Origin: Lytechinus pictus
Taxonomy: Eukaryota
NCBI RefSeq assembly: GCF_037042905.1
Contig: NC_087250.1
Location: 4,528,001-4,592,000 of the forward strand
Direction of reading: 5' to 3'
DNA: 64,000 nucleotides
Position numbers and translations under genes: made by a program
The notes under the pieces: generated by a model
Database searches by the model: none
Told to the model about the DNA's origin: nothing
What the model saw: only the letters and a program-made list of their open reading frames with translations
In this document: one piece after another, positions 1 to 64,000 of the stretch
Position numbering within the stretch: the first letter of the stretch is position 1
Layout: every line of letters starts with the position of its first letter

Positions 1-1859
1 TAAATTTACATCAAATTACAATGAACTGCTGAGAAGTCTTTGTCGAAAATACTTTTTTTTTTTTTTGAGTAGATTCACGTCTTTGAAGATTTGTTTTTTC
101 CTAGCTTTTGCACCATTCTTGCCAAATGAGGGCGCTGCTGACTCTAAATAGATATAGTTATACCAATTAAAAGACTTTTTCTTACTTTGTAATACACTTA
201 GTTATATATCTTGAAAATTTGATGAAGTTTGATGCGGTATCCACTGAGTAAAGATGATTTAAACTCATTTGGTGAATTCGTGAGGTCTAAGAGAGGCATA
301 ATTCTCATGATTGCGCAACATTTCATATCATTCAAATACCGCAACTTTGAAGTCCCGTAGAAAAAAAATAAGCACATGAACCTATATTAGTTTTTGCATT
401 TTCATAATGCATAGATACCAAAGTAACTCTGTGCAGAATTTGGTGAAAATGACATGGACTTCATTTTAACTGTGGAACGTCCTTAAAGGAGCATCATGTC
501 TGTATTATAATATCACTACTTTATGACTATTTCAGTATTTCTTACCGGATGTATTAACCTTTCTTACAAATCAACAGAAATTAAAATTATGTCACACTCA
601 TATTATTTTCGGGCATGAAAAGCTAGAGTGTTAGAACTGACACCAGATGATGTCCCTAGTGGGCCACACCATTGGGTGTTAAAATAATTATGTCACACTC
701 ATATTATTTTAGGGCATGAAAAACTAGAGTGTTAGAACTGACACCAGATGATGTCCCTATATAGTGGGCCACACCATTGGGTGTTAAAATAACACCCTGG
801 AGATTTAACATAAACACCAGGGTGTAAAGGTAGCAACCAAATCTGTTGCAATAATACCCAAAGGCCTTACAGGTTTTATCACCAAATGTTATCAACAGAG
901 TAAATTGACTGGTGCTCCCCATCCCTATATACGTACACCAATTAACACCAGAGTTTTTGCTTTGACGGTTTACAGTGGTACATGGTCATAGAAATATCAT
1001 AGAGCCAAGAGACAATTTAAAATGCTACAGAATTGTACTTATACTAGATGAAACGTTTTATTCTGTCACTTATATTATATCTCACGAAAATATATGGTTA
1101 TTGTTTTTTTTCTTATACACCAAACCCACACACAAAAATAAAACACAAAATATTGGACTTACCCTTTCCTTATTAACACGCTTGTGAATACGTCTGGGTT
1201 ATGTTCCTATTATGTCTGTTATACCAATAATCCCTCTTTTCGAAGATGTCTCCACGCAAAAATGATTCACAAAGGCTAGATAATAACTGGAATAGGCAGT
1301 TATCCAGGAGTGCGGGTGGGGGTGTGTCCCTCTCAATATACATATACTTATTTGAGTTATTTTCGTGCAGAAGGAATTCACAAGGCTTGATGTGCCCCCC
1401 CCCCCCCCCGCCACTCGCTATATAATCAAATCTGTTGCAATAATACCCAAAGGCCTTATAGGTGTTATCACCAAATGTTATCAACAGAGTAAAATGACTG
1501 GTGCTCCCCATCCCTATATATGTACACCAATTAACACCAGAGTTTTTGCTTTGACGGTTTACAGTGGTACATGGTCATAGAAATATCATAGAGCCAAGAG
1601 ACAATTTAAAATGCTACAAAGGCTAGATAACAACTGGAATGTCTCGCTGATGATCAGGGAATATCTGCACCAGCATATAGGCAGTTACCCGGGAGTGAGG
1701 GTGGGGGTGTGTCCCTTTCAATATGGACATATATTTATTTGAGTTATTTTCGTGCAGAAGGAATTCACAAGGCTTGAATGCCCCCCCCCCCCGCCTCGCT
1801 TTATGAAATTCCCGTCACTATATACCGATCTCACCCCCCCCCCCCCTTTCCCGGACCAA

Positions 1860-2476
1860 GGTTTTCACACTTCTCTTTTTTTCCCTTAACCCCGGGAAAT
1901 TGGTGGGGCTAAGGGGGGTCTTAGCCCCACCAATTTCCCGGGGTTAAATAAGCTTAGCCCACTTCGTTTTCACACTACGTTTTAGCAAAGTGGGCTAGCA
2001 CGGTAAATAGTACGGTACTATCTGGCCCTGCAAAAAAGCAGGGTTAGCCGGCTTATTGTGGTGCTAGCACCACAATTGCGGTGCTAAGAGATGCAGTGTG
2101 AAACGAAACAGGGCTAAGCAAAAGTGGGGCTAAGCATTAGCCAATCACAGAAGTCGAAATTGCACATTAATCGCGCTCTGTATGGTAAAATCATCAATAT
2201 TTATGAGCTGTGTGATTGCCCGGGGTTAAGGCGTTAACCCTGGCTAAGCAAATAGTACGGGGTTAAGAAAGACAGTGTGAATCGAAAAAAAGATTGTATG
2301 GGGTTAAGGATAGTCCGGGGTTAAGGATAGTATGGGGTTAAGGAAATGCAGTGTGAAAAGCATATAAGGGGCTTTCACAATTGCTAGTGCGATCGTTTAC
2401 GATCATTCGGTCACAATACATGTTCCACACAATCGCAACGGTTGTACGCAGTCGCACCATCAATTGTGAAAGGGGC
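1860..2476. mobile_element. Two adjacent Harbinger-like MITEs (GGGGTTAAG-rich 1860-2361; 2368-2476 with TAA flanks)
   Basis: TTTCACAC/GTGTGAAA termini; CTTTCACAATTG/CAATTGTGAAAG TIR with TAA on both sides. Confidence 0.55.
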
Positions 2477-3003
2477 TAAAGTTATCATCCTTTGAAATCA
2501 GAGTTTATATATTTTCGAGCATGATGTCCACCATGTAAAGTCACCCCCCCCCCCTCGGGTTCCTACTAAATGTGGACTAACTGACTGGACTTTGAATCGG
2601 ACAAACAGCATTATAAAATGGTGATACCAGGGAATGGTCAACGGTTCCCTGGATGTACACAACGATTATGCGGAAGGAAGTCATGCATGCAGTGAATGTG
2701 CAAATCTCGTTATTGTGTGATTCGAAAAAAAATCGTTTTAATCTAGGGCAATGAAAGAAGACTTTAACAATGAGATGAGATAACAGGGAACGGTTAACAG
2801 TTCCCTGAATATACACAAACATTATGCGGAAGGAAGTCCATGGATGCAGTGAATGTGCAAATCTTGTTAAATGAAGTGATTTTGAAAAAATCGTTTTAAT
2901 CTACCAATGAAAAAGATTTATACAATGGGATGAGATAGGTTTCAAGGTCAACGATAACATAGATTACATAAATGTATGAGACAATTTCGTAATGGGAAGC
3001 GTC

Positions 3004-3314
3004 CTGGGGCCGATTGCACGAAAGGGTCTTTGCAAGGACCGTCTTTCGTGTCGCCCATTTTTTATGATGCGCCATGTGAAACGCATTTCTCATAAATTAT
3101 CTGCAAACATATTTTATTCGTCCGTTAAAATAAACAAAATATTTGTTTATAAAATGATGTATAGCTCATGAAATTGTATAAAATTTGATTATTAAGAGCA
3201 AGCTTACGAATTTTATTTGTTTATCATAAATTTCAGGAATTTATAGCGCATCATAAAAGATTGGCGACACGATAGACGGTCCTTGGAAAGACCCTTTCGT
3301 GCAATCGGCCCCTG
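3004..3314. mobile_element. PIF/Harbinger-like MITE
   Basis: Long TIRs GGGCCGATTGCACGAAAGGGTCTT flanked by CTG/CTG; inverted second copy at 38675-38992. Confidence 0.8.
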
Positions 3315-4510
3315 TTCTTTGCAATGTATACCTGATTGGTCCAATGTGATTTAAAAGGTCATCGGAGTTGGAACTTGCAGTAGTAAATTCAAGCGTTTTT
3401 CACATAATGTTGCCAAATAATTACTAAAATAATCATGTTTCTTTTTAATAAAATCTATTTCATTATTGTGTGACAACATAAAAGAAAGATGATATGTCGT
3501 ATTGGCTTGTAGATCAACATCGTCAACATCACTATCTACTTCTTCTTCATCATGATCGTCATTTTCATCATCATCATCATACATCATATCAACGTCATCA
3601 TTATCATCGTCGTCACCATTGCCAGTGTTGTATTGTTATCATCACCACAATCATTATTAAAGGGTAGTGAACTGTGTGTTATTAATACATAGTTTTCAGA
3701 TTTCTACTCATACTACTGAGAATAAATTGACCTTTAATTGTATTTGTATAGAAAAACTAAAAGGTTTTGAGTGGAAAAGTAATTGTTTTGCTACTTGGTA
3801 ACATAATTATTGCAATATAAATGTATCGAGTAGTTAATTAGCATGTTATCATTCAAGTGGGCCTATATTACTAGACTACACTAACATTATGGGTGAGGAA
3901 ACTGGCCAGGTATGAGTAGTCGAGGACTCAAGATGGCGCTATTTGTTCCTATCTGCTTTAAAACCAATAGTTCCCACTGTCATGATTCGCGTTACGATTT
4001 AAACAGTGGTCTAAATCGTAAGTTAATCGTAAAGTGATCGTGTCAGATCATATCAAATCGTGAGGTCATGCCAATGATTAATTGAAAAAAAAAACTGTTT
4101 GGAAGGCTCAAATTGTTTCACGATCAGCCACGCAAGGCTAATCGAAAGACACAAAGAACGATCTAATTGATAATGATGATGATGATAATAATGATATTGT
4201 AATTAGTGTTATTATCATTATCATTCCTATCATAAATATCATTGTTATCATTACATTGCCCTTTAAATAGACATTTCCTGTCTCTTCTTCATATCAGGAG
4301 CTCTAAGTTTACTATTGTGACGTAATAATCACGATTATATAGAGTCACGTCTTTTCGAACACATATCCATTGTTCTTTAAGGCTTCGGTTTGTTGGTATG
4401 GCCCCATTTTCTGTGTTGAATTGTGTCATGGAAGATTTTTCTGTAGCTTCAAGGTCGAGTTTGTGACAGAATACAAGTTCTGTAAAAAAAATTCGATGGT
4501 CATCACAGAG

Positions 4511-4725
4511 TAGTCTAGATCTGGACGCTAGTAGTTATTTGTACGGAAAACACTACACTCACTCACAGCGTACAGCTACACACACACACCCACGCACACC
4601 GTCTTCACTTCCTTCCACTAAGTGAAAAGGCGGTGTGTGTTTGTGTGTGTGTGTGTGTGGGTGTGTGCGGTGAGTGAGTGTGATGTTTTCCGAACAAATG
4701 ACTACTAATGTCCAGATCTAGACTA
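4511..4725. mobile_element. Small palindromic MITE (TAG...CTA termini)
   Basis: TIR TAGTCTAGATCTGGAC; inverted arms with CA/TG repeats. Confidence 0.65.
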
Positions 4726-4879
4726 AACAAAGAAAGGGACCAAACCATATTTGCATCGGAGAGGGCGTGTTTTGACCACACCTCCTTGATCATAATGATA
4801 TCTTCCAATGCAGAGGGGACACCTTGAGCCTGATGTATTGATTCACTTGATGTTGGAACGTTAAACGGGATCAGCATAA

Positions 4880-5880
4880 GTGTCATCGCGACTTAATGAC
4901 ATATGTGCGCCATATAAATGATGATCGCTATGAGGTTTGCAGAACGTCCATGTTATGACGTAAAAACTTCCAAGATAAGCATTATGTAGATGATGATCTC
5001 TAAGACTATCTTTTAGGAAGTCCATATTAAGAAGTAAGAACATCGCCTTGTAGATGATAATTTGAAGAAGGTACATCTAATGACGTAATAACATTCGACA
5101 TGTGCGCCATGTAAATTATGATCCCTGTGGGTTTTTTTAGAACGTCCATGATATGACGTTAAAACTTCCAAAATATGCGTCATGTAGATGATCTCTATAA
5201 AGTTTGAATGAGATACATCTTATGACGTAAACATCCGATATATGCGTCGTAGGTTTGGAAGAATTACATCTTGTGACGTAAATAATATTCGACATGTGCG
5301 CCATGTATGTAGATGATGATCACTAAGAGGTTTGAGGAACGTCCATGTTATGACGTAGGAACTTCCAATATATGCCTAACGTAGGCGATGGTGTCTAAGA
5401 GGTTTCAAGGACGTCCATGCCATGACATAAAAAAATCCAACATAATGCGCCATGAAGATGATGAACTTTAAGAGGGTTGAATGAACTTGACCTAAAAACG
5501 TCCAACATAATGGCATGAAGATGATGATCTCTCAGAGGTTTGAAGGGGTTCCATAATATGACATATGAAAACCTTCAACATATGCCTCATCTTGGCGATT
5601 GTGTCTACATGGTTGGAAGGTGGCCCATATTGTGACGTAAAAACATCCAACATAATGCCCCATAAACATGTAGATGATGATCTTCAAGAGGTTTGAACGA
5701 CCTTGTGACGTAAAAACGTCCAAAATATGCGCCATGAAGATGATGATCTGTAAGAGGTTTTGCGCCTAGGTCCATCAAATGACGTAAACACGTCCAAGAT
5801 ATATGGCATATCATAGATCATGATCTCTAAGAGTGTCGAAAGTGGTCCATCTTATGACGTAAAAACATCCAACATATCCT
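4880..5880 (-). repeat. Degenerate minisatellite, ~14 units of ~72-75 bp, in the 3' region of SDR A
   Basis: TGACGTAA-like anchors at about 4956, 5081, 5153, 5223, 5274, 5351, 5423, 5487, 5559, 5633, 5706, 5780, 5855. Confidence 0.85.
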
Positions 5881-6036
5881 CTGTCATGTAGTTCCTCAAA
5901 CACTCAAGGGAATATTTCCAAAGATGTTCTTGCTTCCAACGGTCGCTGTCAAAAATAGAAAAAGAAGAGGTCTTTCTAGTGAATTTAGAAAAACAAAATC
6001 AAAGATCATTGTAAAACTATTTGTAATATATTAGTG

Positions 6037-6067
<31 letters not shown>

Positions 6068-9000
6068 ATACATATGTATACTATAAAATATTTCATTTTA
6101 TTGGCTATATTTGTTTAATTCCATGCCCCCTGATGTTTTAGATTCTCCCTTTTTTATAACACCCCTCTTATTTTGTACACGGTTAGCCTTCCGTGCAAAA
6201 CAATTTAAGTCATGGAGCAAATATCCACACTTGCAAACCCTTTAGGGTATTTCGAACATCTATTTTCCTACTAACTAACCCCTACCAATATAATTTTCAT
6301 TTATTTATCAAAGAAAATAGCAGAAGGACCCCCTCTAAAAATAATAATGACAAATTAACAAATCAATAGATAAACAAAAATAAATAATAATAATGATAAT
6401 ACTAATGAATTAAAATAGAAACATGGATGAATAAATAAATAAATTAGAATTAAATAATTATGAAAAAAATTAAACACACACAAAAAAACTATTTTTTTTT
6501 CAAACCTACCGCGGTTGTGACATCAGCCAATGCGGTTTCGAACTTTCAAAATAGAGGGCGCTCTTGCCATCGTAGGTCGGATTTACAGCAGCGTGTAGTG
6601 TAGTAAGTGCGCCTTTAAATGGACTGCGCAGCATATCTGGTGATAAAATGACAGCACATTGTCAGAATCATAAAAATAATTTTCCAAAGCCTACATCAAA
6701 ATCATTCTCTTGCATATTTTTATAGTTTCCAAAAATGATGTGTAAGGGCTACTTTCGATTGAAAAAGGTAAAGGGTATAGTTACAATATTGTAAGCGTCA
6801 ATCCGTGACCCATTATATTATATTGACGATACTGGTGAGACTATTTTATAAATAATAAAAAACATGATTAAGTGTTGGAGTTTGTTTTTAATGTAAAACG
6901 TGTTAAACCATGATGATAATGACACTTAAATACACACACAAAATGTAACCTTATAGTACATAATGTAGAACAGAGCCGAAATTAAGGTAACTTTGCGGCC
7001 ATTGTGGCAACTATTAAGGCAACTTAACTTAGCAGCGAATCACAATTCAAGGATGCCATGTATGTTTAATTTAAAATGGCGAAGTTACCATGGTAATTGT
7101 TGCAAATCTTTATTTAACGGATTTGTGCAGAATTGTATATAACACGCACTTTGAATTTTGAACACAAAATATGACCCCGGGGGCCAGTCAAATATATTGC
7201 TGTACACACGCGTGACCAAAAAAACGCGTTTAGAGGGGTGTTTTTTCAGTTTTGGACGCGGTCCGCGCGTGGACTCGTTAAGGGTATCAAAAACACGGAT
7301 TTTCAAGAAAAATGATGGTTTTGAAAGACTGGTCAATGGTCAACCGCGGGATCAAACGTATTTAGGGTATGGTTTTTTCCCCCAAAGCTTTTTTTTAAGA
7401 CTAGCCAAACGTGTTTAGGGTATGTTTTTTCCCCAAGCTTTTCCCCCGAGGTCATATTTTGGCGACAACTTGTTTAGGGGCCTAAATGTGTAAATAAATC
7501 CCGCGAAAAACTTGTTTAGGGGGTTATTTTGCACACAGAGAAAAACTCGTTTAGGGGGTGTTTGGAAATTACCTGGTCACGCGTGTGTACAGCAATATAT
7601 TTGACTGCTCCCCCCTCCCCCGGGAATATGACAACATCGTGTAGTTGCACCCTTCGCACCACGAATAATAAAGCTTACGTGTCGACATGCCAAGTCTCGC
7701 AAACATCCGAGGCATTAAAGGAATTCGCTGTCCTTCCCGCTTCACAAGCTCCGTCTCCACAACCCCTGGGTGCAGCGAAAACACACTGATTCCTGATCCT
7801 TCCAAGCGTCTCTCAAGAGAAAACATTTGCATGATCTGTATACACAAATATTTAAAAACTTAAAGATCATTCGTTCATAAATAATAAGTATATACGTCAA
7901 CAGGCTCAAATCGGGTTACTTTGGTCATCGCTGAGCAAGGCTGCAGTTAGCAACCTAAAATTTCGGGGCAATTCTTCGGATTTTCTTTTTTTTTCTGTTT
8001 GTGTTGAGAGCAAACCTTATGTTAATAAGAATAATAATTTAATTTACCTCAATTTCAATAAACGTTCATTTTCTACAAATTCAAGAAAATATCAATTTCA
8101 ACATGAATTATGCAGAATCATTTGTCATAAAGAATGTAGATTCGTTAACATTAGAAGGCGTAAAATCCCCAAAAGCTAAAGTAAATAAACAAAATACAGT
8201 GCTTTCCAGTAACCTACTCTGAGTAGTGGTGTAATAACGATCCAACAAAATTAAGGGGGCAAAGCTAGGAAAGTGCTTGTGAGCAATTATTTGGGTCATT
8301 TATCATAAAAATCTAATTTTGGAATACAATAAATATCATTGTGTTACATTTTAAATCACATTTTACCCTTTTCTGATTCTCTCTTTCATTCATATCTTCC
8401 TTTTTTTTCCTTTTTTTTTTTGCTTGTGCAGCTTTAGCTCCCCCAACAACCATCGATAATCAGTGAATTAATGCCTCATGGAAAAAGTTGAAAAATATAT
8501 ATGTATATAAAGTTATACAGCCATTACACAATGAAAACTCAAAACTTATGATAACAAACATACCTGGTAAAGTTTTGTGTTGGAATAAACTGTGGTTTTA
8601 TTTGCAGTATTCAAACATTGCATATCGTCTTCATTCCACCTTGCAAAACTATACGCCAATGAAGAGACGAGAACGATCCTCGTGTTTGGACCGGAGCTCT
8701 TTAGCACCGGAAGTAAATGCAAGGTCAACAGGAAGTGGGACAGGTAGTTGACTTGGAAGTGAATCTCCATTCCGTCAACACTTGGTTCTTGTAATATCAA
8801 TGAAAGAGAAGAGGCAATGTTATCAAATATTAATTACTATATTTATATTGATAGTTTGCTTCCTTTGTAAACGATTGGAGAGGTGAAAGGTCACAGGCTG
8901 CCAACCATTACGTGTATGCCGTATCTATTGCCTTTTTTCGCAACCAAAATTACGGCATTTTTTCCCTCTTAGAATACGATTTTCTATTTTCTTATCCTTA

Positions 9001-12000
9001 TTAAAAAAAGTCACTATTAAATATCATTATTTCATAAAGCATACAACATTTTAGGTGATTGGGTGAATGCTACTTCAGGTGTCTAGACGAAAAGGTAATT
9101 TGTTAGTCTATATTTCAAAATACAGTTTGAGGATTACTGAATGCAGTTTCTCATTCCTAGCGCTTGGCAGGTATATCATTGTTTATATCCTACATAAATT
9201 AAATCGTGTATGCTGATTGGTTTTAAAAACATCATGTGACCAAACATAATTATTCTCACTATTTTGCGATGGTGTCGAAAATGAAACGCCCACCGAAGGA
9301 AATGTGCTATTCCGTGACGTCAATGATGATGGAATAGTCGACTATTCCATCATTGACGTCACAGATCATTGACACAGATCATGCAATCTCTCGGGTGCAC
9401 CGGTCAGCGAGTTGCATGACTCTTCCGGGCAAGTCCCGTGAAGGGACGGCGCAGGCACAAATCCGTTCCGCTGAGCGCGTGTTCCCGGGGAAAAGTAGTT
9501 CAGTCTGCGCAGCGCGTTATCTATATTTTAGTTCAGATTAAGAAAACATGAGCTACGTGTACAAGAGTATATAGACTATCGTTTTACCTTATTAAATGTA
9601 GGATATAAAGCAAATATACCAGGCTTTTATTTCGAAATTATAGAGGGAATTATTTATCCTCGGTTGTACTGGCCAAATTACTTTTTTTCCCTTAGGGCGA
9701 ATGCTAGTCCAAACTCAGAAAATGATTCCCACTATACTTACTAAAAGCCTGGTATATTTGTATAATGGCATTGTATTGTATAGGTTAGCACTTCATATGG
9801 CTTCTGTTTCTGTGTGTGTGTGGGTGTGTGTTGTGTGGTCTCGTGTCTACGTGTATGTGTTTGGTTAATTGGTGTTATTTCCCATGTTTTCTTTTTTTTT
9901 TCTGTATATTTATACTTTACCGTCAGGTCCGAATGCCATTCCGGCGTTACACACGAGGATATGCAGGTGAATATCTCTGGCTTTGAAAGATTCTGCGAAG
10001 TTCGTCGTACTTGCAAGGGACCCGAGGTCAAGGTTCATGTACTCAAGGTCAAGTTCCTCCACCTGGTTAATTAAGCGTAAGCTCGAATTGATTTAATGTT
10101 TGATAATCAAACTCTTAAACGGGTGATGAGGAGAAGTCAAAAACTAGCTAGAACGTTGAAGAAATTCTCTATTACATTTGTACCATTTCTGTTTGTTTTG
10201 ATTTCGATTCTGTAAAGTAAAGCCTGAACTGTCAATGCCATAATAGAATAACATACAAGCTTGATAACGATACATATATTTGTCTCAAGAGTAAGAACAA
10301 GGGAGATTCTCATATCATTTGAAGTTTTAATTTCGTCCAATGTTTATACTTTGGTTGTAGCATGGACCTACTGGCCCGTAATCTGAAGTCAGGTTTAACT
10401 TAAACCACGGTCTAACTCTGTGCTAAAATTATGGGGAGCCAAAAGTTCAAAAAATCTGTTTTTATTGTATATTTCTTATGTTTACTATTTTCCCCTTTCG
10501 CTTTCATAATGAAGAAAAATACCTTCTTTAGTTATTATTTCCAGACAACTATGAACAATTTGGATGTCATATGAGTTAATAATATTGAATGTGTACTGTT
10601 AGGGATTTGCGCTCCAATCGGCTCTCCATAGTTAAACCATATAGTTAAACCACAACTTTAGGCCAGGGTTTAACTCGAGTTCAGAATACGGCCACTGAGA
10701 TCCCGCTAGCAAAAGAAAAAGAGAGAGAGAGAGAGAGAGACTGAGGGAGGGGAGAGAGAGGGGAGTGGCGAAAACGAAATTACTGTTTAAATAGAGAGAG
10801 GGGGAGTGTGTAATCGGGGAAAGGGTGGTTTTTAAAAGGCTTGATAGAGTCTCACCTGTATTTTCACTTTCAGCCTCTTATTCAGTTCTCGTTCATCTTT
10901 ATGTTCTTCTTTCATACAATCGATTGCCTGCGTGAAATAAAAAATGATAATGACATTTATGGCAAATGAGCAGAATGCAAAGACTACATTGATGAAACAT
11001 TCTAATAAAATAACAGAAGTTCTCTATAGCAGATTCTCGAGAACACATGCAATCTCACTGCACAGTGTAATATTGCATGCATTGTGTAAAATTACAGAAA
11101 ACTGGTATTTGTTGTATGAAACCTTACAATTTTTTTGTGATAAAACGTCGTTTTTAGGATAGAGTTAATGTATATCATCTTATCTTATTCTACACAAAAG
11201 TTTACGTTACCCATCTTCAATTCTATCATCGAGTAAAGTAATGATACAAGATTCCTTGAGCCTATTGAAGGTTTACTTACTTCAAGCGCTTTCATCTCAG
11301 ACCTACATGCCATTATGACTCTAGCACCCATTTGCGCCAGGGACTTGGCCGTCTCGTAACCGATACCTTTAAAACAAAATCAGAATTAAATAGGTCTATG
11401 CTGGGCATACGGATATTAATTAAACAAAAATCCTTGTTGAAATCATGTGAATGAAATAATTTCAAATCATTTCCATCATTCATAGCTACTATACTTATTG
11501 CGTCTCAGTGATAGAAAAATTGTGTCTGCTAATAATGATAACAAAACGATGGTAAAGAAACACAACGATAACATTGACGCTATTTTAAAATGATAATGTC
11601 AATAACATCATTATTAATAATAATGATAATAACAAAACTACTACTAATAATAATATTAATGTAAGTTTTACTTTGAAATTAAAAAATGCCATTTCATATT
11701 CATCACATGTTATATATAATAAAATAATGTGTTTCAAATATTGAGGTTTTTTGCTCGTAAATCATGGTGGGCAAAAAATGGGAAAATACATGAAGATAAT
11801 TGAGGCCTTTGAAATGTGGTCCTATCGAAGAATGTGCCGGATATCATGGAATGAAAAGAAATCAAACGATGATATCCTGAAACTAATGGATCTCACACGG
11901 AAAAAAACTTTTAATATCAATAAAGGAACGCTAACTCTCATATTGTGGCCATACATGAAGACACGAATCTTTGCCAAAGAAAATCATGGAGGGAAAAATG

Positions 12001-12262
12001 CAGAAGGCAGAAGAGAACGGGGAAGTGAAAGGGAAAGCTGGCTAAGAAATATTGGAGAGATGACAGGCAGAAAGATAAACGAGATAGCACTGGACAGAGA
12101 CAGATGGAAAACCATAACATCCAACCTCTTTTAAGAGATGGAACAGCGGTAAGGTAAGGTAAGGTAATTGCTCAAACCTGCATTTGCCCCAGTAACGATG
12201 GCAACTCTTCCTCTGAGATCTACTTCCGGTAAGTTTGGCTGGGTGGTAAGGCGGGATCCCAT
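5852..12262 (-). CDS. Classical short-chain dehydrogenase/reductase, RDH11-14/DHRSX-like (paralogue A), 8 coding exons, ~328 aa
   Basis: Exons (minus): 12262-12178, 11366-11281, 10927-10856, 10062-9921, 8787-8564, 7835-7679, 6636-6510, 5945-5852; all GT-AG, total 987 nt, open frame. Motifs: MGSRLTT...VAIVTGANAGIGYETAK (TGxxxGxG), MACRS, LDLGSL, VCNAG, HFQVNYLSHF, VSS, YSNTK (YxxxK), LHPGVVETEL, ends LWKYSLECLRNYMTEDMLDVFTS*. Confidence 0.93.
7176..7624. mobile_element. MITE with CCCGGG termini
   Basis: TIR incl. AGTCAAATATATTGCTGTACACACGCGTGACCA; 8-bp TSD AATATGAC; related inverted copy at 57986-58503. Confidence 0.82.
10372..10693. mobile_element. Harbinger-like MITE; related copy at ~19736-19948
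   Basis: TIR GGCCCGTAATCTGAA / TTCAGAATACGGCC. Confidence 0.6.
11751..12167 (+). mobile_element. RTE-clade LINE 3' fragment with (TAAGG)n tail
   Basis: ORF 11751-12134 carries IEAFEMWSYRRMCRISW...EGRRERG..W...DRDRW, typical of the RTE C-terminus; ends in tandem TAAGG at ~12150-12167. Confidence 0.8.
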
Positions 12263-12613
12263 CTTTAGTCAGGTTAACGTCACCATTCCTGAGATGTGTT
12301 ATCAGATGAAAACAAATATCGAATTATCCCTTTTATTCTACAAAGGGGAACAACTCTACCCCCCCCCCCCATTGTCTGAAATTTGTTGTGGTTTCTCCCG
12401 TATTTTTTTTTCAAGAATGGCCATTTTAGTCATAATATACATGTATACATATACACACACACACACCTATATATGTATATATATATATATATATATAGAT
12501 TGTCATTGTTCAAAACCCACCTTCACCCGACAAAGGAAATTATAATTGGTATGGTGTCGAAAATCTGTCTATCTGACGGTCAATCGGATCGGGGTCGCCC
12601 TAGCCACTAACCC

Positions 12614-12685
12614 GTCTCTGTGGTCTAGTGGTTAAGGCACCGGCGTTCAAAGCTGGGGGCCCGGGTTCGATTCCCGGCAGAGGCA
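12614..12685 (+). tRNA. tRNA-like gene with TCA anticodon (opal-suppressor-type) or tRNA-derived repeat head
   Basis: 72-nt cloverleaf: acceptor GTCTCTG/CAGAGGC+A, D-arm GTCT-AGTGGTTA-AGGC, anticodon arm CCGGC-GTTCAAA-GCTGG, 4-nt variable loop, T-arm CCGGG-TTCGATT-CCCGG; T7 run directly after. Confidence 0.6.
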
Positions 12686-12783
12686 TTTTTTCGGCATCAC
12701 CAATTTTTCCAAAAGGGTAGATAGCTCTGGGGAACCTTAATTTAAGCTACGCCTACCATTGTTCTCTTCATCCATTTCTTTCA

Positions 12784-12828
<45 letters not shown>

Positions 12829-13682
12829 TGGGGGTGTGTGCGCGTAAGGGTGAGTGTTTGTGTGCCTATGCCCGTGAGCAAGGCATTTAAATCTACAATG
12901 CTCTTTTTTGCTGCTTTCAAATAAATTGAAATGCTATATGCACTATTGGTAATTAAGTGTGCACTTGTTTAAAAAAAAGTGAGGGTGTGTGTGTGTATGT
13001 GGGTGTGTAGGTGTGAGGGTGGGTGTGTATGCGCGTGTGTGTGAGTATGTGTTGGGATATGTACTCTTTCTTCTTGCAGTGCTGCTACTTCAGTGACTAA
13101 ATATGAAAGGTGTTGGTTTATACCCAAGTAATAACAGATGGCATATTTATACGAAAACTATATATTTTGTTAATGAAGGAATCTATGACAATTGTAGCAT
13201 ATCTAAACAGACGGTAGAAGAAGAATCCAGCTGAAATAGATGTTTTTTCAGCAATATGAATGATACGCAATTTTGTTTATGACTAAACAAATTAAGAATT
13301 CAACTAGTATTTAAAAAAAGAACCAAGGCCGTGTATTTTTCTGTACACTGCTGTGGTAATCCGAACCGGCTTTTACAGGTCATTCCACAATGCATCATAT
13401 ATATAAAACAAGATTAAACATAAGTTCTCCCTTCATCATTCTCAAGTAGTGTAAATCCATTTGTACAATTTTATTACACTAGTCATGCTAGTGCAAGATA
13501 GCCATGGTACCAGCAAAATGTTGTAGTTGATATCATAGACTACATTGATGTATAAGTAATCTATACATGTAGGTATTAAAACAGTCGCACCAATAATAGG
13601 TCATTATAAATGTTATAGCTACCGTATAGGCTACAGAACAAGAAGGGAAAAAACAGAAGGGGAAGGAGGAGAAGAGAAAGAG

Positions 13683-13725
13683 TAGTAGATATTGTACAGT
13701 AGTATTAGTAGTAGTAGTAGTAGTA

Positions 13726-13788
<63 letters not shown>

Positions 13789-13876
13789 ATAGTAGTAGTA
13801 GTAACAGCAGCAGTAGTCCTAGCAGTGGTAAGTAGTAGTAATCATAAGTAATAGCAGTAATAGAAGTGTTGTAGTA
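13683..13876. repeat. (TAG)n microsatellite
   Basis: Direct inspection. Confidence 0.9.
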
Positions 13877-15484
13877 GAAAAGGCATAAAGATCTAGGAAT
13901 CGCTGCAGTCCTTAAGTAAGCAGTTGAGCCAACAATAATTCCTCGTGATCCCAAAGAATCGCCCAAACTCAAAACGACCCCTTCTCCAGGTTTAGTTCAT
14001 TATTATCACTTCTTTAAACACTGGTAAAGGGGGCGATTTTTATCCTCAGGCCATGTAGGTATGATAGCCATAACATTTCGTCTTTTTCTTGCTAGACGAT
14101 TATTGCCCATATCTAGACATGTTAGACCTAGCTCACGAGTAATGATGAAAAAATACATACGCATATTCAAATAGTATAATGTCGCAAGCCCGAGTGAGAA
14201 GGAAATTAAGAACGACTCTTGTTCACTGCATACAGACATGATATACATATAGAGCTTAGGCCCTATAACCACGTAAACTTGAAAAGAAGAAAAAAGTAAG
14301 ATATTAATTTTCTTACTAAACATATCCGAAATATGACTAATATTCTTATAGCAAACAACTAATATGATGTTACTATTGCAATATCATAATACATGTATAC
14401 ATACCTCTTTCATTCTACTACTGGCCTATTGTTACAATCCATTGATCATGTGATCATATTCGCTACCAGAGGTGAGGAGAATTAAGTCGGTAACTATTAC
14501 AACTACGTTTCGTGGTTTTAAAGGTGAGAGAATATGTTTCGCAGAATCATTGCTGTATTACAGAAAAGACTCGGTGTGCGGTCAGTGATTTGATCGTACA
14601 AAATGTGATTCTTTTCCCCCATTTTGGAGCCGTATTCAGCTTTGTATGACTATGGTTAAATACGCCTGGCTTTATCAAAGACTGAGACATGTACCTCTAT
14701 TTTACCTATTTAAACACATTTTTGATAACCATGATCGATCTTATTCTTATTTTCATTGGTATTATTATTATTATAATCATCATCATCATCATTATTGATG
14801 TTATTATTACTGTTGTTATTATCATCATTATCAATTTTTATTATTATTATTATTTTTGATAATATCACTAGAATTATTAACATTGTTATTAATACTATTA
14901 ACATCATTATTAATAGTACGATTATTCATATTACTATTAGCATTTTTATCGTTATCATTTCAGAAATAAGAACCTGTGCTTCCATATGCTTGTTAACAAC
15001 GATTAATAAATCTACAAATACAATACAAATATTTTCAACTTTCTGAAACGTTCATCGAAATAAAAGAGATTGGAAAGCTGAGAAATTTCACATTAGCGTG
15101 CTCCAGTCGTATTTAATGTCTTGTTTAAAGTCGTACACAACTTACTGATTTAAACCCCCCCCCCCCCCAAAAAAAAAAAAAAAAAAAAAAAAAAACGATA
15201 GACCGAGTGTCCCTTTAATACCACTTGAATTTTTGTTTCCTACCAAGGTCCAAAGTACGTCAGTAATATCTTTTTCTATTGGTTTATTTGTCATTTATCT
15301 TTATTTATCAAGTTCATATCAATTTTCTCTTGGCTAATAGTGATCTAAACTCCGGGGGACTATTTCATGAACCATATAGGCGGTGGTTACAAGATATATC
15401 GAAATTGTTGCATCTGATAGGCTCAGGGCCAATATGTCGGTGGAAATTGCTGACAAGATGCAATGCTAAATGTAAATTTATGTT

Positions 15485-15825
<341 letters not shown>

Positions 15826-16090
15826 TTGTGAGTCCTCTTAATACCCTACAAATATACAAAACCCTAACAGCTTCGACACATTTAATATTTTAATCCAAAA
15901 GAATATGCAAACACGCTGTTATTCTCATTATGAAAAATCAATACTAAAGGTACACATTGGATCATAAAAAAAATTTATGTAGCCGTTCAGATCAGTCGTT
16001 TATGGTGAATAATATCATTGGGAATAAAAACGGAAAATAGTCAGAATAGCAAAGACAATCGAATGGTTAAAGCATACATATTGCTCATAG

Positions 16091-17285
16091 TTAATAATAA
16101 TAATATATAATACCGTGTGAGTAAGAACAAAAAATTGACACCTCACAAATTCCTAAATCATAAGGACAAAACATATGTCATGGACGCATAATCATTATAT
16201 ATGACCTGAAAGAGTATCTTCTCCAAAATAATTTGATACCATATTCATGTGTTATGTCTTCACGCTTGGAAAATCAATAGGTATTCTTTGGAGTAATGTA
16301 AATTTTGATTTGCGCCAAAGTAAGGCATGACTGCAATGAATGAATCCAGATGCCAATGATGTTATAATCCTACATGAGTTAGTAAACATATTTGATAATC
16401 GCTTTTCAATGAAATTAACTTGAGAATTGATACCAATATGACTTGTGCTTGTTACACAATTTTAATGTAAATTACTGATAAAATGTTTCGTAATATATTT
16501 TGATTTGATTTGATTTTATTTCAACATTTTCCCAACAGAAATTATTAACATAGTGTACAACATAAAAAGAAATAGTGATACATTTCTTTTTACAAAAATA
16601 AATACAATTAGTAATTCATTGGCATAAAATGTATATAGATCATAGTTTGCAATATTATAAGTTGTACTTTGTTGAGTAGACAAAAAAAATGCTGGAGACC
16701 GCTACCATAAGCAGTGCTTGACTAAGGTAGCGGCCTCAAACGTAATAGCGAAATAAACAAAAAAAGAAAACGAAGTCAAATACAAATCGGGCATTGACTT
16801 ACATAAATTATAAACAGATATTATTAATACGATGTTTACATGCAAGGACCTTGTATGCCTGATATTGTGTGCACAGTTGACGTGTTTGCATGTGTTTGTG
16901 CATGTGCAAACGTGTGCGTGTGTGCAAATGTATATCTAAAATTTAAAATTGTGTGTGTATTGTATAAGTGTGTATGTTGAGAGTGTGTGTGTGTCGATAT
17001 ATGAGGGCGTGGGGGTAGTATTAATTAGGAATTATTGAATGGTTCCAGGATTACAGCTTGAAATGATAGAAAAGTTTGATACTATGACTATTCTTTTTTC
17101 AATACATGAATTTTTCTGATTTTTCCAAGGGCTGAAACATACCATATAAATATGGTATCAATAGTTTGAGAAAGCATACTCTCACAGGCTGTATATAATA
17201 AGTATGTGTTCATGACATAATTTTCCTTAAATTGGGGATTTTGAGGTGTCAAATTATTAATTTTTTTTGGGGGGGACGCACGATA
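16091..17285. mobile_element. Decayed Tc1-like MITE with an inserted LINE 3' tail
   Basis: Degenerate TIRs (ttgacacctca / tgaggtgtcaa); internal (TTTGA)n tail at ~16500 and a stem-loop at ~16695-16737. Confidence 0.5.
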
Positions 17286-17295
17286 TGTCTGTGTA

Positions 17296-17335
<40 letters not shown>

Positions 17336-17769
17336 GGTTCAAACAAAGAAAAATATAAAAACTCCGTGGACAATAATATTTTAACGAATTTGTCAAGTTA
17401 TGACAAATTTATTAGATTGCGTCAAAATAATGCATCATAAAGATGCGCATATCCAAAACAGTGAGCAAAAGCGCACAAAGGATGACGAAAAAGATACGTC
17501 ATAAAGGGGAACGAAAGAAGACAGTAGGAGAGGTAGATAGAGAGAAAATGAGAAAGTGATGAAGAGAGAGAGCGCGTAAGAGAAAGAAAGAAAGAGAGAG
17601 AAGGATCGAGGGAGATAGGGGAGAAATAAAAAAAGAGAAGGGAAAAAAAAGGAAAGAGAAAAGGAAAGAAAAGGAATGAGAGACAAGGAAAAGAAATTAA
17701 AAGAAAAATAAAAAGAAAGTAAAAGAAAAAGAAAAAGAAAAGAAAGATCTACGTCAGACGAAATGAGTG

Positions 17770-18378
17770 GAAAGAAACATTGAGTCCATTGGGTTGGAGA
17801 CATCCAAGGCGATGGATAATCTTCTCTTCCAAAAGCTTTCTGTCGTCATCACTTCCTTTGCAAGATAGAATTCCGAAGATATTCAAATCATCTATGGTGT
17901 GTCCTGGCAAATTGAAGTGACGGGCCACAGGAAGACCTTAAGTGTTGAGTCTAATGGATCTCAGGTGTTCGGTAGCTATGTCGGCCATCCTACGCTTGGT
18001 TTCCCCTATATAGATCAAGTCACAGCGAGAGCAGACGATGGCATAAATCAGGTTGGTGGAGGTACAGGTAAAATCTTCCCTTATTTGCCACGTGCCATTC
18101 GGCCCCTTCAGAAATCAGAAACAAAACGGCACGTGTTGCACCTACGTCTCCTGCAAGATGGTGTTCCTTGCCGCTGGGTTTGATTGACTGCAAGTGGTTT
18201 CATTCTGGAGTGTAGGTAACAATGGGTGGTTCATTGAATATCCTCTTCACTTCAGGGTCTCTTTCAAGGATAGAGGTATTGCTCATGACAATGGAGAGGA
18301 GTTTGACTGTCTGGGGGTAGTAAGTCATCACTAGAGGTACTCTCTTAGTTTTTTGACGAGTTCTCTCCTGAAGAGCTT
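17770..18378 (-). mobile_element. Penelope-like element fragment (GIY-YIG endonuclease)
   Basis: Minus-strand translation gives RVPLVMTYYP, CRRRRCNTC linker, NLIYAIVCSRCDLIYIGETKRRM..EH and LGCLQPNGLN; interrupted; abuts a (TA)n tract. Confidence 0.85.
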
Positions 18379-18385
18379 GTATATA

Positions 18386-18446
<61 letters not shown>

Positions 18447-18521
18447 CATAGCACCCTGTACCCCAAAATGACAGAAATTTTCAAGAAATCGTATTACTAA
18501 ATATTCAGTTACTATTTTCAA

Positions 18522-19378
18522 AGGACAAGTCCACCCCAACACAAAGTTGATTTGAATAAAAAAAGAACAATCCAACAAGTATAACACTGGAAATTTCATC
18601 AAAATCGGATGTAAAATAAGAAAGTTATGAAATTTCAAATTTTCGCTTAATTTCACAAAACAGTTATATGCACATCCTGGCTGGTATGCAATTGAGGAGA
18701 CTATAATAATACTATAGGGTATTTATATTGCGCACATATCCACCTTGTTAGGTGCTCATGGCGCTCCTATATTACCCGGCTAAGCTAGGCGTTCACAGCG
18801 CACATAGCTTTTTTTAAGGAATTACTTCCTACCTTCCTACATTTACCTCACCTGGGTTGAGTGCAGCACATTGTGGATCAGTTTCTTGCTGAAGGAAATT
18901 ACGCCATGGCTGGGATTCGAACCCACGACCCTCTGTTTCAAAGTCCGGAGACTGATCCACTGGGCCACAATGCTCCACTATGACGTCACCCACTCACTAT
19001 TTCTTGTGTATTTCATTATATATATTCTAATTTTCTCCTCATTGTCAAGTGATACAACGATTAATTCCTCCCTGAACATGTGGAATTAGCATTGTTTCAT
19101 ACTATATGGTTCAGTCAAGTTGGTCCTTATTGTGAAATCTATAAAAAATTAAATATTGTATAATTCAAACAATAACAAAACAAAAGAAATAGTGAGTGAT
19201 GGACATCATCGACTGAGTCACCTAGTTGTGCATATCACTGTTTTGTGAAAAATAAGCGAAACTTTAAAATGTCATAACTTTCTTATTTTACATCCGATTT
19301 TGATGAAATTTTCAGCTGTATGCTAGTTTGATTTTTCTCTATTTATTCAAGTCAGCATTTTCCTGGGGTGGACTTGAT
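18522..19378. mobile_element. Kolobok-like MITE (AGGACAAGTCCACCC TIR) interrupted by a SINE
   Basis: Palindromic arms (ttcatcaaaatcggatgtaaaataagaaag); family copies at 28778-29379 and 39117-39610. Confidence 0.75.
18706..18978 (-). mobile_element. tRNA-derived SINE nested in a MITE
   Basis: Minus strand has A box TGGCCCAGTGG and B box GGTTCGAATCC, a conserved body (cactcaacccaggtgaggtaaatg) and an AT-rich tail; second copy at 27176-27447. Confidence 0.8.
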
Positions 19379-19520
19379 CACACTAGGCCTATTTATATTA
19401 TCCCCAAACGGCCTCCTTTATTTAAAAACGTGTAATCCATGAATGAATTTCACTCTATATAATTTCTGAGTGTAATGACATAATGCATGCATTGGACACC
19501 GCGGTGGAGGTCTTCTCTAC

Positions 19521-22500
19521 TCAGTTCAACTCTTTTAACACATCTTCTGTGATGTAATCCTTCAGACAATCGAGAGAGTATTCCCATAAAAGCTCCTGCT
19601 TTACTTTGTCTCTGTGTTAAAAAAAAGGAAATGAGAGTATTAAACGGCTAGCACTTCTAAAATAAAAAGAGAAACCATCAAAAACAACAAAAGATAATTA
19701 GTATATACAGTTCGATTTACAACAAACTGGACATAGCGGCTTGTATTCTGAAGTTTGGTTTTATTCAAAATCTGGTTTCAAGTTTTGGTTTAACTATGGA
19801 TAGCCATTTGTGACATGCATCTCTCATAGAAGTTTTATTTATCAGCTCATTTTACACTAAAAGCATTCTTAACATTTTTCGGCTTCCCATGATTTTAGCA
19901 CAGATTAAAACCCTGGTCCAAGTTAAACCTGACTTCAGAATACGGGCTTATGAATATAAAAATAATGAACAAGAAAAAAAGGGCTCTAAGAATGGTTGAC
20001 TAGCATGTATGAATAGACTGTACGTTAGCATTTTTTATTTTCTTTCTTTATTGTGCTTGGTGTACGTTATACTTCCTGAGCTCGTAAAAATGGATGAAAT
20101 TACTTCAACGAAGAACAGACAAACCAACAAAATCTTTAATAATTATATTTTTTTATTAAGCACTTACTTTCCAAGAGTCAATGCAATGAGAAATACATAC
20201 TCTAATTTCATCTTCCCCTTCCCCCATATTCAACAAGCAAACTGTGTGCCTTTATAGAGAATAAGACAATGAAATAATATGAACAATTCACAAAATTATG
20301 AGGGACAAAATGCCGGGATATTTCACACAGGGCATTGAGCTCAAACCCACTAAATACTTTTAAAATACACTTTTAAAAATGGGGTGCTGAAGTTGAACGA
20401 ATTTGGGCTTGCTTCGAATTGTGGCTACACTTCAGGATGCTAAAAAACAGTCGCCTCGTAATCCTGACAATAATTGTGTTTTCTTTTTTACGTTTTTGCA
20501 GGGTGTTTTGAAGCCCGGAGTGCAAAATTTGACACTTCCCAGGTAACAATACAGCGTTGGACCAACGTTGGATCAACGTTGGGAAATTTTTTCCCAACGT
20601 TGCCTCAACGTTGGCCTGCCAACGTTGCATCATCGATAGAAGTGCACGCGCATACATCGTCAGACCAACAACATTTCCAACGTCAGTTCAACGTTGTCCA
20701 GCAACAATGTTTCAACGTTGTCTGGCAACGTTGATCCAATGTTGGCTAAATAGTCAAATACAACATTGCTACAACGTTGGTAAGCAACGTTGCATCATCG
20801 ATAGAAGTGCACGTCCATACATCGTCAGACCAACAACATTTCCAACGTCAGTTCAACGTTGTCCACCATCAATGCTCCAACGTTGGTATAATGTCGGCTG
20901 AGTCATCAATAACAGCGTTGCTGCAACGTTGATGGGCAACGTTGAAGCAGCGATGGACGTGCACTTGCATACATCGTCAGTCCAACTATGTTTACAACGT
21001 TGGTTCAACGCTGTCCAGCAACAATGCTCCAACGTTGTCTGGCAACATTGCTCCAACATTGTTACAACGTTGTCACAACGTTGCTCCAACATTGCTCCAA
21101 TGTTATTCCAACGTATGGCAGTAATTAACAAAACATTAATTGGTTTCAAGGTGAAGTCCACCATTACAACTCTACACTCTAATCTTTATCATCATGTCTT
21201 ATCCTATCCTAAAATCCTACATCCTAATCCTATATCCTATTCCTATCATCCTACACCTATCCACTGTATCCTGTCATTGACTCCTATATATAGAGCAACT
21301 TTGCTATACTTGGCAGAATACAGTTAATATCATTTTCCACACTCTACCTTGAATATTTCACTTAGAATAATATGTTTTGATTATAAATGATATGGTAATG
21401 GAGCCACATACTTTTCTGAAACTTTTCATGGTGGAAATATTGAATAAACATAAATACTCTAATTATTATAGCAATATTACCTAAAATTTTGGTCATTTAC
21501 TGATGTAATGAATATTCATGAGTGCATAATCATTGTCCAGATGAGGCAGGTATGGCAGCGTTGGTCCAACGTTGGGTGACGTTGATCCAACGTTGGTATA
21601 ATGTTGGTCCAATGTTGATGGAAAGTTGATTCAACTTTAGTCCAATGTTAGTCCAACGTTGGCGTAAACGTTGATTCAATGTTTGTCTAATATCGGTTAA
21701 ATGTTGTTGTAACGTTGATTCTTTGTTGGTCTAATTTTAAACAAATCCAACGATGCGCCATCTCCATCAAACAGTTTTCAACACTGTGCCATCATCATCT
21801 GTAACCTGTTCATGATTCTATCAAAAAACATTACAACTATTATTACAGCTATTCATTTCTTTTCATTCTTTCTGTTACAAGTCTCTTCACATAATTAAGA
21901 GGAATCAAGAGAATTACGTGTGATATTTATTGAGGCCTTTGTAGCATTCAAACTTTTTTGACATCCTCTTTTTCTCAAACAAGACTAATACCAAAAAACA
22001 TATGCATATGTAATAAGAATTAAGATGTATTACATTTTCTTGCGAGTTGCAATCTCTGTTTCTGTCTACAATTGTTTAATGACTCGGTATGCAATGCCAA
22101 TTGCAACGTCAGTAATCATCACAAAAACTCACATGTGTAATTGCAGTCTCTCAGTATTTACAAAATCTAAAAAGGAGGTCGCGTAACTTGGCCTCACTCA
22201 GAGTAACGTAGCTACTGCCTACTGTAACTAAAGAGTGCCTCTTTTTGATTAAGATAGAAGTAAACTGATATCTCAATATGCATGGCCATGGCCTAGTCTC
22301 GCTCGTGCCATAACTATTAAATGATATTTCAGCGTCAAGTGTAGAATGCCTCACATAGCAACTACAGGTTTGACTGCAGTTGGAAAACACTCGGTCCAGG
22401 CTAGGCCAGGCAGGACCGACCAAGTCAATTCAAGGCAGCGTATAATAAATAAGGCAGGAATGCCAGGTAGCAAGTCATTGGGTGATTTCAAGTACGGTGT

Positions 22501-25500
22501 ACGGTGTTGAGAGCGTGAAAGGGCTGCTGAACTGAGCTCCAACACCAAGCGTAATATTATTTTTCATTGAAATGTATTCTAACTCTAATGATTTGCTCTC
22601 ATCTTAAATGTAAAAGATAATTTTACGGAGATGGTTCGTCGTGTTCGCCCCCTGTTCGTAAGCTACAGTTCATCAACACCAACACTGAACTTTAAATCAC
22701 GATTCTCCCAATTCCTGGGGGTCGGTGTTGCTGAATAGGGAAATTGCTTGTAGATCATCAACACCATGCAGCCACAGTGCAGTGTTGGGTTCAGCAGATG
22801 ACAATCAACACCAGCCTTCAACACAAACTGCCGGAAATACACCATATTTTCCGAGGTCATTCTCAACACCAGCCTGATTCAAGTACGGTGTTGTCACAAC
22901 ACCAACACTAACCCAGGGAGCTCCGGCCCGCTCAGCGGGCCGGAGCCCATGGGCTTACCGTGTAATTCACCATACCCACGGTAGTAGCGTGAAGTATGGT
23001 CTAAATACTTATCCGAATAAATAGTTAAAACAGAAATTAAGCACTTACCACGATTATATGGATGAAGGTCTAACGAGTGGCAGCTTCCTGACATCGAGGC
23101 ACAGACTGGAACCTCAAAAAACGAAAAGTTCTGTCGCGGTAGCTCTCCTTCTTTCAGAATTCATAGCAAAATGGCCGTTCGAGACCGGTACCGAGGGTGT
23201 AGGTCGCATGCGCGAATTTGACAAAGTCTATATGCGCTAGTGCTATTAGCCTCGGTCTCAATCGGCCATTTTGTTTGTCTCAATCGGCCATTTTGTTTTG
23301 AATTCTGAAAGAGGAGAGCTACCGCAACAGAACTTTTCGTTTTTTGAGGTTCCATGGCAGTCTGTGCCTCGATGTCAGGAAGCTGCCACTCGTTAGACCT
23401 TCATCCATATAATCGTGGTAAGTGCTTAATTTCTGTTTTAACTATTTATTCGGATAATTATTTAGACCATACTTCACGCTACTACCATGGGTATGGTGAA
23501 TTACACGGTAAGCCCCTGGGCTCCGGCCCGCGCAGCGGGCCGGAGCTCCCTGGGTTACACCAACACCAGATTTCAACACTGTACTTGAAAATCATCCAAT
23601 GACTGTTGCCTTGCCATTGGTATCGCATACTCGTTCCCACTCACACGTATTGCGAGGTTAGTATTAGTCACTCACACAAGCTAATTACGAGGTTAGTTAG
23701 TATGTTATACTGTGCAGTGACTGGTGTTAAGTACTACTTTACTACTACTTACAGTACACGAATATACTAGCGTCGGACTGTACGCGCACAGAAGCTGACT
23801 CCGGGATCTTTCGGAGGGGATCAATGGTTGCAGTTACCGATTATCTGCAAGCGCAAAGAAAATTCCACTGTAGATTGTAGGTCCTAAATATGCAGCTTAT
23901 AAGTACTGTTCCAGATCACTAGATATTCTGGAATTTAATTGTCTATATCCACTATCCAGTCCAAATTCTGCCAGATTCTTCAAGTTCAAAATTGAAGGAA
24001 GCAGACTACACAGACATGAAAGAAGGAGTCCGACGTCGCGACTAATTCTGCGCATCAGAATAGTATGGTATTTTTAAATAGGCACATTTGATGCTTGTAT
24101 TTCCTTCTTCAATTTCTTCTAGTTATGTGACGGTAGGCCTATGACATATCTCGTACTTACTGTGAAAGGCCTAGCCAGCTGCAAAGGACGAGGGCGTTTC
24201 TGGAAATTCTGGTCTTGAACTACATTTTTTTCTTGTTTTTCTCCTTTATTTTCTATATTAATCGACACATTTGCATCCCCCGGTGCATGCAGCCTCTCTA
24301 TTTTACCCCATCTTTATTTTTGTTTTCCCATTAGACTTAGTTTTAGTTCCTCTTTCCCTTCCCATTATTTTCCTTCTCTCTCGATTTCTTTTCCCCTTAT
24401 TGCTGGGGGATACCAAGGGTGACATGGATAGAAAAGCAAACTTACTTGATCGACCCCCCCCCCCCTTGGCCCCATTGGAAATTATGCGAGTAGTCTTGTC
24501 TTGTCTTGGGTTAAGTCGGCATATGCAGACTTGCTGTACTCCGCCAACTTTATCAATTATCAATTCTCCAATGAACCAGTTTCTAACGTTCTCAACACTG
24601 TGTATATTATGCCGGGATATTATGTTGACTGTCAAACAAATATCCAACAAACTATAGTTTCCAACATTGTGTCAATGTTAACTGTCAACAACTCTCCAAT
24701 AAACTATTCAAATTACGCTGTCCACGTTGTGCCATTGTCCGTTGTTCAACAACTCTCCATCAAACTAGTTTCCAACTTTGTCAACGTTGTGCCATTGTCG
24801 ACTGTCCAACAAATCTCCAAGAAAATAGTTTCCAACGTTGTTCCTTTGTCGGTTGTTCAGCAACTCTCCATCGAACTAGTTTCCGACGTAGTCAACGCTG
24901 TGCCTTTGTTGGCTGTTCAACACCTATCCAATCAAACACGCGTTTCCAACGTTGTGACGTTGTTGGCTGTCCAACAAATCTCCAACACACTAGTTTCCAA
25001 TGTTGTGCCATTGTCTGTTGTTCAACAACTTTCCAACGTTGTGTCATCGTCGACTATCCTACTGATCTCCAATCTACCAGTTTCCAACGTTGTGCCAGTG
25101 TCAGTTGTTCAACAACCTCCCATCTAACTAGTTTCCAGCTTTATCAACGTTGTGTCATTGTATACTATCTAACTGATCTCCAATCTACCAGTTTCCAACG
25201 TTGTGCCATCGTCGACTATCCAACAAATCTCCATCGAACTAGTTTCTAGCTTTGACAACGTTGTGCCATAGTTGGTTGTTCAACAACTTTCCATCGAACT
25301 AGTTTCCAACGTTGCCAACCTTGTGTCATCGTCGACTATCCGACTAATCTCCAACCTACTAGTTTCCATCGTTGTGCCATTGTCGACTGTCCAACAACTC
25401 TCCAACTAACAAGTTTCCAACGTTGCCAACGTCGTGTCATTGTTGATTGTTCAACAACTTTCCAGCGAACTAGTTTCCAACGTTGCCAACGTTGTGCCTT

Positions 25501-28500
25501 TGCTGGCTGTCAACAACTATCCAATCAAACGTGTCTCCAACGTTGTGACATTGTCGACTGTCCAACAACTCTCCAACTTACTAGTCTCCAACGTTGTGCC
25601 ATTGCCGACCGTCCAACAAATCTCCAACAAACTAGTTTCCAACTTTGTCAACGTTGTGCCATTGTCGGTTGTTCAACAACTTTCCAGCGAACTAGTTTCC
25701 AACGTTGCCAACGTTGTGCCTTTGCTGGCTGTTCAACAACTATCCAATCAAACTTGTTTCCAACGTTGTGACATTGTCGACTGTCCAACAACTCTCCAAC
25801 TAACAAGTTTCCAACGTTGCCAACGTCGTGTCATTGTTGATTGTCCATCATCTTTCCATCAAACTAGTTTCCAACGTCGATTCAACGTTAATCCATCAAG
25901 TTTTTCCAACGTCCAACGACTTTCAAGTTTCCAACGTGGAGCCAAAGTTGGCTTGTTACCTGGGTTATTTAAGATAAGTCTACCAAGTAGAGTCCAAAGA
26001 TTTGAAAGACATTATGCTGAAGTAAGCATAGAAATACACAAGCACGTTCATTTCATTTGAAATCTCTTGATGTTTTTCGGCAACTGTTTTGTGTGAAGGT
26101 GCGTGTGTGTGTGTGTGCATTTTTTGTCAAGAACAGTAGACGTAAAATGACCCTTTACCTGGGCAAAGCTGTAAGATTCCGTGGCCTGGAGCTCGCAAAA
26201 TAGAGCGCCGTTTTAGAATCATATGCCGGGTTAGCAGCGGCATGAAGTCCAGTCAAGGCCCCGTCGAAAGGCGTCCTTATCATTCCTGTAGAAAAATAGA
26301 TTAGACAATAAAATGCAATTATATCAAGTAATTGTTATTTCAAAATGTAATGTAATAACTGGATGAGTCGCATTTACTGAATACAAGCACACTATCTCTC
26401 TCTCTCTCTCTCTCTCTGTATATATATATATATATATAAATATATATATACTACTTATTCGTCTACTACTGTTACTACTACTACTGCACCTACTACAACA
26501 ACAACAACAACAACTACTACTAGTGGTAGTAGTAGTAGTATATACTATTACTACTATAATTGCAACTTCTTTCTACTCTCCTCCTAATCTCATGTTTTAT
26601 GCTGCAAGAACAACGGATTTTTACATAACCTACGTACTTAGTGACTTTGTTGCCCTCAGCAAAACTCTGTTCCCTCTTGTGATTGGCTGACCTGGGCGTG
26701 CGTTGAACTCTGTATCAACCATACCCGGATGTACCGAAAACACGCTGACCTTTGACCCCTCTAGTCTCCTTGCCAGACAGAACATCTGCATGATCTACTG
26801 GGAAAACATAAATAACCGATCAGAAACTTTCCGAAGCACTCACTTCGTCTAGTTTCCATTTTGTCTCATCCCATATTGTCTAAACCTATTCAAAAATAGT
26901 CTAAAACCAGTTCGAGTGATTACCTTTTATTTTCTATTCATATATTTATTCTTTATTTTTGTTTGCTTGCCAATTTTTTCATGGACAAAATATTTGGTGA
27001 TAACCTTTTTCTTTTTTGCTCGTTAAATTTTGCGTTAAATTTCCTTGGAAAAATAAACCCCCTTTCGTAAATTCCCGGATCCGCCCCTGGACAAAATAAA
27101 TATAAGACTAACTGATATCATACAAGGTGTAGAGTAGACCAAACGACAATTAGCCCTGTGTCGAACTATATATCTTTATTTAATAATAATATAGAACTTG
27201 TATGGCACAAGTATATCTACCTTTTTAGGTGCTCATTGCTCTCCTTTATTACCCCTGGCTAAGCTAGTCAACCTATTCCGGTGCGCACAACTTTTTGAGA
27301 AATCCTGCCGGTACCCATTTACCTCACCTGGATTGAGTGCCGTACAATGCGGGTAATTTTCTTGCTGAAGGAAAACACGTCATGGCTGGGAATCGAACCC
27401 ACGTCCCTCAGATTGAAAGACGAGAGTCTTAACCACTATATCACGACGTACCAACTATTGTATGTAACAAAAAAATAATTCATAGATCGACACCCTGTTA
27501 ATATCACGAAAATTATTTCTTAAAAAACAAACTCTAATTAACTTGCCTGGTATAGTTTCGTTGTCCCATAAATCATCATCTTATCTTTCTCATTGAAGCA
27601 TTGCAAATCTTTCGGATCCCACTTTGAATTCCGATACATTAAAGACGATATCAGAACAATCCGTGTATCGATACCAGTTGACTTCATAACCGGAAGTAAA
27701 TGAAGTATGAGCAGGAAGTGTGAGAGATAGTTGACCTGAAAGTGAATCTCGAATCCGTCTGCTGTCGGCTCTGAAAGGGAAGTAAATGAAGTATGAGCAG
27801 GAAGTGTGAGATAGTTGACCTGGAAGTGAATCTCGAATCCGTCTGCTGTCGGCTCTGAAAGAGAAGAAAATGAAGTATGAGCAGGAAGTGTGAGAGATAG
27901 TTGACCTGGAAGTGAATCTCGAATCCGTCTGCTGTCGGCTCTGAAAGGGAAATAAATGAAGTATAAGGAGAGAAATTATGAGAGAAAGTTGACCTGGAAG
28001 TAAACTTTGAATCCGCCTGCTGTCGGCTCTGGATGAGGACTTAAAGAAAAAACAAGAATTGACACGCTCAAGATTTCGGCAAAATCTGATTCGAAATTCA
28101 AAAAAAAAAAATATGGTTTTAAGTATTATATCAGTATTATGCAGGGGCTTCAGGAAAAGAACACGTACACACTGTGCAATGTGGATAATTATTTTCAACT
28201 CGTCGTCAACTACATTTTGAATATCACATTTGTATCTGATAAAATTGGCATAAACGCACAAGAGAAATCATCTGTTTGGGGCATCATCGAATCTCCCATT
28301 TGCACTTCACTACATTGTAGAAAGTCAAGTTATTATTAGGGTAGACGATTTTGGCGATTGATACGTACCATCTGGTCCCCATCCCATTCCAGCGTTGCAT
28401 ATTAGCACGTGGAGAGGATATCCCTTCGTCTTGTACTCCTCGACAAACGTCATAGTACTTGCTAATGACCCGAGGTCAAGGGTCATGAATTCTACATCCA

Positions 28501-31101
28501 GATCTTCTGCCTGTTCATAGGGAAAAAAATAATAAATTGAACAAATTTATTTCGACCGGATGCCGAATGAAAATAAAATATCTACGTTTTTTTTTTTTTT
28601 TTTTTTGTTAACCTGTGACCCCTTCTTAATAAGCTCAAGCATAGAACGGGGGAAAATCAGGAAGTAATCGATTGTTGTAACTTTCTATATCCTATTATTA
28701 AATTGGTAAAACGAATGCCGAAGGGGTGATTTTTTTAACCAAAACTATCAATCGACTGCGTTAGATGCCATATTCAAAGGACAAGTCCACCCAAACAAAA
28801 TGTTGATCTGAATATAAAGAGAAAAACCCAACAAGCATGACACTGAAAATTTCATCAAAATCGGATGTAAAATAAGAAAGTAATGACATTTTAAAATTTT
28901 GCTTAATTTCATAAAACAGTTACATGCACATCTCGGTCAGTATGCAAATGAGGGAACTGATGACATCACTCACTTATCATTTTTTTTTGTATTTTATTTA
29001 TATGAAATATTGAATATTCCCATTTTCTCCTCCTTATCCTGTGAAACAAAGTTTTATTTTTCCCTGATCATGTGGAATTACCATTGTTTAACATTTTGTG
29101 GTTCGGTCAAGTAGTCCTTTTTGTCAAATCTGTAAAAATTGAAATATTGTATAATTCAAACAATAAAAAACAAAAAAATAGTGAGTGAGTGACGTCATTG
29201 ATTCTCTCATTTGCATGTAACTAAATTGTGCATGTAACTATTTTGTAAAAATAAGCGAATACTTTAAAATGTCATAACTTTCTTATTTTACATCCGATTT
29301 TATGAAATTTTTAGCATTATGTTTGTCTGATTTTCCTCTATTGATTCCTATTAAAATTTTTCTGAGGTGGACTTGACCTTTTAAGTAACGACTGAAAACC
29401 GCAGAAATTTGAATTCTAACGGTAAATTTGTTTTTCTTGAAATATTGAAAGATTAACATTACTGACTTATTAGCAAAGGTTAAGACGGACTTTAACCTTT
29501 GGTGCCCCCATACAAACAATTAACTCTGATTTAATTAAAAGATCATCTTCACCTTCACTTGGCAAAGAAAGACAAACTTTATTCAAATGCAACGAACGTA
29601 GAGGGCAGCCACACTGGCAGTGTGTTAGGCCCTCTACGTTGGTTGTTTACAACCTTGATACATATCCTAGCGTCATTCTGCGAAGATTTATCTTTGCTGT
29701 GCTCGTCTTTCATTCGTTGTAAAGCCTGTCGAACCAAATAAGAAATGTATATGAATTATGAATATTTGTTTATTCATTTTTAATTTGTTTTCTTTGGAGA
29801 GTGTGGTCTCTTCGGTATTCATCTGAATTTACTCAATCCTACAGACTAATAAATATTTTATGCATGCTGTCAAGTAGTAGTTTCCAAAAATAAATGCAAC
29901 AATACAATTTTCAATACGTTTTTTTATAGTTTGTTTCTAACGGAGGAATGCCTCATAGTAATCGTTATATATTTTGTCCCTAAGCACCCATCTGTATCGA
30001 AGCTTTAATAGCCTATATGGTGCTTACGATCATAACATAACACGGTTGGGTACCCTGTAAAACCGTGGTGTTCAAACTGACACCAGTTGGTGTTAATAGA
30101 GGACCACACCCTGATGTGTTAAAAATACACCCAGAGATTGAACGTAACATCAAAGAGTGTAAATGCAACAGCCAAATGTGTTGTAATAACACCTATAGGT
30201 GTTAAACTAACACTGTCAATTTAACACCGGTGTAAAATAACTGGTGTGGTCCTCTATGTACACCGGTTAACACCACAGTACTTGCTGTGTACACCTTGAA
30301 GAAAATATGGGATTTACTTATTTATTGTTAGAAGTTATTATTATTAGTTTTACATTGTGATGAAAACAAAATATAATCATGAAATCACAAATCATTGTGT
30401 CAGTGAAAATAGCAAACACTTTTCTTTTCTGCTCTTGCGCACAATGCCATTCCGAAACTGAATAGTAAAGAAAATATATATAAATAATGTATAATCCATA
30501 CCTCATTTGCTTTTACTTCAGAACGGCACGCTAATATGACCTTTGACCCCATCTGGGCAAGCGCCTTCGCAGTCTCATAGCCGATTCCTTTATTGTGGAA
30601 AAAAAAATAATTTGATCAAATTTGCTAAAATAGGCGAACACGTCTTTACATTAGTCGAATCTTTTGACACTACAGAAAATTAATCCACTAATAATAAATT
30701 TATATATACTTTTTTGCTTTGTTCAAACTTGAAAAGTCATCATATCAATAATCACCTTCTAATCAGCATATCATTAGTTTTCAATTCAAACATTAGACAT
30801 AACTTACCAGTGTTTAACCCCGGTTATGATTACGGTCTTCCCTCCGAAGTCAATGTCGGGTAACCGGGGCGATAGCAAATAAGTCCTACCTTTAGTATTG
30901 AAAATGACCTACCTGTATTTGCACCGGTTATGATTACGGTCTTCCCTCCGAAGTAAATGTCGGGTAACCGGGGCGATAGCAAATAAGTCCTACCTTTAGT
31001 ATTGAAAATGGCTTACCTGTATTTGCACCGGTTACGATTACGGTCTTCCCTCCGAAGTCAATGTCGGGTAACCGAGGCGGAGTGCCAAAGCTTCCTCCCA
31101 T
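19521..31101 (-). CDS. Classical short-chain dehydrogenase/reductase, RDH11-14/DHRSX-like (paralogue B), 8 coding exons, ~327 aa
   Basis: Exons (minus): 31101-31017, 30587-30502, 29725-29654, 28510-28369, 27770-27547 (GC donor), 26794-26638, 26285-26159, 19611-19521. Exons 1-7 have the same sizes as paralogue A (85/86/72/142/224/157/127). Motifs TGANTGIGYETAK, LACRS, ICNAG, YGTTK, VHPGMVDTE, ends LWEYSLDCLKDYITEDVLKELN*. Confidence 0.92.
20538..25964. mobile_element. 5.4-kb non-autonomous DNA transposon, CMC/EnSpm-like, in intron 7 of SDR B
   Basis: 12-bp TIR CCCAGGTAACAA / TTGTTACCTGGG with TT on both flanks (possible 2-bp TSD); subterminal arrays of CAACGTT(G) at 20550-21115, 21555-21730 and 24530-25940. 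Confidence 0.75.
22909..23557. mobile_element. Mutator-like foldback MITE nested in the 5.4-kb element
   Basis: ~270-bp near-perfect TIRs beginning TAACCCAGGGAGCTCCGG; 9-bp TSD CACCAACAC (22900-22908, 23558-23566). Confidence 0.88.
27176..27447 (-). mobile_element. tRNA-derived SINE (same family as 18706-18978)
   Basis: B box GGTTCGATTCC, homologous body, (TTA)n tail. Confidence 0.78.
27695..28035 (-). repeat. Four tandem ~84-88-bp copies of the acceptor + 5' part of SDR B exon 5
   Basis: CAG|AGCCGACAGCAG recurs at 27770, 27854, 27940 and 28028. Confidence 0.92.
28778..29379. mobile_element. Kolobok-like MITE
   Basis: TIR AGGACAAGTCCACC / GGTGGACTTGACCT, long inverted arms, TTAA-like flanks. 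Confidence 0.78.
30052..30289. mobile_element. MITE (copy of 35912-36151)
   Basis: Colinear similarity over the full length. Confidence 0.7.
30800..31075 (-). repeat. Three tandem ~104-bp copies of the 3' part of SDR B coding exon 1 + donor
   Basis: CGGTTACCCGACATT.ACTTCGGAGGGAAGACCGTAATC recurs; donor GT at 31016, 30912 and 30807. Confidence 0.9.
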
Positions 31102-31588
31102 CCTAGAAATGAGTATTATATACACTACATTTAGCACATTAATAATAACTTTATAATTAAATATTTGAAATTAAACTTTGTTGTGTAACAACTAATTTGC
31201 GATTCACATAGTAAAGAACGTTGTTTAAATTATTTTTAACAGTGCACATAGGCCAAAATATGAATGCAAGGTAGACTGTAGTTGTAAACTATAATGCATA
31301 TATGGATCTCTTTCCCTCGAATGAATGGCAAAAACATAGCACCCCCCCCCCCCTCACAAAAGAGAAAATAGCTAATAAATGAATGAATAAAAAAAATGAA
31401 ATAAAATATTAAAAAATGGAATGAATAAATAGATAAATAAATGAAAAAATAAAAAAACAAAACATATGGCTTATTCCTTATTGTATATTTTATTTTTTGT
31501 GTTTTGCTATACATTGTAACTTTTGTTAAATTTTGGAATGGAAAAGAATAAATGCAATCAATCAATCAAACCTTAGGATACATATATA

Positions 31589-32415
31589 CAGTGCGTCCCA
31601 CAAAAAACGAAACCGAGATTTATCAATAATTTATCATAACTTAATCACAAATACAATAGACAAATGACCTACCATTGTAAAACTTAGAATCGCCTCTTTC
31701 ATCTGGAATTACTTAGATCATTTTTCATTCACGCATGAGTGAGCAAAAAAAATTTGAAGAGGGATAACGAAAAGTCATTTGGCGGGCTGTATCTTGGTTT
31801 CAAAACAACAACCACATTTTTTAAAAATTCAATATCTGCTCTTTAATTTGACACCTCAATTACAGAAAATAGTCAAGAAATAAGAAAGTTCTGGTTATTT
31901 GAAATAAGGCTTGAATTTCAATAATTTCATAGAATGAAGAGGTTTTACAGGCTAGTGTTCAAACTCACTCGACACTCCGTTTTGTTGACGATCAGCCATG
32001 CATTGAGTCTTTTGTTAACCGAGCGAAAGCTTCTGTGGCAAACCGGTGAAAACAAGTTTATTTAATGAAATTATGGAAATACAAGCTTTGTTTCGAGGGA
32101 ACATAACATTTTTTTACTTCTGGACCATTTTTTGTGATTAAGGTATGAAATGAAAGAGCAGATATTGAACTTTTTAGGCATGTGATTTTCTTTTTGAAAT
32201 TCAGATACCCCCCGCCAAATGAGTTTTTGGTATCCTTTATTCAAATTGTTTTTGCTCACTCATGAGTGAATGAAAAATAATCTAAGTTATATCATATGAA
32301 AGAAGAGATTTTAAGCTTTACATTGATACATGTAGGTCATTTGTATATTGTATTTATGATTAAGTTATGATAAATCATCGCTAAATCTCGGTTTCGTTTA
32401 TTCTGGGACGCACTG
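31589..32415. mobile_element. Tc1/mariner-like MITE
   Basis: TA|CAGTGCGTCCCA...TGGGACGCACTG|TA with ~300-bp imperfect inverted arms. Confidence 0.85.
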
Positions 32416-33106
32416 TATATATATATTGTGTGTGTATGGGTGGGTGTGTGTGTGTGTGTGTGTATTTTAACTTTCCGTTATACATCTTTACCTGAAATTA
32501 CCGTTTCCTTTAATCTTTATTTACGATTTTATTATGTTACAGAGTTGTGGTTTGTTTCTCTTGCAAGCTTGTTTAGATTGCGTTTCGGTTGCTAGCCTCT
32601 ATTATTCTCGTTATTATTTGCCTATCATTTTTATTATTGCTAACAGTGTTAATACATTAAAAAATTATGCTTAAAACTCATCTTTTTTAATCTTGAATTG
32701 ATCATATCATATTTTTTGTGGCCCATTTGATGGTATTTCTTTATTCATAATCTGGTGAGAAATATGTAATTGTATTATTAGTTTTGATACATTTTGTTGT
32801 GCAAAGTATTTCTATTTCCTTTATACTTCATTTTCCTTTCTCTTAACCGATTAGAGGCAATTTTGCGATTTCGTGGTATATGAAATTGTTATTATTATTA
32901 TTATTATTCTAAAGCCCTGACAAAGACCAATAAAATTGGTCGAAAGCCTTTGAAATGAAATGAATTGAACATTTTGCTACGTCTCGCGGCCTCTCTTCTT
33001 CTGTCGGTCACCTATATAATTATCTTATTGTGCTGTATGTCACACATACATTGCCAAGGCAAAGTTACGTTTATTGGAAGTGAAATAGATTCGTTATCTT
33101 TAATAT

Positions 33107-33315
33107 TAATCAATCAAATCAGTCAATCAATCATTCAATCAGTCAGTCAATCAAACAATCAATCAGTCAATTAATCAACCAATTAATCAATCATAACAAC
33201 CAATCAATCAATCAATCATAACAACCAATCAATCAATCAATCATAATAATCAACCAATCAATCAACCATTCAATCAATCATAACAATCAATCAATCATAA
33301 CAATAAATCAATCAG
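33107..33315. repeat. (TCAA)n-type microsatellite
   Basis: Direct inspection. Confidence 0.9.
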
Positions 33316-34463
33316 TGACAGACTACCCTCCCCCTTTCCCCAATCCTATAGCCAAACTTCAAGTTCATGCACTACACACTCTTTCCCATTTATTTTGATT
33401 CATGATTATACGCGGTTAAGAGTTACTTATCGAATGTCCTAGTAGCGACATTTGACTACAGTTGCACTGGCGAAATGAACTCTGGGCCGGCTGGCCAAAG
33501 CTATTACATTATTTCCAACGACATACCATCGGCCGGTTCGGAGTCGGTTTCGTTGGTGTAACTTAAGCAGTATAATAACCCAGTAATATTATCGATTAAT
33601 CATTGCATGGTGCTCTGTACGTACCTGCTTGGAATAATGTTATGCAGTTTCGAGCTCTATCTGTGTGTGCTCCAATAGAAATATTTTCTCCGTTCTGTTT
33701 ACTCGAGTCGTTTGACGTATTATTATCATAATAATGACCAATCTAAAGGTCGTTATTATAATAAGTTAATCATCGAATACCATCAATAATAGAAAAGATA
33801 TTGCACTTTTGTTAACTTGAACTTTGAGCACACGAACAGATATGCATGAATATCCCCCCCCCCCTCTTCTCTCCCTCTCTCTCTCTCTCTAGCTCTCTCT
33901 CCATTCCATGCGGGCCTATTATGACCATGATGCCATTACCGATGCAGTTACACCATTATAAAATGCAACTGAACGAAAACCGAACAGTCTATCATTTTTC
34001 TTATTCGATTCTTGTTTTGATTCTTTCATTGTTTTGTGTCTGGTCTGGGGGGTGTCGGTTTATGGGCATGCTTGGGAAGTGGCGCACTCGATTTTTTTAA
34101 TCATAAAATTCATTAAGATTCATTAACCTTTGAACAATGAATTTTCTGCATAATTATCAAACCTCGATTTGGTTAACTTCTATTGGTTATAAACGGCCAA
34201 TATTTCCTTTTTTGTTACGAAAATATCCGCCTGTATGAAATTGAAACTTTTATATTTTGTACAATAATTTGTATTATGGATAATTATTTGACTTTATACA
34301 ATCTTTTGTTGATATTGTAACATTTTGCAATGAACCGCTACTATGATTTTCAGTGAATGATTTAATAAATACTATTACAAAACAAAACAAAAATCATAAA
34401 CAAACTAGCTAGATACCATCTCCCCTTTCTCCTCACCCCCCTACATATAAATATACATAACTC

Positions 34464-34498
<35 letters not shown>

Positions 34499-35911
34499 GC
34501 CTTTTCCACAATAGGGTGCTTTCGCAAAACGCGATAGGGACGGAGTCTTACACATAGAAAATCTATTGTCGAAAAGCCCTTTGTGACTGACAAAACAGCT
34601 ACTTCTTGTCGAACATCGGTGAATGATTACGATAGTTACAATCCTGAAATCCGGACACAGGAAATGTTTGCAATTTATAATAATAATAATAATTAACATC
34701 ATTTATATAGCGCTTATCACAAACAATGTCTCTAAGTGCTCAGAATCTTACGACGCGCATGCGTAGTCTTATTCCGAACACGAACGTTATGAATATTCAT
34801 ATTTGGGTTCGGAACTGACAGCGGTGGGGAAAAATAATGTTTTGTGACCCTTATTACGTTACGTACGTAACGTGTCCTATCTTGAAAAAGACATCCTTTT
34901 TACGTGTTTTTTTTTGGGGGGGGTCGCGCATGATATCCACTCGTAAATATAAGTGCCCCCAGGCTACTGAACCCGTTTCACGAAATGTTTACTAGAGCTA
35001 GAATCCCTTGATATCGATACTATCGGTAGAAAGAGCAGACAAGACGTAACCTTAGTCACAATATAGCATATGTTTAAGCAAAAATATGCTAAAACTGCAA
35101 TTACTAGGAAATACATCTAATCAAAATAATAGCAGAGGTGAAATGTACCATACATATTTATTCATTTATTTTATTTTATTTATTTCAAATCTTTATCCAG
35201 AGTAGCCTGTTCAGCTTTATACAAACAAATATGTAAAATTACACAATATATATACAATTAAAACGTTCATTAAAAATCGCTGGTCTTCCACAGGGCTTTG
35301 CATTAATACCAAAAACATATAATTCATAACATAAAGAAAACATAAGTAAAGAGGACATATATACACATCAAAATAAGATTCAGAATGAGAAAGTAAAAGG
35401 ACATGGTAAGACAGGGAGAAAGAGATAGAGAGAGAAAGGGGGCAGAAGCAAACAGAGAGAGAAGCAGAGAGGTGGAGAGAGAGGGAAGAAAAATGTGAGA
35501 GAGGGAGAGAACGAGAGAGCGAGAGGGAGTTCAGGAGCAAAGAAAATTATGTAATATTTGACCAGTCAAGCATATTCTTATGAATAGCATAAGATAGCAT
35601 AGCATAAAAACCAAATTGAGGAAGTGATCATGCATTTCTAATAAAACATAATACATGTAGCATGGGCCGTAAGTATGAGAAGTGATGTCATATTCAAACC
35701 ATTAAGACGGGACAATTCAATTGCTGAGAAAATGAAATTATGCATATTCATTGGATGACTAAAAAATGACATGTGGACCTTTAGACTGTTAGATGGGTAC
35801 CCCCGTGATAGTATAAATTTTAATAGTTGACGGAAGTAAACCATAATGGGTTTCTTTGTATTTGATAATTATATGTTAATCTATGGTTACAAACATCATG
35901 AAAAACATAGT

Positions 35912-36151
35912 GCACTGTAAAAACTGTGGTGTTAAAACTGACACCAATTAGTGTTGATAGGGGACCACACCCTGAGGTGTTAAAATAACACCCTAGAGAT
36001 TGAACATAACACTAAAGAGTGTAAATGTAACAACCATAGGTGTTGTAATAACACATATAGGTGTAAAACTAATACCACCAATTTAACACCGGTGTAAAAT
36101 AATTGGTGTGGTCCTCTATGTACACCGGTTAACACCACAGTTTTTGCTGTG
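35912..36151. mobile_element. CACTG-terminated MITE with AACACC subrepeats
   Basis: CACTGTAAAAAC...GTTTTTGCTGTG; homologous copy at 30052-30289; partial copies at ~620-975 and ~1427-1566. Confidence 0.7.
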
Positions 36152-36654
36152 TGTAACATACCTTTTTAAAATGTTTAGATACCGAAAGACATGCACGATT
36201 TGACGAATTCATTGCATAAATTAGAGAATTTGTCAAAATGTTGATAAGGGTCTGAAAACAACGAATATGAGTCAAGTTTTGGATGACCTGACGTGATACA
36301 GAATCTGTATCGATTCACTTATTTTACTATTTTAAGATCATAGTTTTGTTGGGCTTTACAAACAGTTTTTTAAACAGTTTCTGTGCATCACAACTAATAT
36401 TGCTTGATCAATCACACTTGTTTTGCAATGTAATTTCAACTTCTATGATTAATTACGTAAGATGATGATTTTCAAGTTTCGAGGCACTTTTGCATGCCAT
36501 AGTCTTCCCACGTGATGCCACTACGTCATTAAGAAAGAAGTTATGACAGGTTCGGAGGTGTGAATATTTAGTGAGGTTGTTGGACCCGATCTTGGGCTTC
36601 GTGAAACGGTTAGCGGACAAGTAGCTTACTATCTTCGATTTAGTCAAGAAGTTT

Positions 36655-37850
36655 ATTATTTATTTATTATTATTTCCGTTTTATTTCAGCAGGGTAGCCC
36701 TTTCAGTTACAAAACTGCTCTACCAAGGGGCCCTGCACAATAAAAAACAAATACATATAAATAACAAATTTACACACAAAAAACTTAAAACTTAATACTT
36801 AACTACAAAAATTTACTCAAGTAAAATCACAATTAAATTCAAATTAAAAAGCTAAAATAACATACAAGCAGAGTTTTTATATTAAGTTTAAATTAAATCT
36901 AAAATAACACTAATATTATATTTACATTAAATCAAAGTTAACACTGCTTTTTTTAAAATTCGGAGTTAATTAAGAGTTAAAATTCTAGATTGTTTCTTAA
37001 ATATTGGAAAATATGTTACAGTTTACATACTCTGGGGTAAACTGTTCCAGAGATTTGAACCATAAAAATGTACAGATTTCTTGTAATGCTCTGTTCGAGG
37101 TGTTTTGATTTTTAATGGGCAAGAATGTGCATATCGAGTTTGAAAGTTTATATCACGATAAATAATAATTTCCTTTAAATATGTTGGAACTAAATCATTA
37201 ATTAATTTAAACATGATGAGGTAGGTATGATATTGCTGTCTTTGTACAATAGTTTGCCAGTTTAATTGGGTGCGAAGAACATTGGAAGGTATTGAAAAAT
37301 CAGCATTAAAAATCAAACGAGCATACTTGTTTTGGAGTTTTTGTATTTTCTTTACATTGCACTTACTAGTTCTGCCCCAAATAACGATACCGTAATCAAT
37401 ATGTGGCAAGATCAATGCATTATATAACATGATTAATATATTTTGTGGAACATTGTGCTTTATATGTCTGATACAACCAATTATTCTTGAAATCTTCGTG
37501 AATACTTTTTCAATATGTTTGTTCCATGAAAAACAATCATCTAGAACAACACCTAAATATTTAAATTCATGTACCTGCTCGATAATTTCTTTATAATCAA
37601 ATTAGTATTTTTAACTTTCCTTTTTGACCCAATCAACATACTTTTGTATTTCTCTAAATTCAATTCTTAGTTATTTGATTCTACCCAGTTACATATCTTG
37701 GTAAATTCTTTTTGGAGTAATTTAGATACTGTATTAATATTTCGGTCTTTACAAAAAACAGCAGCATCATCTGCACATAAACATAATTTTGTATTTGTTA
37801 AATACGGTAAACTGCACATATCATTTATAAATATAGAAAAAAGAAGAGGT
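36655..37850 (-). mobile_element. 5'-truncated CR1/L2-group LINE fragment (RT C-terminus + 3' UTR)
   Basis: Minus-strand remnants PLLFSIFIND, YADDA, KYLGVVLDD; ORF 37023-37430 (LYNALILPHIDYG..W..LWNSLP); 3' tail shared with the 43690 copy. Confidence 0.85.
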
Positions 37851-38182
37851 TAGACTTATGACGGTGTTGAGAAACGGGCCCCTGACGGTGTTGAAAAACG
37901 GTCTACAAAATGCATTTCCTTCGAAGAATGTGAATGCTTTAACATCTCCATTTGAAATGTTAGTGCTCATCATAATGAAAAATGGTCATTTGAAAGAAAA
38001 AAATCATGAGCGCGGCTAACCATGAACTGGCTTTTATGATCCGACTACTGATCAAAACGCATTGTCGACGAACACATTCGACCCAGCGATCGATGTACCG
38101 TAGGCCTGTTCATAAAATGCATGTATTTTGCTTTGAACATATCCAGCATCAACTATGGCCCGTGCACGAGCATAATAGAGTC

Positions 38183-38604
38183 GGTTACACTTCGTATTTC
38201 CGAAGGTTCTTATTCCGAAGGTTCGTAATTCCGAAACATGCAAATTGCCTATACCTCGATGTTCGTTAATCCGAAAACGTAAAATGGTTCGTTAATCCGA
38301 TCATTTGTGGCGTTATTCCGAAGGGTCGTTATTCCGAAGGTTCGATAATCCGAAAACCAAATAAGGTTCGATGTTCCGAAGGTTCGTTAATCCGAAAACG
38401 AAATAAGGTTCGTTGTTCCGAAGGTTCGTTGGTCCGAAAACGAAATGATTAACTAACCTTATTTAATCATTTCTTTTTCGGATTAACGAACCTTCGGAAC
38501 AACGAACCTTATTTCGTTTTCGGATTAACGAACCTTCGGAATTACGAACCTTCGGAAATACGTACCTTCGGAATAACGAAGCTTCGGAATTACGAATGTA
38601 TGCG
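38183..38604. mobile_element. Mutator-like foldback element built of TTCCGAAGGTTCG subrepeats
   Basis: Inverted arms of short subrepeats; 9-bp TSD AATAGAGTC (38174-38182, 38605-38613). Confidence 0.8.
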
Positions 38605-38674
38605 AATAGAGTCACTATTGTCCCCAGACAATTGGGCACATGCACGTGAGATCCTTTGTATATAGGATCTGATG

Positions 38675-38992
38675 CAGGGGCCGATTGCACGAAAGGGTCT
38701 TTCCAAGGACCGTCGATCGTGTCGCCCATCTTTTATGATGCGCTATAAGCGGGGTGTTTCTGAAATTTATGATGAAAAAATGAAATTTGTTAGCTTGCTT
38801 TTAAATCAAATTTTATACAATTTCATGAGATATCACATCATTTTATAAACAAATATTTTGTTTATTTTAACGTACGAATAAAATATGTTGGCAGATAATT
38901 TATTTGAAATGCGTTTCACATGGCGTATCATAAAAAAATGGGCGACACGAAAGACGGTCCTCGCAAAGACCCTTTCGTGCAATCGGCCCCTG
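38675..38992. mobile_element. PIF/Harbinger-like MITE (copy of 3004-3314)
   Basis: Same TIRs with CAG/CTG flanks; empty site visible near 41868. Confidence 0.82.
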
Positions 38993-39116
38993 GATACACG
39001 GGCTGGATATAATACGCTCCTGCATGTATAGTAATTTTCCATCCTCACAATCTTTGGTCTTTGGGTCGAGAGCAGGATGGTTTCATGGTATGTCGATAGG
39101 AGCAGGACGACCTTAA

Positions 39117-39610
39117 AGGTTATGTCCACCCCAGAAAAATGTTGATTTGAATAAATATAGTAAATTAAAAGAGGTACAACTTACACAGAAAATTTCATCA
39201 AAATCGGATGTAAAATAAGAAAGTTATGACATTTTAAAATTTCGTTTGTTTTCCACAAAACGGTAATACGCACAACTCACTGATTTGTAGACGAGAGAAT
39301 CTATGATGTTCTTTCCTCACTATTTTTTGGGTTTTGTTTTTTATTGATTGAATTATGCAATGTTTCAATTTTACAATTTTTAGAACATAAGAATATTTCA
39401 TATTTCATGTAATAAAATACAAAAGAAATAGTGAGTGGATGATGTCATCATTCTCCTCATTCTCTGACTAACTGTTTTTGGAAAATTAGGCGAAACTTCA
39501 AAATATAAGTTTCTTAATTGACATCCGATTTTGATGAAATCTTTGTGTTCTGCTTGTTGCAGTTTTCTCTTTTTATTCAAACCAACTTTTTGCTGGGTTG
39601 GACTTGTCCT
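39117..39610. mobile_element. Kolobok-like MITE
   Basis: TTAA on both flanks; same inverted arms as 28778-29379. Confidence 0.75.
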
Positions 39611-41177
39611 TTAAGCAGCTTTTTCTTTCTTCGGCTTTCTTCCATTATCTTTTTTTCACCTATCTTGACTTGACTTGGATTCTTATGTTAACCAATGATC
39701 CTGGCTTGAATCCGCTGCCTGAGAGGCAGCGCCGAATCAGCAAATATATTTCCCATCCACGAACCCCGTATGAACATGTATCATACAAGCGAAAGTACAA
39801 TTAAGTCGCACTATGTCATAAGCCACCTTTCGCAAAACTCAGGGACGGTAACATTAGGGTCCCCTCACACAAAAGCTAACGATTAATCATACACTTGATT
39901 TTTAAGATTGATTGTACACATGGGCGGAAAGCCCAGCGGGACGTGTCCCCCCTACCAAAAATAGTAGGGGGACACAATATCAAATGTCTCCCCTACTATT
40001 TTTGGTATTTTATGATGGATATAAAATACATCATTCACATTTGAAATAATACATGTATTTTGGACTGAATGACCTTATATTTTGGGTGAAAACATTTTTT
40101 TCTTCTTTTTTTTTTGCTTGTCAAATTTTCCAGAGTGAAAAGATGAGGGGAAGACTTGGAAAATAAAAAGAATCTTTCATGTCACTCTATAAAATTTTCG
40201 CTACTCGCTCGCATTTTGATTGGCGAGTTATTTATGTCTCAATATTGATTTTCATGACAGTTTATCAAAGACTTTGGCTCGCGATTTGCGCTCGCATTAA
40301 TGGTTGATAAATATTTTAACCGATGTATTTTCTTCATATTTTTTACAAAAGTACTTGAAATGTCCAGTTTTCAGGCCATAATATCATCCTATTTCTCGCC
40401 CTCATTAGGCATTAATAAATAATATATTGATTTAATGATCAAATTGTCCCTTTTGTTTCATCTCGCGCTTAGCAAGAGAAATAGGAAAATAGTCACCATT
40501 TTCATATGACATGTCCTAAGGATATCCCGGTCCTATGTCAAAACTCAAATAATAATGAAAAATATCAACTCTTTATTAAGTGCGATCCATATCCACCTCA
40601 CAATTTTCCTACAAAGTGCTTGAAATATATAGCTGAAAATCTGAAATTGACTCTTTTTTCAGATCGGAATATCAAAAAGTTTAAGCTTGCGCTTCGCGCA
40701 CGCTTTGATTTTTCATGATAAAAGATGTGTAGAATGCTTATAATAATTCTAGGTCTAAATGTGAAACACGTGCATGTTTATTCAGATATTTAACTTGTTC
40801 TCTATTTAAATAATTATCCAGTTTCAGATCACAATATCAATCATTTTCTGCTCGCATTATTAATGTAGAAAGATCCCCTATTACTCATCGTTTTCATAAT
40901 TTAGGTCTATAGTCTCAAATTTTTTCTGCTCGCGCTTCGCTTGCATCAATTGCTTAGTTGTATAGCTACCCTGTTCGCGATTACAAAAATTTTCGATTCT
41001 TTTTGTGGAAATGTCAAAATTTTTCAGCACGCGATTCGCGCCAGCGTTACTTGTTTGTTAAAATATGTAACGTCTTTATGGCTAAGTGCAAGCAGTCCTT
41101 TACAAGTACCTTTTCGATCAGTTCAAATTAAACGTATATAAACATTTTCTGGCTGCACTTTGCACTCGCATTATTAA

Positions 41178-41758
41178 AGGGATGGTCCAGGCTAAAAATA
41201 TTTATATCTTAATACATAGAGTAGAATTCACTGAGCAAAATGCCGAAAATTTCATCAAAATCGGATAACAAATAATAAAGTTATTGAAGTTTAAAGTTTA
41301 GCAATATTTCGTGAAAACAGTCGTCATGAATATTCATTAGGTGGGTTGATGATGTCACATCTCCACTTTCCGTTTTCTTATGTTATTACATAAAATCATT
41401 ATATTTTCATTATTTCATACTTGTGTGAATAGTATGTCTCTCTTATAATGAAATAAGTTGCAGCAATAAATATCTAAAGCACTATTCAGTTGTCAATCCA
41501 ATTTTTCTAGTTCTTGGAGGAAAAAATTTGAATAAACCTAATTTCATATAATAAAATACAAAATAACAAGTGGAGATGTGACATCATCAGTCCAACTAAT
41601 GAATATTCATGACGACTGTTTTCACAAAATATTGCTAAACTTTAAAATGCAATAACTTTGTTATTTGTTATCCGATTTTGATGAAATTTTCGGCGTTTTG
41701 CTCAGTGAATTCTACTCTAGTTATTAAGCTATACATACTTTCAGCCCGGACCATCCCT
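41178..41758. mobile_element. Kolobok-like MITE (AGGGATGGTCC TIR)
   Basis: TTAA TSD; ~200-bp inverted arms. Confidence 0.82.
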
Positions 41759-41965
41759 TTAATGTAAGGAAGTCCCCCAATAACCCATCCTTTTCATAAT
41801 AGAGTCACCATTGTCCCCAGACAATCGGGCACATTCACGTGAGAGCCTTTGTATATAGGATTTGATGCTAGATACCCTGGCCATAATACGCTCCTGCATG
41901 TATAGTAATTTTCCGTCCTCACAATCTTTGGTCTAACACGGTGCCATACTGGTAAAAAATTTATA

Positions 41966-44900
41966 ATGGAAATTCGTTCGATTTTTCAAAATAGAAAATC
42001 CCTAAAGTCCACCCCGGTTCTGTTTCTGCAAACGTGCTATCTTCTTGGAACGATCAAGGCCATTGGCGTATGTTTACCAGACGCGGAACGGAATTTAAAT
42101 CTGACCCCAACCAGCGCTGGGCTGGCTCTTGGGTTATTTGATGCCCTAGCATTCGGCCCCGGTAAGCATAATATGAATTGAATACAAAATACCACGTATA
42201 GTTTCCTCTGTGTGGGACCAACGGAGTACCACAGTGAGACAAAGTTCTGATGCCTGATCAAGAAGTTTAGAAGCCATATCCAGTCGATGCTTTACACGGT
42301 GAATTAATATATATATATATATATAGGGTACGCAGATGCGGTTCCAAGGGGGCACCACCGGCCCTGCCCCCTTTTGAAAGGGAAAGGGGAGAGGGGAAAA
42401 AGAATAGAAAGGGCACTGGAAGGGATCGAGAGAATGAAGGAAAAGTGAGGGGGAAAAATGGTGCCCCCATTTGGGATTTCTTCGGTCTGCATGTCCCCGA
42501 GGGACTGCAGAGATCGATCGACAGGACCAGGAGACAGATAGGAGGAGGGTTTTCCTACTTTGTAGGAAGACCCCCAATTATCCATCCTTTCCATGATTTA
42601 CAAAACATGAATAGGGTACGTGTCTCGTTCTTAGGTCTAAATCTCAAAATTTTCCGCTCGCGCTTCGCGTTCACATGAATTGTTAAGTTATATACCTATT
42701 ATGTTTAAGTTACAAAAAGGGCTTAGAATTTCCATTCTTTAGGTAAAATTTACAAAGAAATTCAGCTAGCGCTTCGCGCTCGCATTATTTTGATTGTTGA
42801 AATATGTAACGTCTTCATGGCTAACTGCAAGCAGTCTTTAACAGATACTATTTCCATCAGTTTTCTGCTCGATCGCAATTCGCGTTCAGAGTAATTATTT
42901 AGTTGCATACACATCTTTTTCAGGATAACAAACATTGCCTAGAATGTTCAAATTTTAGGAAAAACTGCATAAAATTTCCACAAAAAAAATAAAATTTGCT
43001 CGCACGAAATTATATGAATAAAGATTATGATATTATATATTTATGTTGATTTATAAGAATAAAGTTAAGAAGTGACCATGAGGACTACCCCTTCAATGAA
43101 ACAAACAAAAATCATCTTAGAGCGGCCGATCGAGGATTAACGTATGGCTGAAGAAAAATATTTCGCCCCCCCGTTGGCGAAGGCTAGATCCGCCCCTGTG
43201 GTCCCCCCTACCTTTCGAGACAGGTTTCCGCCGATAATTGTATATTATAGTCAATAGCATCAGACGTAGAAAACTGCTCTACAATCATTGCTAAGTTTTC
43301 TGTTACAGGCCCTATAGATCTGCTTTTCGTGTGCAAAATTCTTTCACGCGACACCCGCACCATGCTGCGAGATTTCATGCATGTACGACTGATGGTCATC
43401 ATCGTCTATGCCCCCTGAGCCGGGGGCGAGACTCTACTATGACAGCTGGCTGGAGATATTCGAAATGCAGGGCCTACAATAGATTATGACACGGATAAGA
43501 AAGTTGTTTTCAAGCAAATCGAGTACATATTGAGTGAGGAAAAAAATACTGAATTAAGGCTTAGATATAGATCATTACAGTCAATCGAATCGATATTGCC
43601 TTTAATGTAGATTATTGGTGGATCACTGGTAATTGATTCCATTGGTCAGATCACCTTTCCAGCAAAAACCATTTCGCATGCGTTGATATTTATTTTATTT
43701 ATTTATTTCAGTTTTATTTACGCAGGGTAGCCCTTTCAGTTATAAAACTGATTTACAAAGAGGCCCTGCAACGCTAAAAAGAACATATACATACATGTAT
43801 TTCACAATGGACATATAAATAAGATACAATCATACAATAAAAATAACATTAGGAATCGTATACATGTAAAGTAAAAAACAAATAACATTAGGAAACGTAT
43901 ACATATAGATTAAAAAAAAGGATCCAAGTGGGGTCTAAAACTAAGGCTTCAGCTGAAAGAATTTACATTTAGTTTTGAATGCTTGAAGGGATGTTTAATT
44001 TCTAAGATTAGAGGGAAGCTTATTCCAGAGGAACGGACCATAATATTGAAAGGACTTTTTCATGATTTCAGTTTTAGGTTTGGGAATAAGGAGAGGGGAG
44101 TTTAAGGCGTATCTGGTTTGTATCAGAGGAGAGCGAAATAATATAAGATTCAAAAGATATTCTGGGGCAAGTTTATTTATAACCTTAAACATATAAACAT
44201 AAATGATAATTGACTCTTTGAAAAATAGACTGCCATTTTATTTTTTCAAGTAGACTAGTGTGAGGAGTTAGAAAGTCAGCATTTAGAATTAAGCGAGCAT
44301 ATCAATTTTGTAATCGTTGTATTTTTTATCAAGAATTGTGAAGATTTGCCCCATATTACCAAACCATGCTCAATATGTGGGGGAATGAGCCCATTGTAAA
44401 GCATAGTGAGGACTTTGTCAGGCAGGTTTTGTTTAATTTGACGTATAAATCCAGTGGTCCTTGAGATTTTCTTACAAGTTTTATCAATATGTTCATTAAA
44501 TTTGAGTAAGTCATCAAAGATAATTCCAAGGTAATTAAAGTTATTAACCTGCTCAATAACTTGAAAATTATATTTGATCGTAATTTGTTTTGAGATAATT
44601 TTCTTACGTGTACCAAACAACATTACTTTACTCTAACTGGTATTTAACTTTAAATCATTCCCCTCAACCCATAACATTAACTTATCAAATTCTTAACAAG
44701 TATTTGGCTCGTGAAACCCTACAAGTATTGGAAGTATATCCCCTTTTTCAGTATTTTAAACATCGTTTCAGTGACACCCTTATAATGTTACATAGGCCTG
44801 TACGTAACGTACTTGCCCACTCTCCCTTTTTACGCGTAGTCGCGCCTGGTATCCACTCGTCAATGGAAGTGGGCCCCCGCCCCCCCCCCCCCCCGGATGG

Positions 44901-47900
44901 CCTCTCGAGCTCTGGGAGGAACTAAATTTGGCTCTGGAAAGTCGTCCTAAATCGGATATATCGCTGTTACCGTAGTAGCACCCAGAATTTTGCACAAGAA
45001 ACGCAGATTGAATGTTTCCATTCCAGATGCGAAACGAAAAAAAAAGCTCATGTCACATAATTTGCATTGCAGGACAGAGTTTTACGACCATGACGACGGG
45101 CCCAAAAGTCTCTTCCAAAATCAACTACAGTCAGACCGCAGGTCCCTATGCTAATGAGCAAAAAGGCCAGATTCATCCAAATCATCTCGTGGCTGAATCC
45201 TCCTCCTTGCTAAATCTCGTGATTCGTGAGATTTTCTTTCTCTAATAATTTACCTGTTTTAACCTCTAGTTATGAAATATCATTGCACCATCAGATAGAG
45301 TAAATGTTATTCTTTCACATTCTTGGTCATTTATTTTGTATACAATAGTTTGAGAAATAAGTGAATTTCTGGCCTGAAAATGTGCCTCAAAACTGAAGTT
45401 TCTTCCTCTGTTTTCTTTTGCAAATTGTGCAAAACTTTTTATTTTGAGCCTCAATGATATATATATCACCATAAAGCTGGTCTTTTGTACTTTCTCACAA
45501 TGCCACTCTTGATATGCGGCACCTTTTAATCGGGTCAAGATCACACTTTTCCCACCAAGGTACAAGACGCGATTTCTGAAATTTTGAATTGCATGAAATC
45601 CAGAGTTCTGATTGGCTGGATAAGGTTCACAGAACAACAGACGCGGGTAGTTTGAGGAGATTACCACATGGGAAGTGTGACATTCCCATGAGCCCAGGCA
45701 GTGGAACCGTTGGAATTTGCCAGTGTGTGGTCCCTTTGACCAATCAGAGTGCAGTATTCTTGTTTTCAAGCTGCTTTATGTACTTTGACAATGAAAAGTG
45801 TGATCTTGACCCGATTAAACCAATTCTTATTTTGAAACCTATACCATTTTAAAGCATATACATATTCAGCTTTATCATGATATAAAAATCATTTGGGCTC
45901 AAACAAAAATAAAGTGTGAAAATAGCAGCTTTTGTCAGGTGAAAATATTTTTTTTGAAGCATATTTTAGATCACAATTTTAACGTATATTACAAAATCTT
46001 TGAATAAATTCAAACACATGACCTGAAAGAATAACTCTTCTTCTTTACAATGATACCAGAATCATGAAATTCGATGCACAATTAGAGCAGCAATGACAGA
46101 ATGAAAAGAGGTGTTTTGGTTCGCATCAAGCTCATTAAATATGCAAAACTTCTCAAGTCATGAATATCACTTGGATGAACGAAGCCACTTTTTGGGGACC
46201 TGCCTACTGACTGACTACTGTCGTATTTAACGTTCACGTTCTCCAACGAAAGGTCGGGATAAGCATCGGCATGCTCATGAATAATTCATATCAAGTAGCA
46301 AAAGCCAGGTTCCAAAAGATCTCGCGACTGAAGTCACTCGATCTCGCATTCACCCGGGTTTCGCAAGCTCTCTTCTTCGACCGCTAGTCTCGTTTCAGCC
46401 ACCATTTGACGAAGAATTTAGCAAAGTCATAAGGGTCGGTGGTGTCCGATTCACGGGGGGGGGGGGATACTCGTATTTGGAAATGGTATAGGAGTGCGTG
46501 GCCCCAAGTTGGAAATTATACCCTTAAGAACGGAAATCACTTATGAAATGAGGGGCTAAGGAACTAGATAGGCCTAACCCTCTAGCATCTAGGCGTCCTT
46601 TTCGCCTTGGGAACTGGAATTTAACATAAAATGGGAGTCTTGAGTACTGACTGCTGAAAAGAGGGGCTTATAGGAACTGCAGAGGGAGAACGGGTCGGTC
46701 AATGAAAAATGGATCAAATTGTGCTTTTGAACAGATGGCAAGACGTTTAGAGGGGTTTCAAGCCGAACAAGTGCCCCCCCCCCCCCCCCCATCCCCGGGT
46801 ACTAAACCGCCTTCGACCCCAGGAGGCTTCGAGCAAAAAAATATGGTGAGATCATTTCACCAGCGACCTCTGTTATTGAATAACCGATGCCTCAGTACAC
46901 GCTACACGGAGTTGATAAGCTCTCTAGCTGGTGTCTGTGAAAACCGTGGTGGCATAGTTAGCACATAGAAAGCTTATGTGATTCTCCAAACTGCTCTATT
47001 GAATGTTGAAACAATTGGTTACGTATCTTCCTTTTTTTTCTCTCGATGGGCAGTACAACAACGAAATGCGGGTATGGACGGTGCACTCTCCTGTACTGTT
47101 GACACTAACGCTGTTGTCAATTGTCACACCACTCACGAGGGTGACTCGATCACCCTTGTCGATTCCGACGACCCCCCAAAACAAACATAATGATGAAACC
47201 GTTAGGGGCGGGGAGAAAGAGTGGATGGGGTGCTTTTAAGATTGGGAATTTCACGGCAATTCTCAATTTTGCTTTCATCAACAGGCCCAGCTGTGACGTA
47301 CTTGTACCAGCGACTCGGTGGAAACCAACGAAGATATCTGGTGATGACAGGTGCAGTCTTGGCAACGGGAGGACTCCTTCTTGTATCATCGGTCACCAAT
47401 GGCATTGAGCTGGCTCTATGCCTTTCAATTGCTGGTACGTTTATCGTGATCGGTGGTTGAAACAGAGTACAAGATTTCTCATCATCAAATCAATGTTACT
47501 CCATGTCGGGAAGAATAGGATTCCTTTTTCCTTCATTTTTGGGGGGACACGACGTCCCCAATAAAAAAACTGTTTCCCTTTGTTTTTTGTGGGGTTTTTT
47601 TGTCAGAGTTTTCTTCTTACTTAATGCACTTACTGGGATTTATTGACCCTCAATAGACTGGGCTATTTCGGCGCCTAAGAAGACTGGTGTTTATGGAAAC
47701 ATATGCCGGTCAGTCGGATCGCGACGAAAATTGGAACGCGCGTTACCCATGGCATTGTCTACAAAACTATAATATCAAATTCTGCGATAAATCTCATTGC
47801 TCATTAATTATGGTAATTTGTGCGTAAAATCATAAGTTTGCTCTAATTAATAAAATAATGCCTCTAAAATGCTCATTTCTGTTTCACACACTTTAGATGG

Positions 47901-50900
47901 GCATCTGATCAAATTTATTTTTCCAAAATTTCAACATCACATTTATTTTCTTATGTATTCTATTATTTTCTATTTTTTTATGTATTTCTTTGTTTTTCTA
48001 CTTTTTGTTTTTTAATGTTTTTTCATTGAAAATTGTCGGAGACTCTATTTTGACCATAAACAAGATAAAATCAATTGATTTTAAGCAGTAAAGGAAAAAT
48101 AATGATACATTTTATGAATTTTGGCTAAAAAACTATTTGCATTGGATTTGTACACGAAATTCACGTTTTTGAGAAAATTTGGGTTTGCATGCACTTACGA
48201 AATGTTGCGTAATTTCGGAACCGCGTACCCGGGGATCACAATTTTGGTCTCAAAAGTTGCGCGAGACTTAAAAGTAAAAGGTCAGCGAGCGACGCAGTCA
48301 ACAAATTTCGAGCGGTGTATTTAACGTGAAAAATGTCGAGGGGGCCGAATCAGCCTCCCCCCAGTCTTCTTAGGGTTAAACCCCGCAATCTTGTCAATGT
48401 GTCACACCTGAATAAATTCAAATGGACATAACTTGTGTCGAATGGTGACTCTCTCAACTCACTACTGTAAAACTAAATAAATGACCATGGAAGACAATTA
48501 TTATTTAGTTCAACAAATAAAATATGTTTAGTTTTATTACTCGTTTTCCGGCTTCAACTTCCAACATTTAAATTCAATCTTCTGGTTTTGGTGGACCAGA
48601 ATAAACAGAAGATAAACAATAATAACAAAAATATATTCAACTCGAAGGAAGTTACACAATAGTATATATATGGTTACAAAACAATGCTTTAAGTCTCTGG
48701 AGGGTATAAATAAAATAACCCACTTTAATCAACTGTTGCTTCCTGCTAAAAATTCATGAGGAGTAACGAATGAGTAAAACGAGCGATGATAAACGACCAT
48801 CATCAGATCTTGTCAGCGAGGGTGCTGTCCGTTCTTGGTGGGTGCCCTCTAATAAACCTTTACTCCTACTCTTGACTGGTCTGGTCAATGGCTGAAAATG
48901 AGCTGCCAGACTTCTTTACTTCTGAAGAACCACTGGGTGAACTCCCAGGTAGATGAAGAAGAACCCATCTACAATTAAACAATTTCCAAAACTTAAAAAG
49001 TCTACGGAATACATATAGGACAATAACCATAACATAATAGGTTATCTATATTCAAGGAAACATCATTTCCCTAGCTTAATTCAAGTATAATCTAGAATGA
49101 CATAATTCGGTCATTGAAAAGAAAGCATCATCATTTCTCTTAAATCTAACATTTCATACAAAGAAATTCCATGACATGAGAAACACTTTCCATAATCCAT
49201 TAATGCTTAGGAAAAGCAAAGTTTCTTATATATTTTAAGAATATCATTTTAAGACCTTTCAATATTTCAACAGATGGAATTATTGTTGACATATAATAAT
49301 CTTTTAATGAAAAAATATAGTTAGCATCTTTCACATCTCACATTTTAGAGGTTTTCTTTGACCTTTTGTTATTCTCAATGAATAATAAAAATCCAAGACA
49401 TAAATGAGACAAAAAAACAACTAAACTTACAGTTTGACTGGGATGACTAAATGCAGGAAATCAGGAACAGGCCTCCATGTTGGTTTAGTGAATCTTGACT
49501 CTGGAATATAGTTTTATTGCAGCGCAAGTGTTTGGCTTAAAACTCTAACTCTCCATTTCCAATCACCCAACTGGACCCAAGGACCAATAGGTCCTGCCTG
49601 TGTGAAAGCTGTGCAGATAGTGAGGTACTCCTGCTAAAACAGGCAACCCACCCAGTTCAAAAATGCTGAGTATGTTAATTACAATTAAGTGCGATGGAGC
49701 CTAACCACTGAGCCTAACTACTCACTATTCACTCCAGAGCACTATTGTGCATTACATAATACAAAGGATTAAGAATACACTTGAGGGGGAAGGTTGAATC
49801 TCTAACATCACCCCCTCCTTAAGAAAATATTTCATATTTACATTAAATATTCAATCTATCCCCAAAAGTGGATTGACATAGAAATAAATCTAAGCTCTCT
49901 TGCTTTACTTAAACTTAATTTAAACTCAAACTGCCCTGCTGAGAAAATCCGCGCCAACATTCTCCGAACCTGGTATAGCTTCAATATGGAACCTGTAAGG
50001 TTGGAGAGATAAAGCCCACCTCATGATTCTACTATTAGTCGACTTAGACTGGTTAAGGTAGACGAGGGGTTTGTGATCTGTCTCCAATATGAACTCTCGT
50101 CCATCTAGGTATACCTGAAATTTACTAATTCCCCAAACGATTGCGAGACATTCGCGTTCAATGGCAGAGTACGCTTGCTCCCTGGGAAGTAACTTTCTGC
50201 TGGCATAAGCAACAGGGCGTTTTCCTTCTTCTTTTTCTTGAAGGAGAACGGCTCCGATACCTGTTGACGAGGCATCAGTGCGAATGATGAAGGGCTTAGC
50301 GACATCAGCTAAGCAAAGAACTGGAGCTGTAGACAAACAGTCTTTCAACTGCTGAAAAGCCTTCTTGTCTGATTCACTCCAAACAAGCTTGTTGGGCTGA
50401 CGACCTTTGGTCTTGTCTGTCAGAGGAGCTGCAATTGATGCAAAATCAGGGATAAACTTGCGGTAGTAGTTGATCAGCCCGATGAACGATCTCATCTGCT
50501 TCTTTGTCTCTGGCGGTGGAGCGTTGCGAATCTTTTCCACCTTGTCTTGCATCGGTAGAAGCTTGTCCTCTCCCACGATGTGGCCTAGATATTCAATCTG
50601 GTTACATCCTATTTGACACTTACTTGGCCGTGCCGTCAAACCAGCTGAACGAAGTCTGTTGAAGACTTCTCCAAGAACATGGAGATGTTCCTCCCATGTA
50701 CGAGTATGGATGAGTATGTCATCCAAGTAGTTATGAACGCAAGGCATACCTTTGAGCAGTGATCTCATTACCCGACTGAACGTTGCCGGCGCATTAACAA
50801 GACCGAAAGGCATCCTGCAAAACTGGTACAGTCCACTTGGACTACGGAACGCAGTCTTCTCTTTAGCATCCTCGGATTAGGGAATCTGCCAGTACCCTTT

Positions 50901-53900
50901 AGATAGATCTACTTTTGAGAAGTACTTACATCCTGATAGACTTGCGAAAATCTCATCACTGTTGGGAATGGGTTCTGCGTCGAACACTGTCACTCGATTC
51001 AATCGACGAAAATCTACGTAGAAACGGTTTGTCCCATCAGCTTTTCCAACTAACACAATTGGCGATGAATAAGGAGACTCAGACTGCTCAATCACTCCCA
51101 TCTCGAGCATCTTCTTGACTTCTTGCGAGCATGTGCAGTGGGGTATGGTCTCTGACGTACTGGCTCATCTGTAGTCAGCTTGATTGAATGAGTGCCCAAC
51201 TTACACTCTCCTGGAAGATCAGTAAGGACTTCCCTGTAATCAAGTAACAAAGACTTTACCTCACGCTTCTGCTCCTTAGATAAGTTCTTGCACACTGAAA
51301 CATCTTCTGTCGTCTCAGTTGCTTCAAGTGGAGGGAGATGAATACTGATGGACTTGAGCTTCCCTGACATCGGACTAGCTTCACTGTCATCATCCTCGGT
51401 CACGACAACAGCTTGAGCGCTAACCGCTGGATCTTCATCACCCGTCAAAGACTCTTCTCTGTCTTCTTCTCTGCTGATATAACGTTTCAACAAATTAGCA
51501 TGGAAAGTCTTAAGTTTTCCATTAATGTCTAACCTATAATCCTGATCACTGAGCTTGTGCACAACAGTGAATGGACCTTTCCACTGTACTAACAATTTGT
51601 TGTGTTTAGTAGGTAACAACAACAAAACTTGATCTCCTACCTGAAATCTTCTCTCCCTACTCTTCGAGTTGTAGTACTTTGAACTTCTTTCCATCGACTT
51701 CCTCAGCTCTTGCTGTGCAACCTCTAACGTCGATTCCAGTCGTTCCTTCAGCTCGACTACATACTGGTAGGTTGATTTCAACTCCTCATTCTGCTGCTTA
51801 CCCGTCCAAAGTTCCTTGAGAATCATTAAGGGTCCTCTTACAGTGCGTCCGTACAGGAGTTCGAAAGGTGAGAAACCCATAGAAGCCTGAGGAGCCTCCC
51901 TGTAAGCAAACAAAATAGGTGCGAGATACCGATCCCAATCAGAGGGACAGTCTGAACAAGTTCTTCGTAAAATCTTCTTCAACGTGCCGTTGAATCGTTC
52001 AACGAGCCCATTGCAGGCAGGGTGATATGGGGTCGTCATCATTTGCTTTATTGAAAGCAACTTCCCAATATCCTTCATAAGATCAGAGGTGAACTGAGTG
52101 CCCTGATCTGACAAAATCTCCTGTGGTACACCGACTCTGGAGAAAATCTGAACAAGTGCCTCTGCAACAGTAGTTGTCTCTATGTTGGGCAAGGCTACCG
52201 CCTCTGGGTACCTAGTAGCACAATCAACCACTGTAAGAATATACCTATTCTTCCTGGAAGTGATAGGTTGAATCGGTCCTATCAAATCAACAGCTATTCT
52301 CTTGAATGGAACATCGATAATTTGCATCTTGCCAAGAGGAACTCGTGGGACCCTTCCCTTGCTAATAGTTCTCTGACAGATATCACACGACTGGCAGAAT
52401 CTACTCACATCTGCTTGTAATCCTGGCCAAAAGAAACTCAACATTATCTTATCTGAAGTCTTTTTGACACCCTGATGTCCACCCATAATACCTTCATGTG
52501 CCAGTTTCATAACAACCTTCCGATAGGGCTTAGGCACAACAAGTTGCACAACCTGGTTTCCATTCACAACACTACTTGGTTGGAAAACTCTATGCAGCAA
52601 ACCACCCTGAAAGAAAAAATAATTTCTCTTACCTTCTTTGCTACCATCCTCAGTCTCAGCAAGTTCTCTTGCCTTCTTAAGTGTAGGATCTGCTAACTGT
52701 GCTTCCTGTATATCCTGTGGAGAAACTTCTGGAATGGGAGACATTACCTTCAAAGGAGCTTGCTTTCTCTCAGCAGCTTTAACCTGTGACCTCGTCTCAA
52801 CAGCCATCCCCACCTCAGACAAAGCATTATCTGTGACAACATTACCTGATGTCGGCATTCCCCAATTTGGATTCGGCGCATCTGGAGGAAGAACATTCTG
52901 GATATTTCCTACAATAACATCAAACAGTGGTGCTCGTACACAAAGCGCCACAACGGTTCCTACAAAAAACGGACAATCAATATGTATCGTAGCCGTAGGA
53001 TACCAACGTACCGTACCATCAATGAGAATACACAGCTTGTATTTCCCAGTCATCTGATCCTTCTTGACTAGTTTCTTCCGAATCACAACACAAGTACACC
53101 CTGTGTCTCTAAGAACAGAAACTGTCTGAGAATTCACAATACCATCAGTAACAGGCATTAGTTCGCGTAACTTACCTTTACAAGTCGCACACATCTCAGA
53201 TATTTTCTCCTTCTGTTTCTTCCTCTGTTTCCTCGTAGGTCTTGTCTGGTCCATACCTGAGGCAGACATCATGACAAACAGCCCACTCTCAAGCTGGGAT
53301 GTATCACTGCCATCACCTAAATCTTTAGAAGAAGAACACGTAGGACATGGATCATGAGATTTAGTCTTACCTGAAGACTTCCTATGTTTATTGGTTTTGG
53401 ACCCAATATCTACAAAACTTCCACCCTTCTCAGGTTTTGATTTAGAACTTGACTTACAATTTCTTGCAAGGTGACCCATTTGATCACACAGATAGCAAGG
53501 ACCAATTTGCTTTCGGCCCTTAGGCTTTTCCCTATGAAAACCATCACTCTTTGTTTCAGACTTATGAGGTGTCATTACTTTGGTTTCCTTTCTTGGACCC
53601 TTGAAATGACCACCATGTGCTGAAATATAAATCTGAGCAGTTTCAGTCATTTCCCTTGTCGACTGAGGAGTACGCTCTCTCAGGTAAATAGCTAATCCTG
53701 GATTTATCTGCTCTAAGAACTGCTGTCTAATTATCAAATCTTTCAACCCTTCAAATGATTTGGCTGTATCTGTCAGATCTACCCATCTCTCGAAGTAATG
53801 TTCTAACCTCGCCATAAACTGACCAGCAGACTCTCCTGTCTCTGGAGTTGCTCTGTAGAACTTCTTCCGGAAGTCATCTGCAGACATCTGGTATCTACGA

Positions 53901-56900
53901 AGGAGGGCGTCCTTGAGAGTTGAATACTTAGCAGCTTCATCTGGTGCCAACCTACTGTAGACTTCTAGAGCCTTCCCCTGTAGAAGTGCGCACCTAAATT
54001 AATGGCCCAACAATCACTTTGCCATTTCTGACTATTTGCGTACCTTTCAAAACGCTCTAGGTATGCATCTATGTTATCCCTACTATCGTCAAAGTGAGGT
54101 AACTTTGGGACTTTTGTCAAACTATGGGTTCGCATCCTGTTATTTCCTAACTGGGATTCATTACCCTTATTAGCCTGCACTAAGGCCAACTGTTTATCTA
54201 ATATATTTTCCTCTAACTGCTTTAACTCAATTTCCTGTCTCCTATCTTCCCTTACAGTTGCTCTCTCTTCTCTTGCTTGTTGTTCTCTATCCTTAATGAA
54301 ATCCAACAAGTCTTTACCCACTAATCCTAACTCCTTACCTAAGTTAATCAATTTTTCATCAATAGAATCCATTATGAGAACTTAACCAGGTAGAACTATT
54401 GTATCAAAAGGTTAAAATTCTATCTGAGAAAATAACTTCTTCCAAACACGCGCGCAAAGTTACGCAAAATGATTACTTACCAAAGAATCAAGAACACTTT
54501 AACCGACTTGGAAGACTTGCATCCGATTTCCGTTCTAATCACCAAATCACAACTATCCCTATTATTGAAGAGAATACAAAACATTCAAAGAGAAGTAGCA
54601 TTAACGATCAAAACGGTAAATAATATTCACATGAAATTACATTCTATGGAGTATCCTGCTTTGACTTGATAATATCTAATATATCCCATTATACAAAGCA
54701 AAAATAATGTCCAAGAACAATCTATGAATATTCTTAGGTAGAAAAATTCCAAATTTGTACTTCACAAAATGAGAATATCTATTTCACTTTTGGTAATAAA
54801 GAAGTATAAGAGGAAACCTAATTCTGCGAGAGGTCCCGGGTTCGACTCCCGGACAAGCCCCCAAAAATGTCACACCTGAATAAATTCAAATGGACATAAC
54901 TTGTGTCGAATGGTGACTCTCTCAACTCACTACTGTAAAACTAAATAAATGACCATGGAAGACAATTATTATTTAGTTCAACAAATAAAATATGTTTAGT
55001 TTTATTACTCGTTTTCCGGCTTCAACTTCCAACATTTAAATTCAATCTTCTGGTTTTGGTGGACCAGAATAAACAGAAGATAAACAATAATAACAAAAAT
55101 ATATTCAACTCGAAGGAAGTTACACAATAGTATATATATGGTTACAAAACAATGCTTTAAATCTCTGGAGGGTATAAATAAAATAACCCACTTTAATCAA
55201 CTGTTGCTTCCTGCTAAAAATTCATGAGGAGTAACGAATGAGTAAAACGAGCGATGATAAACGACCATCATCAGATCTTGTCAGCGAGGGTGCTGTCCGT
55301 TCTTGGTGGGTGCCCTCTAATAAACCTTTACTCCTACTCTTGACTGGTCTGGTCAATGGCTGAAAATGAGCTGCCAGACTTCTTTACTTCTGAAGAACCA
55401 CTGGGTGAACTCCCAGGTAGATGAAGAAGAACCCATCTACAATTAAACAATTTCCAAAACTTAAAAAGTCTACGGAATACATATAGGACAATAACCATAA
55501 CATAATAGGTTATCTATATTCAAGGAAACATCATTTCCCTAGCTTAATTCAAGTATAATCTAGAATGACATAATTCGGTCATTGAAAAGAAAGCATCATC
55601 ATTTCTCTTAAATCTAACATTTCATACAAAGAAATTCCATGACATGAGAAACACTTTCCATAATCCATTAATGCTTAGGAAAAGCAAAGTTTCTTATATA
55701 TTTTAAGAATATCATTTTAAGACCTTTCAATATTTCAACAGATGGAATTATTGTTGACATATAATAATCTTTTAATGAAAAAATATAGTTAGCATCTTTC
55801 ACATCTCACATTTTAGAGGTTTTCTTTGACCTTTTGTTATTCTCAATGAATAATAAAAATCCAAGACATAAATGAGACAAAAAAACAACTAAACTTACAG
55901 TTTGACTGGGATGACTAAATGCAGGAAATCAGGAACAGGCCTCCATGTTGGTTTAGTGAATCTTGACTCTGGAATATAGTTTTATTGCAGCACAAGTGTT
56001 TGGCTTAAAACTCTAACTCTCCATTTCCAATCGCCCAACTGGACCCAAGGACCAATAGGTCCTGCCTGTGTGAAAGCTGTGCAGATAGTGAGGTACTCCT
56101 GCTAAAACAGGCAACCCACCCAGTTCAAAAATGCTGAGTATGTTAATTACAATTAAGTGCGATGGAGCCTAACCACTGAGCCTAACTACTCACTATTCAC
56201 TCCAGAGCACTATTGTGCATTACATAATACAAAGGATTAAGAATACACTTGAGGGGGAAGGTTGAATCTCTAACACAATGCAAATGGAGATATTGGCCCA
56301 TTGCCACTTCGGCCACACAGGCGAGTTACTCGAGGTGATGCAAATTCGTTAACATATATTAATATTCGTGTTCATAAATACTCACGAACTGTTATATAAA
56401 TAACTCTCGTCTGACACTACCAAGAAAATGTAGGATGAATATAACTCTTCGGTCTCGTGTTAAGCTTGCATTCGGGATCCTGTAGAAAATTAAGTAGGAA
56501 ATAAAGCATTTTTTCATGTGTGTGCATTCTTTTGTTTTCGCTTCAGGAATGGGTTCAAACATAATGTCTATTAGTATGGTGATAACCTTGAGTAGCCAGT
56601 CTGGCGATGCCTTTGGAGTCTTCTACGGCATTGGCAAATCAGGATATGCATTCGGGATGGCCCTTGTGCCACTGCTTGCTGATTACCTGATGGGTATATA
56701 CGGCTGGAGAGGGTCCTTACTGATCCTCGGAGGCATCATGGCACATCTGATACCTTTGGCATTGATGGTGGACTTCAAGGAAGTGGAGGACGAAATGGTT
56801 GGTGATAGAAACCCACATAATCCTGATAGGATGACGGAAGAGCTCTTGGATACGATCGACGAGGAATCAACGTGTGTGGATTCAAGTAAGCAGATAGAAT

Positions 56901-58711
56901 CGCTTCATCAATTTGGCAAGCCTGCACCAGCAAGATCTATTTACACCAACGTTAGGTCAGACTGTGATAACATTCGAGATGAAAGTTCAAGCAACACGCA
57001 TGAGGATTTCAACGAAGACACACGTGGGGAAACATCTATGATGCTAGAATCCCCTTCACGGCAACACATTAAGAAAATGGGTGATAAGCCGGGGGCAGGT
57101 TTACCCATCATCGGTCGAATAGACTGTTCCAAACTGTACGGCGATGGATGCCAAACCTTGACCGACTCCATTTACAATCAGGATCGTTGGATGATCCTTC
57201 TTATGCTAGTTACTCTGGTATATGGTACAATGAACGGTGGTTGGTACTCCTTCCTCATCCCACGCGCGGTCGCTCTCGGCGTCCCTACTTCCAAGGCTTT
57301 GTGTTTCGCTTACGCAGCAGCAACCGCAGCTTTTATTGGACGCTGCTTCAGCGGGGTCATTTTGAAGTATATCCCCATACCAGGGCAATCCTCGTTTCTT
57401 TTCCTGACTTTCCTCAACATAGCGTCACTCCTTGTGGATATTTATGTCTCTAATTTTGCGGTAAAGATCGTGACTTCGTTTATTACGTCACTGACGATTG
57501 CCGAGAGGAACATCCTGGTATTGGTCATTTGCAAGGACCGGGCTCCTCTTTCCGACTTTCCGGTCATACTGGCTTCTTCCGAGATTGCGTTTGGTGTTGG
57601 AGCCTTTCTGGGATCTTCCTTAACTGGTAAGACTTCCTGTCCCTTATACGTCCTATTATGAACTACATTTACAAGAAAATGTACTCCTTCCCACATATTC
57701 ATATACACACGCCCACACAAAAAGTCTACACCCACACGCGCCCCCCCCCCCACACACACACACACATAAACCTATACCATGACATAAACCTATACCTCTA
57801 CCATAATTAAACACCATTAACAAAATCACTTTTATCATGATAATTTTGCGGGGTTTTTGTTGTTTTATTATTTTTTGTTGTGTGTGTTTTTATACATTAT
57901 ATCGCCATTTTCAAATAGCAGCATAATATCACATCAATTTGCGATGCACTATTTTAGTCACGTCATCTACAACTCCACAATCAATCCCGGGGAGGGCGGG
58001 AAGTCAAATGTATTGCTGTACACATGCGTGACCAAATTATTTCAAAACACTCCCCCCCCCCCCCCCCAACGAGTTTTTCTCTGTGTGCAAGAAGACCCCC
58101 TAAACAAGTTTTCCGCGGGATTTTTTTACACTTTTTGGTCCCTAAAAAAGTTTTCGCCAGAATACGCCCCCTAAGTTTTGTCTCGGGCCAGAACACTTTT
58201 CAGAAACGAGGAAAAAAGCCCCTGGGAAAAACATGGGGCCTACCCTAAACACGTTTGGCTAGTCTTTAAGAAAAACTTTAGAAAAAAACATACACTGAAT
58301 ACGTTTGACCACGCGATTGAACATTGACCAGTCTTTCAAAACCACCTTTTTAAAAAAAATCTGTGTTTTTGATACCCTTCACGAGTGCACACGCGGTCCG
58401 CGTCCAAAACTGAAAAAAAAAAACACCCCTTCAAACGCGCTTTTTTGGTCACGCATGTCTACAGCAATATATATGACTATCCCACCCCCCCCCCCCCCAT
58501 GGGATCAATCACTCACTGCCTAATCCGATGATGACACTGCCACATATATTTATACATCATATGTCACAGATTTAAAATGTTCTTTATCGTTCTTTAAACA
58601 GGTTACGTGGCAGACGTAACAGGATCTTTCAACGCTTCATTTATGTTCATCGCAGCGGTCGATACGATGGTTTTCCTCCTCATGCTCCCGCTGATAATCG
58701 CAGACAGATAA
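41966..58711 (+). CDS. Major facilitator superfamily transporter, SLC16/monocarboxylate-transporter-like, 4 coding exons, ~511 aa
   Basis: Exons 41966-42161 (MEIRS...LALGLFDALAFGP|gtaagc), 47285-47434 (GPAVTYLYQRLGG...LSIA|gtacgt), 56547-57626 (YGWRGSLLILGG motif, long acidic central loop, FIGR), 58602-58711 (GYVADVTGSFNASF...DR*). All introns are phase 1; total 1536 nt. Multiple hydrophobic TM segments. The start codon is the least certain part. Confidence 0.85.
43690..44630 (-). mobile_element. 5'-truncated CR1/L2-group LINE fragment
   Basis: ORFs 44276-44623 (NYLGIIFDDLL..HI) and 43995-44192 (LAPEYL..LWNKLP); same 3' terminal motif (gcagggtagccctttcagtta) as ~36689. Confidence 0.85.
45129..46216. 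mobile_element. Non-autonomous DNA element containing an internal palindromic segment (45525-45820)
   Basis: Imperfect TIR CAGTCAG..GCAGGTCCC / GGGACCTGC..CTGACTG; internal inverted repeat TTTAATCGGGTCAAGATCACACTTTTC. Confidence 0.5.
47646..48376. mobile_element. piggyBac-like MITE
   Basis: TTGA|CCCTCAATAGACTGGG ... CCCAGTCTTCTTAGGG|TTAA. Confidence 0.55.
48400..49807 (-). repeat. 3' LTR (1408 bp)
   Basis: Near-identical direct repeat of 54868-56275; I saw 3 substitutions by eye. Confidence 0.95.
49926..54372 (-). pseudogene. Disrupted gag-pol polyprotein of the gypsy element
   Basis: 53965-54372 gag N-terminus. 51092-53950 gag with CCHC knuckle (CYLCDQMGHLARNC), protease (LRDTGC), integrase (AHEGIMGGH..C..C, IAVDLIGP, SDQG, VERFN). 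50877-51110 and 49926-50813 RT (YLDD) and RNase H (TDAS, TDHKPL). Frameshifts near 53990 and 51125; in-frame TAA at 50877-50879. Confidence 0.93.
54825..54863 (-). promoter_or_regulatory. Primer-binding site complementary to tRNA-Pro (extended, 39 nt)
   Basis: Plus strand reads TGCGAGAGGTCCCGGGTTCGACTCCCGGACAAGCCCCCA, a eukaryotic tRNA-Pro-like 3' half including CCA, 4 nt from the LTR. Confidence 0.88.
54868..56275 (-). repeat. 5' LTR (1408 bp)
   Basis: Direct repeat of 48400-49807; followed on the minus strand by the PBS TGGGGGCTTGTCCGGGA. Confidence 0.95.
57986..58503. mobile_element. MITE with CCCGGG termini (copy of 7176-7624)
   Basis: Homologous in reverse orientation; ATCAAT repeated on both flanks. 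Confidence 0.78.
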
Positions 58712-59894
58712 GCATGGTGTACCGGCTTAAGTATTTAAATGAGTAGAATATGAACCTATAATACTTAATTGTGTGTCTTTATAGTGAAACCTGCCCGACC
58801 TCCGTCCTGCCTATCATCTGAATGAAATTTTTCGGTTTCCCCCTTTCTCTCGTTCTGTCGCTCTAAATTCCATAAATTAATCGAATGGCAAACTTAATCT
58901 TTGGGTTTAACACTGGCCTACCCTAAACCTAACATAAAACCCTATTGCAACCCTAACCCTACATCCAAGACAAAATTAAGCACGGAGCAATATTGACCCA
59001 GGAGCAAATGTTGTGACACCATTATGATAACCCCACTGCACAATTTTTGTAACAAGTCTACTATAAGCTAATCAGATTGAATGGTTCGCAGTAGTTTTAC
59101 GCTGTTATTGCAGATTTGCTATTATAACATGTAAAATGAAATGGGCTGGGGACAGAACTAAGAATACATCCGATTAAACCCAAATTATAAGGTTTCTTGG
59201 CCAATTCAAAGTTCCCCTGAAATCTTAACAAGGGGGATTAACCCCACCCAACATTTTTTTTTTCATTCAATAAACGTGTAAAAAATGTCAACAAAGATAC
59301 CATCTGATCCCCCGCGCACACTCACACACAAACACACACACATACACTTTCAAAACCATTCCACTGTGCGTAATTTTGGTTCCAGGACAATTGCTCCAGC
59401 GACAATTGTTGCTCCGCTGTAAATTCCATACACTAAAGGAATGACCCATTTCAACCCTGGATTTAACACGATACCCTATCCTTTAAACCTAAAAATAAAA
59501 CCCTTTTGCAAGCCTAACCCTATATCTCAGACGAAATAGACCCGGAACAACTGTCGGCGGAGCAGATGTCGCGTCACCGTAAATTTATATGGATAAAGAT
59601 AATGAAACTCGCGCACCAGGGTGGCTCGTTTGAAAGCTGGAGAATTGAAGGGGAATGAAACATTCGGAACAAATGAACTTGTGTGGAAAGAGATAAATCA
59701 AAGAATAAGATCAAATAAATTTTGATAAAAATCTAACAAATACAGGGAAAGTTATGAGCATTTGAATATTGCGATCACTAATGCTATGGAGATCCTCCTA
59801 TTGGCAATGCGGCAAAGATTTGTGATGTCACATGTGAACAACTCCCTTTGATGGACTATAAAATACCACCAAAATGTCTCTTTTTGCTCTTCTA

Positions 59895-62800
59895 TTGTGC
59901 ATCGATCTATCCAACTTGTTTAAAATGGCACGCCCTAATACCAGGAGCTCCCTTGTTGTGCAGGACACAGTGGATGGCATCATTAGTGACAGAAAATTCC
60001 TGAACTTTATTAAAAACTTTGTTTCTGAATCAATCTCTAATAAGCTGGTTCAACTGCAAAAGAGGATAGATGAAAATGAAGGCAAAATTCTTGAGTAATT
60101 AATCAAACCTCCAAAAGAAGGATGAAGAAATTGTGAGCCTAAAAAAATAACTCGAGTCAACAAGTGATCAAGCTGTGGCAAATCAAATGAAATATGAGGA
60201 ACTTCATCAATATGGTCGCCGGAATAGTCTACGGATATTTGGCATCAAAGAAAACAAAGGAGAAAACACAGACCAGCTTGTTCTTGATGTTGCAAAGCAT
60301 GTTGGGTATACCTCTATCCATAAATGAAATAGATCGGTCTCATCGTACTGGTAAACCACCATCGGTCCAAGAGGAGACTCAACGACAGCAGAAGTCTACA
60401 AACAAGCCTCCTGATAGGAAGAAGGCTCGTGCACGTCGCATTCTGGTGAAGTTCACGAGCTATCGATCGCGACAAGTACTTATGAAGAATAAAAAACGAC
60501 TGAAAAACACAGAAATTAGCATCATGGAGGACCTCATCAAAAGCAAACTAGATCTCTTGAAAGCAATTTACAGATGTGAAGCTGTAGAACAAGCATGGAC
60601 AACAGATGGAAAAGTCATTGCTCTGATCAAAGCTCAAAATGGAAAGAAAGTGACAAAACTCATACCAAGTGACAGTGACCTCTCCAACTTGCCCAGGCAA
60701 TGCAGGCATAGATGACGACGTCTCATACTTACCAACCAAAGCCTATTGGGCAGAATTATACTATGATCTGGTCTAATTCAATGTAATTGTGGTTCCTGGA
60801 CTATTGGAAATTGGTGCTCCTACTTTTGAACTTTCATTGCTTTTGCAATTTTTATGTTTGTACATAATATATATCATATTTTGATTTAATTACTTGCATG
60901 TATTTTTACCTTCTTGACTTCCCCTTTTTTTCTCTTCTTCTGAGGTAATATTCTAATGGAAATGATGACAAGTGAGTGTGAGTGTCAATTAACCCCTGAG
61001 CAGCTCAGGATCTGAGCTTGCTATGTTTTCTCAAAATAAATTTTCTATTATGCACCTTAACTGTAGAAGCTTGAATAGAAATTATTCTGAAATAGAGACT
61101 TTATTGTATTTATTACATCATCAATTCGATGTAATTGCTTTTTCTGAAACCTGGATAAAAGAGAACACTGCTCCAGAATATATTTTTAAAGATTATAGTT
61201 ATGTCGGATTAGGCGTCATAAAAGACATTGCGGTGGTGTTGGCTTTGGTATAAAAAATAGTATTGATTTTGTAAACAGATGTGATCTTAATATTTTCTGT
61301 GATACATGTGAAAGTTGCTTTATTGAAATTCCTAACCTGGGTAGAAACCTCACAATTGGAGTATTTTATAGACCCCCTGAAAAATCAATCAATGAATTTA
61401 TTAATGTTCTTACCAATACTGTTGAAAAGGTTAATGGTGAGCAGAAACATTGCATATTTTTGGGTGATTACAATATAGATATAAGAAAGATGGATAAATT
61501 GAATTACGTTGATGAATTTCTTAAAATTATGTCATCATTTTTTTTTCCCCACTAATTACTCTACCCACCAGGATTACTCAAACTTCGTCAACTTTAATTG
61601 ATACTATTTTTGTTAATAACTCATGTAACCTTTATTATGGTTCTGTTATCTGTGATGTGTCTGATCATTATCCAATATTTTCTATTTTTGATTATTCGTT
61701 GCCAACGAAGTCAAGTAACAAATTCTATAAACGGCAAATTACTGAAGATGGCATCATTATGTTCTTACAAAGATCATCAGAGATTGACTTTTCTTGTATT
61801 TATGACAGTCACAATATTGCTGACCCTAGCTTACTATATGATGAATTAATGAAAATTATTCTTGAAATATATGAAATTAGTTTCCCATTAAAAGAAATAG
61901 TAAGCCGAAAGCAAAAGAATGATTAATTTAATATAACACTCAAAACGCATGTATAGACAGAAGAACAGGTTGTATGCAAACTTCATAAAGAAACCTACGG
62001 ATAATAAAAAGGCAAAATATAAATCTTTTAAGAATAAATATTTCAGTCTTGTTAGAAAAACTTAACAAGAATTTTATTACTCTAAATTTAATGAAGTGAA
62101 AAACAATCTTTGTAAAACCTGGAAAGTTATAAATGGTTTATTAACCAAACAGACCTGAAACCTCTGATAATAACTTAGTTTTTAGAAATAATGAAATAGA
62201 TATCAGAAATGAAAATGACATTGCACATGCATTTAACAAATATTTTATCAATATTGGACATACTATCACAAACAACATTGCAAGAGGTCATATCGATTAT
62301 AGTTTTTACCTGAAAAACACCCTGGCTTGTTCTTTATTTCTCAAACCAATTACTGAAAAGGAAATTATTCACATTGCCAATTGCTTACAGAATGGAAAAG
62401 CCCCAGGAATTGATGGTGTTGAAAATTTTGTTGTAAAAAAGACTATTCATATTTTATGTAAACCATTATGCTTTATTTTCAATTTATGTATTCAAGAAGG
62501 TATATTTTCTGATAGTTGTAAAATATAAAAGTTATTCCTGTATATAAATCTGGCCAAAAAAAATGTTTCTCAAATTAAAGACCAATTTTGTTATCATGTT
62601 TCTCCAAAATGCTGGAGAAATGTATTTATTCTAGGTTAATTAAATATTTTAATAATAATCATATACTTTATTAAAAACAATTTGGATTTAAAGAAAAACA
62701 TTGCACATCTCATGCCCTGATAGATTCTTTAAATGACATTATAAATGCTTATGAAAATAACAAAATAACGTTTGGAGTGTTCATTGATCTAAAAAAGGCG

Positions 62801-64000
62801 TTCGATTGTATTAACCATGACATACTGCTTAGTAAATTATCTTGTTATGGAATACGAGGTATCGCCCTTAAATTAATACAAAATTATTTAAGTAATAGAA
62901 AGCAATATGTTCTTTATAATTCATGTCATTCTTAGTTCAGAAAAGTATCATTAGGCGTACCGCAGGGTTCAATCCTCGGTCCTATTCTTTTCCTTATATA
63001 TATTAATGATCTTCATCTCTGTTCTAATTTATTAAAATTTGTTCTTTTTGCTGACGACACAAATTTTTTTTTTGTCACAGTGACATAGGTTAATTACAAC
63101 AAAATATGAATATGGAACTTAATAAAATACAGGAACGGTTCTCTGTTAATAATTTAGCTTTGAATATTCAGAAAACAAAGTTTCATGATCATCAGTAGAA
63201 ACAATGTAGATAAGAAATCTGTTAAATTATATATTAAATGATATTGAAGTAGAAAGGATGGAGCGTGTAAAATTTCTTGGAATTTACATTGATGATAATT
63301 TAAAATGGAAAAGTCATGTTAACAAGATAAACTCCCTCTTTTCTAGAAATATAGGTGTTTTAAATAGATTATGTGAATTTGTCCCACAAAGTATTCTCTT
63401 AATGCTTTATAACACTTTAATATTATCTAATCTCAATTATGGAATTATTGTTTGGGGGTCTTCAAATAAATAGTTGTTAGATAGAACTTTAGCTTTTAAT
63501 ACAGAAAAAGAGTAATCAGAATGATATCTTATTCTAGTTTCAGAGCTCACACTGCTCCACTCTTTCTTAAGTTTAAAATATTGCCTGTGTATGAATTATA
63601 TAGTTACGATCTTGGTATCTTTATGTATTTATACTACAAGAAATTACTTCCGATAAATTTTGATTCTTTGTTTTGTAAAAATTCTGATATTCACAATTAT
63701 GATACTAGAAAAAAATCAGATTACCGTGTTTCATGTGCGAAATTATCCTTATCCCGAAAGTCAATAATTCGTAATGGTCCTGTATTCTGGAACAGTCTCC
63801 CTGAAGATGTAAAGAATTAATTATCCCTTAATGTATTTAAATATAAACTTAAAACATTTCTTCTACAAAAACGTTAATTTCCTAGACTAAGTTACCTCAA
63901 TTTTTTTTTATCCCCTAGTCTTTCTTTGCAAAACTCAAACTTTTATTGACAAATTTAGGATTATGTCATAAGTTTTTAACTTTTTAAATGATCCCCCACA
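59895..64000 (+). mobile_element. Decayed near full-length CR1/L2-group LINE (ORF1 + APE-RT ORF2); 3' end probably runs off the window
   Basis: ORF1 from ATG 59925: coiled coil, EIDRSHRTG, ILVKFTSYRSR. ORF2 remnants from ~61023: HLNCRSL, FSETW, SDHYPIF (AP endonuclease), [44 protein letters not shown]. Many stops and frameshifts. Confidence 0.9.

Follow-up and report, generated by a model that had tools for sequence, protein, structure and literature searches.

A 39-nt primer binding site spanning the 3' half of tRNA-Pro in a Gmr1-like LTR retrotransposon of Lytechinus pictus

The window, i.e., the whole stretch of 64,000 nucleotides that was analyzed (L. pictus contig NC_087250.1, positions 4,528,001 to 4,592,000), contains on its minus strand a 7.9-kb LTR retrotransposon with the domain order PR-IN-RT-RH. 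Its 5' LTR (54868..56275) and 3' LTR (48400..49807), delimited by alignment to each other, are 1408 bp long, have TG...CA ends and differ at 3 of 1408 positions. Comparison of the flanks shows the same 5-nt target-site duplication, CAATG, on the left (48395..48399) and on the right (56276..56280). In element sense, the 5' LTR is followed by a 4-nt spacer (54864..54867), by a primer binding site (PBS) of 39 nt (54825..54863) complementary to nt 38-76 of the host tRNA-Pro, by a leader recognized by position only (54382..54824) and by an N-terminal gag piece of 138 aa in another frame (53965..54381). The long open reading frame at 51092..53998 comprises a CCHC region of gag, the protease region and the integrase (Pfam Integrase_H2C2 and rve at aa 488-660) and extends into the start of the reverse transcriptase (RT), with frame changes at both ends relative to the neighboring pieces. 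RT and RNase H (Pfam RVT_1, RT_RNaseH and RT_RNaseH_2) lie at 49926..51164 in two open pieces (49926-50876 and 50877-51164) with an in-frame stop between them, and a polypurine tract, AAGGAGGGGGTGA in element sense, abuts the 3' LTR (49808..49820).

Two LTRs, TG...CA ends, a 5-bp duplication, a PBS and a polypurine tract identify this element as an LTR retrotransposon. An earlier note, made from the letters alone, had claimed the 39-nt stretch as the PBS of such an element, and this is borne out by the 5' LTR lying 4 nt away; the integrase of the element lies ahead of the RT. Two frame changes and one in-frame stop disrupt the copy in the window, which over its whole length shares 99% identity with other copies that possess one uninterrupted frame of 1489 aa; the window copy is a recent insertion. 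Regarding its classification, the Pfam domains Integrase_H2C2 and rve of the window copy lie ahead of RVT_1 and RT_RNaseH, and the order PR-IN-RT-RH is what we take to be the defining trait of Gmr1-like Ty3/gypsy elements, with which the window element also shares a Ty3/gypsy-type RT and RNase H and a 5-bp target duplication. The label Gmr1-like is based here on domain order and domain types, the RT tree discussed below holding elements of this genome exclusively. In each of the 13 tRNA-Pro-using loci that yielded both domains, the integrase precedes the RT, whether the PBS is short or long.

On the plus strand, 54825..54863 reads TGCGAGAGGTCCCGGGTTCGACTCCCGGACAAGCCCCCA. Since these are letters in tRNA sense, standing on the plus strand 4 nt from the inner end of the right-hand repeat, they represent the PBS of a minus-strand element. 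Host tRNA-Pro(AGG/CGG/TGG) genes were located in clusters with ARAGORN in the 812-Mb, 368-contig assembly, and those for AGG/CGG end in ...cgcttagggTGCGAGAGGTCCCGGGTTCGACTCCCGGACAAGCCC. Positions 54825-54863 are identical at 39 of 39 letters to nt 38-73 of host tRNA-Pro(AGG/CGG) plus the untemplated CCA; at nt 37 the site has c where the tRNA has G, and the likeness ends just past the anticodon. The coverage (nt 38-76), the numbering and the edge at position 37 given in the earlier note are therefore correct, the PBS ending one base short of G37, and the match to the host tRNA is by no means confined to the last ~18 nt. Whereas in a canonical PBS of ≤18 nt the complementarity ends at or before nt 59, here it reaches nt 38; nor is this a half-tRNA PBS of the copia/Ty5 type, since it contains CCA and its edge lies short of the anticodon. 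With a 29-nt core as query, the genome has 82 matches at ≤2 mismatches, vs. none for a reversed control. The predicted RNA fold of the PBS region is not distinctive (z = -1.26).

The last 18 nt of tRNA-Pro with CCA (≤1 mismatch) are found at 49 genome sites, 16 of which have the full upstream extension and one a decayed extension, while 10 match nt 54-76 and 22 match 17-21 nt. The contiguous matches measure 39, 39, 39, 39, 40, 42, 40, 39, and 39 nt in L031 to L039, in this order, and 19, 21, 18, 18, 19, 18, 18, 18, 19, 18, and 17 nt in L040 to L050. In the 23-nt class (nt 54-76, n = 10), the sole variable letter is nt 58, which is T in seven sites, A in two and C in one. A pattern for nt 38-60 has 42 matches in the genome, namely 21 tRNA genes, one pseudogene-like copy and 20 non-gene sites; the latter belong to the window family (11), the L033 family (2), L031, L032, L035 together with L037, and a group of three loci (L034, L036, and L051) with short LTRs of roughly 190 nt. 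The nt-38 edge is thus common to ~20 genome sites, in at least five Gmr1-like families and in the short-LTR family, and the concern that the extension occurs in a single copy does not apply; a one-off accident is ruled out by these ~20 sites in at least six families.

The 21 extra letters are identical across families whose leaders do not align, and A58 is unchanged in all long tRNA-Pro sites. The latter, given the miscopying associated with m1A58, counts against read-through of this position. Two further loci document other states of the site: L040 has a 19-nt site followed by a decayed extension in which 13 of 21 letters are kept, and in L037 a 40-nt site is fused to the distal end of pol, with an overlap of 5 nt close to the junction. 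When the longest copy was used as query, only two CCA-bearing copies, L036 and L051, were found to match beyond nt 37. In L036 the match continues to nt 32 with a G at nt 34, which, as a single case, is suggestive of an inosine footprint. The G at nt 34 in L051 was also considered as such a footprint and was rejected, these letters belonging to a neighboring Pao-type protease ORF.

An RT-RNase H tree was built from eight elements, six other loci with a broken or partial RT being omitted, and all five inner branches of this 8-row tree are well supported. It separates a clade with classic sites (L044 and L042) from a clade made up of L032 (39 nt), L049 (18 nt), the window family (39 nt), L033 (39 nt), L035 (40 nt), and L046 (18 nt). 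All five Gmr1-like families with a PBS of 39 or 40 nt are thus found within one clade, so that a single origin with inheritance of the nt-38 edge is possible; this grouping counts against read-through.

Two pairs of close relatives differ in their PBS, and the long form may have been either gained or lost in each. L035 (40-nt PBS) and L046 (18-nt PBS) are 99.2% identical over 5.3 kb. In L035, the LTR is followed by a perfect 40-nt site and the leader, whereas in L046 the LTR is followed by 18 nt, ~165 unrelated nt, a decayed copy of the U5 end and long PBS, and the same leader as in L035. The alignment score of this relic is 43, as against 3.7 ± 5.5 for shuffled sequences, none of 2000 of which reaches 43. 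The second pair, L031 (39 nt) and L049 (18 nt), shows 97-98.5% identity; L049 has 18 nt, 61 unrelated nt and then GGGACCTCTCGCA, the complement of nt 38-50, before the same leader as in L031. In both pairs, the joint immediately follows the 18th letter of the PBS (nt 58/59), and nt 37/38 marks the edge of the long form. For the 61-nt and 165-nt inserts, no match was found among the fetched loci or in the LTR end. Taken together with L037 and L040, the two pairs indicate that the final 18 letters remain fresh, whereas the extension may decay, be interrupted or stay perfect.

According to the textbook rule, which is based on a few retroviruses and yeast elements, the PBS is 18 nt long as m1A58 stops the plus strand, and any copying beyond this point leads nowhere. 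Plus-strand synthesis in the standard cycle proceeds along the 3' end of the attached primer tRNA until the RT is stopped by a base with a methyl group on its pairing face, and the usual stopping base, m1A58, yields an 18-nt site. Copying across m1A58 usually leaves wrong letters, and tRNA-Pro carries m1G37 in addition. The methylated base m1A58 is described as required for the 18-nt plus-strand strong stop, and the RT of MLV as stopping one nt before nt 58 of tRNA-Pro (PMC8599865). If m1A58 is missing, a second stop near nt 54 is observed for HIV-1 with tRNA-Lys3 in vitro, which is harmful to the virus, and copying further past nt 58 leads to a DNA mismatched to the minus strand and to an unfinished plus strand (PMC8599865). 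The presence of m1A58 on human tRNA-Pro is stated in another study (PMC11251516). As for L. pictus, TRMT61A-like, TRMT6-like, and TRM5-family proteins are encoded by the host. A host devoid of the m1A58 enzyme is not supported, TRMT61A-like and TRMT6-like genes being present and 18-nt sites being common.

The length classes of 18 nt, 23 nt (with nt 58 variable) and 39/40 nt agree with copying that is stopped ahead of nt 58, around nt 54 and ahead of nt 37, respectively, of a tRNA-Pro presumed to be methylated as in other species, and the variation of the 23-nt class at nt 58 only is the expected trace of miscopying opposite m1A58. On balance, and with moderate confidence, we favor the reading that strong-stop DNA passed nt 58 and extended to m1G37 of tRNA-Pro, and that the resulting copy became a heritable long primer site. 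In the lineage of the window element, copying would pass nt 58 and halt one base before m1G37, the next hard block, thereby giving 39 nt. The longer copy would enter the DNA and then the next genomic RNA, and the whole 3' half of tRNA-Pro could then pair with the site. Plus-strand transfer would work with a stop at either nt 58 or nt 37; a 39-nt site would tolerate either stop because the minus strand holds the complement of all 39 letters. With the copy built in and either stop workable, the extension could be both inherited and rewritten from the tRNA. Passage of nt 58 might occur through an undermodified tRNA or a tolerant RT, and the unchanged A58 of all long sites, judged from their letters, favors undermodified templates or a later correction.

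In this genome, copies of other tRNAs can also be found next to repeats. A generic search pattern (T-loop, 11 N, CCA, 0-5 N, TGT) has 44 matches, vs. 8 for a control, including 21 of tRNA-Pro, nine of tRNA-Leu(TAG) type, and four of tRNA-Ser(AGA) type. One of the nine tRNA-Leu(TAG)-type matches is a true gene, whose sequence recurs in dozens of identical copies. The edges of the other eight are scattered (nt 42, ~31, 41, 38, 40, ~51, and 39, plus one decayed copy), with one of the eight passing G37. Apart from three substitutions (G26>T, G37>T, and A58>T), the tRNA-Leu(TAG)+CCA copy L076 is identical to the gene. Three of the four tRNA-Ser(AGA)-type sites were compared with the host tRNA-Ser(AGA) gene, the TGT-starting repeats adjoining them being regarded as putative LTRs. 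L062 spans nt 2-82, with changes at G26, C32, U33, a variable-loop C, and nt 51; L061 spans nt 27-82 and deviates from the gene at C32, nt 34, and, like L062, the variable-loop C; and L063 ends at the variable-loop C. At nt 34, where inosine would be expected to leave a G, the two tRNA-Ser copies that reach this position have A or T. This, like the scatter of the tRNA-Leu edges, counts against read-through. No pol was found within 5 kb inside the putative LTR element L060.

Overall, the CCA-bearing copies of tRNA-Leu and tRNA-Ser, which mostly adjoin TGT-starting putative LTRs, show stops or wrong letters at nt 26, 32, 37, 47d, and 58. In humans, tRNA-Leu and tRNA-Ser are described as carrying m2,2G26, m3C32, m1G37, m3C47d, and m1A58, each of which makes RTs stop or miscopy, and the 58/37/26 trio as occurring in all tRNA-Leu isodecoders (PMC5066629). 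A broader reading can be put forward tentatively, as plausible but somewhat short of probable: RTs in this genome would often pass m1A58, the genome would keep beside LTR ends a fossil map of blocking modifications (nt 58, 54, 47d, 37, 32, and 26), and one Gmr1-like clade would have made m1G37, as a second strong stop, the boundary of its regular 39-nt site, thereby freeing plus-strand transfer from the methylation of A58.

Outside this genome, a degenerate pattern of the site gave two matches in metagenome contigs, both with another tRNA-Pro variant (TTCAAAT, ACGAGCCC). In each of them, CCA ends the tRNA-Pro stretch, and a repeat beginning with TG follows after 2-3 nt; the edges are at nt 38 and nt 39. 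Protein matches were sought in 300 nt of these two contigs and none was found, and a scan of viral contigs for the site gave no match.

The read-through of m1A58 with a stop at m1G37, as proposed in the earlier note, is thus sustained in part: length classes, sister-pair joints and the stops in other tRNAs speak for it, while inheritance within one clade is possible. Indeed, a single accident in the ancestor of one Gmr1-like clade might have created the long site, which would since have been kept by the benefit of pairing only, with an inherited nt-38 edge and no rewriting; the 39 bp of pairing would aid the selection, packaging or annealing of tRNA-Pro. The restriction of the five long-PBS Gmr1-like families to one clade of the RT tree, the identity of the 21 extra letters in families with unalignable leaders and the constancy of A58 would all be accounted for in this way, and the decayed extension of L040 (13/21) beside a fresh 19-nt site indicates that rewriting in every cycle is not needed. 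Against such an origin stand the perfect 40-nt site of L035 vs. the decayed relic in its 99.2%-identical relative L046, the nt-38 edge in the short-LTR family and in two foreign contigs that match another tRNA-Pro variant, and the fall of the 18/23/39 length classes at modified positions; moreover, if pairing were all that is selected, there would be no reason for the edge to lie exactly one base before G37. A single accident is regarded as unlikely.

It is also conceivable, as the earlier note had suggested, that the primer is a 3' half of tRNA-Pro cut in the anticodon loop, with the plus strand copying to its 5' end and thereby setting the PBS length. The site does span exactly one 3' half, CCA included, and such a half might anneal without unfolding of a whole tRNA. 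However, a cut between G37 and U38 would be needed, and position 58 would still have to be passed. To our knowledge, the anticodon nucleases described so far cleave after pyrimidines or at other positions of the loop, which counts against such a primer. In addition, the tRNA-Ser and tRNA-Leu copies beside similar repeats do not end in the anticodon loop but continue as far as nt 26/27 or nt 2, and they differ from the tRNA at modified bases, which indicates that whole tRNAs templated those copies; altogether, we consider priming by 3' halves improbable. Another role for the extra 21 nt, or none at all, is very improbable: the B-box of tRNA genes, GGTTCGACTCC, does lie within the site (as read from its sequence) and might bind TFIIIC to shield or target the element, but 11 nt would suffice for it, and it accounts neither for the unbroken link to CCA nor for the nt-38 edge, and a neutral leftover would decay, yet the extension is perfect in at least five diverged families. 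No rival by itself accounts for the sister pairs together with the length classes.

Among known systems, Ty1/copia elements such as copia and Ty5 use half-tRNA priming, where the site matches the anticodon arm of a cleaved tRNA and is without the CCA end. The window site likewise corresponds to roughly half a tRNA; unlike these sites, it is contiguous with CCA. Primer-template contacts outside the PBS are established for Ty1 (boxes), Ty3 (bipartite PBS), and HIV-1 (PAS and A-rich loop). The PAS of HTLV-1 is likewise described as a contact outside the PBS in PMC11251516. All these contacts involve pairing beyond the last 18 nt, but they are short separate patches, whereas the window site would form one unbroken duplex of 39 nt. 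A strong-stop-DNA model for the origin of tRNA-derived SINEs was reportedly proposed by Ohshima, Okada and colleagues in 1993. There too, a tRNA sequence with CCA is joined directly to the complement of an LTR end; however, that model concerns free retroposons arising from minus-strand strong-stop DNA, whereas here the tRNA copy lies inside a complete element.

The canonical 18-nt PBS, as described for MLV and HTLV-1 (tRNA-Pro) and HIV-1 (tRNA-Lys3), likewise matches a tRNA 3' end with CCA a few nt after the 5' LTR, and MLV and HTLV-1 share the tRNA-Pro primer with the window element (PMC8599865; PMC11251516). The window site differs in its length, 39 instead of 18 nt, and in its edge, which lies before G37 instead of A58. 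While copying past nt 58 amounts to an unfinishable plus strand in the retroviral model (PMC8599865), the longer copy is part of the element here. Similarly, the nt-54 stop of HIV-1 is a case in which the next modified base sets the next stop, with which the 23-nt class in L. pictus fits; that stop is reported from in vitro work and as harmful (PMC8599865), whereas in L. pictus such products have been fixed in the element copies of the genome, with nt 38 as the edge of the main class. In Kojima 2024 (PMC10886601), the tRNA sequence given for each PBS amounts to only ~15 nt. A PBS of 39 nt was not found described in the literature on extended PBSs, Gmr1, tRNA halves, and strong-stop read-through, nor any statement of PBS length for the Gmr1-like group, in a search that did not reach the original Gmr1 descriptions.

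Should the favored reading hold, a natural lineage would have the next stop built into its genome, with sister elements keeping both outcomes and their joints falling at two positions presumed to be methylated. The length of a primer site would then read out which tRNA modifications the RT of an element meets, elements would have a route to tolerate undermodified primers, and the tRNA modification maps of non-model animals could be inferred from genome sequence alone. LTR annotation tools that seek short PBS matches would under-describe such long sites. Finally, regarding expression, three raw RNA runs gave 12, 1, and 8 reads on 53900-56400 and contained no tRNA reads, these being ribosomal-RNA-depleted long-read-pair libraries; the reads lying over the PBS derive from a variant of an L036-like locus.

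Long tRNA copies ending in CCA and adjoining repeats that start with TGT are also found for tRNA-Leu, where nine sites of the tRNA-Leu(TAG) type (L052-L060) were collected, with the edge of the copy lying at nt 38-42 in five of eight. Two of these loci, L055 and L058, have the repeat in common but differ in their inner flanks, and the interior of L060 lacks pol. A further tRNA-Leu(TAG) copy with CCA, L076 (G000:C17:5127445-5127540), differs from the tRNA-Leu(TAG) gene only by G26>T, G37>T and A58>T; these three changes are what miscopying of a tRNA with all its modifications leaves. The sequence flanking L076 does not resemble an LTR. Copies of tRNA-Ser(AGA) with CCA occur at L061 (G000:C5:48125615-48125785), L062 (G000:C14:28342800-28342970) and L063 (G000:C28:127625-127795), where they have three different lengths, each adjoining a repeat that starts with TGT; G26, C32 and the C of the variable loop are the positions where these copies are altered or terminate. 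The flanking repeat is shared between L062 and L063, whereas the length of the copy is not.

Among the tRNA-Pro loci, L034 (1290-1724), L036 and L051 harbor an LTR-like unit of about 190 nt (TGTCAT...ATGACA) with a 39-nt tRNA-Pro site, and this unit is attached to different sequence in each of them. It is followed by its own inverted copy in L034, and it is adjoined by a Pao-type protease frame in L051. With regard to transcripts, 12, 1 and 8 read pairs from the rRNA-depleted runs X9, X10 and X11, respectively, lie on the minus-strand element within 53900-56400 of the window, and their first mate is always on the plus strand. In X9, all five first-mate-on-plus reads across the PBS have G at 54845 (nt 58), and these reads originate from a variant of the L036-like locus.

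Several features surround the tRNA-Pro primer sites. In L032, a long-site locus, a 34-nt tRNA-Pro copy at 3793-3831 (nt 43-76 plus CCA) abuts a purine-rich, PPT-like run immediately 3' of the pol frame, with no intervening LTR. In L033 (G000:C8:3460600-3470599), 12 nt of the distal PBS end, GACCTCTCGCAA, occur a second time roughly 25 nt downstream of the 39-nt site, reminiscent of the relics in L046 and L049, two loci with an 18-nt PBS. In L032, L040, L034 and L074, the leader carries, directly after the PBS, an inverted repeat of the terminal 10-22 nt of the LTR (U5 end), so that the PBS would be placed in the loop of a predicted U5-leader stem.

Elsewhere in the window, a 72-nt tRNA cloverleaf with anticodon TCA lies on the plus strand at 12614-12685, followed by TTTTTT, and scores 57 bits with the Rfam tRNA model. 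It is called SeC by ARAGORN, yet its length is ordinary for a tRNA; by its anticodon, it would read UGA. Diverged repeats form an array at 24700-25900, with spacings of 51, 60 and 111 nt.
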